Positions 1-64,000 of a stretch of DNA of 64,000 nt are shown here, piece by piece (position 1 is the stretch's first letter; the number at the start of each line of letters is the position of its first letter). The stretch covers positions 3,456,001 through 3,520,000 of the forward strand of contig OZ242180.1 of NCBI GenBank assembly GCA_965205485.1. The letters run 5' to 3'. The notes under the pieces were generated by a model. The model ran no database searches. It saw only the letters and a program-made list of their open reading frames with translations, and had not been told where the DNA came from. The position numbers were made by a program, and so were the translations under genes. The DNA is from Candidatus Latescibacterota bacterium. GTDB lineage: Bacteria > Latescibacterota > UBA2968 > GCA-2709665.

Positions 1-13
1 AAGGTGGTAAAAG

Positions 14-805
14 GTGATCACGCACAAAGAGAGAGACACGTTCGAACTCTACAGCCATCCGGAGATCTATGACGTTGCCTTCTCATGGGATCTCTCTGAC
101 GAGATACGCTTCTTCAAACGCGTCTTTGAAATGCACGTACCGTTCCCTGTGAACGACGTTCTCGAACCGGCCTGTGGCACTGGGCGAATGCTGCGAGCGC
201 TGGCTGGCGCTGGGATCCAGGTCACGGGTTATGACGCCAACCCGTCCATGGCGCAGTACGCAAAGGACTCGATTGCAGCGGATGGCACAGATTTCCGCGT
301 GATGCTTGCCGAAATGGCATCCGCTGAGATCCCCGGCTTATTCGATGCAGCGGTGAATTCGATTAACAGCATCGGATACCTGCACTCCGATGACGATATC
401 GTCTCGCATCTGCGAATGACCGGTTCATCACTCCGGGAGGAGGGGGTCTACGTTCTCCATCTTAACTTCGCCCATACGGGTGATCTCCCGGATGGTGATC
501 ATTGGACGCAAGAACGCGGCGGCATTCGCGTGAGTACGTCGTGGAGAATCCTGAACGAAGACAGAGAATCGAGATTGTGTCACCAGGTATGCACGATTGT
601 GGTCGAGCAGAATGGGAAAACCGATCGATATGAGGAGAGCCATACGTTAAGGCTTTGGCTTTTTTCCGATCTGGTGAAACTGGCACACAAATCCGAAGCA
701 TTCGAAGTCGCGGCGATTTACGGGGAGGATTTCGTAGAGATTGAGGATAAAGAGCACGTGTCCGGCGAACATGGAAACGTCTACGTGATACTCCGGAAAG
801 TCTGA
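14..805 (+). CDS. Class I SAM-dependent methyltransferase
   Basis: Motif I VLEPACGTGR, followed by GYD and FDAAV; 263 aa. Confidence 0.85.
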   Translation: MITHKERDTFELYSHPEIYDVAFSWDLSDEIRFFKRVFEMHVPFPVNDVLEPACGTGRMLRALAGAGIQVTGYDANPSMAQYAKDSIAADGTDFRVMLAEMASAEIPGLFDAAVNSINSIGYLHSDDDIVSHLRMTGSSLREEGVYVLHLNFAHTGDLPDGDHWTQERGGIRVSTSWRILNEDRESRLCHQVCTIVVEQNGKTDRYEESHTLRLWLFSDLVKLAHKSEAFEVAAIYGEDFVEIEDKEHVSGEHGNVYVILRKV

Positions 806-965
806 TCACTCACGGGAGATGAAATGCCGATCTCGACTCGCCGCGGCTCCAGGCAGCAGGCGATGAAGAACCCCAATACTGATTGCGACGATTACAGATA
901 ATGGCTATCTTTGTTCAGTTAAATGGCATCATTAGCAATCAGGAAAGAAGCCATCGGATAGAGAT

Positions 966-1187
966 ATGAGCGATTTTAGGTTCAGGGTACTCATTGTGCA
1001 GGACGAAGACGGTATTTTCGTGGCTGAGGTCCCCGCGTTACCGGGGTGTATTTCACAGGGTTCTACGCGACAGGAAGCCCTGGCAAATGCCCGGGAAGCC
1101 ATCGAACTCTATATCGAGAGTCTTGAAGCCCACGGAGACCCGATTCCACCCGCAATTGCGGAACAAATCGTCGAGATCAAGATGTGA
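966..1187 (+). CDS. hicB: HicB-family antitoxin (short form)
   Basis: VPALPGCISQGSTRQEALANAREAIELY is the typical HicB partial RNase H fold; overlaps the hicA start. Confidence 0.85.
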   Translation: MSDFRFRVLIVQDEDGIFVAEVPALPGCISQGSTRQEALANAREAIELYIESLEAHGDPIPPAIAEQIVEIKM

Positions 1188-1397
1188 GCCCGCTCCCGGT
1201 TGTCTCCGGTCGCGACGTTGTCAGCGCATAGGGCAAGAAAGGCTATGAGTACGATCGTCAACGCAGTAGCCACATCGTCTTACGACTCAATCGAGAACCT
1301 TATCGCCGAATCGTTGTCCCCAACCATAGGCAGGTTGCCAAAGGCGATCATTCGCGAGGCGGGATTGACCGTGGATGAATTTAACGCCTTGTTGTGA
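1184..1397 (+). pseudogene. hicA: HicA mRNA interferase, inactivated
   Basis: From GTG 1184 reads MSPLPVVSGRDVVSA*GKKGYEYDRQRSSHIVL...VVPNH.QVAKG; in-frame TAG at 1229-1231 and a frameshift before AIIREAGLTVDEFNALL. Confidence 0.8.
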
Positions 1398-1455
1398 GGT
1401 CGTTTCTCGCCATCGTTGGATGGATTCTGATACCCATCGGACGTTGAAACACGAG

Positions 1456-1492
1456 ACGGGGTGATGAACACCCCGTTACTTTTTTTATTTTT
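1456..1492 (+). terminator. Intrinsic terminator
   Basis: ACGGGGTG-atgaa-CACCCCGT hairpin followed by a long T tract, downstream of hicBA. Confidence 0.7.
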
Positions 1493-1766
1493 GCTCCGTA
1501 TCCGTATTTTCCCCAAAAGCCTCAATATTCGGTGGATCGCGGAACTTGCCCTGAGCTTGCAGAAGAGAACCCTGACCTGACAGGTACCACTCGGCAACCC
1601 TCGACAGCATCAGCGACCACGATCTCAGGGCCAATGCTTCGGTTGGAAACCGGAAAGACGCCCCAAAAGTGGCATTCAAGGACAGATCGAGAACAAAATC
1701 GATCTTGAACCCTGGTCTCTGATTTCCGATTTTGCGGATTAACCGACAGCGCACCGAGGAACTGAA

Positions 1767-1961
1767 ATGAAGCTTTTTCTGGAACTCACAGATTCACAAA
1801 ACGAAAAGTTGGATTCAACCGCCAGACGACTTGGAATACGTCCGGAGGAGCTTGCAAAGGAAGCGTTGGATGAATTGCTTGATAAGCTTCAAGAGGATTT
1901 CGAGGCCGCGGCACAGCGCGTCTTAAGCAAGAATGAGGAACTCTATAGAAGGCTGAGTTAA
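1767..1961 (+). CDS. Putative RHH/CopG-type antitoxin
   Basis: 64 aa ending [20 protein letters not shown]; stop overlaps the Doc-like start. Confidence 0.7.
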
Positions 1962-2299
1962 TGAGGTATCTCTCTCTGGCAAAGGTGATCGAACTTCACA
2001 GACGCGTTGTTGATCAAAGTTGCGGAGCACCGGGGTTGCGCGATACAAGCAGATTAGAGTCGGCCGTTGCGCAACCCCGAATTTCTTTTGAGGGGCGGGA
2101 TCTATATCCTTCGCTGATCGAGAAAGCAGGCGCATTATGCTTTTCCCTGGTGCAGAACCATCCGTTTGTCGACGGGAACAAGAGATTGGGCCATGCAGCG
2201 ATGGAACGTACCCTGGCGCGCTTCGCTATACTCAGCCGTAACCAGGTAGGTGGAAGTGAACACGCGAGATCGCCTAACGGTTCAATCACTCCCCCTTGA
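1961..2299 (+). pseudogene. Fic/Doc-family toxin, C-terminally disrupted
   Basis: [11 protein letters not shown]ic motif; after HAAME (~2208) the frame runs into a repeat element also found at 31645-31880. Confidence 0.7.
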
Positions 2300-2432
2300 G
2301 GGGGAGTCGCAGAAGCCGAGCCGTCCCCTGAGCACTTGCCCTGAGCTTGTCGAAGGGGCAGGCGACGGCTGATGCGGTGGGGGATTTCAACGCATTACCG
2401 TATTCAAGCAGCACGGCTAAACATGCAGGCAT
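2209..2432. repeat. ~230-bp dispersed element containing the palindrome CTCCCCCTTGAGGGGGAG (copy 1)
   Basis: Colinear similarity with 31645-31880. Confidence 0.75.
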
Positions 2433-2592
2433 CTTGTATAGAAGCCCTGTTGTAAAGATCTGACGTTCAGGTATACTTCTATCGGTCCCCCGTGCCAGCG
2501 CGATAGAACCAGATAATCCTTGCCATTGTGGATTGACTTGATGGATTCCGGGTCAAGCCATCGGAGTTGATCTGGAATGAGAGGAGGAAGCG

Positions 2593-3087
2593 ATGGAAGT
2601 GATCCGACTCGCTGATATGCTGCCGGTCAGCCAATGTGTCGCAAAATGCGACAGTGAACATCTTGTTCTATCGGGATACGGCTACGTCCGCACCCCCGGG
2701 GTATACGAGGTACCGCTGACGATCGAAGCGGAGGCGAAGACGGATTCGACAAACCTGCGCCTCCACTTCGCGAAAGGGCACGTAATATTGAATTGGGAAG
2801 CCGTTCCGGACCAGTTGGCATGCTACGAACCGGTGTACGGGCATGCGTTCCATGTCAGGGGAAAGGGACGGATTCCGCAGGATTCATGGGTAAAGGTGTC
2901 GTGGTTGATCGAGCGGGATTTCATGCGTGTGCTGGTCGACGATGAACTCAGATATACGAACGAGGGAGAAACTGGTGATGAGTTTCATCGGATCGATTAT
3001 CGGGGTCTGATTGGTCCCGTTTGCATCGGGCCGGGGTGGGGTTCAACCGTGACCGTCCGGTCTCTGGCCGTCGAGGAGTCGGACTGA
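2593..3087 (+). CDS. Hypothetical protein, probably all-beta
   Basis: Strong RBS GAGGAGG; 164 aa rich in alternating beta-strand patterns. Confidence 0.6.
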   Translation: MEVIRLADMLPVSQCVAKCDSEHLVLSGYGYVRTPGVYEVPLTIEAEAKTDSTNLRLHFAKGHVILNWEAVPDQLACYEPVYGHAFHVRGKGRIPQDSWVKVSWLIERDFMRVLVDDELRYTNEGETGDEFHRIDYRGLIGPVCIGPGWGSTVTVRSLAVEESD

Positions 3088-3297
3088 TCGTGACAGGAAG
3101 GTTCATAGAGACCGCGGAACGACAATGCGAGCAAGATCCTTATCGCGCGACCTCGGACAACCCGATGAGTCGCTTTGGTTCATAATTCCGTATGACTGCT
3201 ATCCAAGATAGTTTAGAAAAGACGATCTTGGATGCGTAAGTACCTGATTTTCTTGAAAGCCGCTTCGAAGTGCCAATACAGGTCGCCTTCTTTTGGC

Positions 3298-3557
3298 CAC
3301 GGTTGCCCAAGACAAGAATCGATTTGGGACCGGTGTGGTTGGTGTTCCCGGGAGCGAGGGCATCCTGCCCTCGACGTCGGATAACTCGGTGCACAAGGTG
3401 TTTTCCGCGAACAGGTGTCAGATTTAATGGACGCGTCAGTCCCTCGACGTCGGATAGGGGTCGGTGACGCGAAGTTCGAGGGCAGGATGCCCTCGCTCCG
3501 GTTACAGGTGGATCATGTCGTGATGGCGGTTGGGAAAGACGATTTTGGACAGGTGTG
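3298..3557. mobile_element. MITE family A, copy 1 (carries GGAGCGAGGGCATCCTGCCCTCGA inverted pair)
   Basis: Degenerate ends CACGGTTGCCCAAG / TTTTGGACAGGTGTG; internal part matches 38147-38276; no TSD match. Confidence 0.6.
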
Positions 3558-3608
3558 ATTCCCTACCTTTTCGACAGGGTGTTCGTTAGATGGAATGGAG
3601 CCGATGAG

Positions 3609-3977
3609 ATGTTCAAAGAGGCGGTACCAATTCTGGGCGTATCGAGTTCGGAGGCTGCCGAGGAATTCTACTGCCGAAAACTCGGGTTCCGTCGCGTGTA
3701 CGCCTGGCGGCCCGACCCGACAAAGCTTGACCCCTGCTATATGGGTGTCGTCCGGGATTCGGCCCACGTCGTCATTTCCTCGTTTCCCGGTGACGGTCCG
3801 CCCGGGGCGCGGACCGTTCAGATCTACGTCGAAGACGCGGCGGCCGTCTACGCGGAGTACGGGCAAGCCGGTATCGCAGTCGGAGAACTCTCGGACCAGA
3901 GCTGGGGAAATATCGAGTTCAGCTTCGAGGATCCCGACGGTAACAGTCTGTGTATCGCGCAGGACAAGATCGGGTAG
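3609..3977 (+). CDS. VOC/glyoxalase-bleomycin resistance family protein
   Basis: AVPILGV..FYCRKLGF and DQSWGNIEFSFEDPDGN. Confidence 0.85.
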   Translation: MFKEAVPILGVSSSEAAEEFYCRKLGFRRVYAWRPDPTKLDPCYMGVVRDSAHVVISSFPGDGPPGARTVQIYVEDAAAVYAEYGQAGIAVGELSDQSWGNIEFSFEDPDGNSLCIAQDKIG

Positions 3978-4078
3978 TACTCACTCCGTGGAACACAGCG
4001 CCGAAATTCCGACTCGCTATGTCACCAAGATATCCGGCGAGTACGAAACGCTGGAGTTGTCTTGCAGGATGCAGCTGA

Positions 4079-6448
4079 ATGTTGAAATCGCACCTCATCG
4101 TTTCCTGGCGCAGTCTTTCGAGACACAAGGTCGTTTCAATATTAAACGTCTCAGGGATGGCGGCAGGTATCTCTGTCGTATTATTGATCGCAATCTACGC
4201 ACAGTACGAACTCAGCTATGACCGGTTTCACAAGAATGCCGAGAGGATTTTCCGTCTGTCAGTGCGTCAGAAATTCGATAATGGTGAACGCATCTGGCAT
4301 CAATCCGCCTGGTTCATGGGCCCGCGTCTGACTGAAGAATATCCCTTTGTCCATGACTACGTCCGGTTTTTCCGCTTTAACAGAGTGATCGAGTTCCAGG
4401 ACCGCAATATCCGCGCGTCGGGTTACAGTGTCGATGCCAGCGTATTTGATATATTCACCTTTCCACTGGTAAAGGGAGATGCACGGACTGCGCTCGCAAG
4501 GCCCTTTTCGATTGTAATTACAGAATCCCTGGCGAGAAAGCTGTTTGGGAATCAAGATCCCCTGGAAAGGGTCATCAAAGCGGGGGAATTCAAGGGCAAA
4601 TCGTATTTCTTGACGGTAACCGGTGTCCTGAAGGACGTTCCCCGGAATTCGCATATTTCATTCGACTATCTGTTCTCTATAAACAGTGTAACCAGCCATC
4701 TCCCGACCTATTTCAATTCCAAAGGCTGGATGTCCGTATACACGTACGTGCTGCTTGATGACGGCTATCCTTCCAGGGGCTTCGTTGCGCAAGAACGAGA
4801 GTTCATCCGGGAATTCTACGGAAATCGAGACGCCGAACGCTTTCAACTCTCTCTGCAGCCATTGACGGATATCCATCTTGATCCAACTGTAAATCAACAG
4901 TTCTCGGCAAATGTGAGTCTCAGCCGATCCGTCTATATCTACGTCCCTGTAGTGCTGGCGATATTCATTTTGGTCGGTGTCTGTACCAACGTTGTGAACT
5001 TAAACACGGCCCGATCTCTGGACCGCTCGAGGGAAATCGGAGCCAGAAGGGTTTTTGGGGCAAGGCGATCCGAACCGGTTTTTCAGATAGCGGCAGACTC
5101 TCTCTTGATCGTCTCAGCGTCGCTGCTGGCTTCTGTTGTGATCACTTATTCGTGTCTGCCCTATCTGAATCGCCTCACGCTCACGGGGCAATCATACGAG
5201 TTTGAACACGTTACCAGCGTATTAACAACACTTTGCGTGCCTGTCTTCCTGGTTTGTATCGGCGCCGGGAGTTTGCCCGTCCTCTGGCTGGTCAGGGGAC
5301 AGCCCGCAAATATCGCGGAAGGCAAATTGGCATTCAGAACGGCAGCGTGGTTGCGGAATGTGCTGTTTCTGTTTCAGGTAGGGATTTCCACACTTCTGCT
5401 GATTGTTGCTTCAATCGTATACTTGCAGTTGGACCATATCGACAAAAGGAACCTGGGTCTGACGCCAGACCACGTCTTCTATTTTTCCACGCCGGGCCTT
5501 TCGACGCATCAACGCCTGTCGATAGAGCGGGAGTTGAGGCGATCACCATTGATTCTCAACATCGCGTCGGGCGGCATCCCGGGAGGAGTTCTTCAAAGCT
5601 ACACGGCACGAGGTCGTTCCGTTTCTGGCAATGTATCCATCCGGAGTCTCGCGGCGAGTCGTCACTACCTGGAGACCCTGGGCATCGAACTCAAGCAGGG
5701 GCGGGATTTTTTCGCCGAAGATGAATATCAACGCACCTGTCTACTCAATGAAACAGCCGTGCGACTGCTGGGACTGGAGTCGCCGATCGGGGAGGAAATC
5801 ACCTGGTGGAGAAAACGTCGAACGGTTGTGGGTGTGGTCAGGGATTTCAAATTTGTGGCACCGCACAAGCCGGTCGAGCCGCTGGGAATTTTCCTTGTAC
5901 AAAGCGGGTCTGGCATATTGGCGAGAATCCAACCGGAACGCACTGAAGATGCGGTAGACTGGATCCATCAGGGATGGTCACGAATCGCGCCCCGGACCGC
6001 ATTCCCGTCGAATAGCGGGTTCTTGACCGAGCGGTTTGAGCGATGGTATGCAAGAGAACGTGGCTCAAACAGGATAGTCGGCATCTGCACAGGCATCACG
6101 CTGTTGTTGGCCGGCATGGGTCTGGCGGGCTTCGTCAAGTTGACGGTTGAACAGGACACAAAGCAAATAGGAGTACGAAGAGTCCTGGGGGCATCGAAAT
6201 GGCGGGTCGTGGCGATGTACTCAGGGAAGTTTATATTTGCAGGACTCCTGGCCAGCGTCCTGGCGTGGCCTGTCGCATACTATGTCATGTCCCGATGGCT
6301 GCAGGATTTCTCCTATCGAGTTCAGCTGAGTGCGGATGTGTTTGTTTATTCGACGTTGCTTTCTCTATCGATCGTTATGTTTATTGTCGCCGGACAAACC
6401 CTTCGGGCGGCCAGGCTGAATCCCGTAAACGCCATTCGTGAAGAGTAA
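4079..6448 (+). CDS. ABC transporter permease (duplicated MacB-periplasmic/FtsX type)
   Basis: ELSYDRFH, LQPLTDIHL, REIGARRVFGA, QIGVRRVLGAS, RAARLNPVNAIREE. Confidence 0.9.
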   Translation: MLKSHLIVSWRSLSRHKVVSILNVSGMAAGISVVLLIAIYAQYELSYDRFHKNAERIFRLSVRQKFDNGERIWHQSAWFMGPRLTEEYPFVHDYVRFFRFNRVIEFQDRNIRASGYSVDASVFDIFTFPLVKGDARTALARPFSIVITESLARKLFGNQDPLERVIKAGEFKGKSYFLTVTGVLKDVPRNSHISFDYLFSINSVTSHLPTYFNSKGWMSVYTYVLLDDGYPSRGFVAQEREFIREFYGNRDAERFQLSLQPLTDIHLDPTVNQQFSANVSLSRSVYIYVPVVLAIFILVGVCTNVVNLNTARSLDRSREIGARRVFGARRSEPVFQIAADSLLIVSASLLASVVITYSCLPYLNRLTLTGQSYEFEHVTSVLTTLCVPVFLVCIGAGSLPVLWLVRGQPANIAEGKLAFRTAAWLRNVLFLFQVGISTLLLIVASIVYLQLDHIDKRNLGLTPDHVFYFSTPGLSTHQRLSIERELRRSPLILNIASGGIPGGVLQSYTARGRSVSGNVSIRSLAASRHYLETLGIELKQGRDFFAEDEYQRTCLLNETAVRLLGLESPIGEEITWWRKRRTVVGVVRDFKFVAPHKPVEPLGIFLVQSGSGILARIQPERTEDAVDWIHQGWSRIAPRTAFPSNSGFLTERFERWYARERGSNRIVGICTGITLLLAGMGLAGFVKLTVEQDTKQIGVRRVLGASKWRVVAMYSGKFIFAGLLASVLAWPVAYYVMSRWLQDFSYRVQLSADVFVYSTLLSLSIVMFIVAGQTLRAARLNPVNAIREE

Positions 6449-6452
6449 TGGA

Positions 6453-7044
6453 GACTGGTGTCCAGAAACCTTTGGATTTTCAGAGATAAGGCTCAAAAAG
6501 CGGCTTCAATTGGCGATTTTGTACGTGTCCGACCCGGATAACGAAAACCGGGTGGTCATCAGCCGGTGTTTGTTGCAACGCATGTCTTTCTGAGAGGAGC
6601 CGAAAAATCTCTCGCCGCTTCCGTTCCGCGCTGCAGGCGGACGTGCTGCCTCTCAGGTATCGACACGTGAAAATCCCACGTGGATGATCCGATGCTGCAG
6701 TAGATCCTTCGTCGGCCTGGTGGCCCCTTCGACATTTCGACAAGCTCAATGCAAGCACGCTCAGGGCAAGTCCTCTGGATGACAGTCTTCGCGAAGGCAG
6801 GACCGACGCGTTGCGGCAATGGCTGCGGACGACTATCACCACCGTCTATTTCGTGTAAATTCGCGCCATTCGTAGTTATGATTTTGTCTTTCAGCCTTTT
6901 TTCTGGTTTCTTGTCTATTCGCCGTTTCGTTTTCTGGTGTCATTCGCGTTTATTCGTGTAATTCGTAGTTTCGCCTTTTCGTTTTTCGCCGTTTCGTATT
7001 CTCGTCTTTTCGCAGTTAATCAAACCCGTTTTTGGGCAGGTGTG
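6453..7044. mobile_element. MITE family A, copy 2
   Basis: 6453-6788 colinear with 36810-37099; right end TTTTTGGGCAGGTGTG abuts the next ATG; no TSD match. Confidence 0.65.
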
Positions 7045-7707
7045 ATGTCGTTCAGGATTGCAAACGATCCGGAGGCCGATTATCGAGCGTTTGTCAGGGC
7101 GGCCTACGACCGATGCGCGATGGACTATGCGAACCAGCGAAGTCCCGCGGCCGGTGCGGAACTCAACCTTATCGAAGAACGCCTGGCGCCGGGCTCAAGA
7201 GTCCTTGACGTCGGCTGTGGGGCCGGTATCCCGGTGGTGAAGCAACTTTCTAATAAATTTGAAGTTACCGGGGTCGACATCTCATCGAGCATGATCGGTA
7301 TGGCGAGGGAAAACGTCCCTTCAGCCACGTTCATCCGCGCCGATATAACGGAGACCGGATTCCTCGAGGCCTGCTTCGATGCAATTGTTAGCTACTACGC
7401 GATCTTCCATATTCCGAGACAGGAGCATCGGGAACTCTTTCGGCGGTTCGCGCGATGGCTCAGGCCGGGCGGACTCCTTCTGTTTACGGTTGCACCGAAA
7501 GATGACGGGCCCGGATACACTGAGGATGACTTCTTCGGCGAGACCATGTACTGGAGCAACTTTGGGCCCGGGACGTACAGGAAGATTCTCACTGAAACCG
7601 GATTTGAAGTTAAACGGGAAGGGTTTGCGGTAGCCGGGCTTGCGGACGTTGAGGGGCAGACAGAAGTGCATCCATTCTTCTTCGCCGTTAGAAACGAGCT
7701 GTCCTGA
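7045..7707 (+). CDS. Class I SAM-dependent methyltransferase
   Basis: VLDVGCGAGIP, FDAIVSYYAIFH, WLRPGG. Confidence 0.9.
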   Translation: MSFRIANDPEADYRAFVRAAYDRCAMDYANQRSPAAGAELNLIEERLAPGSRVLDVGCGAGIPVVKQLSNKFEVTGVDISSSMIGMARENVPSATFIRADITETGFLEACFDAIVSYYAIFHIPRQEHRELFRRFARWLRPGGLLLFTVAPKDDGPGYTEDDFFGETMYWSNFGPGTYRKILTETGFEVKREGFAVAGLADVEGQTEVHPFFFAVRNELS

Positions 7708-7747
7708 TCAGGTCATTCTCGTGTGGCGTGCGGCCGCGCCTTAGACC

Positions 7748-8599
7748 GTGCCCCCGCGTCAGTTGAGCGCCGAACGATTGGAGATCCGATTTGTGGAAAT
7801 TGACCAGGAACGCCTGAAGTCCATCCTGAATCAGGAACATTCGTACTATGGGTCAACGCCAGCGAAGTACCGCACCGACGGAAATATCGCCCCTCGGGCA
7901 CGGGAGATAATTGCTTCGCAGTTTCACCCCGAGATGCGGGTGCTGGATATCGGTTGCGGGAGTGGCGGGACACTTCTGCAGAATGCCAATCGCATTGGCT
8001 CGGCGCTCGGCGTCGACAATGACCACACACACATCGAATTGGCTGAAAAAGAACGTGAGACGAGGCAAGTCCGGAATGTGGAGTTCAGACTTCTCGATTT
8101 TCTTGCGGAAGGTAACGCCCTGGAGCCTGAGTCGTTCGACTTCGTCTATTCCGAACGTTCGCCTATCGGATACGACAGCTCCGGTGTACAGGCGGCTCTT
8201 CGGGTTCTGAAACCTGGCGGCCTTATCTTTTGCGAACTGATCGGCGAACTGCACCATCAGGAAGTGCGCGAAGTCTTTGGCGATCGTACGCGGCTGTCCC
8301 AGACGATAACGGTTCAGGACCAGATGCGGGTCTCTATGGAGAGGAGCGGTGTAGGGATTCGTCTTGCAGCCGACGTCGTCGAAAAGAGAATCTATCCGGA
8401 TGTCTACGAATGGCTCCAGTTCCAGTGTTCCATCTGGGCATGGGCCGGAGGAACCCTTCCGTGTTGTGATGACCCTCGCCTGAAGCTGTTCGCTGAACGC
8501 AACACGACATCATCCGGTGAGATCGAGACCACACACCACGTCGTCTGGGTCGGAGGCGTCAGACTTCCCGAAAATCCATATCCGGAACGCGTTTCTTGA
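7748..8599 (+). CDS. Class I SAM-dependent methyltransferase
   Basis: VLDIGCGSG, SFDFVY, LKPGG; start uncertain. Confidence 0.85.
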   Translation: MPPRQLSAERLEIRFVEIDQERLKSILNQEHSYYGSTPAKYRTDGNIAPRAREIIASQFHPEMRVLDIGCGSGGTLLQNANRIGSALGVDNDHTHIELAEKERETRQVRNVEFRLLDFLAEGNALEPESFDFVYSERSPIGYDSSGVQAALRVLKPGGLIFCELIGELHHQEVREVFGDRTRLSQTITVQDQMRVSMERSGVGIRLAADVVEKRIYPDVYEWLQFQCSIWAWAGGTLPCCDDPRLKLFAERNTTSSGEIETTHHVVWVGGVRLPENPYPERVS

Positions 8600-8610
8600 G
8601 GGGATAATTC

Positions 8611-9291
8611 ATGGCAAGGTTTATAGGCATTGGCGAGTGTGAATCTGTTTCGGGCGCCGCGGTTGTCATCGACGTGATGCGGGCGTATACCGTCGCCGCC
8701 TGGGCTTTGCATCTGGGCGCCGCGCGTATGATTCTGGTTGACGACCTTGATGTAGCCCTGGAGCTCAAGTCGCGATTTCCAGGATCTCTGGCATTGAAGG
8801 ACGGCGCGCCGGCAGAGGGCTTCGATCTGTACAATTCGCCCGCGGACATTCAGGAAGCGGATATTCGCGGCAAGACCATCGTGCAGCGGACAACCGCAGG
8901 AACGATCGGCGCCGTTGCCGTCCGCCACTGCAGGCCACTGATCTGCACGGGCTTCGTCTGCGCATCGGCCGTCGCCCGGAGATTGCGCGGCCTGGCGCCC
9001 GATGAGTTGACCTACGTGGTGACGGGCGAGGACGGAACGGCTGAAGAGGATCTCGCGTGCGCGGAATACGTCGATGCTCTCGTTCGAAATCCCGATACCG
9101 ATCATGCCCCGTATATCCAGCGGGCTTCAGAGTCCAAAGCGGCGGTCGATATCCGTCAGGCAGCGGCAGAGGGCTACCCGGGCATCAATCCACGAGACGT
9201 CGAAATGTGCGTGGATGTCAACCGTTTCAATTTTACGCTTGAAGCTTCGATGGAAGACGAGCTTCTCGTGCTGAGGAAACGTCAAGTATAG
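8611..9291 (+). CDS. 2-phosphosulfolactate phosphatase (ComB) family protein
   Basis: VVIDVMRA, FDLYNSP, RTTAGT, EEDLACA. Confidence 0.8.
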   Translation: MARFIGIGECESVSGAAVVIDVMRAYTVAAWALHLGAARMILVDDLDVALELKSRFPGSLALKDGAPAEGFDLYNSPADIQEADIRGKTIVQRTTAGTIGAVAVRHCRPLICTGFVCASAVARRLRGLAPDELTYVVTGEDGTAEEDLACAEYVDALVRNPDTDHAPYIQRASESKAAVDIRQAAAEGYPGINPRDVEMCVDVNRFNFTLEASMEDELLVLRKRQV

Positions 9292-9425
9292 GTTCCATTC
9301 ATTACGGGAGATCTGCCCGGCGGCACGTAACGCTTTCCGCCGACTTCTCGCCGGTCGAGTCACCGGGCCGATCCGGACGTTATCCGCGCTGCAATGTCAC
9401 ACTGATCCTCTGAAAGAGTACATCT

Positions 9426-10238
9426 GTGGAAGCTTCAAAGATTACGTTCGTCAGCGATCGGGATGGGACGTTCGATCTCTTCGTTATGAACCCGGACGGA
9501 AGCGATCAGACGAATATTACCTGTACCGACGGGTGGGAGGAAGATCATCCGCGATGGTCGCCCGACGGAAAGTGTATTGCGTATTGCGACCGGCGTCACG
9601 GTAAGGGGGAGATTTACCTGATCGATGTCGATGGGGGTCGATCCATACGACTGACTCATAATTCGGCTCCGGATCTTCGTCCGCATTGGTCGCCGGATGG
9701 GCAGACGCTCATCTTTACCACCGATCGCGACGACAACGTCGAAATCTTCGCGATGAACCGCGACGGCTCCAACCAGCGAAATCTGACCAATCATCCGGCG
9801 CGGGAACTCGAGTCGACCTGGTCTCCCGACGGCGCTCAGATTGCGTTTACCTCGGACCGCGATGGAAAGTCGCAGATATATGTGATGAACCCCGACGGCA
9901 GCCGCCAGCGAAGGCTGCACGTTTCGCACGGGGACGACGACGATCCTGCATGGTCGCCGGACGGCAGGTGGATTGCCTTCAAATCGGACCGAGACGGCGA
10001 CACGCAGATATACGTGATGAAAGCGGACGGGTCCGATCCCAGACGCCTCACCAAACTTGAAGGGGGTGTTGGCGAGGTCTCGTGGTCTCCGGACGGCCAT
10101 CAGATGGTCTTCACAGCCAAAGAAGACGGCCGCCAGCAGATTTATCGAATCGATTTCGACGGCGGGAACCTGATCAACCTGTCCAACAGTCGTGCTAACG
10201 ACTTCGCTCCGGATTGGGGACCAGCGATCGAGGCGTGA
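9426..10238 (+). CDS. TolB-like PD40-repeat beta-propeller protein
   Basis: Five WSPDG..IAF.SDRDG..IYVM repeats. Confidence 0.9.
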   Translation: MEASKITFVSDRDGTFDLFVMNPDGSDQTNITCTDGWEEDHPRWSPDGKCIAYCDRRHGKGEIYLIDVDGGRSIRLTHNSAPDLRPHWSPDGQTLIFTTDRDDNVEIFAMNRDGSNQRNLTNHPARELESTWSPDGAQIAFTSDRDGKSQIYVMNPDGSRQRRLHVSHGDDDDPAWSPDGRWIAFKSDRDGDTQIYVMKADGSDPRRLTKLEGGVGEVSWSPDGHQMVFTAKEDGRQQIYRIDFDGGNLINLSNSRANDFAPDWGPAIEA

Positions 10239-10315
10239 GCGATCAAGGCTTCCTGTCTGGTTGCGGGCACGTCCGCGCCACGCCCCTGATGTGTGTAGAA
10301 TAATGGAGGTTCGCA

Positions 10316-10696
10316 GTGCGATTCAACGGCATCTGCATCGTAACAGACAATGTGCCTCGATTATGCGCCTTCTACAGGAGGATTCTACAACTCCCACCTG
10401 AAGACGCGAACATCTTCGAGATTATTCCGACGGAGGGAGCGGTTTTGTCTATCTACTCATCGAAACGCACGGAGAATGCTGCGCCCGGATGCCTGGAGGG
10501 GTCAGGAAACGGCAGGTATACCATCGAGTTCGAAGTAGAAGACGTCGACCGGGAATTTGAACGTCTAACGGCGATGGATGTCGAGGTCGTCAAACCGCCC
10601 ACGACCCAACCATGGGGTCGCCGGTCCGTCTGGTTTCGCGATCCGGATCGCAACATCGTCAACTTCTACGCCAATACGCAGGTTCAAGGTGGCTGA
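10316..10696 (+). CDS. VOC/glyoxalase family protein
   Basis: IEFEVEDVD..F and QPWGRRSVWFRDPD.NIV. Confidence 0.9.
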   Translation: MRFNGICIVTDNVPRLCAFYRRILQLPPEDANIFEIIPTEGAVLSIYSSKRTENAAPGCLEGSGNGRYTIEFEVEDVDREFERLTAMDVEVVKPPTTQPWGRRSVWFRDPDRNIVNFYANTQVQGG

Positions 10697-10713
10697 GAAA
10701 GACGTAAACGGAC

Positions 10714-11652
10714 ATGACCTCGTCTCGAGTTAAACCGTGGCGTATTCGCCGATTGTATATGCTGGACCGGCAGGGTATCTGCGACGATGAGCTTCTTCTT
10801 GAGGTCGGATGGGGCCTCTTCGCCCGCGCGCAGGATGTGCTGGCGTTTCATCGCGCCCTCCGTGGAGAAGTCACCTGCGACAAGTGTCGGTCCATTGTCC
10901 ATCGCTCAATACGTGACCGGCAGCTTCAGACCAGAGAAGCCGAGGAGGCCCGCACCCGGTGTTTTCCTTGTCCGTCCTGCGGCCGAACCACTTCGTGGCC
11001 GGAATGCGCGAGTCCGCTGACGAAGAAGCCAAGGTGCCTCCGCTGCTGGGACAGTTTGCAGTGGCACTATTCCACAAACACGCTGTCGTGTTCTCGATGT
11101 AGCCGAAAGTGGCAATGGAACGTATACAGCAAATCGCCCAAGCGGCAGACCAGACTTCCATGCCCGCATTGCGGAGATATCATCCGGCGACCGAAACGAG
11201 AAAGACCGAAGCCGGTTGCGGCGGTTCCTGAAGGCGAATCAAGTGAGTTGACGTGTCCCAGGTGCGGCAGACCGGGCGCTCGTTGCGAAGGTTCATTCAA
11301 GTGCGCTCATTGCGGGTACGAACGCCCATGGCGCGCGTTTGCCAGGATGCTGAGAACGAAGGACGAACAACTGGAATGCGGCCAGTGCGGCCACACGTTC
11401 ACCTGGCACACGTGGCGGCGAGAACATAGTGATGCAAACATACGCACCGGGAATACAGCCGGGATTCGTGCGTTTGTATCGCAGTGGAAAACCGCGAAGA
11501 CCCCTCAGGCGCAGATGATCGAGATCGACAACCTGCTGCACACGATCCATGGCCGGGGCGCGATGGCGGCTGTTTTCATCGAGGGCAACCAGCAGACGGC
11601 AGCAGAGCTGCTGGATGAACTGGCCGGCCACGACACGACCACGGCGAAGTAG
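10714..11652 (+). CDS. Hypothetical multi-zinc-ribbon protein (8 CxxC)
   Basis: CDKC, CPSC, CLRC, CSRC, CPHC, CPRC, CAHC, CGQC between helical N- and C-terminal parts. Confidence 0.7.
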   Translation: MTSSRVKPWRIRRLYMLDRQGICDDELLLEVGWGLFARAQDVLAFHRALRGEVTCDKCRSIVHRSIRDRQLQTREAEEARTRCFPCPSCGRTTSWPECASPLTKKPRCLRCWDSLQWHYSTNTLSCSRCSRKWQWNVYSKSPKRQTRLPCPHCGDIIRRPKRERPKPVAAVPEGESSELTCPRCGRPGARCEGSFKCAHCGYERPWRAFARMLRTKDEQLECGQCGHTFTWHTWRREHSDANIRTGNTAGIRAFVSQWKTAKTPQAQMIEIDNLLHTIHGRGAMAAVFIEGNQQTAAELLDELAGHDTTTAK

Positions 11653-11711
11653 ACGCGCTAGTTAAAGCTGATTTCGTATATACAGCGGCACCGCTATCAC
11701 GAAAGCGCTGA

Positions 11712-12532
11712 ATGGATCGAATAGCGGCACATTACGGGAAAAAGAGCGAAAGCCAACGCCTCCTGAGCGGCCGGGGCGAACTGGAATTCGTCCGCACGAA
11801 GCGGATCATCGAACAGTTTCTGCCGTACGAAACCGGACTGTCGATCGCCGACGTCGGCGGAGGTTCCGGTCCCTACGCGTTCTGGCTTGCCGGGAAGGGA
11901 CATCGGGTCTCCCTGTTCGATCTGGTCCCCAAACACATTGATGAGGCTGTGTCGATTAACAGGACCGCGCGAAGACCTCTCGCCCGGATCGAGGTCGCCG
12001 ATGTACGGTCGATCGAACTTGGATCCGGACAGCACGACGTCGTGTTGCTCCTGGGACCGCTGTATCATCTCACCAGCGCAAAGGAACGCAGGCAGGTCCT
12101 GCGGAAAGCCGCCGATTGGCTGTCACCCGACGGCGTCGGGTACGTGGCATACATCTCACGGTTTGCGTCGATGCTGGATGGTTTCACGCAACGACTCTAC
12201 GTAGACCCGGAATTCCTGGATATTGTGAAGCAGGACCTGGAAACGGGCGTCCACAGACCCAACAGGGACAATACGAGGTACTTTACCGACGCGTATTTCC
12301 ACCATCCCGATGAGATCGAACGGGAAGCCGAGGAGGCGCATCTACAGGTCGTGGACCTCATCGCGCCGTGGAGGGAATTGCCTGGATGTGGCAGAATTTC
12401 GACGAGATGTGGGCAGACCCGCGAGAACGCGCGATCATGCTCGAGATGGTCGACCGAACGGACCGGGACCGTTCGCTCATGGGCGCAAGCAGCCACATTC
12501 TTCTGGTTTTCAAGAAGCAGGCCGTCGAGTGA
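11712..12532 (+). pseudogene. SAM-dependent methyltransferase, frameshifted near 12363
   Basis: IADVGGGSG, LLLGPLYHL; the natural C-terminus VEGIAWMW...SLMGASSHILLV continues in another frame to TGA 12530-12532. Confidence 0.75.
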
Positions 12533-12985
12533 CGACAGGAATTGCACCAAACGGAAACGCCCCGTTGTCAAAATGGGCAACCCGAAAACATGGTTCTACG
12601 TACTTCGCAACACTTCGACGAGCTCAGGTAATTGCCTACGAAAGGGACACCGGTCGAGGTTTACCAGCCAGATTTAGTGCATCGGCCTATTGACTTTCAT
12701 TGAGCTATACCAGACGCCGGCATTGACCATGTAATTACCGCTTTTCGAAGCAACTCATCGACGAATGGCAGTACATTTCATCTCCGCGGCTAAGGGAGGA
12801 ATCGAAATCGCCAATAGGGATGATTCAGAGCATTGAGACGACGTACGTTTGGAATCATCACTACCCGACGAATCTCGCGAAAACTACTTTTGCCTTGGTG
12901 AGGTTTTGGGTGTAGACTGCGCGGCCGGGTTAGGGATGATTATTTGCAATTGATTGGGCGCAATTGATGAACGTAGGAGGCAACA

Positions 12986-13387
12986 ATGCGCATTCGGGAG
13001 TTCAAGTTATCAGATGCTGAATGCCTTGTGGAGATTCTTCGACTGAATGGCCAATATTCCAGGGCAGATGTTGAAGGACCAGACGCTATGGAGAGATTCG
13101 CTCAACACGACATAACGCTGTTCCTGGTAGCCGAGGAAGCAGGTCGACCGACGGGATTGTTGCGCGCCGTATATGACGGCTCAAGAGCTATGGTACACCT
13201 TCTTTCGATACATCCTGAATTTCGTGGCAAGGGAGTCGGTTCAGATCTGCTTTCAGCTGCTCAAACCGAACTACGGCGCCGTGGCGCTCCTGGACTAAGT
13301 GTTACTGTAACCGAGGAGAGTGCAGGATTTTGGGAAAGGCACGGGTTTAGCCGCTTACCGGTCTTCCTGATGCTAAAGGACTTCTGA
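12986..13387 (+). CDS. GNAT N-acetyltransferase
   Basis: IHPEFRGKGVG, FWERHGF; RBS AGGAGG. Confidence 0.9.
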   Translation: MRIREFKLSDAECLVEILRLNGQYSRADVEGPDAMERFAQHDITLFLVAEEAGRPTGLLRAVYDGSRAMVHLLSIHPEFRGKGVGSDLLSAAQTELRRRGAPGLSVTVTEESAGFWERHGFSRLPVFLMLKDF

Positions 13388-13653
13388 TAACATTGAGATA
13401 ATGAACAACGTTTAACGCCTCGATCTGTCGGAACACTCTGATTTGCTTCGTGAAACCGGATCAGTTCTGCGTAAAGATCCGAAATTGCAGAAAATCCTGC
13501 GGGTGATGGTGTGGCAAGATTCGCAGATTACGCAAATTTAACGCGGTTGATCCGGCAACCTGGATATGTCACGCGGTATACGGACAAAAATGGCACGGAC
13601 ATTCGTCAATCTAAGCAAACATACGTGAGAGTTGAGAAAGGAGAGGAACAGGC

Positions 13654-14988
13654 ATGCTTCGAATCCAATTGACAATCGCGCAGACGTTGATTGCTGCGCT
13701 GATCCCCATTTCCTCGGTGATTGCCGACGAGTGGCCGCAGTGGCGAGGGCCGAACCGGGACGGTGTATGGCGTGAAACCGGAATATTGGAGGCGTTCGAC
13801 GGGCCGGGGGTCCCGATCCGCTGGCGGGTGCCCATCGGCAGCGGCTACAGCGGCCCGAGCGTCGCCGATGGACGTGTCTACGTTACCGACCGGCTGGCGA
13901 AACCGAAACAGGTTGAACGGGTCCGTTGTTTCGCGTGGGAAACGGGAGAACTGCTATGGTCCTACACGTACGACTGCGAGTACAGAATTGACTACGTTGC
14001 CGGCCCCCGGGCGACGGTTACCGTGCATAAGGGTCTGGCCTACGCCCTCGGGGCGATGGGTCATCTCCACTGTTTCGATGCGGTCACGGGCGAATTGAAG
14101 TGGAAAAGAGAATTGAACGCGGAATACAATATCGCGATGCCGACGTGGGGCATCGCCAGCGCGCCTATCGTCGAAGGATCGAACCTGATCGTACAGATCG
14201 GCGGCACGCCCGATGCATGCATTGTCGCGTTCGACCGGGAAACGGGAGCAGAGAGATGGAAAGCCCTTGGCGATAAGGCATCTTATTCCGCCCCAATTGT
14301 GATTACGCAGGGCACGGCGCGCGTTCTGGTCGTTCGGACGGCTGAGAGCATCGCCGGTCTCAATCCGCAGACCGGCGGCGTATATTGGCGCCATCCGTTT
14401 CCGCCAAATCGCATGGAGATCGGAATCGCAAGTCCGGTCCTTTATCGGAACGAGTTGTTTTTTACTGACTTCTTTGACGGCTCGCTGCTGCTGATTTTGA
14501 ATCCGGACGAACCATCGATGAAACCCGGCTGGCACCGCAGGGGAGAGAGCGAAAGAAACACGGACGCGCTCCATTCGACGATGTCGACCCCGGTCCGCAT
14601 TGGCGAATTCATTTACGGCGTGGACAGCTACGGGGAACTCCGCTGTCTCGACGCCCGCAACGGCGATCGCATCTGGGAAGACCTCACGGCGGTACCCAAA
14701 GCCCGTTGGAGCAACATCCATTTTATCAGGAACGGAGACAGGGTCTGGATGTTCAATGAACGGGGAGAACTGTTGATCACCACGCTCTCGCCGGACGGGC
14801 TGAACATCATCAGCCGCGCGAAACTCATCGAACCCACGCGAGACCAGTTGAATCGCAGAGGCGGCGTCACGTGGTCGCATCCCGCTTTCGCCTATAAACA
14901 CGTGTTCGCCCGAAACGACGAGGAACTGGTCTGCGCCAGTCTGGCGAAGTCTGAAAGCGCGGGAGATCACGCCCCGGGAAACCGATAA
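13654..14988 (+). CDS. Secreted PQQ-binding-like (BamB-like) beta-propeller protein
   Basis: Signal peptide then DEWPQWRGPNRDG; repeated CFDAxTGE..W blades. Confidence 0.85.
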   Translation: MLRIQLTIAQTLIAALIPISSVIADEWPQWRGPNRDGVWRETGILEAFDGPGVPIRWRVPIGSGYSGPSVADGRVYVTDRLAKPKQVERVRCFAWETGELLWSYTYDCEYRIDYVAGPRATVTVHKGLAYALGAMGHLHCFDAVTGELKWKRELNAEYNIAMPTWGIASAPIVEGSNLIVQIGGTPDACIVAFDRETGAERWKALGDKASYSAPIVITQGTARVLVVRTAESIAGLNPQTGGVYWRHPFPPNRMEIGIASPVLYRNELFFTDFFDGSLLLILNPDEPSMKPGWHRRGESERNTDALHSTMSTPVRIGEFIYGVDSYGELRCLDARNGDRIWEDLTAVPKARWSNIHFIRNGDRVWMFNERGELLITTLSPDGLNIISRAKLIEPTRDQLNRRGGVTWSHPAFAYKHVFARNDEELVCASLAKSESAGDHAPGNR

Positions 14989-15040
14989 TGCACGCCTGCA
15001 ATGTCCATCCCACCTTCACACCCGCTTCCCGAGCAGCCGA

Positions 15041-16111
15041 ATGTCGTTAGAGCACGCGGATCCGGATAACTCGCCGCCGGAAGACTCTGCAGTTCTTGAA
15101 GCCATCCTGATTGGGCCTCAACTTGAACGTTTCTGTGACGAGTTCGGGCTGACGCCTGGAGAGCTCGAACCCGACTTCACCGGATGGTCCAAGCACATCA
15201 TCAAGTCTCCGGATCATGTCTTTCTGTTTCCAAGACATCCAAAATACCAGTGTTCTCTGAATGTCGAGTTGGAACTATACAGGCTCTTCAGCGAACTGGA
15301 TCAATTGCCCGTGCCCAGGCACGTAAGGGCGGTCGAGAACCGCGAATTGAGCCCGTACCGGTTCGGCGTTGTCACGCGGCTGCACGGGATCCTGCTCGGA
15401 AACATCGAACACAGGTTAGGCGCAAGCGACTATGAGGAATTGCTTCGCACGATCGGACGGCTCACGGCGATCTGGCACAACCTTGATTTGGGTCATAAAA
15501 CTGATTTCCTGAAACCACTGTCTCAGGATATGGACGGCGATCATGGCGACTCGTATCGATGGCTGTATGGGGCGCTGCGTTCGGGTTTGCCGGGCGAAGC
15601 ACCGGATTTAATCGCTTCATCGGTCCGCGAATTGGCTGCAGGAGGCGGCACGGAGGATTTCGGTGACCTGAACTCCGCCTCGACGATAGACCAGTGGCAG
15701 AGGGCGTTGTCAGAATTGGCGGGGATGGACGACGTGCTGCTTCATGGCGATATCCACGAAGACCAGATTCTCGTCCGTTCCGAACGGGACCTGGAAGTAA
15801 CCGGGATCCTGGACTGGGGAAACGCAGGTTTCGGGAATCCCGCCCTTGAGTTCAACTTCGGAGAATGGGGCGCTGAGATCTGGCGTTACCGGGATAGATT
15901 CGGCACGTTTAGAGAGGTAATCTGGCGGGAGTACCTTCACGCACTGGGACTTGACGGACCGTCGTGGGAGGCCATACACATCCTTTACACCCTGCAGGAA
16001 CTCATCTGGACGATGACTGCGCGAAAGCCCATCGGAAACGAAGGTGGATCGTACGAGTCCGAAATGCGAAGGCTGCTTCGGATATTGAGAGAGACGACAG
16101 AAATGCTTTGA
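15041..16111 (+). CDS. APH/choline kinase-like phosphotransferase
   Basis: LLHGDIHEDQILV...GILDWG (Brenner-type motif). Confidence 0.8.
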   Translation: MSLEHADPDNSPPEDSAVLEAILIGPQLERFCDEFGLTPGELEPDFTGWSKHIIKSPDHVFLFPRHPKYQCSLNVELELYRLFSELDQLPVPRHVRAVENRELSPYRFGVVTRLHGILLGNIEHRLGASDYEELLRTIGRLTAIWHNLDLGHKTDFLKPLSQDMDGDHGDSYRWLYGALRSGLPGEAPDLIASSVRELAAGGGTEDFGDLNSASTIDQWQRALSELAGMDDVLLHGDIHEDQILVRSERDLEVTGILDWGNAGFGNPALEFNFGEWGAEIWRYRDRFGTFREVIWREYLHALGLDGPSWEAIHILYTLQELIWTMTARKPIGNEGGSYESEMRRLLRILRETTEML

Positions 16112-16142
16112 AAAGTGAGTTCGCGATCCGTGTGAGATTGAG

Positions 16143-16835
16143 ATGATTAATGTATTGTTGTTCGACGTCGGGGAGACCATTCTCGATGCCGAAGGTCAGC
16201 AGGATGCCCTGATGGAAGTGCATCGAACCACACTTGCCAGATTCGGATTCGAAATGTCCGTTGAAGAGTACCGGCTTCTGGACAGTGACAAGATATCGCA
16301 GTTCGTTCCGAGTCCCATGCACGCCATCACCCGGCACTTTGCCGGATCTGACGCGTCCCTCTTCGATGAGATTACAGAGCAGGTGCGATCTCACTATCCG
16401 GAGATTCGGTCTCTCGGGTATCGCCTTTATTCCGGAGCCGCTGTGATACTGGAGCAGTTGGCTGAGAAATACACGCTCGCGCTGGCCGGCAACGCGCCGG
16501 CGAGTATCACAAACGTCCTCGACGATCTTGGCGTACTCCGCTGGTTTCAACACAGGGAGGTGTCGGGTAGTATTGGGATCAAAAAGCCCGATGAGCGTTT
16601 CTTTCACACGATACTCGACATGGGCGGATTTTCGCCTTCGCAGGCGATCATGATCGGTGATCGCCTCGACAACGATATCATTCCGGCAAAAAGGCTTGGC
16701 ATCCGGACCATCTGGTTCCGGCAGGGGAGATATGCCGCGCTGGAACCACGGGAACCGGATGAAGTCCCGGACGAGACGATTACCAACCTGGAAGACCTGC
16801 CCTCGGCGGTAGCTTCAATCACGAAGAGGGTCTGA
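16143..16835 (+). CDS. HAD-superfamily hydrolase
   Basis: FDVGETI, KKPD, IGDRLDNDI. Confidence 0.9.
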   Translation: MINVLLFDVGETILDAEGQQDALMEVHRTTLARFGFEMSVEEYRLLDSDKISQFVPSPMHAITRHFAGSDASLFDEITEQVRSHYPEIRSLGYRLYSGAAVILEQLAEKYTLALAGNAPASITNVLDDLGVLRWFQHREVSGSIGIKKPDERFFHTILDMGGFSPSQAIMIGDRLDNDIIPAKRLGIRTIWFRQGRYAALEPREPDEVPDETITNLEDLPSAVASITKRV

Positions 16836-16925
16836 ATTTCGACGGCGGTACGTTGCATATATTGCGGCGCTTTCCGTTACGCAAGCCGTGTCAAAAAGTC
16901 AGCAGCCGTTGGGAGGTCGATTTAA

Positions 16926-17729
16926 ATGGCCAAAGACATCTCCGCCAGGCCGCGGCAATACTGGGATGAATACGCGTCCCGGTTCAAGCATAGAAGCCTT
17001 GCGGATGCCTACGAGCTTCGTCCGCCATATCCGGACGAGGCGTATGAAATAATGAGAGAGTTGCTTGGTGCGTCGCCGGGCAGGATCCTGGACGTCGGAT
17101 GCGGGACGGGTAAGATCGCGCGGAACCTCGTCGAATACGTGGATGGTGTGGATGCAGTTGACTTTTCGTACGAGATGATTCGCGTCGGACAGTCACTGAA
17201 CAACGGGGATCATCCGCGTCTCAGATGGATCTGTGGCCGGACGGAGGACGTGGATCTGAACCCCCCGTATTCCCTGGTGACAGCGGGCGCCAGTATTCAT
17301 TGGATGGAGTGGAGCAAGGTCTTTCCGAGATTCAGGCAAGCGTTGCCGGATTGTGGGTACGTTGTCATTGTGGACGGCGACAGGCCCGTCGAGCCGCCCT
17401 GGCGGGATGCAGAGCTTGTGTTGATTCGAGAGTTTTCGACGAACCCGCACTATGAGGACGTCGACCTGATTCAGGAACTCAAACAGCGGGGACACCTTCT
17501 CCCGTTCGGAGACAAACAGACTGAACCCGTTCATTTTTCGCAATCGATACGGGACTACGTCGGTTCGTTTCATTCGCGCGAAAGTATGTCAGTCGAACAC
17601 ATGGGCAGGAAAAACGCGGCGGTCTTCGATGCCGAATTGACGAGCATCCTCCGCGACTACGCGGATGAAGCCGGGATGCTGAGCTTTATTCTCCAGACGC
17701 GGGTTTCGTGGGGAAGGCCGCTCGGCTAG
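16926..17729 (+). CDS. Class I SAM-dependent methyltransferase
   Basis: RPPYP, ILDVGCGTG, SIHWM. Confidence 0.9.
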   Translation: MAKDISARPRQYWDEYASRFKHRSLADAYELRPPYPDEAYEIMRELLGASPGRILDVGCGTGKIARNLVEYVDGVDAVDFSYEMIRVGQSLNNGDHPRLRWICGRTEDVDLNPPYSLVTAGASIHWMEWSKVFPRFRQALPDCGYVVIVDGDRPVEPPWRDAELVLIREFSTNPHYEDVDLIQELKQRGHLLPFGDKQTEPVHFSQSIRDYVGSFHSRESMSVEHMGRKNAAVFDAELTSILRDYADEAGMLSFILQTRVSWGRPLG

Positions 17730-17829
17730 AGAAATCAGCGGATTGCCGAGCGGAGGCCGGGCGCACACAGGGGACGCTCGTGCCTGTCAATGATGTCCAA
17801 ACAACCACGCCGGGACGAAAGGAGCAGCA

Positions 17830-18201
17830 ATGAAGATGAGTAATCCCTACCGATCTGCAGTCGGAGTCGCGCTTGCGACAGCGTTGATACTCCTCTGGGT
17901 GAACGGCGCGGTCGGCGTGATCGGATCGGAGAACAACGACGCGAACCTGATGTATATCGGCGTGCTCGGCATTGGAGTCATCGGCGCCGTCGTCGCGCGA
18001 TTCCAGCCGCGCGGCATGTCATTCGCGCTGTTCGCCACGGCGATCGCTCAGGCGCTCGTGACCCTGGTGGCGATAATCGGAGAGTTGGGCTCTCCAGCCA
18101 GCGGTTCGCTGGATCTCTTGCTCCTGAACGGGCTCTTCATCGCTTTATGGGTCATGTCGGCCTGTTTGTTCCGGCAGACCGCGCGGACTGCCGCCGCTTG
18201 A
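17830..18201 (+). CDS. Hypothetical membrane protein (about 4 TM segments)
   Basis: Hydrophobic segments; GVIGSENNDANLMY; RBS AAGGAG. Confidence 0.75.
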   Translation: MKMSNPYRSAVGVALATALILLWVNGAVGVIGSENNDANLMYIGVLGIGVIGAVVARFQPRGMSFALFATAIAQALVTLVAIIGELGSPASGSLDLLLLNGLFIALWVMSACLFRQTARTAAA

Positions 18202-18219
18202 GGTCGGGAAGAGCAACCC

Positions 18220-19036
18220 ATGACTTCGTCTGAAACGGCGCCGCCTCTCGGTACATTCTCCTGGTTCGGCTACGAACTGCCTCTCTCTGATCGCCTGAGG
18301 TTGATCAGGAAGAGTGGTTTCAGTCACACGTTTCTGTGGATGGGAAATCAGGAACCGATGGTTGAATCCGGTCGTGCTCACGAAATGCCCGCAATGACTG
18401 CAGATGCCGGACTCGCCATTGATCACGTCCATGCGTCATACGACAATGCGAATGCGTTCTGGTCCGACAGCCCCGCCGAACGCGATGTTGTGGTCGATGA
18501 GAACCTTGAGCTGATCGAGTACTGCTGCCGGCATTCCATTTCCTGCATCGTGCTGCACGTCACGAAGGGGCCAACACCGCCTCCGTCTCGCACGGAAGGC
18601 CTGGAGATCTTTCGAAGACTGGGAGAGGAGGCGGCAAGAAGCGGGATCAGGTTGGCGCTCGAGAATACAAGGGTTACCGGTCGTGTGGACTTCATTCTGA
18701 ATGAGCTTCCTCTTGAGAGCCTGGGCTTGTGCTACGACAGTTCGCACGACACCCTGTATTCCGATACGCCCGGCGTTGTGCTTGGACAAGTGGGCGCATC
18801 GTCTCTTCACGACGCACTTTTCGGACACTGACGGTCGGGCTGACGTTCACTGGCTGCCGATGAAGGGAATCGTAAATTGGGATGCTGTATCCAGTGCGTA
18901 TCCCTCGTCGCACCCGGGCCCGATAATGATTGAGGCGGTCCCCCAAGACCCCGCGCAACCACCCGCTGAGTTTCTCGATGATGCGTACCGGACGGCAGTC
19001 AGACTGAGAGAGAGGCTGCTTGCCGGACACGAGTAG
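18220..19036 (+). pseudogene. Sugar phosphate isomerase/epimerase (xylose isomerase-like TIM barrel), frameshifted near 18784
   Basis: LALENT, CYDSSHD; continues in another frame as DKWAHRLFTTHFSD..HWLPMKG.VNW. Confidence 0.75.
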
Positions 19037-19132
19037 CGACGATAAGTCGAATTGACACGCCGTTCGCAATTGGTCCGGAGGCGGTCCATTAAGAAAGTAC
19101 GGTCAGAGGCAGTAATGGACGAAGCGAAACGG

Positions 19133-19159
19133 CGGGCGCCGACAAGGGACGCCCCTACA
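19133..19159 (-). repeat. GTAG-type REP
   Basis: Minus strand GTAG-GGGCGTCC-cttgt-CGGCGCCC; copies at 22920 and 31998. Confidence 0.75.
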
Positions 19160-19253
19160 GGGCGAGGAGCAGCGTTCGCGGTCTGGCGAACTGACACCCG
19201 ACAAGCAGCTCTGGTAGTTGTCTCGCGGAATCCACACCAAACAGGAGACACGA

Positions 19254-20642
19254 ATGACCCTGCAACTCAGAGCAGTCCTCTTCCTTGCGGTTGTGTGTCA
19301 GACCACTTCGGTCCCGGCGCAAGCCGCAAGTCTCATCGCAGGTCCGCTGATCGGCCATACCACAACGACGTCGGCAACGATCTGGGTTGAAACGGACGCC
19401 GCCGCGACGGTTCGAATTGACTACTGGGTTGAGCCCCGGGTCATGTTTCACCGGACCTTTAAAGAGCCGATGTCCAGGGGCTCAGCCGAAGCAAGAACGG
19501 AATCAACGACGCCATATACGTGCGCCATCGAACTTTCCGGTCTGCCACCGGGGCGGCTGGTCTATTACGATGTCTACGTCGACGGCAAGATAGTACGTCC
19601 CCTGACCGTCCAGGTGTTTCCACTTATGCCGCCCGAATCGATCTTGGAAACAGAACCCGAACGAATCACTGAATTCACAGTCGCCTTCGGATCGTGCAAT
19701 CTGCCCGCGAGAGTGCCTGTTCAATCGATCTGGTCACAGGTTGCGAGGTTCCGCCCGGCCGCCTTTCTGTTTATCGGCGACAACAATTACATGCCGGGGA
19801 AGGCGGAAGGATTTGATCTCCCCGAAGGCAGCGTCAGAGAGATCATGTCCCTCTACCATCGGAGATTCAGGCAGGTCCCCGGGCTCAGAGACATCGTCGC
19901 CACCACACCCAGCTACGGCATCTGGGACGACCACGACTTCGGACCGAACAATTCCGACCGGACATTCAGGTGGCGGGATCTCGCAATCGAGACGTTTCGC
20001 CGTTACTGGCCGAACCCATACCCCGAGTCCTCGGGTGCGCCCGGCGTCTTCCACAGGTTCCGGATAGCCGACGTAGAGTTCTTCATGCTCGACAACCGCT
20101 CTCACAGGGACCCAAACGAAGCGGAGGACAGATCCACGATGTTTGGTGAGGGCCAACTCGAATGGCTCAAGGCCAAACTGAAGAGCAGCACGGCCACCTT
20201 CAAGGTGATCGCTTCCGGCGGTACGGCGGTTGTTGATGAAACCGGAGAGACATGGTCGAATTTCGGCGACGAACGCGATCGGTTCTTCGCGTGGCTCTTT
20301 GAGGAAGATATCACCGGCGTCTTCTTTCTCGCCGGGGATTGGCACTCGGGTGTACTCCATCGCCTGGACCGACCGGGGTTTGACTATCCACTCTATGAAC
20401 TCATGAGTTCAAATCTGGCCGTCCGACGACGCAACCCGGATCCCACGCCCGGTGGAGGAGCCCTTCGGGGCGGAGGTCCTCAATCGGCGGCGCCATACGT
20501 CAGAGACTACAACTTCGGGCTTTTGAGGTTTGTTGGAGAGAAAGGCAACCGGGAAGTCTATCTTCAAATCATCGACGACACAGGCAAGATCAGAATCAGC
20601 CAGCTACTCTCAGAAGAATATCTGAGGCCGATAGAGGACTAA
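19254..20642 (+). CDS. PhoD-like alkaline phosphatase D family metallophosphatase
   Basis: AFGSC, GDNNY, IWDDHDFG, LDNRS, GDWH; signal peptide. Confidence 0.85.
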   Translation: MTLQLRAVLFLAVVCQTTSVPAQAASLIAGPLIGHTTTTSATIWVETDAAATVRIDYWVEPRVMFHRTFKEPMSRGSAEARTESTTPYTCAIELSGLPPGRLVYYDVYVDGKIVRPLTVQVFPLMPPESILETEPERITEFTVAFGSCNLPARVPVQSIWSQVARFRPAAFLFIGDNNYMPGKAEGFDLPEGSVREIMSLYHRRFRQVPGLRDIVATTPSYGIWDDHDFGPNNSDRTFRWRDLAIETFRRYWPNPYPESSGAPGVFHRFRIADVEFFMLDNRSHRDPNEAEDRSTMFGEGQLEWLKAKLKSSTATFKVIASGGTAVVDETGETWSNFGDERDRFFAWLFEEDITGVFFLAGDWHSGVLHRLDRPGFDYPLYELMSSNLAVRRRNPDPTPGGGALRGGGPQSAAPYVRDYNFGLLRFVGEKGNREVYLQIIDDTGKIRISQLLSEEYLRPIED

Positions 20643-21193
20643 GGGCGCGTCCCTCGACACGATTCACAAGGGCCTCGTGAAAACCTCCTCCGGCCCAACT
20701 TGACCGAGGAAAGACCGCGATCACCCAAGACACCTGCCTGAGAACGGATTCGAGATCTACTGTGCGGGAACTGAGCGGCACGAGACTGGGATGGAGAGTA
20801 AATATGGAACAGCGACCAGAGGTGTCGGAGCTGGCGTTGGAAGGCGCTGCTTCTGTATACGAGTTCATCGAACGCACGTCCGTTCCAACGGCAGAAGGTG
20901 TACGCTGGCAGAGCGGCTGCGCTTGACCTTGGGCATGCCCTCACCACCGGTCGACAGTTTTTTGGCAGGATCCGGGTGAAGGCTCAGTGGTACAGCTTGG
21001 GACTCGCGAACCAGGAGCCACCTTCGCTATTCGGGAATTTCGGTAATGGGAATTACGCTGGGTCGTGGCTCCGTCGCATTTGCATCTTCAGTGAATCCTG
21101 GTGTCAAGGTTCATGGCAGGCGAACGACACCGTGCGCCAGCGAACCATTGGGTGAAACCGCGCATCATATAGCTGCCTCGGAGCGTCGTAGCT

Positions 21194-21961
21194 ATGTCAG
21201 CACCTGTAATTGCCGAAGACCGAGCGTGGGAAATCGCAGACACTTTCGCTGCAGAGAGCCGTGAGGTCTTGGGCGCTCACCTGACGGCGGTTGTGGCCGT
21301 GGGATCGCTGCCTGCAGGTTCCTACGTCCCGGGCAGAAGTGATATTGATTTGGTCGTGGTTGCAAGGGACGCTTGCCCGGAAGGCCTTCTGTCTGAAATC
21401 AAGGAGATGGCCAGGCGATATTGGGTGAAGTACGGATTCTCAAAGGGATTCGGAGGATATGGCATTCATGAATCCGACCTCAGCCCTCCATTCGGCAGAC
21501 TCCACGATATGGTCTACGAGATTCTTCAACTCAAGCAGCAAGGACGGGTGATTCTGGGGCATCTGGACCTGTCGGCGATTCCGGATCCTTCGGAGGACGA
21601 TATGAGGCGGTCCCTGGCTGATCTTGTGCCAGACCTTCTCGGGGCCTGGAAACGCAACTTTCCGGCCCCAATCGACGTCGCCGACGCACGCGTCAACAAC
21701 ATCATCTACTGGCTTCGAATCTTGGTTTGGGACCGAACTGGCGAGTATGTTCTTGGTAAACGTAACGTCCTTCCGGCGTTTTCGAACCTGCCTGGTAGTG
21801 ACTCGATTCTGGAAATGTTGACCCCGATCAGATTGTACCTCAATCAAGAGTCAGATTGTCCGGGGGACGTCAAGCGTTACTGTCGGGAGGTAGAAACATT
21901 CGTCCTTGGCGAAGTCGAATGGGTTCGCAGGGCAGCACCTGATCGAATGTTGGAAGATTGA
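21194..21961 (+). CDS. Nucleotidyltransferase domain protein (AadA/ANT-like N-terminus)
   Basis: VGSL..G.YVPGRSDIDLVVV. Confidence 0.75.
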   Translation: MSAPVIAEDRAWEIADTFAAESREVLGAHLTAVVAVGSLPAGSYVPGRSDIDLVVVARDACPEGLLSEIKEMARRYWVKYGFSKGFGGYGIHESDLSPPFGRLHDMVYEILQLKQQGRVILGHLDLSAIPDPSEDDMRRSLADLVPDLLGAWKRNFPAPIDVADARVNNIIYWLRILVWDRTGEYVLGKRNVLPAFSNLPGSDSILEMLTPIRLYLNQESDCPGDVKRYCREVETFVLGEVEWVRRAAPDRMLED

Positions 21962-22113
21962 ACTTCCTGTCTTGCGTTGTAGCACTATCGTGCATTGGAA
22001 TTCAACAACCCGAATCACGGGTCGCAATTCGGGGCGCGGAAGCTTTTCTTTCCAGACTTTGGTTTAGTCTGACCCTCTTGATACTGCTTGAAGAGCCCCG
22101 CCCAGAGGCAGTA

Positions 22114-22914
22114 ATGGACGAGGTGAAACAACTGGAATCACTCATCGGGGCTGCGCGGCAGGATGATGCTCACCAGACCTTCTCGTACCATGGATGGGTC
22201 GTGCCAGAGTACAAATGCCTGTGCATGACAATTCCAAAGGTTGCCTGTACTACGGTAAAGGTGACGCTATACCATCTGGCTGGAAACCCGGCGCCGGCGG
22301 AACCGAACGACATTCACGGTCTCGACGTCGGGTTGTTTGTCGGGAAATACAGCACTGAAGAGATCATCGAGATGCTGACCTCGCCGGAATGGGTGAGATT
22401 CTGCTTTGTCCGCAATCCGTATCATCGGTTGCTCTCGGCTTACAAGTCAAAGATCGGGAACACGCGGGATACCCAATATTCATGGTTACAGGATGCAATT
22501 CGGGGAAGATTCAGCTGCCCTGACGATGATCAAGGTAGTGCCAACATGGTGACGTTTGTGGACTTAGTTCATTTCCTGTCAGACTGCGGAGGGAAGGTGC
22601 GATACGAGCTCAAGCCGGACGCCATCTTCGACGGACACTTCAATGCTCAGACTAGGATTCTCAGGCAGGACTTGATCGAATATGATTTCATCGGCCGCTT
22701 CGAGAATTTCGCCGCCGATTTCAAGACTGTACTGGCACGGCTCGGCGCTCCGGTTGAAACGGTCGCGCTTGTCTCGGAAAGGCGGAACGTATCGGCCCAT
22801 GTACCACTGGACGAGGTGTACAATCCCCAGTTGGCGGCTCTGACCTATGAAGTCTATCGAAACGACTTCGAGGCCTTCGAGTACGGCAGGGATAGCTGGC
22901 TCTGCGGATCGTGA
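22114..22914 (+). CDS. Sulfotransferase family 2 protein
   Basis: IPKVACT (5'-PSB) and FVRNPYHRLLSAY (3'-PB), YDFIGRFE; ATG 22114 with GAGG RBS. Confidence 0.85.
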   Translation: MDEVKQLESLIGAARQDDAHQTFSYHGWVVPEYKCLCMTIPKVACTTVKVTLYHLAGNPAPAEPNDIHGLDVGLFVGKYSTEEIIEMLTSPEWVRFCFVRNPYHRLLSAYKSKIGNTRDTQYSWLQDAIRGRFSCPDDDQGSANMVTFVDLVHFLSDCGGKVRYELKPDAIFDGHFNAQTRILRQDLIEYDFIGRFENFAADFKTVLARLGAPVETVALVSERRNVSAHVPLDEVYNPQLAALTYEVYRNDFEAFEYGRDSWLCGS

Positions 22915-22919
22915 AACGC

Positions 22920-22946
22920 CGGGCGCCCACAACGGACGCCCCTACA
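22920..22946 (-). repeat. GTAG-type REP
   Basis: Near-identical to 19133 and 31998. Confidence 0.75.
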
Positions 22947-23146
22947 ATGTCAATGACCGCCCATAAGCGGCCAAAACGGGATCGGCCTAGAGCGACCACT
23001 GCAAGATCGGCATAGTCAGGCCAGACCAGGCAAGGCGAGGAGACGTAAATACGCGCGAATCTATGGAAACATCGCCGCGATAATGACGATTGAAGACCGT
23101 TAGTCTGCCAGCAAAGGTATCGGGCGGGGTTATCAGGAGATGTCAG

Positions 23147-23554
23147 ATGAAGGATCAACTCGATTGCGTGAGGCATTTTCATGAGGTGTTCCAGTGTCAC
23201 CTGGAGCGAACACCTGTTGCAGAACTGCCTTCGGACACAAGCGAATGGCGTATCCGAATGTTAATGGAGGAGTTAGAGGAATATCGAGCGGCCGTGCGTG
23301 ACAATGGCATCGTCGAGATCGCGGACGCCCTTACCGACATGCTTTACGTGCTTATTGGTACATTTATCGCTCATGGGCTGCATGATATTGCCGAATCGCT
23401 TTTCGATGAGGTCCACCGGAGCAACATGAGCAAGCTGGATGAGCAGGGTAAGACCATATTCAGGAGTTGCGGCAAAGTGTTGAAGTCAGAACGGTTTTCG
23501 GAACCGAATTTGCGGTCGATCATAGCGAGGATCGGCCACGATGAGCCGGGGTAG
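23147..23554 (+). CDS. MazG-like / PRA-PH NTP pyrophosphohydrolase
   Basis: EELEEY, EIADALTDMLYV, EVHRSNMSK. Confidence 0.85.
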   Translation: MKDQLDCVRHFHEVFQCHLERTPVAELPSDTSEWRIRMLMEELEEYRAAVRDNGIVEIADALTDMLYVLIGTFIAHGLHDIAESLFDEVHRSNMSKLDEQGKTIFRSCGKVLKSERFSEPNLRSIIARIGHDEPG

Positions 23555-23595
23555 ATAACTGGATCACAGCGGGAAACATCGTTGGAATTGAAACC

Positions 23596-24147
23596 ATGTC
23601 TGAGAATATAACGCGCGGGAGTACGGAAGATCCGAATCCTGTCCAGCTTGGACTGATCCGGGAAATTCATGAAGCATTGACAGCGCGTTCCATCCCGCAC
23701 TGGTTGGGCGGGGGTTGGGCGTTGGATTTTCTGCTGGGGGAAATCACGCGCGTACACGGCGACGTCGATTGGGCAATATGGAAGTCAGATGCGCCGGATG
23801 TGACCGTTCGTCTCGGATCCCTGGGGTATTCCCGCCAGCAAGTCCGGCATCCTGAAGAACACATCGGGTTTTACAAACGCGATCAGTATGTCAGTTTTGG
23901 GCTGCTCGAGAAGACTTTGTCCGGGGATGTGGTTACATCCGGCCGTTGGACCGATTGGCCCTATCCGCATAGCGCCTTTTGTGCGCCGGAGGGACGGCTG
24001 GGTGACTTATCCTGCCCGATCCTCAGCGCTGAGGCCCAACTGGACGAAAAGGTCAACTTTCACAAGCACCCTGCCGGCGCGCCACTTAGAGAAGAGGATA
24101 TTCCTGCGATCGAGAGGCTGCGCAGGTACATTGCGGGTCGCCGGTGA
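23596..24147 (+). CDS. ANT(2'')/Lnu-like nucleotidyltransferase
   Basis: WLGGGWALDFLLGEITRVHGDVD. Confidence 0.8.
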   Translation: MSENITRGSTEDPNPVQLGLIREIHEALTARSIPHWLGGGWALDFLLGEITRVHGDVDWAIWKSDAPDVTVRLGSLGYSRQQVRHPEEHIGFYKRDQYVSFGLLEKTLSGDVVTSGRWTDWPYPHSAFCAPEGRLGDLSCPILSAEAQLDEKVNFHKHPAGAPLREEDIPAIERLRRYIAGRR

Positions 24148-24216
24148 GAATTGTCGGTACATCTCGAATCACGAATTCGTCCACGCCGGACTTCACGCAA
24201 TCCATTTGCCAGACGA

Positions 24217-24260
24217 GATGAATCGGCGGTCGAATGGTGAGGAATTTTCGGGACAGGACA
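24217..24260. mobile_element. Solo right end of the MITE seen at 49995-50155
   Basis: GATGAATCGGCGGTCGAATGGTGAGGAATTTTCGGGACAGGACA matches 50112-50155. Confidence 0.7.
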
Positions 24261-24276
24261 CTAATGGCAATCCAAA

Positions 24277-25062
24277 ATGATTGAAGATTCCTATCGCTTG
24301 GCAGCGAAGCATTACGATGCCGCATACAATGTCAAGGAGGACCTGGTCGACAGGGACTTCTATCTGGATCTGGCCAACGAGTATGGCGGTCCGGTCCTCG
24401 AGCTTGGCTGCGGGACCGGCAGAATCACTTTACCGGTTGCCCGGAAGGGTCTTGATGTCACGGGGGTTGACGCATCCCGTTCGATGCTGGCGGTCTTGCG
24501 GGCAAAGCTCGAAGAAGAACCCGCAGAAGTACAACGCCGGGTACGAGTCGTTCAGGGCGATTTCCGTACAGGCCGTTTTGGTGACCAGTTTCCTCTGGTC
24601 GTCATTCCGTTCAGACCCATGCAGCATATGTACACCGCGGAAGATCAACTTGCCGCCCTGAGAAACGCCGGTCGCCATCTGAAAGACGGTGGAATCCTGG
24701 CGTTCGACGTCTTCAATCCCCGCTTCGACAAGCTGCTTTCCGGTGACGGCGAAGAGCACCTGGAATTAGAGTGGCCGGAGGAAGACGGGAACGGTCGGAC
24801 CATCCGGCGGTATTTCGTGAAGAACGGGTACGACCCGGTCAACCTGGTGTTATCGGGCCGGTTTATCTTCCGGCTCTGCGAGGGCGACCATGTACTATCG
24901 GAGGAAGCCGAGAACTTCAAAATGAGCGTCTATACCTATCCACATCTCAAAGCGCTTATCTCCGCGGCAGGTCTTGGGATCGTGGGAGAATTCGGATCGT
25001 TTGACCGGAAACCAATAGGGCCGGAATCGCCTGAGATGATCTTCCTTCTGAAACGACAGTAA
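24277..25062 (+). CDS. Class I SAM-dependent methyltransferase
   Basis: VLELGCGTGR, HLKDGGILAFDVFNP. Confidence 0.9.
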   Translation: MIEDSYRLAAKHYDAAYNVKEDLVDRDFYLDLANEYGGPVLELGCGTGRITLPVARKGLDVTGVDASRSMLAVLRAKLEEEPAEVQRRVRVVQGDFRTGRFGDQFPLVVIPFRPMQHMYTAEDQLAALRNAGRHLKDGGILAFDVFNPRFDKLLSGDGEEHLELEWPEEDGNGRTIRRYFVKNGYDPVNLVLSGRFIFRLCEGDHVLSEEAENFKMSVYTYPHLKALISAAGLGIVGEFGSFDRKPIGPESPEMIFLLKRQ

Positions 25063-25152
25063 CGAGATGACTTCGCAATCTCCTGCCAGTGAATACGCGC
25101 AAGACCGGACGGCTCACCGGTATTCGATACTGACGATGTACGAAAGGGAAGA

Positions 25153-25671
25153 ATGAAGACCGTCGTCCGAATTTCAGGAATACTGATCATGCATGACGGC
25201 ATCATGCTCGTGAAGTGCGATGGTATTGACGACTATCTCCTGCCCGGCGGAAAGCTCGAGCCCGGCGAGTCGGACCTGGATGCACTACGTCGGGAACTTA
25301 TGGAAGAACTCAACGTTATACCGACGGAACCCGAATTCTTCGGCGAATACGAGCGTATCGGCTACCCTCCGGAAGCGGTGGAACGATACAGGGTGAGGGT
25401 CCGGGCTTACTTCACCGGATTCGACGGAGAACCGGTTCCGGACCGGGACGAGGTGCTTGAGATCGCCTGGGCATCGATGGCCGATCTCGAATCAGGGAGG
25501 TATCAATTGAACCCAATCTTGCGGAATCACATTCTTCCGGAACTCAAGCGACAGAAGAAGCTCTGTTTTCCTCCAGTGCCAACGCAGTCGACATCCATAG
25601 CCCATACAACCAAAGATCCGGAAACTCTCTTTCAGCCACCGTATCGTGCTTCAGGGCAGTCAGTAAAGTAG
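25153..25671 (+). CDS. NUDIX hydrolase
   Basis: PGGKLEPGESDLDALRRELMEEL Nudix box; the last ~35 aa may be read-through. Confidence 0.9.
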   Translation: MKTVVRISGILIMHDGIMLVKCDGIDDYLLPGGKLEPGESDLDALRRELMEELNVIPTEPEFFGEYERIGYPPEAVERYRVRVRAYFTGFDGEPVPDRDEVLEIAWASMADLESGRYQLNPILRNHILPELKRQKKLCFPPVPTQSTSIAHTTKDPETLFQPPYRASGQSVK

Positions 25672-25705
25672 CATCCCAAAACTTCAGCGCAGGGAGGGGC
25701 GCAGC

Positions 25706-26068
25706 ATGCAAAAGGTTCAGGGATTCGGCGGATTCTTCTTTCGGGCAAAGGACCCGGATCGCCTCACGAAGTGGTATCACGATCATCTCGGCATCAATCC
25801 TGCTCCGACGAACATGGAGATGACGCCATGGGTGACCGGGTCCGGGGTCACGGTCTTCTCACCTTTCGATGATGACACGGACTATTTCGCAGCGGATAAG
25901 TCTTTCATGCTGAATTTCCGCGTGGCCGATTTGGACGCGATGATCACACAACTGAAGTCCGCCGATATTGAGGTGAGCCACGAAAGCGAGATGGAGGGCA
26001 TCGGCCGCTTCGCCCGCATCCACGACCCCGAAGGAAATGCGATCGAGCTTTGGGAACCCGCATCGTGA
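25706..26068 (+). CDS. VOC/glyoxalase family protein
   Basis: GGFFFRAKDP, MLNFRVADLD, DPEGNAIELWEP. Confidence 0.9.
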   Translation: MQKVQGFGGFFFRAKDPDRLTKWYHDHLGINPAPTNMEMTPWVTGSGVTVFSPFDDDTDYFAADKSFMLNFRVADLDAMITQLKSADIEVSHESEMEGIGRFARIHDPEGNAIELWEPAS

Positions 26069-26121
26069 GATGAAAGCCTATGCTGGTCGGCGCGACGTCG
26101 CGTGAGAAAGCCGGAACCTAC

Positions 26122-26454
26122 ATGCCTGAATTCATCACCTTCAAACGCTGGTCCCTCAGAGACGGGCGTGAGGAGTCTGAACTCTTCAGGCTTGTCCGAG
26201 AGGAGATCATTCCTCACTACGAGAAACTTCCGGGCTGTCTCCGCCTGGGATTGTTGCAAATTGCAGGTACCCGTTCCTACCTTGCTCTTCAACACTGGAA
26301 GAATCGCGACACCTGGCGCGCAACTGTCGAGTCCGACGACTATGAATCCTGGTTTCAAGCGTACGCGCCAATGCTCGAGCGCTGGGACGAATTAATGATC
26401 TTTGAAGAAGAATGGGAGAGTGAAGACGTGCTAAACATCGGGAGCGGCGCCTGA
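26122..26454 (+). CDS. Dimeric alpha-beta barrel (ABM-like) protein
   Basis: LPGCL.L.L, YLALQHW pattern. Confidence 0.55.
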   Translation: MPEFITFKRWSLRDGREESELFRLVREEIIPHYEKLPGCLRLGLLQIAGTRSYLALQHWKNRDTWRATVESDDYESWFQAYAPMLERWDELMIFEEEWESEDVLNIGSGA

Positions 26455-26472
26455 CAGCGATGTATACCAGCG

Positions 26473-27057
26473 ATGACCATACATCAATTCGGAAATGAAG
26501 TCCTTGACGTCCTTCGGAGGCATCTGGGGCCGGGAAACGTCAACTTCCGCGGTTCATTTGCCTCAGGGAAGGTTGATGATTACAGCGACGTTGACCTCGA
26601 GGCCAGGGTCCATGTTGAGCTCACGCAGGGGTTTTTCGATTCCTTATCGGCGTGTCTGAAGAAGCATTTCGGAGCATTCTCCGTACGGTTTGATCCGCAA
26701 CAGAAGGGCGACCGGATGGCGCAGAACATAATGGTCAATCTTCATGAATATCCTTTGTTCTGGAGGATTGAACTCAATATCAAGTCGGACCAAGACACTT
26801 CTCAGAAATGGCCTTTGCCGTTTCCGGACTGGTGTGTCGCCACGTCCGCGTTCTGGAACGTCGTCTGGGCGGTAAAGCGAGCCAGGCGGGGCGAGTGTGA
26901 TGCCGGTCACTACGTGTTCAACGCATGCGAGAAACTGGGTCGCCCCGGTCTGGCGTATTCAGTTGAGAACGTTGAGATTTTGCTTTCGGAATTGTGTGAG
27001 TTTCACGACGTTGACAGGGTTCTCGTGTCGAGACTCCGCAACGAAATCACGCGCTGA
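26473..27057 (+). CDS. Nucleotidyltransferase domain protein
   Basis: RGSFASGKVDDYSDVDL. Confidence 0.75.
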   Translation: MTIHQFGNEVLDVLRRHLGPGNVNFRGSFASGKVDDYSDVDLEARVHVELTQGFFDSLSACLKKHFGAFSVRFDPQQKGDRMAQNIMVNLHEYPLFWRIELNIKSDQDTSQKWPLPFPDWCVATSAFWNVVWAVKRARRGECDAGHYVFNACEKLGRPGLAYSVENVEILLSELCEFHDVDRVLVSRLRNEITR

Positions 27058-27067
27058 GGACCGGTAG

Positions 27068-27869
27068 ATGGTTTCTGTCCTGGAAGACGATTCGGATCCT
27101 GCTATCATTGCTGCGATTGAGCGGAACAACATCGATCTTTTCCTCTTTGCGGCTACCATGGGGCAAAAGACGATACTGCGGGAAGAAGACTTCACCGGGG
27201 TCATTGGCAAGCCGTGGTGGCCGAACTATCTGGTCGAACCGTGTTTCAGGGAAGAAAACCTCGAAAGCCGAATCCGCGAGATCCGCGAAGGTATCGAGCA
27301 GAGGAAGCTGCCGCCGCTCCTGAAGTTCGGCCCGAGCGCGGCGCCGAAGAATCTGAGGACCCGTCTCCTGAACAGCGGGTTCGTAGCGATGGATCACAAT
27401 CCGCCGGGAATGGCGATGCGATTGGATGGTTTGGGCGAGGAGCGTCCAATACCACTCGACCTCAGGATAGAACGCGTGGGTGATGACGCCGGACTTCGCG
27501 AATGGTTGTCCTTTTTCACGCTGTTCGAATTCGATATGTTCAAAGTTCTCATGGATTTGCCCGAAGTGAGGCTCTATCTGGGGAGGATCGACGGTAAAGC
27601 GATCGGGACTTCGATGATGTTTCTCTCATGCGGGCGTTGCCGGGCTGTATCAAGTGGAAGTTTTGCCGGAACAACGGAGGCGGGGAATCGGGACCGCGAT
27701 GACGCTTTCGCCGATGGAGGACGCATGTCAACTGGGGTACCGGACCGCCGTCCTGCAGGCGTCGAAATTGGGGGAACCGGTGTACCGGAAGATCGGTTTC
27801 AAGTCGTACTTCAGGTACAATTATTGCCATCCGAAAGGATGTACGTTTGCGAGATTCATGGCCGCGTGA
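27068..27869 (+). pseudogene. GNAT acetyltransferase, frameshifted near 27632
   Basis: C-terminal VLPEQRRRGIGTAM...YRKIGF lies in another frame, ending at TGA 27869. Confidence 0.75.
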
Positions 27870-27948
27870 GAATTATCGCTGAGAAAACCAATAGAAATGA
27901 TCTCGTTTACCACACCTGAAACTGACAAATGAAAGGGGTAATTTCGCG

Positions 27949-28332
27949 ATGAAAATCATACTCAATGGCGTTTTCGTTGAAGATCAGGACAAGGCTCTGA
28001 AGTTCTATACCGAGACGCTGGGCTTCGTCAAAAAGCACGATGTGCCTGTTGGAGAATTCAGGTGGCTGACAGTCGTCTCACCCGGCGACCAGGAAGGCAC
28101 TGAGCTTCTGCTCGAGCCGAACGAGAATCCGGTAGCGAAGACATATCAGAAAGGGATATTCGAACAGGGTATTGCTGCGACCTGCTTCGGCGTAGACGAT
28201 ATCCGCGCAGAGCATGAGCGACTAAGCGCGCTCGGCGTGAAGTTTACGTTGGCGCCGACCGAGTGGGAGGACATCATCATGGCCATTTTTGACGATACCT
28301 GCGGAAATCTCATTCAGATCATGCAGCGGTAG
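27949..28332 (+). CDS. VOC/glyoxalase family protein
   Basis: VEDQDKALKFYTETLGF, WLTVVSP, DDTCGNLIQI. Confidence 0.9.
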   Translation: MKIILNGVFVEDQDKALKFYTETLGFVKKHDVPVGEFRWLTVVSPGDQEGTELLLEPNENPVAKTYQKGIFEQGIAATCFGVDDIRAEHERLSALGVKFTLAPTEWEDIIMAIFDDTCGNLIQIMQR

Positions 28333-28439
28333 AGCCTGGACCACGAAGCATCTCGCTCAACGTCACTCAGGATGACATGTTGCCCCTCAAATCTCCATGA
28401 AGTGTCTCAGAGACACTCGTACATGAGCTGTCCTCCTGA

Positions 28440-28488
28440 GGACTTGCCCTGAGCGTGCTTGCATTGAGCTTGTCGAAATGTCGAAGGG
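28440..28488. repeat. Nested CCCTGAG...GTCGAAGGG REP-like palindrome
   Basis: Exact reverse complement of the ~49-nt insert at about 6725-6773. Confidence 0.75.
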
Positions 28489-28653
28489 TGCCGTCATGCT
28501 GACGAGGGATCTCCTGCTGCGAGGGATAATGTCCGGGGCTCAATTGGTCGCCACGACCCGACAGGCAGCACAAGGTCTCCATTTATTCGAGGTATTGGGT
28601 CCGGCGAGTACAGCCGCCTTGCAGAAACTGGCGGGCACGGATTAGAGGCGACC

Positions 28654-29427
28654 GTGGATACCTTTATTAAGTCAGGAACCAGGTTTCACATCGAGGTCGG
28701 GATATCGTCTATGCCCGGACTTGTACGATGGACGACCTGGGGAAATCACGACATTCAACAGTCCTATCTGCTCTCCGCACGCGATGGAGCAGTTCTTGTT
28801 GATCCGATACAGCCGATAGGCAGACAGGCTCTGAATGCCCTGAAAAAATACGCCGACGGTCGATTCCAGGCTGTAATCTGCACGAGTCCGAACCATGAAC
28901 GCGATGCTGAGTGGTTCCGCGAACGTTTCAGGATACCGGTATACGGCCCTGAGCCCGCTCCTGCCCGTTCCCGCATAAGACTGAAGTCGGATGTACTATA
29001 TCGAGATGGGGAAATCCTTCCCGGGAACATTCGAGCGATCTGGTCAGGGGATAGGCGAGGTGAGATGTGGCTGCATCGGGAGACCTTCAACGCATCCGGG
29101 GTTCTGATTTGCGCAGACTCGATTTACGGTCAGTCCCGGAGGGGAGGCTTCGACGGTGCGACCGTATCGTATTGGATGCGGGAGGGCGGCATTCGGCTGC
29201 AAATGGATGGGGACGTCGGTCGTGGCGAAATGAAGCGCCGGTTTGAACGTCTTGTCGATTTCGACTTTGAGATTGTCCTCAACGGTCACAACCCGCGTCC
29301 TATTGAGAATGCGAAATCCGCCCTCGAGACAGCGCTGACTCAGGGTGAATATGAGACGCATCCCAAGGGCGCATTCAGTGTTATAGAGGCAGAATTATCC
29401 TGTCCCGGCAGACATGACGAGTCGTGA
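28654..29427 (+). CDS. MBL-fold-like hypothetical protein
   Basis: VLVDP, TSPNHERD, ICADS, LNGH; degenerate MBL motifs. Confidence 0.55.
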   Translation: MDTFIKSGTRFHIEVGISSMPGLVRWTTWGNHDIQQSYLLSARDGAVLVDPIQPIGRQALNALKKYADGRFQAVICTSPNHERDAEWFRERFRIPVYGPEPAPARSRIRLKSDVLYRDGEILPGNIRAIWSGDRRGEMWLHRETFNASGVLICADSIYGQSRRGGFDGATVSYWMREGGIRLQMDGDVGRGEMKRRFERLVDFDFEIVLNGHNPRPIENAKSALETALTQGEYETHPKGAFSVIEAELSCPGRHDES

Positions 29428-29932
29428 AACAGAAATCGATTCTGCTGTAATTCGTCGCGCCAGATCTGACGAAGCACCCAAACTCACCGCTCTGTCCCGC
29501 AGGTCCAAGGGATACTGGCGATATGATGATGCTTTCCTCTCGGCGTGCGAAAAAGAGCTATCGGTTTCTGAAGCAGAATTGGCGCACAATCCTGCATATG
29601 TGATCGAAGAATCCGGACGAGTAATCGGATTCTATATCCTCCAACCGCGCTCCACAAGCGATGTCGAGTTGACGTTTCTCTTTGTTGAGCCGGTTGAAAT
29701 CGGACGTGGAAACGGGGGACGTCTGATGCGTCATGCCATATCAACAGCATCAAACCTGGAATTCAGGACGATGCACATTCAAGGCGACCCGCATGCCGAC
29801 GGGTTCTATCTTGCAATGGGCGCCCGGAAGATCGGTACCAGACGTTCACAGAGCATTCCGGAACGCGAACTGCCTCTTTACAACATTGACCTGGACGTCA
29901 GGGAAGCGTCGTCTGATTTGCAGAGTGAGTGA
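29414..29932 (+). CDS. GNAT N-acetyltransferase
   Basis: RSKGYWRY, LFVEP..IGRGNG, DPHADGFYLAMGA. Confidence 0.9.
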   Translation: MTSRETEIDSAVIRRARSDEAPKLTALSRRSKGYWRYDDAFLSACEKELSVSEAELAHNPAYVIEESGRVIGFYILQPRSTSDVELTFLFVEPVEIGRGNGGRLMRHAISTASNLEFRTMHIQGDPHADGFYLAMGARKIGTRRSQSIPERELPLYNIDLDVREASSDLQSE

Positions 29933-29948
29933 ATTTTCATTCCGGCCG

Positions 29949-30037
29949 CCCTTCGCCGACCCTTCGACCCTTCGACAATCCTTCGGCAGGCTCTGGACAA
30001 CGGCTCAGGGACCGCAAGCTCAGGGAGCGGCTCCGGG
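29949..30037. repeat. Four-level self-nested REP-like element
   Basis: Four CCTTCG left halves followed by four GCTC(A/T/C)GG right halves. Confidence 0.7.
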
Positions 30038-30156
30038 CGCCTGCTCTGGATAGGCTCTCGTACGACATGCTCTGTTCCCGGGCTCAACAGAAAGACGCCG
30101 CCGTGATGGCCGCGCCTTGATTTGTCTCGATTAGCCTATCTGTTGAGATTACCGTT

Positions 30157-31430
30157 CTAATCGATCTTTCCGTGCCTGCGAAGCACGGCGTCGATATCGT
30201 CCAGCCCGTTCCCTTCCTGGTTCCCTCGAACTTCAATCCCGCGTTCAGCAGCATGTCGATCACGGCCGGATAGTCGGCACCGGGTCTCGGCGAATTGATC
30301 GCGAAATGCAGAACCGTGCCCATGGCGGTGCCGCCGAACTCGTTCCGCAATTCGAGCGAGGGGCCGCGATCGAGGATCATGGCCATGGTGTCGAGATGTC
30401 CCTGGGAAGCGGCCCACATCAGGGCGGTCATCTTCCACGTGCCCTGCGCGTCCACGTCCGCGCCCTTTGCCAGCAAGTATTCGGCAATGTCTGTCCGGCC
30501 GAACCGGCAGGCATCTTCAAACGCGGCTGCAAGTTCCGCCTCAGATACGCCCCGTTCTTCAACGAACTCCCTCGTCAGGTCCAACCGGCCCAGTCCCGCG
30601 GCCATTGCGACCGTCTTTACCTCCGCCCCCAGGCGCACCAGTGCGGCGGCCGATTCGGGATAACCGAATTTAAGGGCCAGACGTACCGGCGCGTCGTCTC
30701 CTTTCACGCCATTCACTTTGGATCCCGCCTTCACGAATATCTTAATCAGTTCCGTCGCCACACCCATATGATGCGGATGTACGCTGGTGACCAGCGCCAA
30801 CATGGGAGTGTCATCCGAATTGCCCATCCCGCACAGGGCGTCCACCTCCGCGCCGGCATCCAGCAATAGCCGCGCGATTTCGGGCGCATTGGCGGGCGAC
30901 CGCTGGCGAAAGTCCTCGATGCCGTTGGCCGCGAGGTAATACAACAGCGTCGCCCTGTGGATGCGCGCCGAACGGGCGTGGGCCAAAGCCGGGTTTTCGC
31001 GCAAGAGCGACCGGAGTCTGGCGAGGTCTCCATCGACCACGGCGTCGGCCGCGACCTCGAACTCGGCTCCCTCCGAAGTTTGGCGCGTTTCATCGTCGCA
31101 GAACCTGACGAATGCATCCCAACCCACAAAGCTGTGGGCATGCGCAATGAGAGCCTGGGCATCGGCCAGCTCAAACCCGGCGCCACCTTCCCTAGCCTCC
31201 TCCGACGTCTCGCGGGCGCTTTTTTCGACTTCGCCTATAGCCCGTTCCCAACTTCCCCGCACAAAGTCCGTCAGGTCGGGTCCGGAACTTCGGACGATCG
31301 ACTCGAGCCACTCGCCGCACCGCTCGGTCAGTGCGTTGGCATTCTCCGACTGTGCTGCCTCGACGAGTTCCTCAGCGAGCTTTGTATAATCTTTGAGAAC
31401 TGGCCGTGCGGGTAGTGGGAGTGTGTCCAT
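30157..31430 (-). CDS. Ankyrin-repeat protein; frameshift near the 3' end (~30203)
   Basis: ATLLYY, IARLLLDAGAEVDA, TALMWAASQGH; natural tail DDIDAVLRRHG is in an alternate frame ending at 30157. Confidence 0.8.
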
Positions 31431-31644
31431 GCAATGGTCCAATCGATAGAGTGTGGCACGAAGTGATTAGCTGTCAGCTATCAGCCGTCAGCAATCAGCT
31501 TAAAACAGAAACCGAATCAGGTGACGACCGTGCCATTATGTGGACGACCGCGAAAGGCGAACATCTTCCCCCGGGCCACAACAGAAAAAGCGAAACCGGT
31601 CTGATATCAAACTTAAAAAATCGCGGCCGCTGTTTCAAGCATTA

Positions 31645-31880
31645 TGCCCTAGCGCGGCTTCCCTTTGCACAACCGTAGCCAAATAGGTGGTCGGGTACGC
31701 TCGCGCCGGTTTGATGGACCAATCACTCCCCCTTGAGGGGGAGTCGCAGAAGCCGAGCCGTCCCCTGAGCCGTTGTCCTGAGCCTGCCGAAGGGTTGTCG
31801 AAGGGTCGGCGACGGCTGATGCGGTGGGGGGATTCCAACACCATTCCGTATGCAAGCAGCATGATTAAACATGCACGCAT
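31645..31880. repeat. ~230-bp dispersed element (copy 2)
   Basis: Colinear with 2209-2432, with a different nested REP. Confidence 0.75.
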
Positions 31881-31997
31881 TTTCGTTGAAGTCTTACTGT
31901 ATTACTGCAAGCCCGTTTTTCAGTTAAAATTACGAAGCATAGTGGTTTTGAAGCGATTGTGTTATATTGATGACGCGGCTGCGATCGTCGAATTGGC

Positions 31998-32024
31998 CGG
32001 GCGCCCACAAGGGACGCCCCTACA
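31998..32024 (-). repeat. GTAG-type REP
   Basis: GTAGGGGCGTCCCTTGTGGGCGCCCG on the minus strand. Confidence 0.8.
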
Positions 32025-32111
32025 AGACGAGGGCGAACCAAAGACGCGACGGTTGGTGGGTCTGCGCCGGCATTCGAGCCGAATTGTAATCTGAGGCGAG
32101 TACGAGGCACT

Positions 32112-33539
32112 ATGAACCGAGAAGACTATTATCGATGGGCTGAACGCGCCGCGCGGTGGGGCGCCGAGTACCTCGAAACGCTCGAGGACCGCCCCGTTCG
32201 GGCCCAGACCGTGCCGGGTGAGATCATCGCGATGTTGCCTGCATCGCCGCCTGAATTGCCGGAATCGATGGAGACGATCTTCGCTGACTTCGAGCGCATC
32301 GTGCCGGGCGGGATGACCCATTGGCAGCACCCTCGCTTTTTCGCGTACTTCCCTGCCAGCGCCGCGCCTGTTTCGATGATCGCCGAGAACCTGACGGCTG
32401 TGATGGCGGCCCAGTGCATGCTCTGGCAGACATCGCCAGCGGCCACGGAAATCGAGACCCGGATGGTGGACTGGATGCGCCAGGCGATCGGACTCCCGCA
32501 GGGTTTCCAGGGCGTCATCCAGGACACGGCAACGGCGGCTAATCTCTGCGCCGTTCTGACGATGCGGGAACGCGCGCTCGACTGGCGAGGGATCGGCGAC
32601 GGAATGGCTGGGGAGAAGCCGCTACGTATCTATGCCTCGCCGGAGACCCATTCATCAATAGACAAATCCATCCGGATCGCGGGGATCGGCCAACGGAACC
32701 TCGTCAAAGTGCCCACCGATGGACTCGACGCTCTCGACCCGGATGCGCTTCGCGAGGCGGTACGCGACGATCAGGCCGCAGGGTTTCTACCGGCCGGTGT
32801 GGTACTGTGTGTCGGCGGTACGTCGATCGGCGCGTCCGACCGCGTGCGTCCGGCCATCGAAGTCGCGCGTGAGTTCGATCTCTACGTCCACGTGGACGCC
32901 GCGTGGGCCGGCTCGGCGATGATCTGCCCCGAACTGCGGGTGTTGTGGGAGGGCGTCGAGAAGGCGGACAGCATCGTGTTCAATCCCCACAAGTGGCTCG
33001 GCGCGCAGTTCGACTGTTCCATCCAGTTCCTCGCCGATCCCGAACCGCAGGTCCGCACCCTGGGAATCCGCCCGGAATACCTGGAGACACTCGGGCAGTC
33101 CCAGATTACCAACTACAGCGAGTGGACGATCCCCCTCGGGCGCAGATTCCGGGCGCTCAAGCTCTGGTTTCTGTTACGCGCGCACGGGCTGGAAGATCTC
33201 CGAGAGCGGATCCGGAACCATATCGCGTGGGCCGAGGAGGCCGCCGCGGCGATCGCATCGCTGGACGGATTTCGACTGATGACGGAATGCCGCCTGTCGC
33301 TTTTCACGTTCCAATACGCGCCCGATGGCGAGGATGTCGACGACGCCACCGAGCGACTTCTCCGCGCAGTCAACGACGACGGCCGGATCTACCTGACCCA
33401 TACGATCCACGAGGGCAGGTTCGTCATCCGCTTTCAGGTCGGGCAGTTCGACTGTCGAAGAGAAGACGTGCAAATGGCGGTCGACGTGCTGCGGGAGTTG
33501 GCCGCGGGCATTGACCCCTTTGCCCTGAACGAACGTTGA
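32112..33539 (+). CDS. PLP-dependent aromatic L-amino acid decarboxylase family
   Basis: THWQHPRFFAYFP, SPAATEIE, HVDAAWAG, FNPHKW, LGRRFRALKLW. Confidence 0.92.
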   Translation: MNREDYYRWAERAARWGAEYLETLEDRPVRAQTVPGEIIAMLPASPPELPESMETIFADFERIVPGGMTHWQHPRFFAYFPASAAPVSMIAENLTAVMAAQCMLWQTSPAATEIETRMVDWMRQAIGLPQGFQGVIQDTATAANLCAVLTMRERALDWRGIGDGMAGEKPLRIYASPETHSSIDKSIRIAGIGQRNLVKVPTDGLDALDPDALREAVRDDQAAGFLPAGVVLCVGGTSIGASDRVRPAIEVAREFDLYVHVDAAWAGSAMICPELRVLWEGVEKADSIVFNPHKWLGAQFDCSIQFLADPEPQVRTLGIRPEYLETLGQSQITNYSEWTIPLGRRFRALKLWFLLRAHGLEDLRERIRNHIAWAEEAAAAIASLDGFRLMTECRLSLFTFQYAPDGEDVDDATERLLRAVNDDGRIYLTHTIHEGRFVIRFQVGQFDCRREDVQMAVDVLRELAAGIDPFALNER

Positions 33540-33555
33540 TCACGACCCATGGTGA

Positions 33556-34524
33556 TTGAGCGAATTCATGATCATGTCCATCAGACAGGAACGTGAACAT
33601 TTCATTGGGCAGATTAAGGAGGAAATGGCTGAATATCCTGTCCCTCCTCCCCTCGACATGCAGATTCTGGACAAGCACTATCGGTCCGATCGTGATCACG
33701 TTTACGAAGAATGGAAGATTGATTACCGCGTTGAGACGGAAGAAACGATGCCTCAGTTGCCGGGAAGAAGCGTACCGGCATACCTTCTGGTCCCCAAAGA
33801 TGAGCGATTCTCACCACCCTACCCGGCAATGGTTGCCTTTCATCAGTGCAACACCGACTGTATTATTGCAAAGGATGCCGTTGTTGGGAAGGCCGTCCAA
33901 CGCCCCGATCAGGCCTATGGCTATGAGCTTGTTATTCAAGGGTTTGTCGTTCTGGCGCCTGATGCGATAAATTGCGGCGAGCGTAATATTCCTTCAATCA
34001 GACGCCCCTATGAGAACAATCACTGCCATCAGATTCTGAGCGAACCCCTGGGACGGCCTTTCTGGTTCAAGCACGCGTACGATGGAATGCGCGCGGTCGA
34101 TGTCCTTTCAGCACTGGACTTTGTGGATTCTGAACGCATTGGCGTGATCGGTCACTCCATGGGATCGGCGCAGGCTGCCAGTACGATGGCTCGCGATCCG
34201 CGCGTCAAGGTGGGTCTTGTAACGGGGCGGGTCACAAAAAAGAATCTATTGGCAATTGCACCGCGCTATCTGATGACGGTGCTGCAATCTCTGGAAAAGA
34301 CTCCTGAAACTATCGCGCAGATTCGAGAGTACTTCGACGAAGCCATGCGGGAATTCTACGAACCGGACGGGTTGTCAGATCATTTGTATCTTACCGTTCA
34401 GAAATGCGGGCACAGTTTCCCCGATGAATACAAAAGCGAAGCATTTTCCCGGTTGAGGAGCTATTTCAATGCGAGCTCAACCGACGTCCAATTCGGCAAG
34501 GCGGTTGGAGAAATCGATGAATAA
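33556..34524 (+). CDS. Alpha/beta hydrolase (dienelactone hydrolase-like)
   Basis: VPAYLLVP, RIGVIGHSMG nucleophile elbow; start uncertain. Confidence 0.8.
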   Translation: MSEFMIMSIRQEREHFIGQIKEEMAEYPVPPPLDMQILDKHYRSDRDHVYEEWKIDYRVETEETMPQLPGRSVPAYLLVPKDERFSPPYPAMVAFHQCNTDCIIAKDAVVGKAVQRPDQAYGYELVIQGFVVLAPDAINCGERNIPSIRRPYENNHCHQILSEPLGRPFWFKHAYDGMRAVDVLSALDFVDSERIGVIGHSMGSAQAASTMARDPRVKVGLVTGRVTKKNLLAIAPRYLMTVLQSLEKTPETIAQIREYFDEAMREFYEPDGLSDHLYLTVQKCGHSFPDEYKSEAFSRLRSYFNASSTDVQFGKAVGEIDE

Positions 34525-34993
34525 GTGCTCCCGGTTCTCAGGCGGCTGCGGTTGCGGAGAGTTCCGATACGGGCTCCGGAACCCGCCCCTTTTCGTACAC
34601 GCATGTCACTGCCTCGATTGCCAGAAGGCATCCGGTTCCGCATTCCGGATTACAACCATCGTCCTGGAACGCGACATCGTGATCAATCAGGGCGACGTTT
34701 CGTTCAGGAAGATATCGACGCATCGAACGGAATTCATCTGCAAGTCCTGTGGTGATGTCATTTACGGGACTGCGACGAATCACCCTGCAACGGCGCTCCT
34801 GAACACGAGAACACTGGATGACCCCAGGATGCTGGAGATCGGTGCACATATCTGGACCGTAGACAGGCACCCCTGGCTTGTTTTGCCGACCGATGTTCCT
34901 CAGTATGAAAAGGGATACGAAAGGAACGAGGTTTGGCCACAGGAGAACCTGCAACGCCTGCGTCGCGCTGTGGATGAAGGTGGCCGGATCTAA
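34517..34993 (+). CDS. GFA (CENP-V) family protein
   Basis: GGCGCG, ACHCLDCQKASG, CKSCG. Confidence 0.9.
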   Translation: MNKCSRFSGGCGCGEFRYGLRNPPLFVHACHCLDCQKASGSAFRITTIVLERDIVINQGDVSFRKISTHRTEFICKSCGDVIYGTATNHPATALLNTRTLDDPRMLEIGAHIWTVDRHPWLVLPTDVPQYEKGYERNEVWPQENLQRLRRAVDEGGRI

Positions 34994-35387
34994 AGATGAA
35001 ATATCCACGAAGACAGTCGGTCGTGTTTTATGCCCGTTTGAATTTCGATAGATTCAGCGCGAATTTCTGTACGACAGCATCTAAAGAAATACGGAATCTG
35101 ATTGGTCAGTGTGATGTTCGGCGGTCTTCAGAGGTAAGGATTCATCGCTCTGGCGCGGAGTAGTGAGCATTTGTCCGACTCCTGGTTCCCAATCCTGCGT
35201 AATCCTGGCAGGTTTTGCTTTTATCCTGACTATCCTGTCCATCCATGTAAGTTTAGACTCTTGAATTGAAGAGGCTGATGGATCCGTTCGAGAACAAGCT
35301 GACCTTCACGAGTCTGACAAACAAGCCGGCGTGATTGCCATTCGCAGCTTGCGCAATGCGACGACACGTGTCTCTGGAGCCGTTCAG

Positions 35388-35852
35388 ATGCGCTTTAATA
35401 TCGAACCACTGACTCAATCCGACGCCGAGACGATCGCGACATGGCATTACGATGGCGAATATGCCTTCTATGACGCTGAAGCGGATCCCGAGGATCTTGA
35501 GGAACTCCTGGATCCGGCGCTTCGCGGCGACTCGATGTTTGCCGTTCGGGATGGCGCGGGCGATCTGGTCGGCTTCTTCGCGTTCCAGATCGAGGATGGC
35601 GTGGTGGATTTCGGTCTGGGACTTCGACCCGATCTGACTGGGAGGGGTCTGGGGGCGGACTTTGCCCGAGCGGGCCTTGATTGCGCAAGAACCCGATTCT
35701 CGCCGAAGACCATCCAGCTTCGGGTCGCGGCATTCAACAAACGCGCGATCAAGGTCTATCAACGCGTCGGTTTCAGGGAAGTCGAACACTATTTGAATCG
35801 CACGAACGGCGGCGAGTTCGAGTTCATTCGAATGGAATTGACGGACACATAA
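35388..35852 (+). CDS. GNAT N-acetyltransferase
   Basis: GLGLRPDLTGRGLG, FNKRAIKVYQRVGF. Confidence 0.9.
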   Translation: MRFNIEPLTQSDAETIATWHYDGEYAFYDAEADPEDLEELLDPALRGDSMFAVRDGAGDLVGFFAFQIEDGVVDFGLGLRPDLTGRGLGADFARAGLDCARTRFSPKTIQLRVAAFNKRAIKVYQRVGFREVEHYLNRTNGGEFEFIRMELTDT

Positions 35853-35937
35853 GAACAGCAGGGTTGAACTTTAATCTGTGCACATTAGCGCATGAACCCG
35901 CGCCGTCGCCTCCTTCCTTTCCTAGTGGACCAAGTAG

Positions 35938-36663
35938 ATGGATCTGGTCACACTTGACAGAATGCCTGAAATGTCGGGCGCTTTGAAAGAACTGAACGAT
36001 TCCACCTGGCCCGCGTTTCTGTCGCGCTCGAATGTACGGAACTGGTCTTCCATTTACACGGAGTTTACGGGCTTTCAGATCCTCGTCCTCAATCGCAATG
36101 CTCTGGTGGCCGCGGGTTTGTCCGTACCGTTTGATTGGGCGCCAGGCGGTCTCTTGCCATCTACGATTGACGAAGTGGTTCATCCGGCCCATTGGCCCTT
36201 AATGACCGCGGGTGTACTCTGTGCTGTCGGTATTCTCGTGCGGCCGATGTATCGCAGAAGGGGAATTAGTCGAAAGATCCTTTCCGAAATGCGATCTCTG
36301 TCGGAAGTTAAGGGATTGCGGGGCGTTCTGGCGCCTGTGAGACCGAACCGGAAGCATGTCTTTCCGGAAGAGGAAATCGAAACGTACGCCAACCGCCGGG
36401 ATGAGAAGGGTCGTTTGCTAGATCCGTGGCTGCGCGTCCACGAGGAATTGGGTGGCGAAAGACTGGGTTTCATGCACGAATCGGTTACAGTGACTGCTTC
36501 GATCCAGGACTGGGAGAAATGGACGGAAATGCGATTTTCAACGTCGGGATCCTACTGCATTCCGGATGGATTGGCGCCAATCACAATCGACCTGGAAGAC
36601 AATCTGGGCACATACCGTGAACCGAACGTTTGGTACTTTCATCGATCGAGATTACAAGACTGA
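35938..36663 (+). CDS. GNAT-like acetyltransferase
   Basis: YRRRGIS, APVRPN.K, DPWLRVH..LGG. Confidence 0.8.
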   Translation: MDLVTLDRMPEMSGALKELNDSTWPAFLSRSNVRNWSSIYTEFTGFQILVLNRNALVAAGLSVPFDWAPGGLLPSTIDEVVHPAHWPLMTAGVLCAVGILVRPMYRRRGISRKILSEMRSLSEVKGLRGVLAPVRPNRKHVFPEEEIETYANRRDEKGRLLDPWLRVHEELGGERLGFMHESVTVTASIQDWEKWTEMRFSTSGSYCIPDGLAPITIDLEDNLGTYREPNVWYFHRSRLQD

Positions 36664-36809
36664 CGTGGGAGGTGCGCTATACACGACACTTTCAGCCTGC
36701 ACTCCAGGAGTGCGTAAACTCGAAAACCGACGGATTTGGAATTCATTCTGACGCAGTCGGTATCTATTCCCATTTGGAATAGATCGCCATGGTGTTTTTC
36801 TAATTGACC

Positions 36810-37449
36810 CACTGCTGTCCAAGAACTGTGGCAATCTTGGAGATGAGGTTCGAAGAGTAAATTCGATTGGCGATTTTGGACGGGTTTGACCCGGTTAACG
36901 TTAACGAGGTCGCCACAGGTTCACGTTTTTTCAATACCTGTCATTCTAAGCGGAATCGAAGCATCGTTCGCCGCTTCCGTCCCGCGCTGGAGGTGGACGT
37001 GCTGCCTCTCAGATGTCGAAATGTGCAATCCGCACAAGAATAATCACATGTCGCAGTAGATCCTTCGTCGGCCTGGGTGCCGGTCCTGGATGATAGTCTG
37101 GTTTCAAGTGGAACCGATGCACTTCGTGGACGTTGCACCCAGGCCTCCTCTGGATGACAGTACCGGCCAACGTGTGAAGGATACATGTCGATGATTGTTA
37201 CTGCAAAACGTGTCATTCTGAGCGGAGTCGAAGAATCTCCCGTCTTCTCGATTGTACGTGTCGCACATGCGTTTTGAAGACGAACCTGTGCGCGGACGCC
37301 TGGCCAGCCTATCTGCCTCCCGTGCATAGCATTCACGCTCACTTGAAAAGGATACATTTCGCCCTGGCTGTGGTCGTTTTTTCCATCTGTATATTTCGCG
37401 CACTTTCCCGACCATCGTAGTGAATCAAACCGGTTCTTGGACAGTTGTG
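36810..37449. mobile_element. MITE family A, copy 3 (best preserved)
   Basis: TIR CACTGCTGTCCAAGAAC vs reverse-complemented right end CACAACTGTCCAAGAAC (15/17); flanks TAATTGACC / TTATTGACC (8/9). Confidence 0.8.
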
Positions 37450-37608
37450 TTATTGACCGATTTTGTGACTGACAACATCCACAGATGGAAAACATTGATT
37501 CATTGCACAGATGGAATCGTGAAAAAGCCCGCGATGGATCCTTTTTTCGTACTTTTCTCAGTCGAAACACAGTGAGCGGATCGGTTACCCAACGAGACTG
37601 GAGGCGAC

Positions 37609-38064
37609 ATGTCACCGAGTGCTGTGACGTACGAAGGCAGCTGTCTCTGCGGTCGGATCCGTATCCAGGTAACAGGTTCGCCCGTCTCGGCCGGATATTG
37701 CCATTGCAAGACCTGCAGGACGTGGCACGCGGCTCCGGTCAACGCCTATGCGACCTGCCCGAACGAGGCCGTACGCATCACGGTAGGCGAAGAACTAATC
37801 GAGAATTATCAGGATAGACGAAGCAATCGGCATTGGTGCAGGCACTGCGGATCCGGACTGTTGAACCGGCTGGCGAAAGGAAGGACGGTGGTTTATGCCA
37901 TGGTACTTGCCGATTCGGGTTATGTCCACGAAGCAAACTGTCACATTCACTGCGACGAGGCCGTACTCGATCTGCAGGATGGAATTCCGAAGTATTCTGG
38001 ATGGCCGAATTCAGAACCCACTGACGAACCGCGTCGGACCAGGATGCGCCCTGCCGGGACCTGA
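37609..38064 (+). CDS. GFA (CENP-V) family protein
   Basis: GSCLCG, YCHCKTCR, CRHCGS. Confidence 0.9.
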   Translation: MSPSAVTYEGSCLCGRIRIQVTGSPVSAGYCHCKTCRTWHAAPVNAYATCPNEAVRITVGEELIENYQDRRSNRHWCRHCGSGLLNRLAKGRTVVYAMVLADSGYVHEANCHIHCDEAVLDLQDGIPKYSGWPNSEPTDEPRRTRMRPAGT

Positions 38065-38123
38065 GGTGAATTCCCGGACGGCTCGATCTATGAAAAATTG
38101 GAATATATCATTGTGTTTCCGCT

Positions 38124-38428
38124 CACTGCTGTCCACGCCGGGGATAGATTTGGGACCGTTGTGGTTGGCGTTCCCGGGAGCGAGGGCATCCTGCCCTCGA
38201 TGTGAATAGGGGTAGGTGACGCGAAGTTCGAGGGCAGGATGCCCTCGCTCCGGTTACGGGTGGTTCCTGTCGTGATAACGGGCAGATTGCCCTCGATCGC
38301 AGGGTGTTCACGACCTGTATAGCGACTTCGGCGTCTTGCCAGGTTCTGCGGCCACCCGTAAGGGGAGAATACCAGGTCCGATTACCGCTGTCCTGGTTTA
38401 TTTGGAAAATTCGATTTGGACGGGTGTG
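38124..38428. mobile_element. MITE family A, copy 4
   Basis: Ends CACTGCTGTCCA / TGGACGGGTGTG; flanks GTTTCCGCT / ATTTCCGCC (7/9). Confidence 0.7.
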
Positions 38429-38489
38429 ATTTCCGCCGGAAAAGATCTCATCTGAAGCGTGATTCTGCTTCAAGGCCGGTGTCGACACA

Positions 38490-39013
38490 ATGCATCTATA
38501 CAAGGTATCTGCTCCGCGCGAGAGTTTGGTGTTCCATCCAACGAGATTCTACCGTACTGAGGATTTTCGGAGCAGCAGTAGACGGCCCAAACCGGGCTAC
38601 ATCGCTGACAGACTGCTCTATGCCGGCGACTTCGACGAGATTTCAATTCACCTGTTTCCGAAAGATTCATAGAATTCGAGTGAGGAACGCTGAAGAGTCC
38701 AGGAGGAAAGCTTTCGATCCTGGGATTCGAGACAGATGCGGCCAGAAGGTGTTACATCTTCGTGAATCGTGAGGATGAGACGCGGATAGCGGAATTTGAG
38801 GCCAACGTCTATGTTTTCGAGGTCCGCCATTTCACGAAGACACCCAGCAACGAATACATCTCCAGGGAACCCGTCGAAGCCATCGGTTCCGAATCCTATA
38901 CGATGCAGGAGATCCTGCGCAGATGGCGCATCCAGCTTATCCCTGTCGACTCCGTGCCAGAACTATCCGGTTTTCTCACGGACGCCAGTGTCGTCTATTC
39001 CTATCAGACGTGA
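38490..39013 (+). pseudogene. Fragmented hypothetical gene
   Basis: Coding-like segments in successive frames (38490-38672, then 38762-39013 ending EYISREPVEAI...). Confidence 0.45.
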
Positions 39014-39084
39014 CAGGCGATCACTACGTATCTGCCAATTGCGTATATTTCGCTCAACGACAGGTTCGCGACGGAAGCCATCAG

Positions 39085-39597
39085 ATGAAACAACGCACGA
39101 AGGGAAGAATACCACCGACGATCCGTTCGGCTACCTCTGCAGACGCGGACATTGTGACCCGTATTTACATCGATTCCTGGAACGCAGGATTCGGCGCGTT
39201 GCTGTCGCGGGCGGATAGAACCGTGACACCGGCGCTTGTTGAACGCTGGCGGCATGATCTGATTCAACCTGTCCCACGTCGATGGTGGGTCGCTGAACAT
39301 TCCGGTACAACTGCAGGGGTCGCCGGCATCGGACCCAGCAGGGATCCGGCGGCTGAACGCCTCGGCGAAATCGATACCATCGCTGTATGTCCGTCGCGCT
39401 GGCGCACAGGAATAGGCAAGGCATTGATGTCCGTCGCACTGCGTTATCTGGTTGCGGACGGCTACGACGAAGCGATCGTGTGGACCGTAGAAGGCTACGA
39501 ACGCGGAATCGCTTTCTACGAGGCCATGGGGTGGAGCCGCGATGGGGGCGTCCGGGACGGTGGGCGACAGATCCGCCTCAGACGAGATTTCACGTAA
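39085..39597 (+). CDS. GNAT N-acetyltransferase
   Basis: IAVCPSRWRTGIGKALM, FYEAMGW. Confidence 0.88.
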   Translation: MKQRTKGRIPPTIRSATSADADIVTRIYIDSWNAGFGALLSRADRTVTPALVERWRHDLIQPVPRRWWVAEHSGTTAGVAGIGPSRDPAAERLGEIDTIAVCPSRWRTGIGKALMSVALRYLVADGYDEAIVWTVEGYERGIAFYEAMGWSRDGGVRDGGRQIRLRRDFT

Positions 39598-39608
39598 AGG
39601 TTCCCGGA

Positions 39609-40040
39609 ATGGAAAAACTGACTGAACGTCTGGCGGGAATTCACAGGAATGACGTGGGCGCCGTTGCCGAGTTCAGGAAGGGCGGTATCTGGAATTCTAT
39701 TACCGGCCTCCCTACACGAGAGAGGAGTGCGTCCGCTTTGTAGACACGTGCATCGCCTGGTCTGGAGAAAATCCGAGAACCAGGTACCAGCTGGCTATTA
39801 CAGACCGAGCATGCGAGGTATTGCTCGGTAACTGCGGAGTGCGCATGGAAAGCATCGAAAGCCGGCGAGGCGACGTCGGCTACGAATTGTCGCCGGCGTA
39901 CTGGGGGAACGGCTACGCGACGGAGGCTGTTCGAGCGATGCTTGACCGTTTAATTTGGAACTGCACGAGATCGAAGCCAGGTGTGTTGGCAAACAAACGG
40001 TCCGTGCGTCTTCTTCTTGGATTCGAGGCGACGGAGCCAT
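39609..40040 (+). pseudogene. RimJ/RimL-type GNAT, multiply frameshifted
   Basis: DVGYELSPAYWGNGYATEA, then ELHEIEARC and NKRSVRLL in different frames. Confidence 0.65.
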
Positions 40041-40199
40041 GCAGCCCGGACAGTGCAGGACGAATTCACGCGGATGTTACCCGAACGGAGAGTATTTCTG
40101 CTGTCTCGGGACCAATGGATCCACAGCATGTCCGGTCTCAATGCATGAAGTCGTTTGAGGCATTGGATCGACCGGGCATTTTAGCCAGGAGACAAAACT

Positions 40200-40568
40200 G
40201 TGAGCATACATCGCATTACGTCGATGGTTCCGATAACCGATCTGGATCAGGCGATTACCTTTTACTCGCAAGGGCTGGGTCTGAAGGTCGTCCGCCGAAG
40301 GGATGACTGGGGCCACGCCATACTCGAAGGTGAGCATCGTTGCCAGGTGATGATTGACCGATCGATACGTTCGGAATCGAACGCCGCGACTGTCGTTTAC
40401 TACTATACGTCCGAGATCGAGTCGGTACGAGACCGCTTGATCGCCGCCGGATTCGACCCCGATCCCATCGGCGAAACGTTCTACGACATGACGGAATTCA
40501 GAGTGCGGGATCCCGACGGGAATCGGGTCTGGGTCGGTGCGCGTGACGATCCTGAGAGGCGCTCCTGA
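40200..40568 (+). CDS. VOC/glyoxalase family protein
   Basis: DLDQAITFY..LG, TFYDMTEFRVRDPDGN. Confidence 0.9.
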   Translation: MSIHRITSMVPITDLDQAITFYSQGLGLKVVRRRDDWGHAILEGEHRCQVMIDRSIRSESNAATVVYYYTSEIESVRDRLIAAGFDPDPIGETFYDMTEFRVRDPDGNRVWVGARDDPERRS

Positions 40569-40658
40569 GGCTGCTCCCGGAACGGATCCGATAACGATCC
40601 AGGATGTTGGATCACGGAATTCAATTCACACACATCGACTCACGAAAGGAATATATCC

Positions 40659-41561
40659 ATGAGCAACTATATCGTAGTATCGAGCATCTCCTACGCCCCG
40701 ATCAGCGGTGATGACGAGAAGGTGATGGCGCAGACCCATAAGGACCTGAAGGACCTGGTGGGGCAGGTCGCGCGCGCCACTTCGCCCGATCTGATCGTCC
40801 TGCCGGAGACGATCTGCCGTACATGCGACGAGGAGGTGCCGGAAGGGCCTACGACACAGTTGCTGGCAGGCCTGGCGCGGGAATACAACTGCTATATCAC
40901 TGTGCCGGTACATCAGAAAGAACCCAAGAGCGAGGCGGTCTTCAACGTCCTCGGGCTGCTCGACCGGCGGGGGGAACTGGCCGGAATCTATCGCAAGTAC
41001 ATTCCGGTCTACCCCGAATTCGACCACGGCACGCGTCCGGGTCCCGGAGCGACGCTGATCCGCACGGAATTCGGTCCCGTGGGCGGGGTGATCTGTTTCG
41101 ACCTGAACTTTGGCGAACTGCGGGCGCAGTACAAGAAGCTCAAACCGAAACTGCTGCTCTTCAGTTCCATGTACCACGGCGGCCTGGTGCAGAACTTCTG
41201 GGCGCTGGACGTGCAGGCCTACTTCGTCGGCTCGGTGTACAGGGGGACGCCCTGCACCATCATCGATCCGCAGGGGACCACCCTGGACACGAGCAATAAC
41301 TACAGAAGCTGGGCTTCCGCTCGCATCAACCTGGACTTTGAAGTGGTGCATCTCGACAAGAATCGGGCCAGATTCGACGATATCCATCGAAAGTACGGCG
41401 AGGCCGTGCGCATTGTCATCACCGGGGAGGTGGGCACATCGGTGATCTACAGCGAGACCGCGGAGCGCACCGCGGCTGACATCGTCGACGAGTTCGAACT
41501 GGTGCGCCTGTACGATTACTTCGAGTGGTCAAGAGAACTGCGCACGGAGCATTTGAAGTGA
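40659..41561 (+). CDS. Carbon-nitrogen hydrolase (nitrilase superfamily)
   Basis: E-K-C triad: VLPE, YRK, ICFD. Confidence 0.88.
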   Translation: MSNYIVVSSISYAPISGDDEKVMAQTHKDLKDLVGQVARATSPDLIVLPETICRTCDEEVPEGPTTQLLAGLAREYNCYITVPVHQKEPKSEAVFNVLGLLDRRGELAGIYRKYIPVYPEFDHGTRPGPGATLIRTEFGPVGGVICFDLNFGELRAQYKKLKPKLLLFSSMYHGGLVQNFWALDVQAYFVGSVYRGTPCTIIDPQGTTLDTSNNYRSWASARINLDFEVVHLDKNRARFDDIHRKYGEAVRIVITGEVGTSVIYSETAERTAADIVDEFELVRLYDYFEWSRELRTEHLK

Positions 41562-41672
41562 ATTAAGACAGTCACCTGATTCCCCGCAGTTCAGTCACAA
41601 AGGTATGGATCTGAATCCCTGATCGCGCGTCCAGCCGGCAACGCGGACGGTTCATTTGGCGGATTTTGTCGT

Positions 41673-41736
41673 CCTTCGCCGGCCCTTCGACCCTTCGACA
41701 GGCTCAGGGACCACAAGCTCAGGGAACGGCTCCGGG
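41673..41736. repeat. Three-level self-nested REP-like element
   Basis: Same architecture as 29949-30037 with one fewer nesting level. Confidence 0.7.
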
Positions 41737-41788
41737 TTCAGGCTGAATTAAGGTCGCTGCGTTCGCCGCGAACAGGACTGGTAGGGAT

Positions 41789-42655
41789 ATGCAAGTCACG
41801 TTTCTAGGAACAGCGGCCGCGCCCTCGGTGCCGAGCCCGTTCTGCGTGTGCGAGGCCTGTACCTGCGCGAGGCGTGCGGGCGGAAAGAACCTCAGAAGGC
41901 GGTCGTCCATCGTAATCAACGATGACTTGATGGTGGATATCGGTCCGGACGTCGTCAGTGCATCATTCTTCCATGGCGTAGCCCTCACCGGAATCGGCGT
42001 CTGCCTCATGACGCACGCCCACGAGGACCACTACGACCCCGAGTTTATCATGTCGAGGCACGAATCCTATGGGACTGTGCTCGCGAAAGAGATGATTCTG
42101 GCGGGTTCAATCGATACACTGAGAGCCATTGACAAGGACCTGTCCGGGAGATGCCGATACGGCAGCATCTTCGACCGACAGGCCCAGCGAGCTCTTGGGA
42201 TCGATCCGTTGCCCCTCAAACCGTTCGAGGGACGTGTCGTCGGCAATTATCGGGTCACAGGATATCCCGCGAACCACGGAACGGTAGCGGGCGCCCTGCT
42301 CTATGGGATCGAGCAGGGCCGGCTGGCCGTATTCTACGGTACGGATACATCGGTGCTTCCGGAGCACGTATGGGAGCATCTGCTGCTTGCCGGCACCCGG
42401 TTCGATCTGCTCATCCTCGATCACACGTACGGCGTCGGAATCGACGTCAGCCCGCCCGACCATCTTGCATCCGTTGACGTCATCGGACACGTGGACCGCT
42501 TCCGGCGCAGCGGTCTCCTGAAGGACAACGGACGGGTCTACGCGACTCACATTTCGCACGAAGGATACCTGGAGCACGACGAGCTCGACGCCTATGCCTC
42601 GGCGAACGGATACAGAATCGCATTCGACGGATTGTCGCTGACATTCGACGGCTGA
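41789..42655 (+). CDS. MBL-fold metallo-hydrolase (PhnP-like)
   Basis: FLGTAAA, CVCEAC, THAHEDH, ATHISH. Confidence 0.88.
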   Translation: MQVTFLGTAAAPSVPSPFCVCEACTCARRAGGKNLRRRSSIVINDDLMVDIGPDVVSASFFHGVALTGIGVCLMTHAHEDHYDPEFIMSRHESYGTVLAKEMILAGSIDTLRAIDKDLSGRCRYGSIFDRQAQRALGIDPLPLKPFEGRVVGNYRVTGYPANHGTVAGALLYGIEQGRLAVFYGTDTSVLPEHVWEHLLLAGTRFDLLILDHTYGVGIDVSPPDHLASVDVIGHVDRFRRSGLLKDNGRVYATHISHEGYLEHDELDAYASANGYRIAFDGLSLTFDG

Positions 42656-42704
42656 CAACAGATCACCGCGCGTAAGCTGCGCTCGTCAGGCCAAAACGAA
42701 TACC

Positions 42705-43787
42705 ATGGAAAAGATCCGCCCCATCCGCGAGTCGGAACTCGAGGAACTCCTGGACCTGCTCTGCGCCGTGCACAACCCCGACGGTCGCGAGCGTTACCGG
42801 GGTTACATCGAAGGCGACCCGACGTGGCGCCCGTCCCACACGCCGGTTGTCGTTGTCGACAATCGGATCGTATCCACGCTGCGCATCTGGGACCGCCGGG
42901 TCCACCTCGGCGCCACACCCGTCCGCATGGGCGGCATCGGCGGCGTCACCACGCATCCTGAATACCGTGAACGCGGCATCGCCACCCGCCTGATGGAGCA
43001 TGCGGCGGAGCACATGCGGGACGATGGATACGACCTCGGTCTGCTCTTCAGCGCGATTCCTGCGCGCTTCTATCTACGTCTTGGCTGGTGCTGCGTCCCG
43101 CTCATGGGTTTTCACGCGGAGTTGCGACGTTCTCCGAACCGGGAGCGGCACGCACTCGAAGTCCTGCCGTTCGACGAGAGCCGGGACCTGGAGGAGACGG
43201 TCGCGCTCTATCAGCGTCACAACGCCGGCCGGAGCGGCACGATGCTGCGTCCGCGTCCTTATTGGGACTATGCGCCTTCACGCGTGCGGGGCGTGCTGCC
43301 CACCACCGTCGTCCGCAGTCCGTCGGGACTCTGTGGTTACATGAACTGGGCGCGGAACGGCGACGAAGCGACGGTGTATGAGATCGCTTACGACAACGCG
43401 CCCGCCCTTGAAACCCTCGTTCAATGCGTGATTGACGAAGCCGGGGTTACCCGGGTCCACGGCGTGATTCCCCACGGCCACCCCTTCGTCGACGCTCTGG
43501 TCGCCGCCACAGACGCCGATCTGAGACTCGGGGGCGACAACTCGATGATGGTCCTGCCGTGCGACGTCGAGTCGCTGATCGCCATGACCGTACCCGATGC
43601 AGCGGAGCTGGCGCGCAGGCTGCCCGTCGACCTGGTGTGCCGGCTCCTGTTTGGAGAGTCCTCGGGCCGCGACCTGGAACCGATCCTTCGAGCCCGTGGG
43701 GTACCGCTTGAAGCAAGGGAAATTCGCCAACTCGAAGCGTGGTTCCCCCGCCGCGAGGTGATCTTCTGGGCGCCAGACCATTTCTGA
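42705..43787 (+). CDS. Eis-like tandem GNAT acetyltransferase
   Basis: MGGIGGVTTHPEYRERGIA, FYLRLGW. Confidence 0.85.
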   Translation: MEKIRPIRESELEELLDLLCAVHNPDGRERYRGYIEGDPTWRPSHTPVVVVDNRIVSTLRIWDRRVHLGATPVRMGGIGGVTTHPEYRERGIATRLMEHAAEHMRDDGYDLGLLFSAIPARFYLRLGWCCVPLMGFHAELRRSPNRERHALEVLPFDESRDLEETVALYQRHNAGRSGTMLRPRPYWDYAPSRVRGVLPTTVVRSPSGLCGYMNWARNGDEATVYEIAYDNAPALETLVQCVIDEAGVTRVHGVIPHGHPFVDALVAATDADLRLGGDNSMMVLPCDVESLIAMTVPDAAELARRLPVDLVCRLLFGESSGRDLEPILRARGVPLEAREIRQLEAWFPRREVIFWAPDHF

Positions 43788-43806
43788 TGTCGCATAAGGA
43801 ACAGAA

Positions 43807-44754
43807 ATGAACACTTCGGTGAATATCTTCGGCGACTTTGGAAGGGTTTTGCGATCGGACGCGGTCTTGCACGCGATTCTTGACGCCGTGAATCAGACGG
43901 TAGAAATCACTTCAATCGCGAGCGACGTCGAGCTGTTCGTCCAGGAATACGGATTGAGAGCGGTCCATCTCAGGGGGTTGCATCGAGCGACAGGTCTGGT
44001 CGTCATCATAAAGGTCGGAACCAGCGCGCGAGAGAACTTCTGGTGTTCGGAACTTCATCGCCTTTGCCCGGACCTGGTCCCAAGAGTATACGCCTCAGGG
44101 TTCCTTCTAGGGGGAATTGACGTTCATTGGCTGGCATCGGAAGCCATTCCGTATGGACCTCTGGGGAATTCATGGAACGGCAGGGAGTTCGAGTTGATGC
44201 TCGATGCAGGGACTCGTTTCTATCAGCAGGCGAAGCGGATTGAAGACTCAACGCTGGACGTCACGTCGCGGGCCGAAGTTGCTCGCTGGCTGGAAGGAGC
44301 AATCCGGCAGCGCTGTCCGGGACCCGTCGACGGGCTTCTGTTGAGACTCGATGACCATTGGGAGTTTATCCTCGCGAAGTGTGGATCCGAAACCGCCTTC
44401 GAAGACTTTCACCTGTGCAATGGCCTGATGAGAGATCCGCCGCCGGACGGGGAGCGCGCGGTCCTGATCGATATCCACCCGAATCGCCGCCCGTGGATTC
44501 TGGATCCCGCGTATCTCCAGGTCTTGAATTCGGGGGACAGGAATCGACCCGGCCACAGGGACCTTGTCGCCAGAATGGCCGCAAAACGCCGCCAAGCGGG
44601 ACTCGCGAGCCTCGAGGGTTCAGACCTGGATACTGCAACAAAGATCGCGCTGGGCTGGATGGCCGCCCGGCAATGGCAACCTGAACGGGCGGATTGGGAG
44701 CCTGACTATCGCGAAGCATATCAAGGGTTCATTGCCGATGCCGTAGGAGTCTGA
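43807..44754 (+). CDS. Kinase-like (APH superfamily) hypothetical protein
   Basis: IIKVG, EDFHLCN, AVLID. Confidence 0.6.
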   Translation: MNTSVNIFGDFGRVLRSDAVLHAILDAVNQTVEITSIASDVELFVQEYGLRAVHLRGLHRATGLVVIIKVGTSARENFWCSELHRLCPDLVPRVYASGFLLGGIDVHWLASEAIPYGPLGNSWNGREFELMLDAGTRFYQQAKRIEDSTLDVTSRAEVARWLEGAIRQRCPGPVDGLLLRLDDHWEFILAKCGSETAFEDFHLCNGLMRDPPPDGERAVLIDIHPNRRPWILDPAYLQVLNSGDRNRPGHRDLVARMAAKRRQAGLASLEGSDLDTATKIALGWMAARQWQPERADWEPDYREAYQGFIADAVGV

Positions 44755-44784
44755 CTATCGGCGGAAGCGGTCCTTCAAAGAAGC

Positions 44785-44816
44785 CAGCCCCGTGTATAAC
44801 GACTGACACGGGGCTG
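44785..44816. terminator. Hairpin between convergent genes (probable bidirectional terminator)
   Basis: CAGCCCCGTGT-10 nt-ACACGGGGCTG perfect 11-bp stem. Confidence 0.7.
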
Positions 44817-44849
44817 TTGATTTGTCTTTCCGCCGCCGGCGAGTGGACG

Positions 44850-47192
44850 CTAGAAGAAATACAGCTTGTAGTTCAGTTTCAGGCTGCGGCCGGTTTCGGG
44901 CATCACGGACCGGACGCGCGAAAGGTGGTTGCGGTATTCCGTGTCGAAAAGATTATCCAGGGAGAGGATCAGGCTGTGGCGGGCCTGATTCATGTGGAAA
45001 TCCCGCTGTACGTAAACGCCGAAGACCGAATAACCGTCGGTGGGATCCTCGTAGGTATCCACGCGTTCCTGCCCCGCGGCCCATTCCATGGTCCCTCCCC
45101 CGGTTAGCCAGTGGTGCCTGTAGGTTGCGCTGCCCACAAACTTGAGCGGCGGCATTTCCGGCAGGGGCATGCGGTCGTTCCGATTTTCGCCGCGCACATG
45201 ACTCAGTTTCATCTCCAGTTCCAGGCGTGCGTTCGGACGCCATTTCAGGTGGGATTCCACGCCCGTCATTCTCGCGTCTATACCTTCCGCGGCGTAGATG
45301 GGGAGTAGTTGGGCCCAGTTGATTTCTCCCGTATTTCGCGGCGCGATGTAATTGCCGAATTCATTCCAGAATCCCGTGAAGACCAGGTCGAATCCCGGCC
45401 GCAGGTAGTGCAGGAAGGCCTCGGCGCCGAAACTGCGTTCGGCGTTGAGCTCCACATTACCCTTCTCAAAGGTGTAAGCGGCCAGGTGTGGACCCTCGTT
45501 GTAGAGTTCCTCGATGGTGGGCGCGCGCTGGGAGCGGCTGAGGCTGAAGCCCGCTGTCAGTTGCTCTGTAATCGGTACGAGCGGGCTGAATGCCGCGGAC
45601 CACGCATGGAAGGTACGGTCTACGTCCAGCCTCTGGTTGGTAATCAACTGGCTGCGCGGGTCGAAGGCGGCATAGGCGTACCGGGCCGCGGCCTGCAGTT
45701 CGATATTGCGATAGATTGTCTCGTGATACAGACCGAAGTGGACGTCCTGCCTTCGCGTGGGCGGGGTGAAGACAAAACCACCCAGCTTGAGATTGCGGTG
45801 TTCGAAGCCTGCGGTGAGAACGGTGTTCTGCTCCCTGTTTCCCGAGTTCAGGTAGAGTTTGAGATCGCCGCTGTAGTCATGAAAAAGGAATTCGGATCCG
45901 ATGCTGCCGCTTGACTCGTACTCGACGTGGCGATAATAGGCCTTCGTGAAGCCCGCCTCGAATCTGTCTGCCGTTCTGCCGTCGAACCGGTAGACAACCT
46001 TTCCGTCGAAGACCCGGCGTATGATGTCGAGATCCGCGCCGTTGGGATGGGCGCCGATGAAGCCGCCCGGAATGCCATACTGAGTTTCGAATTGATCGAA
46101 GGAGCCGCCGACGTATCCCCGGTCGCCCGCGTAGGACGTGCCGAGAGTATATGTGCGGGTGTTGATGGGCGTATTGGCAAGGCGGCCAACCGGTGTCCGG
46201 ATGTCTCGGGTATCCCGGTAGGTGGTCTCGGCATACAACGCGAGCGGCCCCACGGGCGCGGTGAGAGCGGCGGACGAGAAATAACCCCGGTTCGCCGTTT
46301 CCCCGTAAGCGCCCACGCTCCCGAAGAAGCGCCCCGGTCGTATTTCTGGTATCTTGTGTTTGACGACGTTGATGACCCCGCCGCCGGCCGTGGACGTGTG
46401 CAGCAACGTGCGGGGCCCGCGGATGATTTCCAGGCGTTCCGCGTTGAAGGTTTCGACGGTGACCGCATGATCGGCCGACGTTGCGGAGAGATCCTGAGAC
46501 TGAATGCCGTCGACGTTGATCTGTACACGGTCGCCGCTGAGCCCGCGGATAACAGGCCGGGCGGGCGCCGGGCCCATGCTCCGGATGGCAACGCCGAGTT
46601 CGTTCTTCATGGTCTCGGCCAATGTGATGCTGTATTTCTTCCTGAGTTCGTCGCCCGAAAGCACACGGGTGGCCTCGTGCAGTTCCTCAAATAGGGTTTC
46701 AGCGCGTTTGGCCACAACGTCGATGGGGTCCAGCCTGTGGTCCAGCCGCGCCAGTTCCAGATAGACAACGGGGTGCTTCGCAGCCGAGATGTTCAGTTCC
46801 TGGCGCGTTTCAAGATAGCCGACGTGCGTCAGTGACAGGCTATGAATTCCCGGTGACAGATGAAGCACGAACCGGCCTTTTTCGTCCGTAGACGTGCCCG
46901 TGGTGTGATCCTCGGAATGGACGTTCACGTTCCTGATCGGCAGTCGGGTTTCGCCGTCGAAGACATACCCTTCGATCAACACGCCCTGATTTGCGGAACA
47001 GATTCCCGTCAGACATGCCATTGCCAAGAACGCGAGCGCCGCGCAGAAGATAGGAAACCGGAGCGGGGAACGACGGCTGGCGCCGTCGCGCGGGTAGGGG
47101 CCTTCCCTTCCACGACCGGAAAGGAATACCGCAAACAACGCCGCCGCTGCACCCAATTGACTGGATGTCTTCACTCTAAGTGTGCTGAACAT
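44850..47192 (-). CDS. TonB-dependent outer-membrane receptor, ZnuD-like, with N-terminal carboxypeptidase-regulatory-like domain
   Basis: RPVIRGLSGDRV, SADHAV, IIRGP..LL, GPHLA..FE.GN, NLFD..YRNHLS, terminal F; ATG 47192 with AGGAG RBS. Confidence 0.9.
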   Translation of the reverse strand: MFSTLRVKTSSQLGAAAALFAVFLSGRGREGPYPRDGASRRSPLRFPIFCAALAFLAMACLTGICSANQGVLIEGYVFDGETRLPIRNVNVHSEDHTTGTSTDEKGRFVLHLSPGIHSLSLTHVGYLETRQELNISAAKHPVVYLELARLDHRLDPIDVVAKRAETLFEELHEATRVLSGDELRKKYSITLAETMKNELGVAIRSMGPAPARPVIRGLSGDRVQINVDGIQSQDLSATSADHAVTVETFNAERLEIIRGPRTLLHTSTAGGGVINVVKHKIPEIRPGRFFGSVGAYGETANRGYFSSAALTAPVGPLALYAETTYRDTRDIRTPVGRLANTPINTRTYTLGTSYAGDRGYVGGSFDQFETQYGIPGGFIGAHPNGADLDIIRRVFDGKVVYRFDGRTADRFEAGFTKAYYRHVEYESSGSIGSEFLFHDYSGDLKLYLNSGNREQNTVLTAGFEHRNLKLGGFVFTPPTRRQDVHFGLYHETIYRNIELQAAARYAYAAFDPRSQLITNQRLDVDRTFHAWSAAFSPLVPITEQLTAGFSLSRSQRAPTIEELYNEGPHLAAYTFEKGNVELNAERSFGAEAFLHYLRPGFDLVFTGFWNEFGNYIAPRNTGEINWAQLLPIYAAEGIDARMTGVESHLKWRPNARLELEMKLSHVRGENRNDRMPLPEMPPLKFVGSATYRHHWLTGGGTMEWAAGQERVDTYEDPTDGYSVFGVYVQRDFHMNQARHSLILSLDNLFDTEYRNHLSRVRSVMPETGRSLKLNYKLYFF

Positions 47193-47194
47193 AA

Positions 47195-47421
47195 TTGTTC
47201 TCCTGTGTACCGGAATCTCACTTCGTCCCGAAACGCGCGTGAGCATCCGCCGACGCGGTGGACGAACTGCGGATTTGCCGGTATGATGGCGAAATGTCAA
47301 GTTGCCAGGCCGCTTGCCCGCCATTGCGGACGTATCCTGCACCGGAGAGGGGCGGGATTGCATTTTGCCCAATCCCGAGAGTCTACCTGCGTGCAGAACC
47401 GAGCCACACTTCTGCACGCGC
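47195..47421 (-). ncRNA. Candidate cis-regulatory structured RNA, copy A (5' leader of the TBDR)
   Basis: Paralog of 49538-49749; shared hairpins with compensatory changes. Confidence 0.55.
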
Positions 47422-47428
47422 GGATTAG

Positions 47429-47588
47429 CAGCCCGTTGACAAAGTCCATCCGGCCTACGGCCGGCCCTTGCGGCCGAAATACCGCGTTGCGCTCCCTCGC
47501 CGAATCGAGGGATGGGACTCGGTCGCGCGCCTTGTCTTCGACCACAATGGCTCGGCCTCGCCTGCAGAGCGATTTTATCAACGGACTG
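47429..47588. mobile_element. 160-bp MITE
   Basis: TIR CAGCCCGTTGACAAAGTC / rc CAGTCCGTTGATAAAATC (15/18); TTAG duplicated; absent from the paralogous leader. Confidence 0.8.
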
Positions 47589-47649
47589 TTAGAGCCAGTG
47601 CCGACCTGGAACGAACTGTTTGAAAAAACCTGGAAGTACGGAAGACGTG

Positions 47650-47964
47650 TCAAGAAGACACGTGAGACACGGGAGGTGCGCGTCCGTCGGGCAGAAGGAG
47701 GGAAGAGCGAGATGAACGAATCGAGGAAAAGCCCTGCCTGATATACAGAAAGCAAAGTTGCAGCACGAGCACTGCCGGCGGAATGATGCTCAGGTTGCTG
47801 AACCAGGCGCAGACGGCACACTGTTGTTCGTGATCGTGACATGGTTGACCGTGATCGTGATCGTGTTCGGGGAAGACGGCAAGCAGGAATACCGCCAGGT
47901 AGGCCGCGAATATCACGAGCGCGATAACAACAACCGGATGAATCCGTCCGGAGGAAAAAGACAT
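47650..47964 (-). CDS. DUF2946-like (CruR/CutF-like) upstream ORF, copy A
   Basis: N-terminal hydrophobic segment, HDHDHGQPCHDH, CAVC, C-terminal LLPDGRAPP; precedes the TBDR. Confidence 0.8.
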   Translation of the reverse strand: MSFSSGRIHPVVVIALVIFAAYLAVFLLAVFPEHDHDHGQPCHDHEQQCAVCAWFSNLSIIPPAVLVLQLCFLYIRQGFSSIRSSRSSLLLPDGRAPPVSHVSS

Positions 47965-48268
47965 CCTGCGGTCTCCAGATAAGCGCAAACGAACCTGGTT
48001 ACAGCCATGAACACACTGGCAACGTAACCTCCGAACCCATCCCTTTCGTCCCACAGGACGTCGCACCGGCCTGGCTCGGGTGATCTCGTGCCAGAACCCG
48101 GACCTGCCGGCCCGGCAGGTGGTAAATCGTGAGGTCGGCCTGCCGGGGCTCAGGGATCATACGGACAATCTCGGCAGAAGCTTTATCCTGTACACGTCAG
48201 TCATCTGCAATGTGCTCCGACCTTGCAGACGGAGGGAGGGCGAGAAAACCCTCCCGCAGCGTTTTCTG

Positions 48269-49534
48269 CTACGGCGCGGTGATCGCCACCGAAATGGGCG
48301 CGAATTCGTCCTCCGCCTCGCCGTCGTGGAAAATGGAAAGTGTAATGGTGGTCGTGCCCGCTTTCTTGCCGATGAGTCTGAAGGCCCAGTATTCGGGGGC
48401 AACAGGCGGATCGATTGCGAGCAGCGCGGTGTCGGCCACCGCGATGCCCAGCGTGCGATCGGGCGCTTCCGGCTGAAATTCCACGTCGTGTTCGTCAAAG
48501 AAGAACGTCGCGACGTGGTCGGTTGTGTCGCCTGCGGCAACGGCAAGGGCCTCGGTGGCTTCGCCTTCTCCCTTAACGGGCGCCTGTGTAAGCAACTCGC
48601 CGCTGTCTTCTTCCTTAAGCCGAACGCCCACGGGTTCGCCGTGCTGTCCCTCCCGTGACTCCACGTGTACAGGAATGGGCCGTGTACGGTAGTCAACGTG
48701 CCCTTCGTGCCAGACTTCAAATACAATCGTGGTTTCGCCTTCCTGCAAGCCGCGCAGGTGAAACTCGAATGTACCCTCGTCGCCCTCGTCCTGAACGACT
48801 TCGAGAACGTCGGGGTTGGCAATGGTCCAGCCGAACGTGAATTCGGGATCGTCCGGCGGGTCTTTTTCATCGCCGTGTTCGTCCAGAAACATGATGCGCC
48901 AGTGAGGCGTCAGGCCAATCGGGGCCGTGAGTTCCGATGCCCGACCTTCGCCCGAGTCGATCTCGCCCTGGTAATAGCGAAAGAATCGAACGCCGGATTC
49001 GATGATGACAAGCCCTTCCGCATTGAAGTGGGACGAGTGCTCTTCTACCACGTATACCGGGAGCGGTACCGTGGTGAAGTCGATGTGCCCTTCGTGCGAA
49101 ATCTGAAGCTTGATGGTGGTTTCGCCATCTTCAAGGCCGCGCAGGGCGAAGACGAATTTACCCGCTTCCCCCGCGTCCTGGACGACCTCCACGATCGACG
49201 TGTCCGCAATCTCCCACGTGAAACTGAAGCCCTCGCCGGAGGGGGGCGCCATTTCGTTTCCGTCTTTGTCCAGGAAGCGGATGCTCCACTTGCTGGTGAC
49301 TTCGCCGTGAGCGACCGCCAGGATTTCCGCCCGACCTTCGCCCGCGTCGATCCTGCCCTGGAAATAACGAAAGAAACGCTCGCCGGAGTCGACGAGGACC
49401 AGGCCTTCGGCTTCGTAATGCTCTTCCTGTTGAGTGATGGGGCCTTCTTTACCACAACCGGACGCGAACACGGCAAAAACCGCCGCCGTCACAATCCAGC
49501 GAAGGGATGTTTTCAACTTCAGCATGCTGATCAT
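48269..49534 (-). CDS. His-rich lipoprotein with three repeated Ig-like domains, putative metal-binding
   Basis: Lipobox-like FASGC; repeats EEHYEAEGL / SHFNAEGL / QHGEPVGV, GETTI, HEGH(I/V)D. Confidence 0.7.
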   Translation of the reverse strand: MISMLKLKTSLRWIVTAAVFAVFASGCGKEGPITQQEEHYEAEGLVLVDSGERFFRYFQGRIDAGEGRAEILAVAHGEVTSKWSIRFLDKDGNEMAPPSGEGFSFTWEIADTSIVEVVQDAGEAGKFVFALRGLEDGETTIKLQISHEGHIDFTTVPLPVYVVEEHSSHFNAEGLVIIESGVRFFRYYQGEIDSGEGRASELTAPIGLTPHWRIMFLDEHGDEKDPPDDPEFTFGWTIANPDVLEVVQDEGDEGTFEFHLRGLQEGETTIVFEVWHEGHVDYRTRPIPVHVESREGQHGEPVGVRLKEEDSGELLTQAPVKGEGEATEALAVAAGDTTDHVATFFFDEHDVEFQPEAPDRTLGIAVADTALLAIDPPVAPEYWAFRLIGKKAGTTTITLSIFHDGEAEDEFAPISVAITAP

Positions 49535-49537
49535 TAT

Positions 49538-49749
49538 TCAATTCCTGTGTACTCGAGTCTCACTTCGCCCAGAAGGCGCATGAAACTCTGCCTGTGTGGC
49601 ATACGAACTGCGGTTGTGCCGGCAGGCAAATCCGCCGGGCCGGTCATCTGGCGTTGCGGATGTAGCCTGACCCGGAGAGGGCGCGAATGCACGCACCCAA
49701 TCCCGAGAGTCTACCCGCGTGCAGAACCGAGCCACACTTCTGCACGCGC
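49538..49749 (-). ncRNA. Candidate cis-regulatory structured RNA, copy B (5' leader of the lipoprotein)
   Basis: 53/54 identity with copy A over 49696-49749; covarying RBS-proximal stem. Confidence 0.55.
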
Positions 49750-49801
49750 AGTTCGAGCCAGGGCCGACCTGGAACGACCCGATTGAAAAAACCTGGAAGC
49801 A

Positions 49802-49965
49802 AGAAGCTGTTTTAAAATTACCGGTGAGTTCCCGAGCGCGAGCGAAAAAGTGGCGGTCAAGGCGGGAAAATCCGCCCATATTTGTCTATACGGGTGGATT
49901 TGACCAACGCCGACCGGCACTTTTGCAGCCGTGCGAAGACCGCTGGGAATTTTAAGACAGCTTCT
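49802..49965. mobile_element. 164-bp MITE
   Basis: TIR AGAAGCTGTTTTAAAATT / rc AGAAGCTGTCTTAAAATT (17/18); absent from the paralogous spacer. Confidence 0.8.
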
Positions 49966-49994
49966 AAGGAGGACGTGTCAGGAAGACACGCCAG

Positions 49995-50155
49995 TGTTCT
50001 GTCCCGGAAATAAGTTGCCTGAATTCGACCGCTGAGTCGCCCGGCTCGCGAGGCGCCGGAGCGCAGGCGACCTGCGTATGGTCGGCGAGCGACGGGAACG
50101 TAGCGATACGGGATGAATCGGCGGTCGAATGGTGAGGAATTTCTGGGACAGGACA
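49995..50155. mobile_element. 161-bp MITE
   Basis: TIR TGTTCTGTCCCGGAAA / rc TGTCCTGTCCCAGAAA; CCAG duplicated; right end recurs at 24217. Confidence 0.8.
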
Positions 50156-50165
50156 CCAGGTTGGA

Positions 50166-50477
50166 TCAGGACACGGGAGGTGCGCGTCCGTCTGGCAGAA
50201 GGAGGGAAGTGCGCGGGGAATGGAACGAGAAAAAACCCTGCCTGAAATACAGAAAGCAAAGCTGCAGCACGAGCACTGCCAGCAGAATGATGCTCAGGTT
50301 GCCGAACCAGGCGCAGACGGCACATTGTGGATCATGACATTGCTGATCATGATCGTGACATGGGTGTTCGTGATCGTGACCGGCGAAGGCGGCAAGTAGA
50401 AAAACCGCAAGGTAGCCCGCGAATATTGCAAGGGCGAAAACGACAACCGGATGAAGCCGTCTGAAGGGCGAAAACAT
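50166..50477 (-). CDS. DUF2946-like (CruR/CutF-like) upstream ORF, copy B
   Basis: HDHEHPCHDHDQQCHDPQCAVC ... LLPDGRAPPVS; paralog of 47650-47964. Confidence 0.8.
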   Translation of the reverse strand: MFSPFRRLHPVVVFALAIFAGYLAVFLLAAFAGHDHEHPCHDHDQQCHDPQCAVCAWFGNLSIILLAVLVLQLCFLYFRQGFFSFHSPRTSLLLPDGRAPPVS

Positions 50478-50524
50478 CCTTACCTTCTCCGGAAGAACAA
50501 AGAACTTACAGGAATTCAATTCGT

Positions 50525-50553
50525 AGTATACACGAAACGATCGGCTTCGTCAA
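50525..50553 (-). promoter_or_regulatory. Sigma70-type promoter for the metal-uptake locus
   Basis: Minus strand TTGACG-17 bp-TATACT, about 50 nt upstream of uORF B. Confidence 0.7.
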
Positions 50554-50609
50554 GTAGCCGGAAGCCGGAAAGCAGCCGCAAAAATGGCGCCGCACTCGGG
50601 GAATTGACC

Positions 50610-50638
50610 TTGACACCTGATTCGTACCTGCGTATATG
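50610..50638 (+). promoter_or_regulatory. Sigma70-type promoter, divergent
   Basis: TTGACA-17 bp-TATATG. Confidence 0.55.
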
Positions 50639-50800
50639 AGTGTGATTCCTCACGTTTTTATATGGCAACGATGCGGCTGGTGACGACGCGGCCGAAGTCG
50701 GACTGTTTGCACTTGATAATCCTGCCGCAGACCTGGCGTCCGAAGCGGATCGAAAGATAATCGCCAATCTGAACGTGCTATTTGCAATGTGCCAAAGACG

Positions 50801-51669
50801 ATGCCCTACACATTTATAAACGGCTTCCGTATGTTCTATGACGTGCGCGGGGAAGGCGAAGTCATCGTGTTCGTACACGGTGGATTTCCTTCGCTCGACA
50901 TGCATCTCCGCGCCGATCCGGGAGGCGGGTGGGGATGGGAGATGGATTTCACGTCGGAATTCCGGTATGTGATGTACGATCGCCGGGGCTGCTGGCTGTC
51001 TTCCCGCCCGGAGTCGGGCTATGACCTGGAGAACCAGGCGCGCGACCTGGTCGAATTGCTGGACCACCTCGATATCGAATGCGCGCACGTCATCGGTTCC
51101 TCCGCCGGGGGTCCAATAGCGATCCTCTTTGCAACGCTTTTCCCGGAGCGTGTCAGGACACTGGTATTGGCCGGAACCGCGGCGCATCTCTGGCCGGACG
51201 AAGATCCGGTTACCCGGATTGTCAAGAAACAGTTGGAAATCCTTTATAAACAGGGAGCTGAGCCTGCCTGGACGTGCCGGCCCGATGGTGTCGAACTCTC
51301 TCTCGACGTCCTCTGGGAACGCGACGAGATGGAGGAACGGGGAACGCTGGCGGAATACGACGAGCGAGTCAGCAGGCTTGTGGCGAAGTCCAGCCTGGAG
51401 GATCGCGAGGCGTGGTACGAGACCCAGTTGAGGTCGATCGACGCGTACATTGACAGAGATCTGTCTGTCGAATGCGAACGCGTGCGGGCGCCAACGCTTG
51501 TCGTTCACGGCGCAAGGGACCGGGAAGTACCGGTGGATTGGGGCAGGGATCTGGCAGCGAAGGTCCCCGGCGCCGAGTTCAGGTTGTATAAGACGAACCT
51601 CACAGCATAGTCCACGGAAGTCGTCGGGTGCGTGAAGACCTGATGGCGTTTATTCGAAGCGCGGATTAA
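50801..51669 (+). pseudogene. Alpha/beta hydrolase, frameshifted near 51590
   Basis: FVHGG, DRRGCW, GSSAGG, HGARD; the catalytic His segment (DEPHSIV...AFIRSAD*) is in another frame. Confidence 0.75.
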
Positions 51670-51736
51670 TGAATGCGTGAACCGTCGATACGCAGGCTGA
51701 TCCGTTCACTTTCTTCGATCGGGCACGAAAGACAAA

Positions 51737-52477
51737 ATGGGCAGGGACAATCTCAGATTTCTGTTTCTTGACGTCGACGGCGTGATCCTCGACAACGCCA
51801 TGTGGGAAACGGAGAGCAGCAGGCTCGTCGGCGCCGCGTTCAGCGAATTGCTCGGTGGCGACGCTGACGTGTGGGCTGAGCACCAGGAACGGCTGTGGTT
51901 GCGGGTATGGAACCGGGGAAGCGAAGAATACACGGAGGCGCTGGGTCTGCGAAGGCTGAATCTGTCAAGATGGTGGGATCGACTGCATGCCGAATGGGTT
52001 CTGCAACTGTGTGACGAAGTTGGCGTGGAAGCGCCCCGCACCTTCGAAGAACGGGTCGACGTTGCCGAACGCGCATTCACCAACGTTTATCTGAACACCA
52101 GGGCCGTCTTTGCGGGCGCCGGATCGGCCATCGAGGCGCTGGCGAAAGACTTCGAGATCCATACCGCGTCCGGCAACCCGTCATGGGTGATAGAGACCCT
52201 GCTGACGGGCATGGGTATTCGTGAACTGATAGGCAGGCCGTTCGGGTCCGATCTGGTCGGCTTTCAGAAGGGGCACAGGACCTTTCACGCTCGCATCCTG
52301 AACGAAGTCGGGGCCAGGCCTCAAGAATCGATCGTCGTGGATGATCACGAAATGCCGCTTCTGGCCGCCGGGAAGCTCGGCGCAAAGACGGTCAGAGTGG
52401 GGCGCGCCGGATCAGGTGAATTCGACCTCACAATCGAATCGCTGTCCGATTTGCCAGACGCCATATCTGCCCTTTGA
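51737..52477 (+). CDS. HAD-superfamily hydrolase
   Basis: FLDVDGVILD, ASGN, VVDD. Confidence 0.85.
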   Translation: MGRDNLRFLFLDVDGVILDNAMWETESSRLVGAAFSELLGGDADVWAEHQERLWLRVWNRGSEEYTEALGLRRLNLSRWWDRLHAEWVLQLCDEVGVEAPRTFEERVDVAERAFTNVYLNTRAVFAGAGSAIEALAKDFEIHTASGNPSWVIETLLTGMGIRELIGRPFGSDLVGFQKGHRTFHARILNEVGARPQESIVVDDHEMPLLAAGKLGAKTVRVGRAGSGEFDLTIESLSDLPDAISAL

Positions 52478-52614
52478 TAATCCGTCCGGTCCGACACCGT
52501 AAGAGCCTCAATGCGCGGTCATTTGCGAAAGCTGCAATGCACCACCGAAATCTGATTGCGCGTACCCGTAAGCGACCTGGACGTCAACATCGAAACTCCG
52601 GGAGTCATACGCTG

Positions 52615-53160
52615 ATGGCCGCCAGATTCATTGAACACCGACGACACACGATGCGGACGAAACCCGGCCAGCATCTCTGTCAAGCCGGCGTTGACCTCGC
52701 CAGGCGGGTCGGGGAGGGTATGCCCGCATTTGACAAAGTGTACACGAGTTCCGTCCCCCGCGCATTCGAAACCGGCGTTGCCATGGGCTATGCCGTCGAC
52801 CGTCAGGTCGAACTGTTGGCTTCGATGCCGTCGAACGCGGAAATCTCTTTCGACGTGGGATTTGGCGGATTCTCTTCCCATATCCGTCGATACCCGGACG
52901 GCGTCGTCGCGAACTTCGCCAGAGAACTGGCCGCTTTTCACAACAACGTCGCCCGGTCGCTTCCGGCAGGCGGCAGAGCATTAATCTTGTCTCACGGCGG
53001 ATTCATCGAAGCCAGTGCGGTCGGTTGCCTGCCCGATGCGGACCACGAATCGTGGGGGCCTTCCTGTAACTATTGCGAAGGGGTCAGATTGACGTACGAC
53101 GACGGGAGGTTCACGGACTGCGAAATCCTCCGGGTCCCGGGCACAGTCCTTTTGAACTGA
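52615..53160 (+). CDS. Histidine phosphatase family protein
   Basis: RRHT, TSSVPRAFET, ILSHGG. Confidence 0.8.
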   Translation: MAARFIEHRRHTMRTKPGQHLCQAGVDLARRVGEGMPAFDKVYTSSVPRAFETGVAMGYAVDRQVELLASMPSNAEISFDVGFGGFSSHIRRYPDGVVANFARELAAFHNNVARSLPAGGRALILSHGGFIEASAVGCLPDADHESWGPSCNYCEGVRLTYDDGRFTDCEILRVPGTVLLN

Positions 53161-53184
53161 TGCAGAAGCAGCTATCAGCTAAAG

Positions 53185-53380
53185 GCGGGTAGACGCAAGA
53201 CGGGAGAGGGTAGAGAACCACACGACACCCCACCACCTGGTGAGACGTAAGCCGGGAGAGGGTAGAGATCGCATGCCGTGTAAGGTTTCCTGTCCGGCCT
53301 CCGGCGAGCCGGTGGAACATATCGGCAAGGGCTTCTTCTACCCTCTACCGTCTCCCCGCATTTCTTCTACCGTCTACCGC
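53185..53380. repeat. Inverted-repeat element with ~7-nt periodic arms (GGTAGAC/GGTAGAG...CTACCGT), copy 1
   Basis: Similar to 62451-62603. Confidence 0.7.
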
Positions 53381-53389
53381 GAGGGTCTT

Positions 53390-54451
53390 TTGAGTCCGAC
53401 GAGAGTCGCCGTGATCGGGTGCGGTCAGATCGCAACCACACAACATCTGCCGGCCTACAGAGAGGCAGCGGATGCCGGGGTCTGCACGCTTGTGGGCGTG
53501 TGCGATCCGGATCCCGAACGGCTGGCGCGGGCGAGCAGGCAGTTTGAAGCCGCCGGATTTCGGGACGCGGAAGCGATGCTCGAGAAGGCAAAGCCCGACG
53601 TCGTCAGTATCGCTACGCTGCCTTCAAGCCATCGGGACCTCGCGGTGATGTGCCTTGAGGCGGGATCTCACGTCCTGTGCGAGAAGCCCGTGGCGATGGA
53701 TTCGGGCGAGGCCCGGGACATGGTCCGCGCCGCAGAAACAAACTACCGGCTGCTGAGTATCTGCTTCGAATACCGGACCTGGGACGAGTCACGGTACCTG
53801 AGAGACCGGATCGCGGAAGGCGTCCTCGGCCACGTGTACGCCGTTCGGACGTGGGGAGGGTGCGCATACGGCCGGCCGGCGATCGCCTGCAGTTCACCTG
53901 GATCATGCGGCGGCGGCGTACTGGCGCACTGGTCGATCCACAACCTTGACCTCGTTCTCTGGCTGCTTGGCAACCCCGAACCGCTGACCGCCAGCGCATT
54001 CCGCCATCAGCGGGCGTCCGACTGCCCGCCGCCTGCCGGACCCCCGGCAGACGGCGTCGATCCAACGCCGCTCGATCCGGATTTCGAAGACTTCGGCGCG
54101 GGCTTTATCCGGCTGTCCGGAGACACCGTCCTGACCGTGGAGGGAGATTTTTTTCAGGGACCCTCTGACAGAAACGAGGGTTGGGCCTTTCTTGGAGACC
54201 GGGGCAACGCGTCTGTCTCGCCGCTTGGAATCTGGACCGACGACGGACGATCGTGGCGAGAGGAGGAGACCCCCCGCCTGAAGCCTTGCGACTACGATAT
54301 GCGGCAGCTGATCAACGAATTTCTGGGCGCTGTCCGTCAGGGAGAGGCGTCTCCCGTTTCCGGCAGCGAGATCGTTCGAATCCAGCGGCTCATGGACGCA
54401 CTCTACGCCTCGGCATCATCCGGGCATGAAGTCGCTGTCGCAGGAGCTTGA
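53390..54451 (+). CDS. Gfo/Idh/MocA oxidoreductase
   Basis: VAVIGCG.IA, HVLCEKP, GGGVL..W.IHNLD; TTG start inferred just after the repeat. Confidence 0.88.
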   Translation: MSPTRVAVIGCGQIATTQHLPAYREAADAGVCTLVGVCDPDPERLARASRQFEAAGFRDAEAMLEKAKPDVVSIATLPSSHRDLAVMCLEAGSHVLCEKPVAMDSGEARDMVRAAETNYRLLSICFEYRTWDESRYLRDRIAEGVLGHVYAVRTWGGCAYGRPAIACSSPGSCGGGVLAHWSIHNLDLVLWLLGNPEPLTASAFRHQRASDCPPPAGPPADGVDPTPLDPDFEDFGAGFIRLSGDTVLTVEGDFFQGPSDRNEGWAFLGDRGNASVSPLGIWTDDGRSWREEETPRLKPCDYDMRQLINEFLGAVRQGEASPVSGSEIVRIQRLMDALYASASSGHEVAVAGA

Positions 54452-54472
54452 ATTATAAGGACAACACACACC

Positions 54473-55081
54473 ATGGGGCTAGTCTACATCGAGTACATCA
54501 GCCGTCTGCCAGGCATCGATCCGGAGACGTTCCGCGCGCGGACCGCTCAGGGACAGGAGGGATGGGACACCGGGTATGAGGACGAGTTGGTTCTGTCCGT
54601 CGGCCGCACGTGGCGATTGGGGCCCCAACCGGAGTACATGACCGTCTGGCACACGCAGAACGCGGGCCTCGAAAGATTGGACGCGTGGGACCGCATCTTT
54701 CGCAGCGGCGAGGCGGACGACCTGGAAAAGCCGTTCTTTCAGGTCGCGCGGATCGACGTGGCCGGCTGCTACAATCCGTTGCGCGAACCAGTCCCGGCAC
54801 GCAATGGAACGTACTATGCAGAGTTCTTCGTCGCCCGCGATACCACGGATAACGTCAGTAGCTTCTTCGAGAGCCGTGCGAAACGCCATCCTGATTTCAC
54901 GCTGAATCTCCTCGTGCAGAGAATCGGGATGCTGGCGCCCGAACCCGGCGGCCTTGCCGTCTGGACCATCCCCGATTTCGCAGCGCTGGATTCCATCGCA
55001 ACCGAGCTGGATCAACCCGACACCCCAATCAGGCTCTCAACCGCGGGGACCTATGCGGACTTCGGCAGGGAGATTCTCTGA
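54473..55081 (+). CDS. Conserved hypothetical protein
   Basis: Clean 202-aa ORF with AAGGA RBS; GRTWRLGP.PEY. Confidence 0.7.
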   Translation: MGLVYIEYISRLPGIDPETFRARTAQGQEGWDTGYEDELVLSVGRTWRLGPQPEYMTVWHTQNAGLERLDAWDRIFRSGEADDLEKPFFQVARIDVAGCYNPLREPVPARNGTYYAEFFVARDTTDNVSSFFESRAKRHPDFTLNLLVQRIGMLAPEPGGLAVWTIPDFAALDSIATELDQPDTPIRLSTAGTYADFGREIL

Positions 55082-55161
55082 GCGCCGTTTGCGGCAAATC
55101 AGTGTGTAAGATCCACGGTATCGTGGTCGTGCACGTGGAACATTTCACCGGATCGGAATCG

Positions 55162-56460
55162 ATGCTCCTTGTATTACTCTTCTGCGCGCTGTTGACGTTC
55201 AATTTCCTCAGCTGCTCCATCGCGTTTGCGCAGAACGACCTCACGGCGGAACAGTATGAAGAAGACTTCGATTTTCTGTGGAAAACGTTCCGTACGGACT
55301 ATGCATATTTTGACGAGAAGCGGACGGACTGGGATCGGGTCAACGAGATCTACAGACCTGAAGTCCGAACGATTTCGACAAAATCGGAATTCGTCGCGTT
55401 GCTGGAGAAGGTCCTTGAGGAGCTGTACGACGACCATATACATCTGAACACGCATACGGCATCTTCACCGAACATCGTGCCTTCGCGGACCGACGTCTGG
55501 GCTGAGTGGATCGACGGAAGAGCGATCGTTACGGGAATCCGACCGGGCTTTCCCGCCGAATTCGCAGGTCTGCGTCCCGGGACGGAAATCTTCGGTTTCA
55601 ATGGAATGCCGATCGAAGACGCCGTCCGCAAGCGTATGGGCAGGTCTATTGTCCAGGCCGACGACAAAATTAAGGGTTGGACCCTGAGAAAAGTGCTGGC
55701 GGGATTCCGGAATGAAACAAGGACAATCGACGTCAGATACCGGGGCGATTCCAGGCAGGTCACCATCCCACCCGAACCGTTCGATATCGCCTATCGCTCA
55801 GAGCACCAATCGAAAGTCGATTTCCAAATTCTGGATGACCGGATCGGATACGTGGCCATCAACGGCACCCTGGTGGACAATGGACTTCTGAAGTCATTCG
55901 ACACCGCACTCGAGGAGCTGTCTGAAACCGACGGATTGATCCTGGACCTGCGCAAAGTCGGCGGTGGCAATACGGGGGTTGTTGAAGGAATTATCGGACG
56001 CCTGATTGACCGGGAACGCGTGTACCAGCGAACCGTACCACGCAATGGAGAGCCGTTTCTGAGCCGGGTCAGACCGAGAGGTAGGTGGCAATATGCAAAT
56101 CCCGTTGTCATTCTGGTGAACCGCTGGACGGGAAGTGCCGGGGAGGGTCTGGCAATCAGTCTGGATGCACTTGATCGAGCGACCGTGGTTGGAACGAAGA
56201 TGGCGGGACTGGAGGGTTCGGTCTTAACGATGCGGATGCCCAATTCGGGAATCGGATTTCAGTGTACAAATCAAAAAATCTTCAACGGCACGCTGAAGGG
56301 TGACGCGGCATCTCAAGAGTTCGTCGGATCGTCACGACGCGCGTACGTGCCATCTTTGCTTGTCGACCCACTGAAGGTATCATGGGGCGAGTCGGAGGAT
56401 CCAATCCTGAAGAGAGGCGTTGACGTACTCCGGGGTATCGGACACCAATATGACCGATAG
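55162..56460 (+). CDS. S41-family peptidase
   Basis: DFDFLW..F..DYAY, LILDLR..GG, TGSAGE; signal peptide. Confidence 0.88.
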   Translation: MLLVLLFCALLTFNFLSCSIAFAQNDLTAEQYEEDFDFLWKTFRTDYAYFDEKRTDWDRVNEIYRPEVRTISTKSEFVALLEKVLEELYDDHIHLNTHTASSPNIVPSRTDVWAEWIDGRAIVTGIRPGFPAEFAGLRPGTEIFGFNGMPIEDAVRKRMGRSIVQADDKIKGWTLRKVLAGFRNETRTIDVRYRGDSRQVTIPPEPFDIAYRSEHQSKVDFQILDDRIGYVAINGTLVDNGLLKSFDTALEELSETDGLILDLRKVGGGNTGVVEGIIGRLIDRERVYQRTVPRNGEPFLSRVRPRGRWQYANPVVILVNRWTGSAGEGLAISLDALDRATVVGTKMAGLEGSVLTMRMPNSGIGFQCTNQKIFNGTLKGDAASQEFVGSSRRAYVPSLLVDPLKVSWGESEDPILKRGVDVLRGIGHQYDR

Positions 56461-56773
56461 GCAAATCGAACGTACATTCGGTTTCTTTCATGGGTGAGAC
56501 GTTCCGTACTTGCGTTGCAAGGCCTTGAGTTCACTTGATGAATTGCCGACCTCAACCTTGGTGGATACCGCCTGCAGGTTAACGGATTTCGAGATCGTAC
56601 ACCTCCTGAGTTGCCCGCTGAGCGAACGGAGAGAGAAGCCAGAGAAAGACATTAGCCAGTAGTGCCATCCTATACGTGCCTGATCCTTGTCCAGGAGATC
56701 GATCTTGCAACCATCCGCATTCGCGGCTATATTAAAGGGGATTATATACTTGGGTTGACAGGGGACTTGTCTG

Positions 56774-57082
56774 ATGTTCATCGACGAAGACGGGAAAGTG
56801 GACGGCGGCGACATGACCGCGGCCGAGAACCATAGGCGGGTCCACAACGAGATGGCTGGCATCACTGAGGACGACGAAAAAGAACTGAAAGGCCGAATGT
56901 CTAATCCTAAACAGATGCAACACAAGGCGTTAGTCTTTGACCGCCACGAGGAGGACACGGGCAAAAGATGGAAGTACGAGGCCAAGGTGGGTGTACCGCT
57001 GGACCCGACTGTAGTTCACGACACCCCCAAGTTTCCTCTCGGCTCAGTGATGGTCGTGCGAGAAGGGAAAGACCATAAGTAG
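56774..57082 (+). CDS. Hypothetical protein
   Basis: 102-aa charged ORF with GGGG RBS-like run. Confidence 0.45.
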   Translation: MFIDEDGKVDGGDMTAAENHRRVHNEMAGITEDDEKELKGRMSNPKQMQHKALVFDRHEEDTGKRWKYEAKVGVPLDPTVVHDTPKFPLGSVMVVREGKDHK

Positions 57083-57169
57083 GCCGATTCCACGCCGTCA
57101 ACCTTAGTATATAATTCCCATGTTAAAGGGGTGTTTAGACAAACATGGGCTTGACGTGGCGTAGGTGCT

Positions 57170-57448
57170 ATGTCATTCAAATTCGAGTGGGATGATAACA
57201 AAGCAGCATCAAATTTCACGAAACACCGGGTGGCATTTAATGAAGCAAAATCCATATTCGAGGATCCGTTCCATGTTGATTTCTACGACCCCGATCACTC
57301 TTACGATGAACAGCGGTATGTTTTAGTCGGACAATCGGAGCGAGGTCGTTTATTGATCGTGTCTTATACCGAACGTGGCGAAGTTGTACGTTTAATAGGT
57401 GCGAGGGAAGCGACCCGAAGGGAGCGAGAATCTTATGAAGAAGGCTGA
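57170..57448 (+). CDS. brnT: BrnT-family toxin
   Basis: FEWDDNKAASNFTKH.VAF.EA..IF.DP, HSYDEQRY, RLIGAREAT. Confidence 0.9.
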   Translation: MSFKFEWDDNKAASNFTKHRVAFNEAKSIFEDPFHVDFYDPDHSYDEQRYVLVGQSERGRLLIVSYTERGEVVRLIGAREATRRERESYEEG

Positions 57449-57674
57449 AGCCAAAATAGAAGATGAACTGCAGGCGGAGTACGACTTGAAGAGCCTGCAG
57501 GTTAGGAAGGTGGGACCGGGGCGAGAGGGCTTTGGCAGATTCGTCGTCCGGTTGGAACCTGATGTTGCAAGGGTGTTTCCGGACGCTGATTCCGTTAACG
57601 AGGCATTGCGTTTCCTGATACGGGTGACCAGAGAAAACAAGCCGGCGCTTTCAAATGATGCAGGTGATGACTGA
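57435..57674 (+). CDS. BrnA-like antitoxin
   Basis: DELQAEYD...VRLEPDVARVFPDADSVNEALR; overlaps brnT. Confidence 0.8.
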   Translation: MKKAEAKIEDELQAEYDLKSLQVRKVGPGREGFGRFVVRLEPDVARVFPDADSVNEALRFLIRVTRENKPALSNDAGDD

Positions 57675-57824
57675 CACCTGAAGTGAAGGTCCGGACGCTG
57701 GAGTTCTTTTAAAAAATCGAAATCGGTACGTATGTGAATCCCCGTTGGTCCTGCTGGCTGGCGGGGATTATATTCTAATGAACAGATGTGTTTTTCGTCG
57801 GCGCGTATAAATTTTAAAACTGCA

Positions 57825-58478
57825 ATGAAATCAGTTATTTGGGACTTCAACGGTACCATTCTGGATGACGTAGGACTTGCAACACGTTCGATGAACGAAC
57901 TGTTGCGCAGAAGAGGACTGCCGACGATCGACAAGGCGGCGCATCGACGGGTCTTCAGGTTTCCCGTATCCAATTACTATCGTCATTTGGGATTCGACCT
58001 GGACCGTGAAGACCAACGAGAAATTTCCGATGAATTCCACAATGTTTACCAGGCCGGTATCGGATCGTGTTCACTGAATCCGGGAATCGCGGATGCGCTC
58101 AAGTTCCTGGAAGAACATGGAATGGATCAGTTCGTGTTGTCGGCTGCCCAAGAAGAAATGGTCGTTTCGTGGGTGCGTATTCACGGTCTTCCGGAACGAT
58201 TCAAGGGTGTGTACGGACTCAACGATCGATTGGCTGCGTCGAAAGAACAGAGATGCCGCGATCTGATTGAAGATTTCGACCTCGATCCATCCGCGACGCT
58301 GTTCATAGGCGACACGGATCACGACGTGGAAGTGGCGCGCACCGTCGGTTGCCGTCCGCTGGTCGTATTGCAGGGGCACCAGGACAGGTTTCGGTTTGCG
58401 GGCGCGGAATGTGAGATCTATGATTCCTTTCACGACCTGGTCAAAGCGCTTCCGGTGGATGGGACTGCCGGAAGATAG
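57825..58478 (+). CDS. HAD hydrolase (phosphoglycolate phosphatase-like)
   Basis: IWDFNGTILDD, FIGDTDHD. Confidence 0.88.
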   Translation: MKSVIWDFNGTILDDVGLATRSMNELLRRRGLPTIDKAAHRRVFRFPVSNYYRHLGFDLDREDQREISDEFHNVYQAGIGSCSLNPGIADALKFLEEHGMDQFVLSAAQEEMVVSWVRIHGLPERFKGVYGLNDRLAASKEQRCRDLIEDFDLDPSATLFIGDTDHDVEVARTVGCRPLVVLQGHQDRFRFAGAECEIYDSFHDLVKALPVDGTAGR

Positions 58479-58531
58479 GCGTATACAATGTATACAGTAA
58501 GGGTAACAGGGTATACAGTGAAGGAGGCAGA

Positions 58532-59443
58532 ATGAAGACCTTTCCATTGGAGTACACGGCGGCCGGCGCCGCGGGACAGATGTCGTTCCATCTGCCGAAG
58601 CCGGTGCAGTACGAGGGAAACCCGGTCCTGACGGCGACGGACGACCAGGAATTCGCGGGACAGGACGCCACGTACATCTCGGTGCTGCCGACGGCGGGCG
58701 TGCTTCCGGATCCTATCGACGCGTATTATGCCTACGTGGCGACGCACGACGGCTCGGAAATCTGGCTCGCAACGGCGCCGCACCCGCTGGGTCCGTGGAC
58801 GTGGCGGAGGGCCGTGCTGGAACTCTCGGCGACGTCGTTCACGAAGCACATTTCATCTCCGTCGGCCGTCATGCACAACGGGGAGGTCTACATGTACTTC
58901 CATGGCGTACACACGACCGGCAGGCAGCCGACCGCACTCGCGACGTCGAAGGACGGCGTCCATTTCGAGCAGAAGATATTCCCCATAATGACAACGCACC
59001 CGAATCGCAAAAACCACTGGTACGGGCAGAGCGTGAGCTACGTCCGGGTGGTCAAGGACGGCCCCATGTTCATCGGAACCTTTCAGGGCAACGGCCTCGG
59101 ATGGAACGCGCAGGCGAACGGGGTGACGACCGTGGCCGGCCTGGCGATGAGCGTGGACGGCATCCACTGGCGGCTGTCGAAAAAACCGCTGCTTGGGAAT
59201 ATGCCGGGCAGCCGGGGGCCGTTCGCATCCATCCTCGTTCGTCTGTGGGACCGCTGGCTCATGCTGTTCAACGATGATCGGGGACTTTCCGGGGCGCTTT
59301 CGGAGGGTTCGGACGTGACAGGTCCGTACGAGGACATGGGGTGTGTACTCGAATCCGGACACTGGCCGTTTCCGGTGTTTCACGAGGACAAGCTCTACCT
59401 GCTGTGCGGCGGGATCAACGCCGCTGTGATCGAGTGGAAGTAG
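58532..59443 (+). CDS. Five-bladed beta-propeller glycosidase-like protein (GH43/32-like fold)
   Basis: GNPVL, LATAPHPLGPWT, HISSP, YMYFHG, ATSKDGVHF, SVDGIHW. Confidence 0.65.
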   Translation: MKTFPLEYTAAGAAGQMSFHLPKPVQYEGNPVLTATDDQEFAGQDATYISVLPTAGVLPDPIDAYYAYVATHDGSEIWLATAPHPLGPWTWRRAVLELSATSFTKHISSPSAVMHNGEVYMYFHGVHTTGRQPTALATSKDGVHFEQKIFPIMTTHPNRKNHWYGQSVSYVRVVKDGPMFIGTFQGNGLGWNAQANGVTTVAGLAMSVDGIHWRLSKKPLLGNMPGSRGPFASILVRLWDRWLMLFNDDRGLSGALSEGSDVTGPYEDMGCVLESGHWPFPVFHEDKLYLLCGGINAAVIEWK

Positions 59444-59498
59444 AGGAAGCGTACCAAGTCTAAATTGAATCGACCGAACGGATGCGGGGGGAAGAACC

Positions 59499-60158
59499 AT
59501 GAACCGAAGATTGCTTCGCACGACCTATCACGCGGAAGTTGAAGAGGTCAACTTCACACACGGGCTGCCGGCGTGGATGACGCAAACGCTGACCGGATCG
59601 TCCGGCGCAGCGACGTGTGACTATACGGATGCCTACGGCAGTCACTATTGGATGATCGCACGGGGTAACACCGGCGACGGCGTGAAGTTGATCGGGTCAT
59701 CCTTGAGCATGTCCGTCGTGAAGGTCGTGGAAATGGTGGCGGTGGGAGTGACGGTGAACGGGCCGGCGGAGTTCAGCCTGGGTTTTGTTTCGCCGGGTGA
59801 CAATCCTGCCGGGATTCAGATTGATGCGGTTCCGATTGAGGCCGGCGTATCGCCGGCCGGCCGCGTGCGGCTTGTCATGCGGGACGGGTCTACGGATGGT
59901 GAGCAGACGCTTTTCGCGGAGGGTAACGACGGTCAAATCGGCGATGGCGGGACGGTGATCGAAGACGTCGACCTGGGGGTCATCGTCAATGTCGAGACGA
60001 AGTCAGCCAAGGCGCACCTGGGGTACTCCTACGTGTCCTGCGGTCCGCAGGGCTTTCCGACCGGACAGGTGCTTGCGCCCGCCATCCGGACAAGGCTGGT
60101 CGCGGATGGAGAGGCGTCGGCCAGGGTGCGTCGGGTAACGATAGGGATATACAGTTGA
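59499..60158 (+). CDS. Hypothetical beta-rich protein
   Basis: 219-aa ORF with GC-rich codon usage like the upstream gene. Confidence 0.6.
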   Translation: MNRRLLRTTYHAEVEEVNFTHGLPAWMTQTLTGSSGAATCDYTDAYGSHYWMIARGNTGDGVKLIGSSLSMSVVKVVEMVAVGVTVNGPAEFSLGFVSPGDNPAGIQIDAVPIEAGVSPAGRVRLVMRDGSTDGEQTLFAEGNDGQIGDGGTVIEDVDLGVIVNVETKSAKAHLGYSYVSCGPQGFPTGQVLAPAIRTRLVADGEASARVRRVTIGIYS

Positions 60159-60225
60159 ATTTTGAAAAGACGTTGACTGAAGATGAAAATCGACCCAGGC
60201 CCGCGTTCGGTATTGAGGCCGACGG

Positions 60226-61119
60226 ATGACCAATAGGTCCCGGGCGCTCGTGGAGGTGCATGTTGCGACACTCCTGTATGGATTCATCGGTCCCCTCGGA
60301 AAAGCGGTGGACCTCGATCCGTATCAGATCGTCTTCTGGCGAACGGCGCTCGCGGCCATCGTCCTCTTCCTCGTCGCGATACGGCTAAAGAGCCACGCGC
60401 CCATCAGGAGCTGGAGTGATCTGGCGACCTTTTCGGCGATCGCAGTCCTGCTTTCGGTCCACTGGGTACTTTTCTTCCAGTCGATCAAGGTCTCGACGGT
60501 CGCCATCGGCCTCGTGACGACGTACACCTATCCGGTGCTCATGGTGTTTCTGGAAAGCCTCTTCTTCAACGTCAGGCTGCGGGCCGTTGACTTCGCCAGC
60601 GCGGTTGCGGTCCTGATCGGTGTCTACTGCCTGGCGCCGGAATTCGATCTGTCCGATGCGAATTTCCAGGGGGTTCTATACGGGATGGCCTCCGGCGCAA
60701 TGCTTCCACTATTCATCCTGTTGCGCAAGAAACGGATCATCGACAGATACAATACCTGGGATATTTCAGCCTATGAATTGGGCATCGCGGGCCTGCTCCT
60801 TCTTCCATTTATGTTCTACAATGAGACCCTGTTCGAGTTGCCCGGAACAAGGGACCTCGTGCTCGTGGTGGTGCTGGGCGTGGTGCTGACCGGTTTCGCT
60901 CGAATACTGTTCGTCAACAGCCAGCGGCTCCTTTCGGGGAAAGTCGTCGGAATAACCCTGGCGCTGGAAACCGTCTACGGCGTCATCATCGCGGTCATTT
61001 TCCTGGCCGCTATTCCATCCGGCAGGGAAATCACCGGCGGGCTGATCATCCTGTCGGCCGCGGTGTTCGAGAGTTTGAGAGCGCCGGCAGATGAAGCGGT
61101 TGGTAGCAATGGTCAGTGA
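60226..61119 (+). CDS. EamA/DMT family transporter
   Basis: About 10 TM segments; HWVLFFQSIKVSTVA, LETVYG. Confidence 0.88.
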   Translation: MTNRSRALVEVHVATLLYGFIGPLGKAVDLDPYQIVFWRTALAAIVLFLVAIRLKSHAPIRSWSDLATFSAIAVLLSVHWVLFFQSIKVSTVAIGLVTTYTYPVLMVFLESLFFNVRLRAVDFASAVAVLIGVYCLAPEFDLSDANFQGVLYGMASGAMLPLFILLRKKRIIDRYNTWDISAYELGIAGLLLLPFMFYNETLFELPGTRDLVLVVVLGVVLTGFARILFVNSQRLLSGKVVGITLALETVYGVIIAVIFLAAIPSGREITGGLIILSAAVFESLRAPADEAVGSNGQ

Positions 61120-61236
61120 TTCGCAAGATCAGCGGCACACGCAAAGAGAGTTTATCGACGACGCAATGACGTTCAAGGTGAACGAAGAACCGGTCGACAA
61201 CCGACGATTGATTTCAGTTGTTCGGGAGGAAAGAAA

Positions 61237-62307
61237 ATGAAAGTCGGAAAGTTCATGATGCCGCTGCATCCGCCGCAAAAGAACCGCACGCAGACGTTCG
61301 AAGAGGATATCGAGTGCGTGTTGTGGGCCGAGGAACTCGGTTTCGCCGAGGCCTGGATCGGCCAGCACCACACCGCGATGTGGGAGCCGATTCCCGCCAA
61401 TGACGTGTTCATCGCCCACGTGCTGCCGCAGACTGAGCGAATCCGACTGGGCACGGGGGTCACCATCATGACCCAGCATCACCCGGCGAACGTGGCCGTG
61501 CGCCTTGCGTATCTCGATCACCTGTCCAGAGGGCGCATCAACGTCGGCTTCGGGCAGGGCGGCGTGCCTACCGACTGGCCGCTGTTCGATCTGCCTGACC
61601 CGCGCACCCAGGGGCTGATGAACCTGGAGGCGATGGACATCGTCTTGAAACTCTGGACCGAGGACGGGCCGTTCGAATTCAAGGGAGATTTCTGGAACGT
61701 CGCGCTGGCTGAGAAAGTCCCGGAACTGGGGTTGGGGGAGGTATTGAAGCCCTATCAGAAGCCCCATCCGCCGATCGCCATGAGCATCGTCAGGGAAGAA
61801 TCCATGGCGGCCACCACCGGCGGCAGGCGCGGGTTCCTGCCCATCAGCATCAATATGGCGCCCTCGCACAAGGTGAAGAGGCATTGGGAGATGTACTGTG
61901 AGGGGGCCACGGAAGGGGGGCGGCCCGATCCGGACCGGCGCGACTGGCGGATCTCTCGCAGCATCTGCGTGGGCGAGACCGATGCCGAGGCTCGCGAGCA
62001 TGCTCTCAACGGCGCATTCGCCGATTCTTTGATGTATCTTCGCGGCATGCTCGGAACAGCGAACATGCTGGACCTGCCGAAGATGGACCCTGGGATGTCC
62101 GACTCGGACCTCACGCGCGACTACTTCATCGATGAGATCGCCATCGTCGGCAGTCCCGACACCGTGACTCGAAAACTGCAGGAGCTGTACGACGTCACGG
62201 GCGGATTCGGCACGGTCCTGATGATCGGCCACGACTGGGACGACAAGGCGAAGATGAAGCGCTCGATGGAATTGATGGCGAAGGAAGTCATTCCACGTCT
62301 TCCATAG
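61237..62307 (+). CDS. LLM-class (luciferase-like) flavin-dependent oxidoreductase
   Basis: FMMPLHP, AEELGF..AWIGQHH, RIRLGTGV, PYQKPHPP, ELMAKEV.P. Confidence 0.92.
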   Translation: MKVGKFMMPLHPPQKNRTQTFEEDIECVLWAEELGFAEAWIGQHHTAMWEPIPANDVFIAHVLPQTERIRLGTGVTIMTQHHPANVAVRLAYLDHLSRGRINVGFGQGGVPTDWPLFDLPDPRTQGLMNLEAMDIVLKLWTEDGPFEFKGDFWNVALAEKVPELGLGEVLKPYQKPHPPIAMSIVREESMAATTGGRRGFLPISINMAPSHKVKRHWEMYCEGATEGGRPDPDRRDWRISRSICVGETDAEAREHALNGAFADSLMYLRGMLGTANMLDLPKMDPGMSDSDLTRDYFIDEIAIVGSPDTVTRKLQELYDVTGGFGTVLMIGHDWDDKAKMKRSMELMAKEVIPRLP

Positions 62308-62308
62308 G

Positions 62309-62680
62309 GACTTCTATCCGCTGAGGAACCGTTTTAACGGTCGCGCGGACATTCCCGTCTGCCCTTTTTGCCAGCCGTTTATTTCGCGTAATTCTGTGAC
62401 ATTCACAATCACTGGACGAGAACGGGATCTCTCCGTCCGGCCCATGAGAAGCGGGTAGACGCAAGACGGAAGAGGGGAGAGATTTCCTGCCTTGCAAGGT
62501 TTATTCTCGTGCCGGAGGCAAGGAGGAATAACATACCGGGCAAGTCCTTCTTCTACCTTCTCACGTCTACCGTCTCACCGCTTTTGGTCTACCCTCTACC
62601 CGCATTCAGGTTTTTGTGATCAATTCGAACGTTGTCTTTTTCGAATTGAGGTTAACCACACCCGTTTTTGGACAGTTGTG
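62309..62680. mobile_element. MITE family A, copy 5, with the heptamer-arm element nested at 62451-62603
   Basis: Right end CCCGTTTTTGGACAGTTGTG; degenerate left end GACTTCTATCC; flanks TCCATAGG / ACCACAGG (6/8). Confidence 0.55.
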
Positions 62681-62697
62681 ACCACAGGAGATATCCA

Positions 62698-64000
62698 ATG
62701 AGTAACGCACCCGCCCGGCGCGCCATTGTCGCAGGCATGGACGGCGCCAGCATGGAACTGGTGAAGAACATGGCCGACGCGGGCCATATGCCCAACGTGC
62801 GCGCTTTGATGGAGGCGGGCGTCTGGCGGCCCATGGTCGGCGTCTTTCCCACGCTCACGCCTCCGGGGTGGACGGCCCTGTCCACCGGATCGTGGCCGGG
62901 CACCCACGGGATCATGGACTTCAATATCCGCCACGTTGGGGAGCCCCTGGACCGCACCCTGTGGGGCATCGACACCTCCCTGTCACGTTCGGAGTACATC
63001 TGGAACGCCTTCGAGCGGGGCGGCCGAACGCCGATCCTGGTGAAGTGGGAGATGTCGTGGCCGCCAACGGTGCGCACTGGCGTGCAGGTTGAGGGCACGG
63101 GTCCCGGCGTTTCCAACCACCACCAGGTGGCGGGCTATCATTTGTTCGTCGCCGGCAAATGGGCGCCAAGGCGGCTCGAGGCGCAGCGCGACCCGGAAAC
63201 CCTGGACCCGAGCGCGCTGCAGGGGGTGCGCGAGTTCGATCCTGTGACGCTGTCGGACGCCGTGGGATGGTCAGGCGCGCCCGAATCGAAGCGACCGCCG
63301 AAGGAGGCGGTCCTCACCATCCTGTCGCTGGCGAGGGGCCGGGAGGGCATGAAGCGGGGTCGGGAGGGCGCCCCCGTACCACTCCACGCGCTGATTTACG
63401 CCGCCGGCGCCGGCGGCTACGACCGGGTGCGTCTCTGCCGGTCGAAGGACGCGTCAAAGCCGCTGGCCGACCTGGGGGTAGGGGAGTGGAGCGAGTGGTG
63501 GCTGGACAACTTCGAGATCGACGGCGGGCAGGTGCGCGGGTACGTCCGTGCCAAGCTGATCACGCTGACGCCCGAGGCCGACGCCTTCGAGCTCTTCATC
63601 CCCCAGATCTGGCCGCCCGACGGGTACACGAAGCCGGCCTCCGTGGCCAACGAGATCGACCGGAACGTGGGCAACTTTCTTCAGAATCCGGCCCGCGACG
63701 CCCTCGGCCTGATCGACGACGATACGTATTTCGAGCTGCTGGAGTTCCACCACCAGCGCCTGGCGGACGTGGCGGAATATCTCGCCGGCTCACGGGACTG
63801 GGACCTGCTGATGACGGAGACCCACGCCTCGGACTACACCAGCCACTTCTTCCTGCGCGCCGCCGATCCCCACTCCGGGGCGCCTCCGGAGGTGCAGCGT
63901 CGCTGCCGCGAAGGCGTGGAGCGCACCTACGCCTCCATCGACCGCTGGATCGGACGCCTGCGAGAGCTCTCCGGGGACGATACCGCCTTCTTTCTGGTCT
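62698..64000 (+). CDS. Alkaline phosphatase-superfamily (nucleotide pyrophosphatase/phosphodiesterase) protein, runs off the window
   Basis: GMDGA, PTLTPPGWTALSTG..PGTHGI; RBS AGGAG; open to the window end. Confidence 0.85.
   Translation, partial: MSNAPARRAIVAGMDGASMELVKNMADAGHMPNVRALMEAGVWRPMVGVFPTLTPPGWTALSTGSWPGTHGIMDFNIRHVGEPLDRTLWGIDTSLSRSEYIWNAFERGGRTPILVKWEMSWPPTVRTGVQVEGTGPGVSNHHQVAGYHLFVAGKWAPRRLEAQRDPETLDPSALQGVREFDPVTLSDAVGWSGAPESKRPPKEAVLTILSLARGREGMKRGREGAPVPLHALIYAAGAGGYDRVRLCRSKDASKPLADLGVGEWSEWWLDNFEIDGGQVRGYVRAKLITLTPEADAFELFIPQIWPPDGYTKPASVANEIDRNVGNFLQNPARDALGLIDDDTYFELLEFHHQRLADVAEYLAGSRDWDLLMTETHASDYTSHFFLRAADPHSGAPPEVQRRCREGVERTYASIDRWIGRLRELSGDDTAFFLV

Follow-up and report, generated by a model that had tools for sequence, protein, structure and literature searches.

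Duplicated CruR/CutF-like leader genes precede a lipoprotein gene and a ZnuD-like receptor gene in a Candidatus Latescibacterota bacterium

Introduction

In Bordetella pertussis, the upstream open reading frame (uORF) CruR (Bp2923, DUF2946/PF11162) precedes the copper TonB-dependent transporter BfrG/CrtA, and its CxxC motif is a copper site (PMC9426467). The motif lies 45 residues from RAPP, a distance that is needed within 1-2 residues, and long intergenic distances are general for CruR-type leaders (PMC9426467). When CruR arrests, Pro-Pro occupies the P and A sites (PMC12992588). In Rhodobacter capsulatus, CutF precedes the multicopper oxidase CutO (10.1101/2022.11.11.516240; 10.1101/2025.02.05.636593). 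Copper and zinc have no known riboswitch, a gap that protein-based leaders fill in the case of copper (PMC9426467). A bacteria-wide survey describes RAPP/RGPP uORFs with signal sequences before TonB receptors in Gram-negatives (PMC12992588); in its main text the words 'zinc', 'ZnuA' and 'tandem' have no occurrences, and no report of a zinc-responsive arrest peptide was found in the literature searched.

Here, an operon with two such uORFs is described from a 64,000-nt stretch of Candidatus Latescibacterota DNA (the window). The favored account, considered reasonably probable, is that its CruR/CutF-like leaders likely stall ribosomes at RAPP under metal (probably zinc) shortage, and so likely permit expression of a lipoprotein and a ZnuD-like receptor; the second leader is a duplicate and the spacers hold mobile repeats.

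Results

Operon anatomy

The operon runs along the minus strand in the series promoter, uORF B, 631 nt, lipoprotein, uORF A, 457 nt, TonB-dependent receptor (Table 1). This order and both spacer lengths had been proposed in an earlier sequence-only reading, and the coordinates of all parts bear them out. The sigma70-like site is the sole minus-strand promoter-like match within positions 43000-52000 (both strands together yield 2 matches, compared with 2.7 expected by chance) and is kept in most first-position copies across the genus. The same minus-strand scan found no promoter-like site belonging to uORF A. A hairpin between the lipoprotein gene and uORF A (48257-48231) was considered as a terminator and rejected: it lacks a U run, and the paralogue carries it too, directly ahead of the receptor. 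DNA contigs from four runs of one study span both junctions of the duplicated cassette with 0 differences and cover the three repeats very deeply, but they are not independent evidence, since these runs may be the source sample.

Table 1. Positions of operon features within the window.
Feature	Position	Strand	Remarks
Sigma70-like promoter, TTGACG-17-TATACT	50525..50553	-	heads operon; 10/12 consensus match
uORF B, 103 aa	50166..50477	-	hydrophobic segment, His tract, CxxC (C52, C55), second hydrophobic segment, RAPP 98-101
C>G bubble, 3' end of uORF B and just beyond	50043..50240	-	candidate Rho loading site
Candidate anti-Shine-Dalgarno, Pro-Pro-Val-Ser codons of uORF B	50171..50179	-	weak in uORF B copy
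MITE-like element 1, 163 nt, terminal inverted repeats	49994..50156	-	40 near-full genome copies
Short hairpin right after uORF stop	49974..49990	-	conserved within genus
MITE-like element 2, 164 nt	49802..49965	-	91 near-full genome copies
3' part of native leader B	49535..49801	-	homologous to leader A and third paralogue
Lipoprotein, 421 aa, acidic, three Ig-like repeats	48269..49534	-	conserved His/Glu/Asp motifs
Duplicated cassette, 1,078 bp	47096..48173	-	inserted at start of receptor gene
uORF A, 104 aa	47650..47964	-	motifs as uORF B, RAPP 95-98
C>G bubble, 3' end of uORF A	47643..47720	-	top 0.8% of genome windows
MITE-like element 3, 166 nt	47426..47591	-	58 near-full genome copies
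TonB-dependent receptor, 780 aa, ZnuD-like	44850..47192	-	N-terminal carboxypeptidase-regulatory-like domain

Conservation and family of the uORFs

Both uORFs carry the motifs first read from the sequence, namely two hydrophobic segments, an HDH/CHDH tract, CAVC and LLPDGRAPP; in uORF A, the stop is displaced four codons on by a small deletion. Homologues are present in all 14 other genomes of the genus, and they are under purifying selection: dN/dS is 0.32 over 20 genus copies, with dN below dS in 190/190 pairs (which are non-independent), and the sister family gives 0.39, with dN below dS in 41 of 45 pairs. The distance from CxxC to the Arg of RAPP is 42 or 43 residues in 39 of 41 copies, the remaining two being broken. 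In addition, 66 related loci were gathered through alignment of the lipoprotein, without use of the uORF, and an intact small ORF ending in RxPP heads the unit in 55 of them. The records for these loci are labelled Latescibacterota, Gemmatimonadota/Longimicrobiales, Melioribacteraceae and Chitinophagaceae; relatives carry the label Ca. Latescibacterota.

The uORFs had been read as DUF2946 leaders resembling CruR and CutF. The resemblance to these RAPP leaders stands, but the HMM scores against DUF2946 (PF11162) are 12.0 and 17.5 bits, under the Pfam gathering score of 23.7, and a genome search with the same model gave 16.8 bits. Profile search found 67 relatives, and since 3 of the 40 scanned pass the cut-off, the uORF family and DUF2946 overlap. 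CruR/CutF-like leaders were defined as ORFs of <150 aa with an N-terminal export or membrane segment, Pro-Pro among the 15 C-terminal residues, plus a same-strand gene at <=1,000 nt; both uORFs have these properties, the segments being judged by hydropathy alone. In place of the copper-homeostasis genes that lie downstream of CruR and CutF there is a ZnuD-like receptor, and one SCO1 occurs among the related loci. Judged from these comparisons, uORFs A and B are conserved coding genes of a CruR/CutF-like family.

Some export-signal RAPP arrest peptides monitor Sec/YidC (PMC12992588), and the two hydrophobic segments, along with the 10 of 55 related leaders in which CxxC is missing at the conserved spacing, would also suit SecM/ApdP-like secretion monitors in which membrane insertion, not metal, frees the stall. 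However, both Cys residues of CxxC are invariant in 33/33 aligned copies, the CxxC-less relatives still have Cys and His residues in that region, and the downstream genes are metal uptake genes rather than sec genes, which makes a secretion monitor decidedly improbable.

Duplication history

The duplicated cassette comprises the tail of an upstream FlgD-domain gene, uORF A, the leader, and the first 32 codons of the lipoprotein gene, from which the receptor N-terminus is derived. Its insertion junctions match the paralogue exactly. By this comparison, module A is a pasted copy of a paralogous promoter-side cassette, and the ancestral unit has one uORF. A third copy in the same genome is an intact one-uORF paralogue; the one-uORF unit occurs alone in 7 of 15 genus genomes, and 3 of 15 retain the complete two-uORF order, with receptors that are 85-98% identical. 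In other relatives, the second copy is broken (G009), collapsed (G004) or without the lipoprotein (G002). The supposed design of one sensor per gene is thus replaced by a lineage-limited duplication, and duplication together with mobile repeats explains the strangest features of the first reading and lowers their surprise.

Much of this history would also be expected if only uORF B regulates, cassette A being a tolerated or decaying by-product of recombination that adds no second checkpoint. The exact junctions, the defective second copies in relatives and the intact one-uORF paralogue all favor this possibility, as do the displaced stop of uORF A and its lack of a predicted tail:RBS helix. 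In contrast, uORF A is intact, has dN of 0.125 below dS of 0.294 relative to uORF B, and retains both the spacing and the C>G bubble; the order persists in three genomes with similar receptors; and two consecutive uORFs are also found elsewhere (L083, L151, and L155). Regulation by uORF B alone, which is compatible with the favored account for module B, is therefore a substantial contender that falls somewhat short of an even chance.

Spacers and leader RNA

The spacers are long because three multi-copy MITE-like elements inflate the native leader. Multi-copy repeats make up 327 of 631 nt in spacer B and 166 of 457 nt in spacer A, and a native leader of ~300 nt is left once they are subtracted. 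Sister-family leaders are ~115-150 nt in most copies, relatives range from <100 to >300 nt with repeats tolerated at several sites, and leader lengths across the whole locus family run from roughly 100 to 600 nt. With CruR leaders long as well, the earlier view of these spacers as unusual is not supported. Folding predictions have the inserted repeats pairing within themselves, and their effect is likely near-neutral. The ribosome-binding site (RBS) of the lipoprotein (49550-49543) lies at the end of native leader B. A hidden gene in the spacers was set aside, as overlapping frames disagree between the two copies.

Compared with shuffled sequences, the 3' parts of the leaders fold more stably (z of -3.7 and -3.0), as might be expected if the leader were a metal-binding riboswitch to which the uORF is secondary. 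However, nothing in 43000-52000 matched Rfam at E of up to 5, and when 15 repeat-free leaders are folded to a consensus, just 21 pairs result, most of them at the ends, with a middle that drifts. The variable leader length and the tolerated repeats likewise count against it. A conserved riboswitch-like fold was ruled out, conservation being confined to the leader ends, and a metal-binding riboswitch is considered highly improbable.

Both uORFs end in a C>G bubble. The best 78-nt window of bubble B is in the top 0.8% of genome windows, and the bubble is partly forced by Pro/Ser/Leu codons. Relatives show the bubble on average, and a rho gene is over cut-off in the genome; bubble and rho would fit Rho attenuation.

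The uORF tail pairs strongly with the downstream RBS across 16 lineages, and likewise in the sister family. The pairing is lineage-matched, with a mean cognate excess of -4.6 kcal/mol over the 16 lineages that was as low in 0 of 100,000 permutations (shuffled-tail control, -0.3), and a 13-bp helix shows 91% pairing over 15 sequences, two of its pairs being compensated. At the operon itself, among 400 control AGGAG sites, 82% pair no worse with tail B and 65% no worse with tail A, synonymous recoding gives p of 0.12 (tail B) and 0.22 (tail A), and just 3% of the module A RBS is predicted to pair to the uORF tail. Among held-out loci, the helix is supported in at most 2 of 8 and weak in 6 of 8. 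In blocked-footprint folding, the predicted unpaired probability of the RBS showed no more than a modest gain, from 0.47 to 0.59 or from 0.27 to 0.64 in module B, depending on the 5' boundary, from 0.23-0.29 to 0.44-0.46 in module A, and from 0.00-0.14 to 0.05-0.13 in the paralogue, values that overstate release because the block took in everything upstream of the ribosome.

Lipoprotein and receptor

The lipoprotein had been described as His-rich, but overall it is acidic instead: His accounts for 16 of 421 residues (3.8%, versus a genome-wide 3.0% in long reading frames), and Asp and Glu together for 18.8%. Its His motifs are conserved per repeat. No named family was found over cut-off, except for a short chagasin-like match. 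The repeat model is confident and all-beta (pLDDT 79), and Foldseek returned only generic Ig-like matches (query TM-score <=0.44).

For the receptor, ZnuD is the best match in both PDB and NCBIfam, and the ZnuD ligands Asp99, His100, and His499 align with one numbering offset of 14. The ZnuD-like reading holds to this extent, with three of four ligands aligned, but not at the level of the family cut-off: the score against the ZnuD model (NF038289) is 195.3 bits (paralogue, 200), compared with a curated cut-off of 950, and heme-receptor models match too. Glu340 falls outside the aligned stretches, and the fold model of the receptor has a pLDDT of 41.

The sensed metal

The sensed metal is probably zinc, which is favored because of the three aligned ZnuD ligands and the ZnuA, ZigA and FolE2 neighbors at related loci. 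Family members head ZnuA and ABC-3 operons (3/3 scanned) as well as a MerC-FolE2 locus, and are found close to ZigA (over cut-off) and DUF3299 genes. A non-copper metal had also been preferred in the sequence-only reading, and receptor ligands and gene neighbors make zinc the better guess. The His expansion cited at the time is no pointer to zinc, as tract length varies freely, among close relatives from a minimal HDH up to triple repeats.

It is also conceivable, albeit unlikely, that the same arrest-peptide switch responds to copper, nickel, cobalt or manganese. CxxC and RAPP leaders tested to date are copper-responsive (PMC9426467; 10.1101/2025.02.05.636593), and His-only relatives precede Ni/Co genes (10.1101/2022.11.11.516240). 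The ZnuA-family neighbors match manganese models as well, the receptor is far under the ZnuD cut-off, and one locus (L103) has SCO1 and an Nramp-like gene nearby. With one Zur-box consensus, a similar palindrome was found at the Zur-like operon of the same genome and at none of the three uORF promoters, just as cruR has no Fur box; this absence also fits a non-zinc metal. On the other hand, the OprC model gives the receptor 60 bits versus 195 for ZnuD, and no PepSY, PCuAC, CopC or oxidase was found among 43 neighbor proteins scanned with Pfam.

Discussion

Proposed mechanism

Under the favored account, a single transcript from 50525 would cover the operon. When metal is scarce, the ribosome would halt on the Pro-Pro codons and so mask a C-rich stretch on which Rho could load; where the helix is preserved, it would also keep the uORF tail from the downstream RBS. 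The HDH/CxxC region is 42 residues ahead of the Arg and would thus sit just outside the exit tunnel; when metal is present, binding there would pull the nascent chain free, and Rho termination in the leader, tail:RBS pairing, or both would silence the downstream genes. As cassette A has no promoter-like site, the receptor would face two serial checkpoints and the lipoprotein one.

A more elaborate version, which is speculative and probably not correct in full, has a zinc-sensing arrest used twice in series. Zinc binding on each nascent chain would be coupled to Rho attenuation and to a long-range helix from the last uORF codons to an RBS 300-600 nt away, the self-folding repeats being looped out. 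The importer would stand behind two checkpoints and respond more sharply, in AND fashion; the lipoprotein would have a single checkpoint, and Zur would control neither. A zinc-responsive arrest peptide, if true, would widen the role of protein-based leaders from copper to zinc. The locus family provides natural variants, with one or two leaders, lengths of ~100 to 600 nt, and a strong or weak helix.

Comparison with known systems

Neisseria ZnuD (PDB 4RDR; PMC4557270; NF038289) is the best structural and family match of the receptor, which has residues aligned to Asp99, His100, and His499. The receptor differs in its score of 195 bits against a cut-off of 950, its extra N-terminal domain and the unaligned Glu340. 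Furthermore, ZnuD is under Zur, whereas this operon has no Zur-like box by the consensus used.

Like CruR, the first uORF is the first gene of an uptake operon, with an N-terminus of export type, CxxC at a constant distance from RAPP at the C-terminus, a C>G bubble over the uORF end, a long intergenic region, a TonB receptor downstream, and no Fur-family box. In contrast to CruR, the uORFs are below the DUF2946 cut-off, have a spacing of 42 rather than 45, and add a His tract and a second hydrophobic segment; the leader is ~300 nt rather than 162, a ZnuD-like receptor and lipoprotein take the place of CrtA with PepSY_TM, and the locus is non-proteobacterial and duplicated in series.

With CutF, the locus would share an exported nascent sensor, a Pro-rich stall, and an anti-SD helix that a stalled ribosome could open, which is clear in relatives of the locus. 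CutF stalls with copper and thereby turns on a detoxifying enzyme via a short stem-loop, whereas the helix here would close a loop of 100-300 nt. As the targets here are importers, a polarity opposite to that of CutF is expected.

Conservation of the leader uORFs

The gene order, lengths, motifs and spacers claimed in the sequence-only reading are all present in the sequence, and the two uORFs share approximately 75% identity. A suggested relationship to DUF2946 held in part, in that the Pfam HMM matches both uORFs weakly (12.0 and 17.5 bits), but below the cut-off of 23.7 bits; of the profile relatives, 40 were scanned and 3 reached it. Searching with uORF B gave matches in 26 of 41 related genomes, including all 14 other genus members, and a search with the alignment gave hits in 47 of 151 genomes across the phylum, most of them from two families. 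Among named records, the closest carry the label Ca. Latescibacterota, and some of these were deposited as Gemmatimonadota. Values of dN/dS, from pairs that are not independent, are 0.32 for 20 genus copies and 0.39 for 10 copies of the sister family. Judged from their sequences, the uORFs are real genes.

Coordinates of the uORFs and of the repeats inserted in the spacers
Feature	Position in window	Strand	Near-full genome copies
uORF B	50477-50166	minus	
uORF A	47964-47650	minus	
Multi-copy element with terminal inverted repeats	50156-49994		40
Multi-copy element with terminal inverted repeats	49965-49802		91
Multi-copy element with terminal inverted repeats	47591-47426		58

In all 33 aligned copies, both cysteines, the tryptophan two places on, the arginine and Pro-Pro are unchanged, whereas the His tract ranges between a minimal HDH and triple repeats. 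The CxxC-to-Arg spacing is 42 in 29 of 41 copies and 43 in 10, the other two being broken. To avoid selecting on the feature being counted, 66 loci were picked via the lipoprotein and not the uORF. Of these, many from genomes that are kin, 55 have an intact small ORF ending in RxPP at the head of the unit (with a CxxC placed 42-45 residues ahead of the Arg in 45, and without it in 10), and the others have an internal deletion (1), a frameshift (1), no such ORF seen (7) or a cut at the contig end (2). Ten related RAPP leaders without CxxC at the usual spacing (L108, L109, L111, L112, L114, L115, L117, L119, L120 and L123) have a single Cys and His instead and precede the same gene pair. In Longimicrobiales-type loci, the receptor comes before the lipoprotein.

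Origin of the second module

The lipoprotein, previously called His-rich, is acidic and overall not His-rich, with an Ig-like domain repeated three times. The operon's last gene encodes a TonB-dependent receptor that, among NCBIfam models, matches ZnuD best (195 bits versus a cut-off of 950). A third paralogue in the same genome (L057, G000:C1:2124539-2128793) has the ancestral order of uORF, 314-nt leader, lipoprotein and receptor, with proteins 87% identical. Window positions 48330-48174 and 47095-46902 align to adjoining paralogue positions (2662-2819 and 2820-3013 in the stretch compared). The intervening 1,078 bp corresponds, in the paralogue, to the end of the upstream gene, the uORF, the leader and the lipoprotein's first 32 codons. 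Therefore, the receptor begins with a lipoprotein-derived N-terminus (18/32 identical). Both cassette junctions are spanned by public-run contigs, possibly from the source sample itself.

A sensor for each gene had been proposed; a second uORF is indeed present, but it arises by local duplication, and the window order is intact in only 3 of 15 genus genomes (G000, G005 and G006). It is altered in three (G002, G004 and G009), two have uORF-lipoprotein-uORF-lipoprotein-receptor instead (G010 and G014), and seven have a single uORF. The promoter is conserved upstream of most first-position uORFs; ahead of uORF A, it is degraded. These comparisons explain the second sensor by local duplication, its regulatory value being that of a candidate. 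Two successive leaders also occur at L083, L151 and L155; at L083 (G021, upstream of 5001), the two uORFs precede the lipoprotein, with an apparent decayed MerC-like gene between them.

Spacers and output mechanism

The spacers of 631 nt (after uORF B) and 457 nt (after uORF A) had been considered too long for simple coupling of a stall to an adjacent RBS. The lengths are real, but the oddity disappears once the inserted repeats are removed, leaving about 304 and 291 nt, respectively, similar to the third paralogue (314 nt, G000:C1:2128721) and repeat-free genus copies (287-329 nt); the repeats account for the extra length. Sister-family spacers are 122-147 nt in nine of ten copies. The three elements belong to separate families (163-166 nt each), are each predicted to form a single closed hairpin, and appear MITE-like. 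In several related genomes, one of them occupies an identical site directly past the stop codon of the uORF. Among 15 repeat-free leaders, conservation is at the ends only, and no Rfam family match to the leaders was found. For CutF-type leaders, most distances are reportedly under 100 nt, and stem-loop release is probably confined to short regions (10.1101/2022.11.11.516240). The CruR intergenic distance is given as 162 nt, with long distances described as general and control there by Rho (PMC9426467).

The end of each uORF here is covered by a C>G bubble that ranks in the top 0.8% of the genome's 78-nt windows. Averaged over 29 family copies and over 10 from the sister family, the bubble also peaks at the uORF end. 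A rho gene is present in the genome. By analogy, the bubble and rho together correspond to the CruR layout, with Pro, Ser and Leu codons contributing to the bubble.

Codons past the Arg are often complementary to the ribosome-binding site downstream. A 16-lineage matrix, for which windows and starts were picked post hoc and lineages are not fully independent, ranked the cognate tail:RBS pairing first in 11 rows and above expectation in 16/16, the mean excess being -4.6 kcal/mol (0/100,000 permutations; shuffled tails, -0.3). A 13-bp helix shows 91% pairing across 15 sister-family and allied sequences and includes two compensated pairs, one within the stop codon. Synonymous recoding gave p<0.05 for 11 of 14 sister-family and 7 of 19 genus copies, and no significance for the window tails (uORF B, 0.12; uORF A, 0.22). 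Control AGGAG sites (n=400) paired equally well with tail B in 82% of cases and with tail A in 65%, and at most two of eight held-out loci, seven of them heading other genes, supported the helix (a ninth, which duplicated L101, was excluded). With the lineage-wide results weighed against those from recoding, control sites and held-out loci, the helix is likely to be a genuine feature of the family that is weak in the window copies. Among the three copies in this genome, it is strongest in L057.

Candidate metal

The zinc ligands of ZnuD are reported as Asp99, His100, Glu340 and His499 (PMC4557270). In an alignment to the ZnuD structure 4RDR, chain residues D113, H114 and H513 (offset 14 throughout) lie opposite an Asp-His and a His of the receptor, and Glu340 falls outside the aligned parts. 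A Pfam scan of 43 selected neighbour proteins gave ZnuA (3), ABC-3 (3), MerC (3) and cation efflux (2), together with CobW, DUF3299, FolE2 (a zinc-independent back-up enzyme), FecCD and one SCO1. The CobW protein clears the ZigA cut-off (608.6 versus 600), and DUF3299 is reported to belong to a Zur regulon of Vibrio (PMC9817125). On these sequence comparisons, zinc is the best guess for the metal sensed or imported.

Two Fur-family proteins are encoded in the genome. The gene for one, which we take to be Zur-like, closes a znuCBA-like cluster (G000:C1:2750343-2755060) with a palindrome upstream (~2755044) that resembles the Zur-box consensus; with this consensus, none was found at the three uORF promoters. 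Absence of a Fur site is also reported for the cruR promoter (PMC12914433). In the znuCBA-like cluster, the beginning of the ATPase gene carries an insertion of one of the spacer repeats. At G000:C1:848847-853879, the other Fur-family gene is followed by genes for a TonB receptor, a membrane protein and a CobW-like GTPase, assigned by eye and probably another metal-uptake cluster.

Family uORFs also head other genes. At L151 and L155 (G091 and G123), two CxxC/RSPP uORFs in series precede an unannotated 410-aa exported protein, for which no Pfam or NCBIfam match was found, and ZnuA-family and ABC-3 genes; at L152-L154 and L157, a single uORF precedes a similar protein. RSPP is reported to be partly permissive for arrest (PMC12992588). 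At L149:485-2645, the uORF heads MerC and the GTP cyclohydrolase FolE2, a non-transport target.

Comparison with known systems

RAPP uORFs ahead of TonB receptors have already been reported as widespread (PMC12992588). In the largely open-access literature on DUF2946, RAPP, CruR and CutF leaders and on zinc-linked arrest peptides, at main-text and abstract level, no zinc-sensing arrest peptide was found. The window proteins miss both the DUF2946 and ZnuD cut-offs. Their leaders share the layout and expected polarity of CruR, and relatives of these leaders share with CutF an anti-SD under the stall (10.1101/2025.02.05.636593). Overall, sequence comparison supports these leaders as a genuine and conserved family of CruR/CutF type that heads probable zinc-uptake genes.
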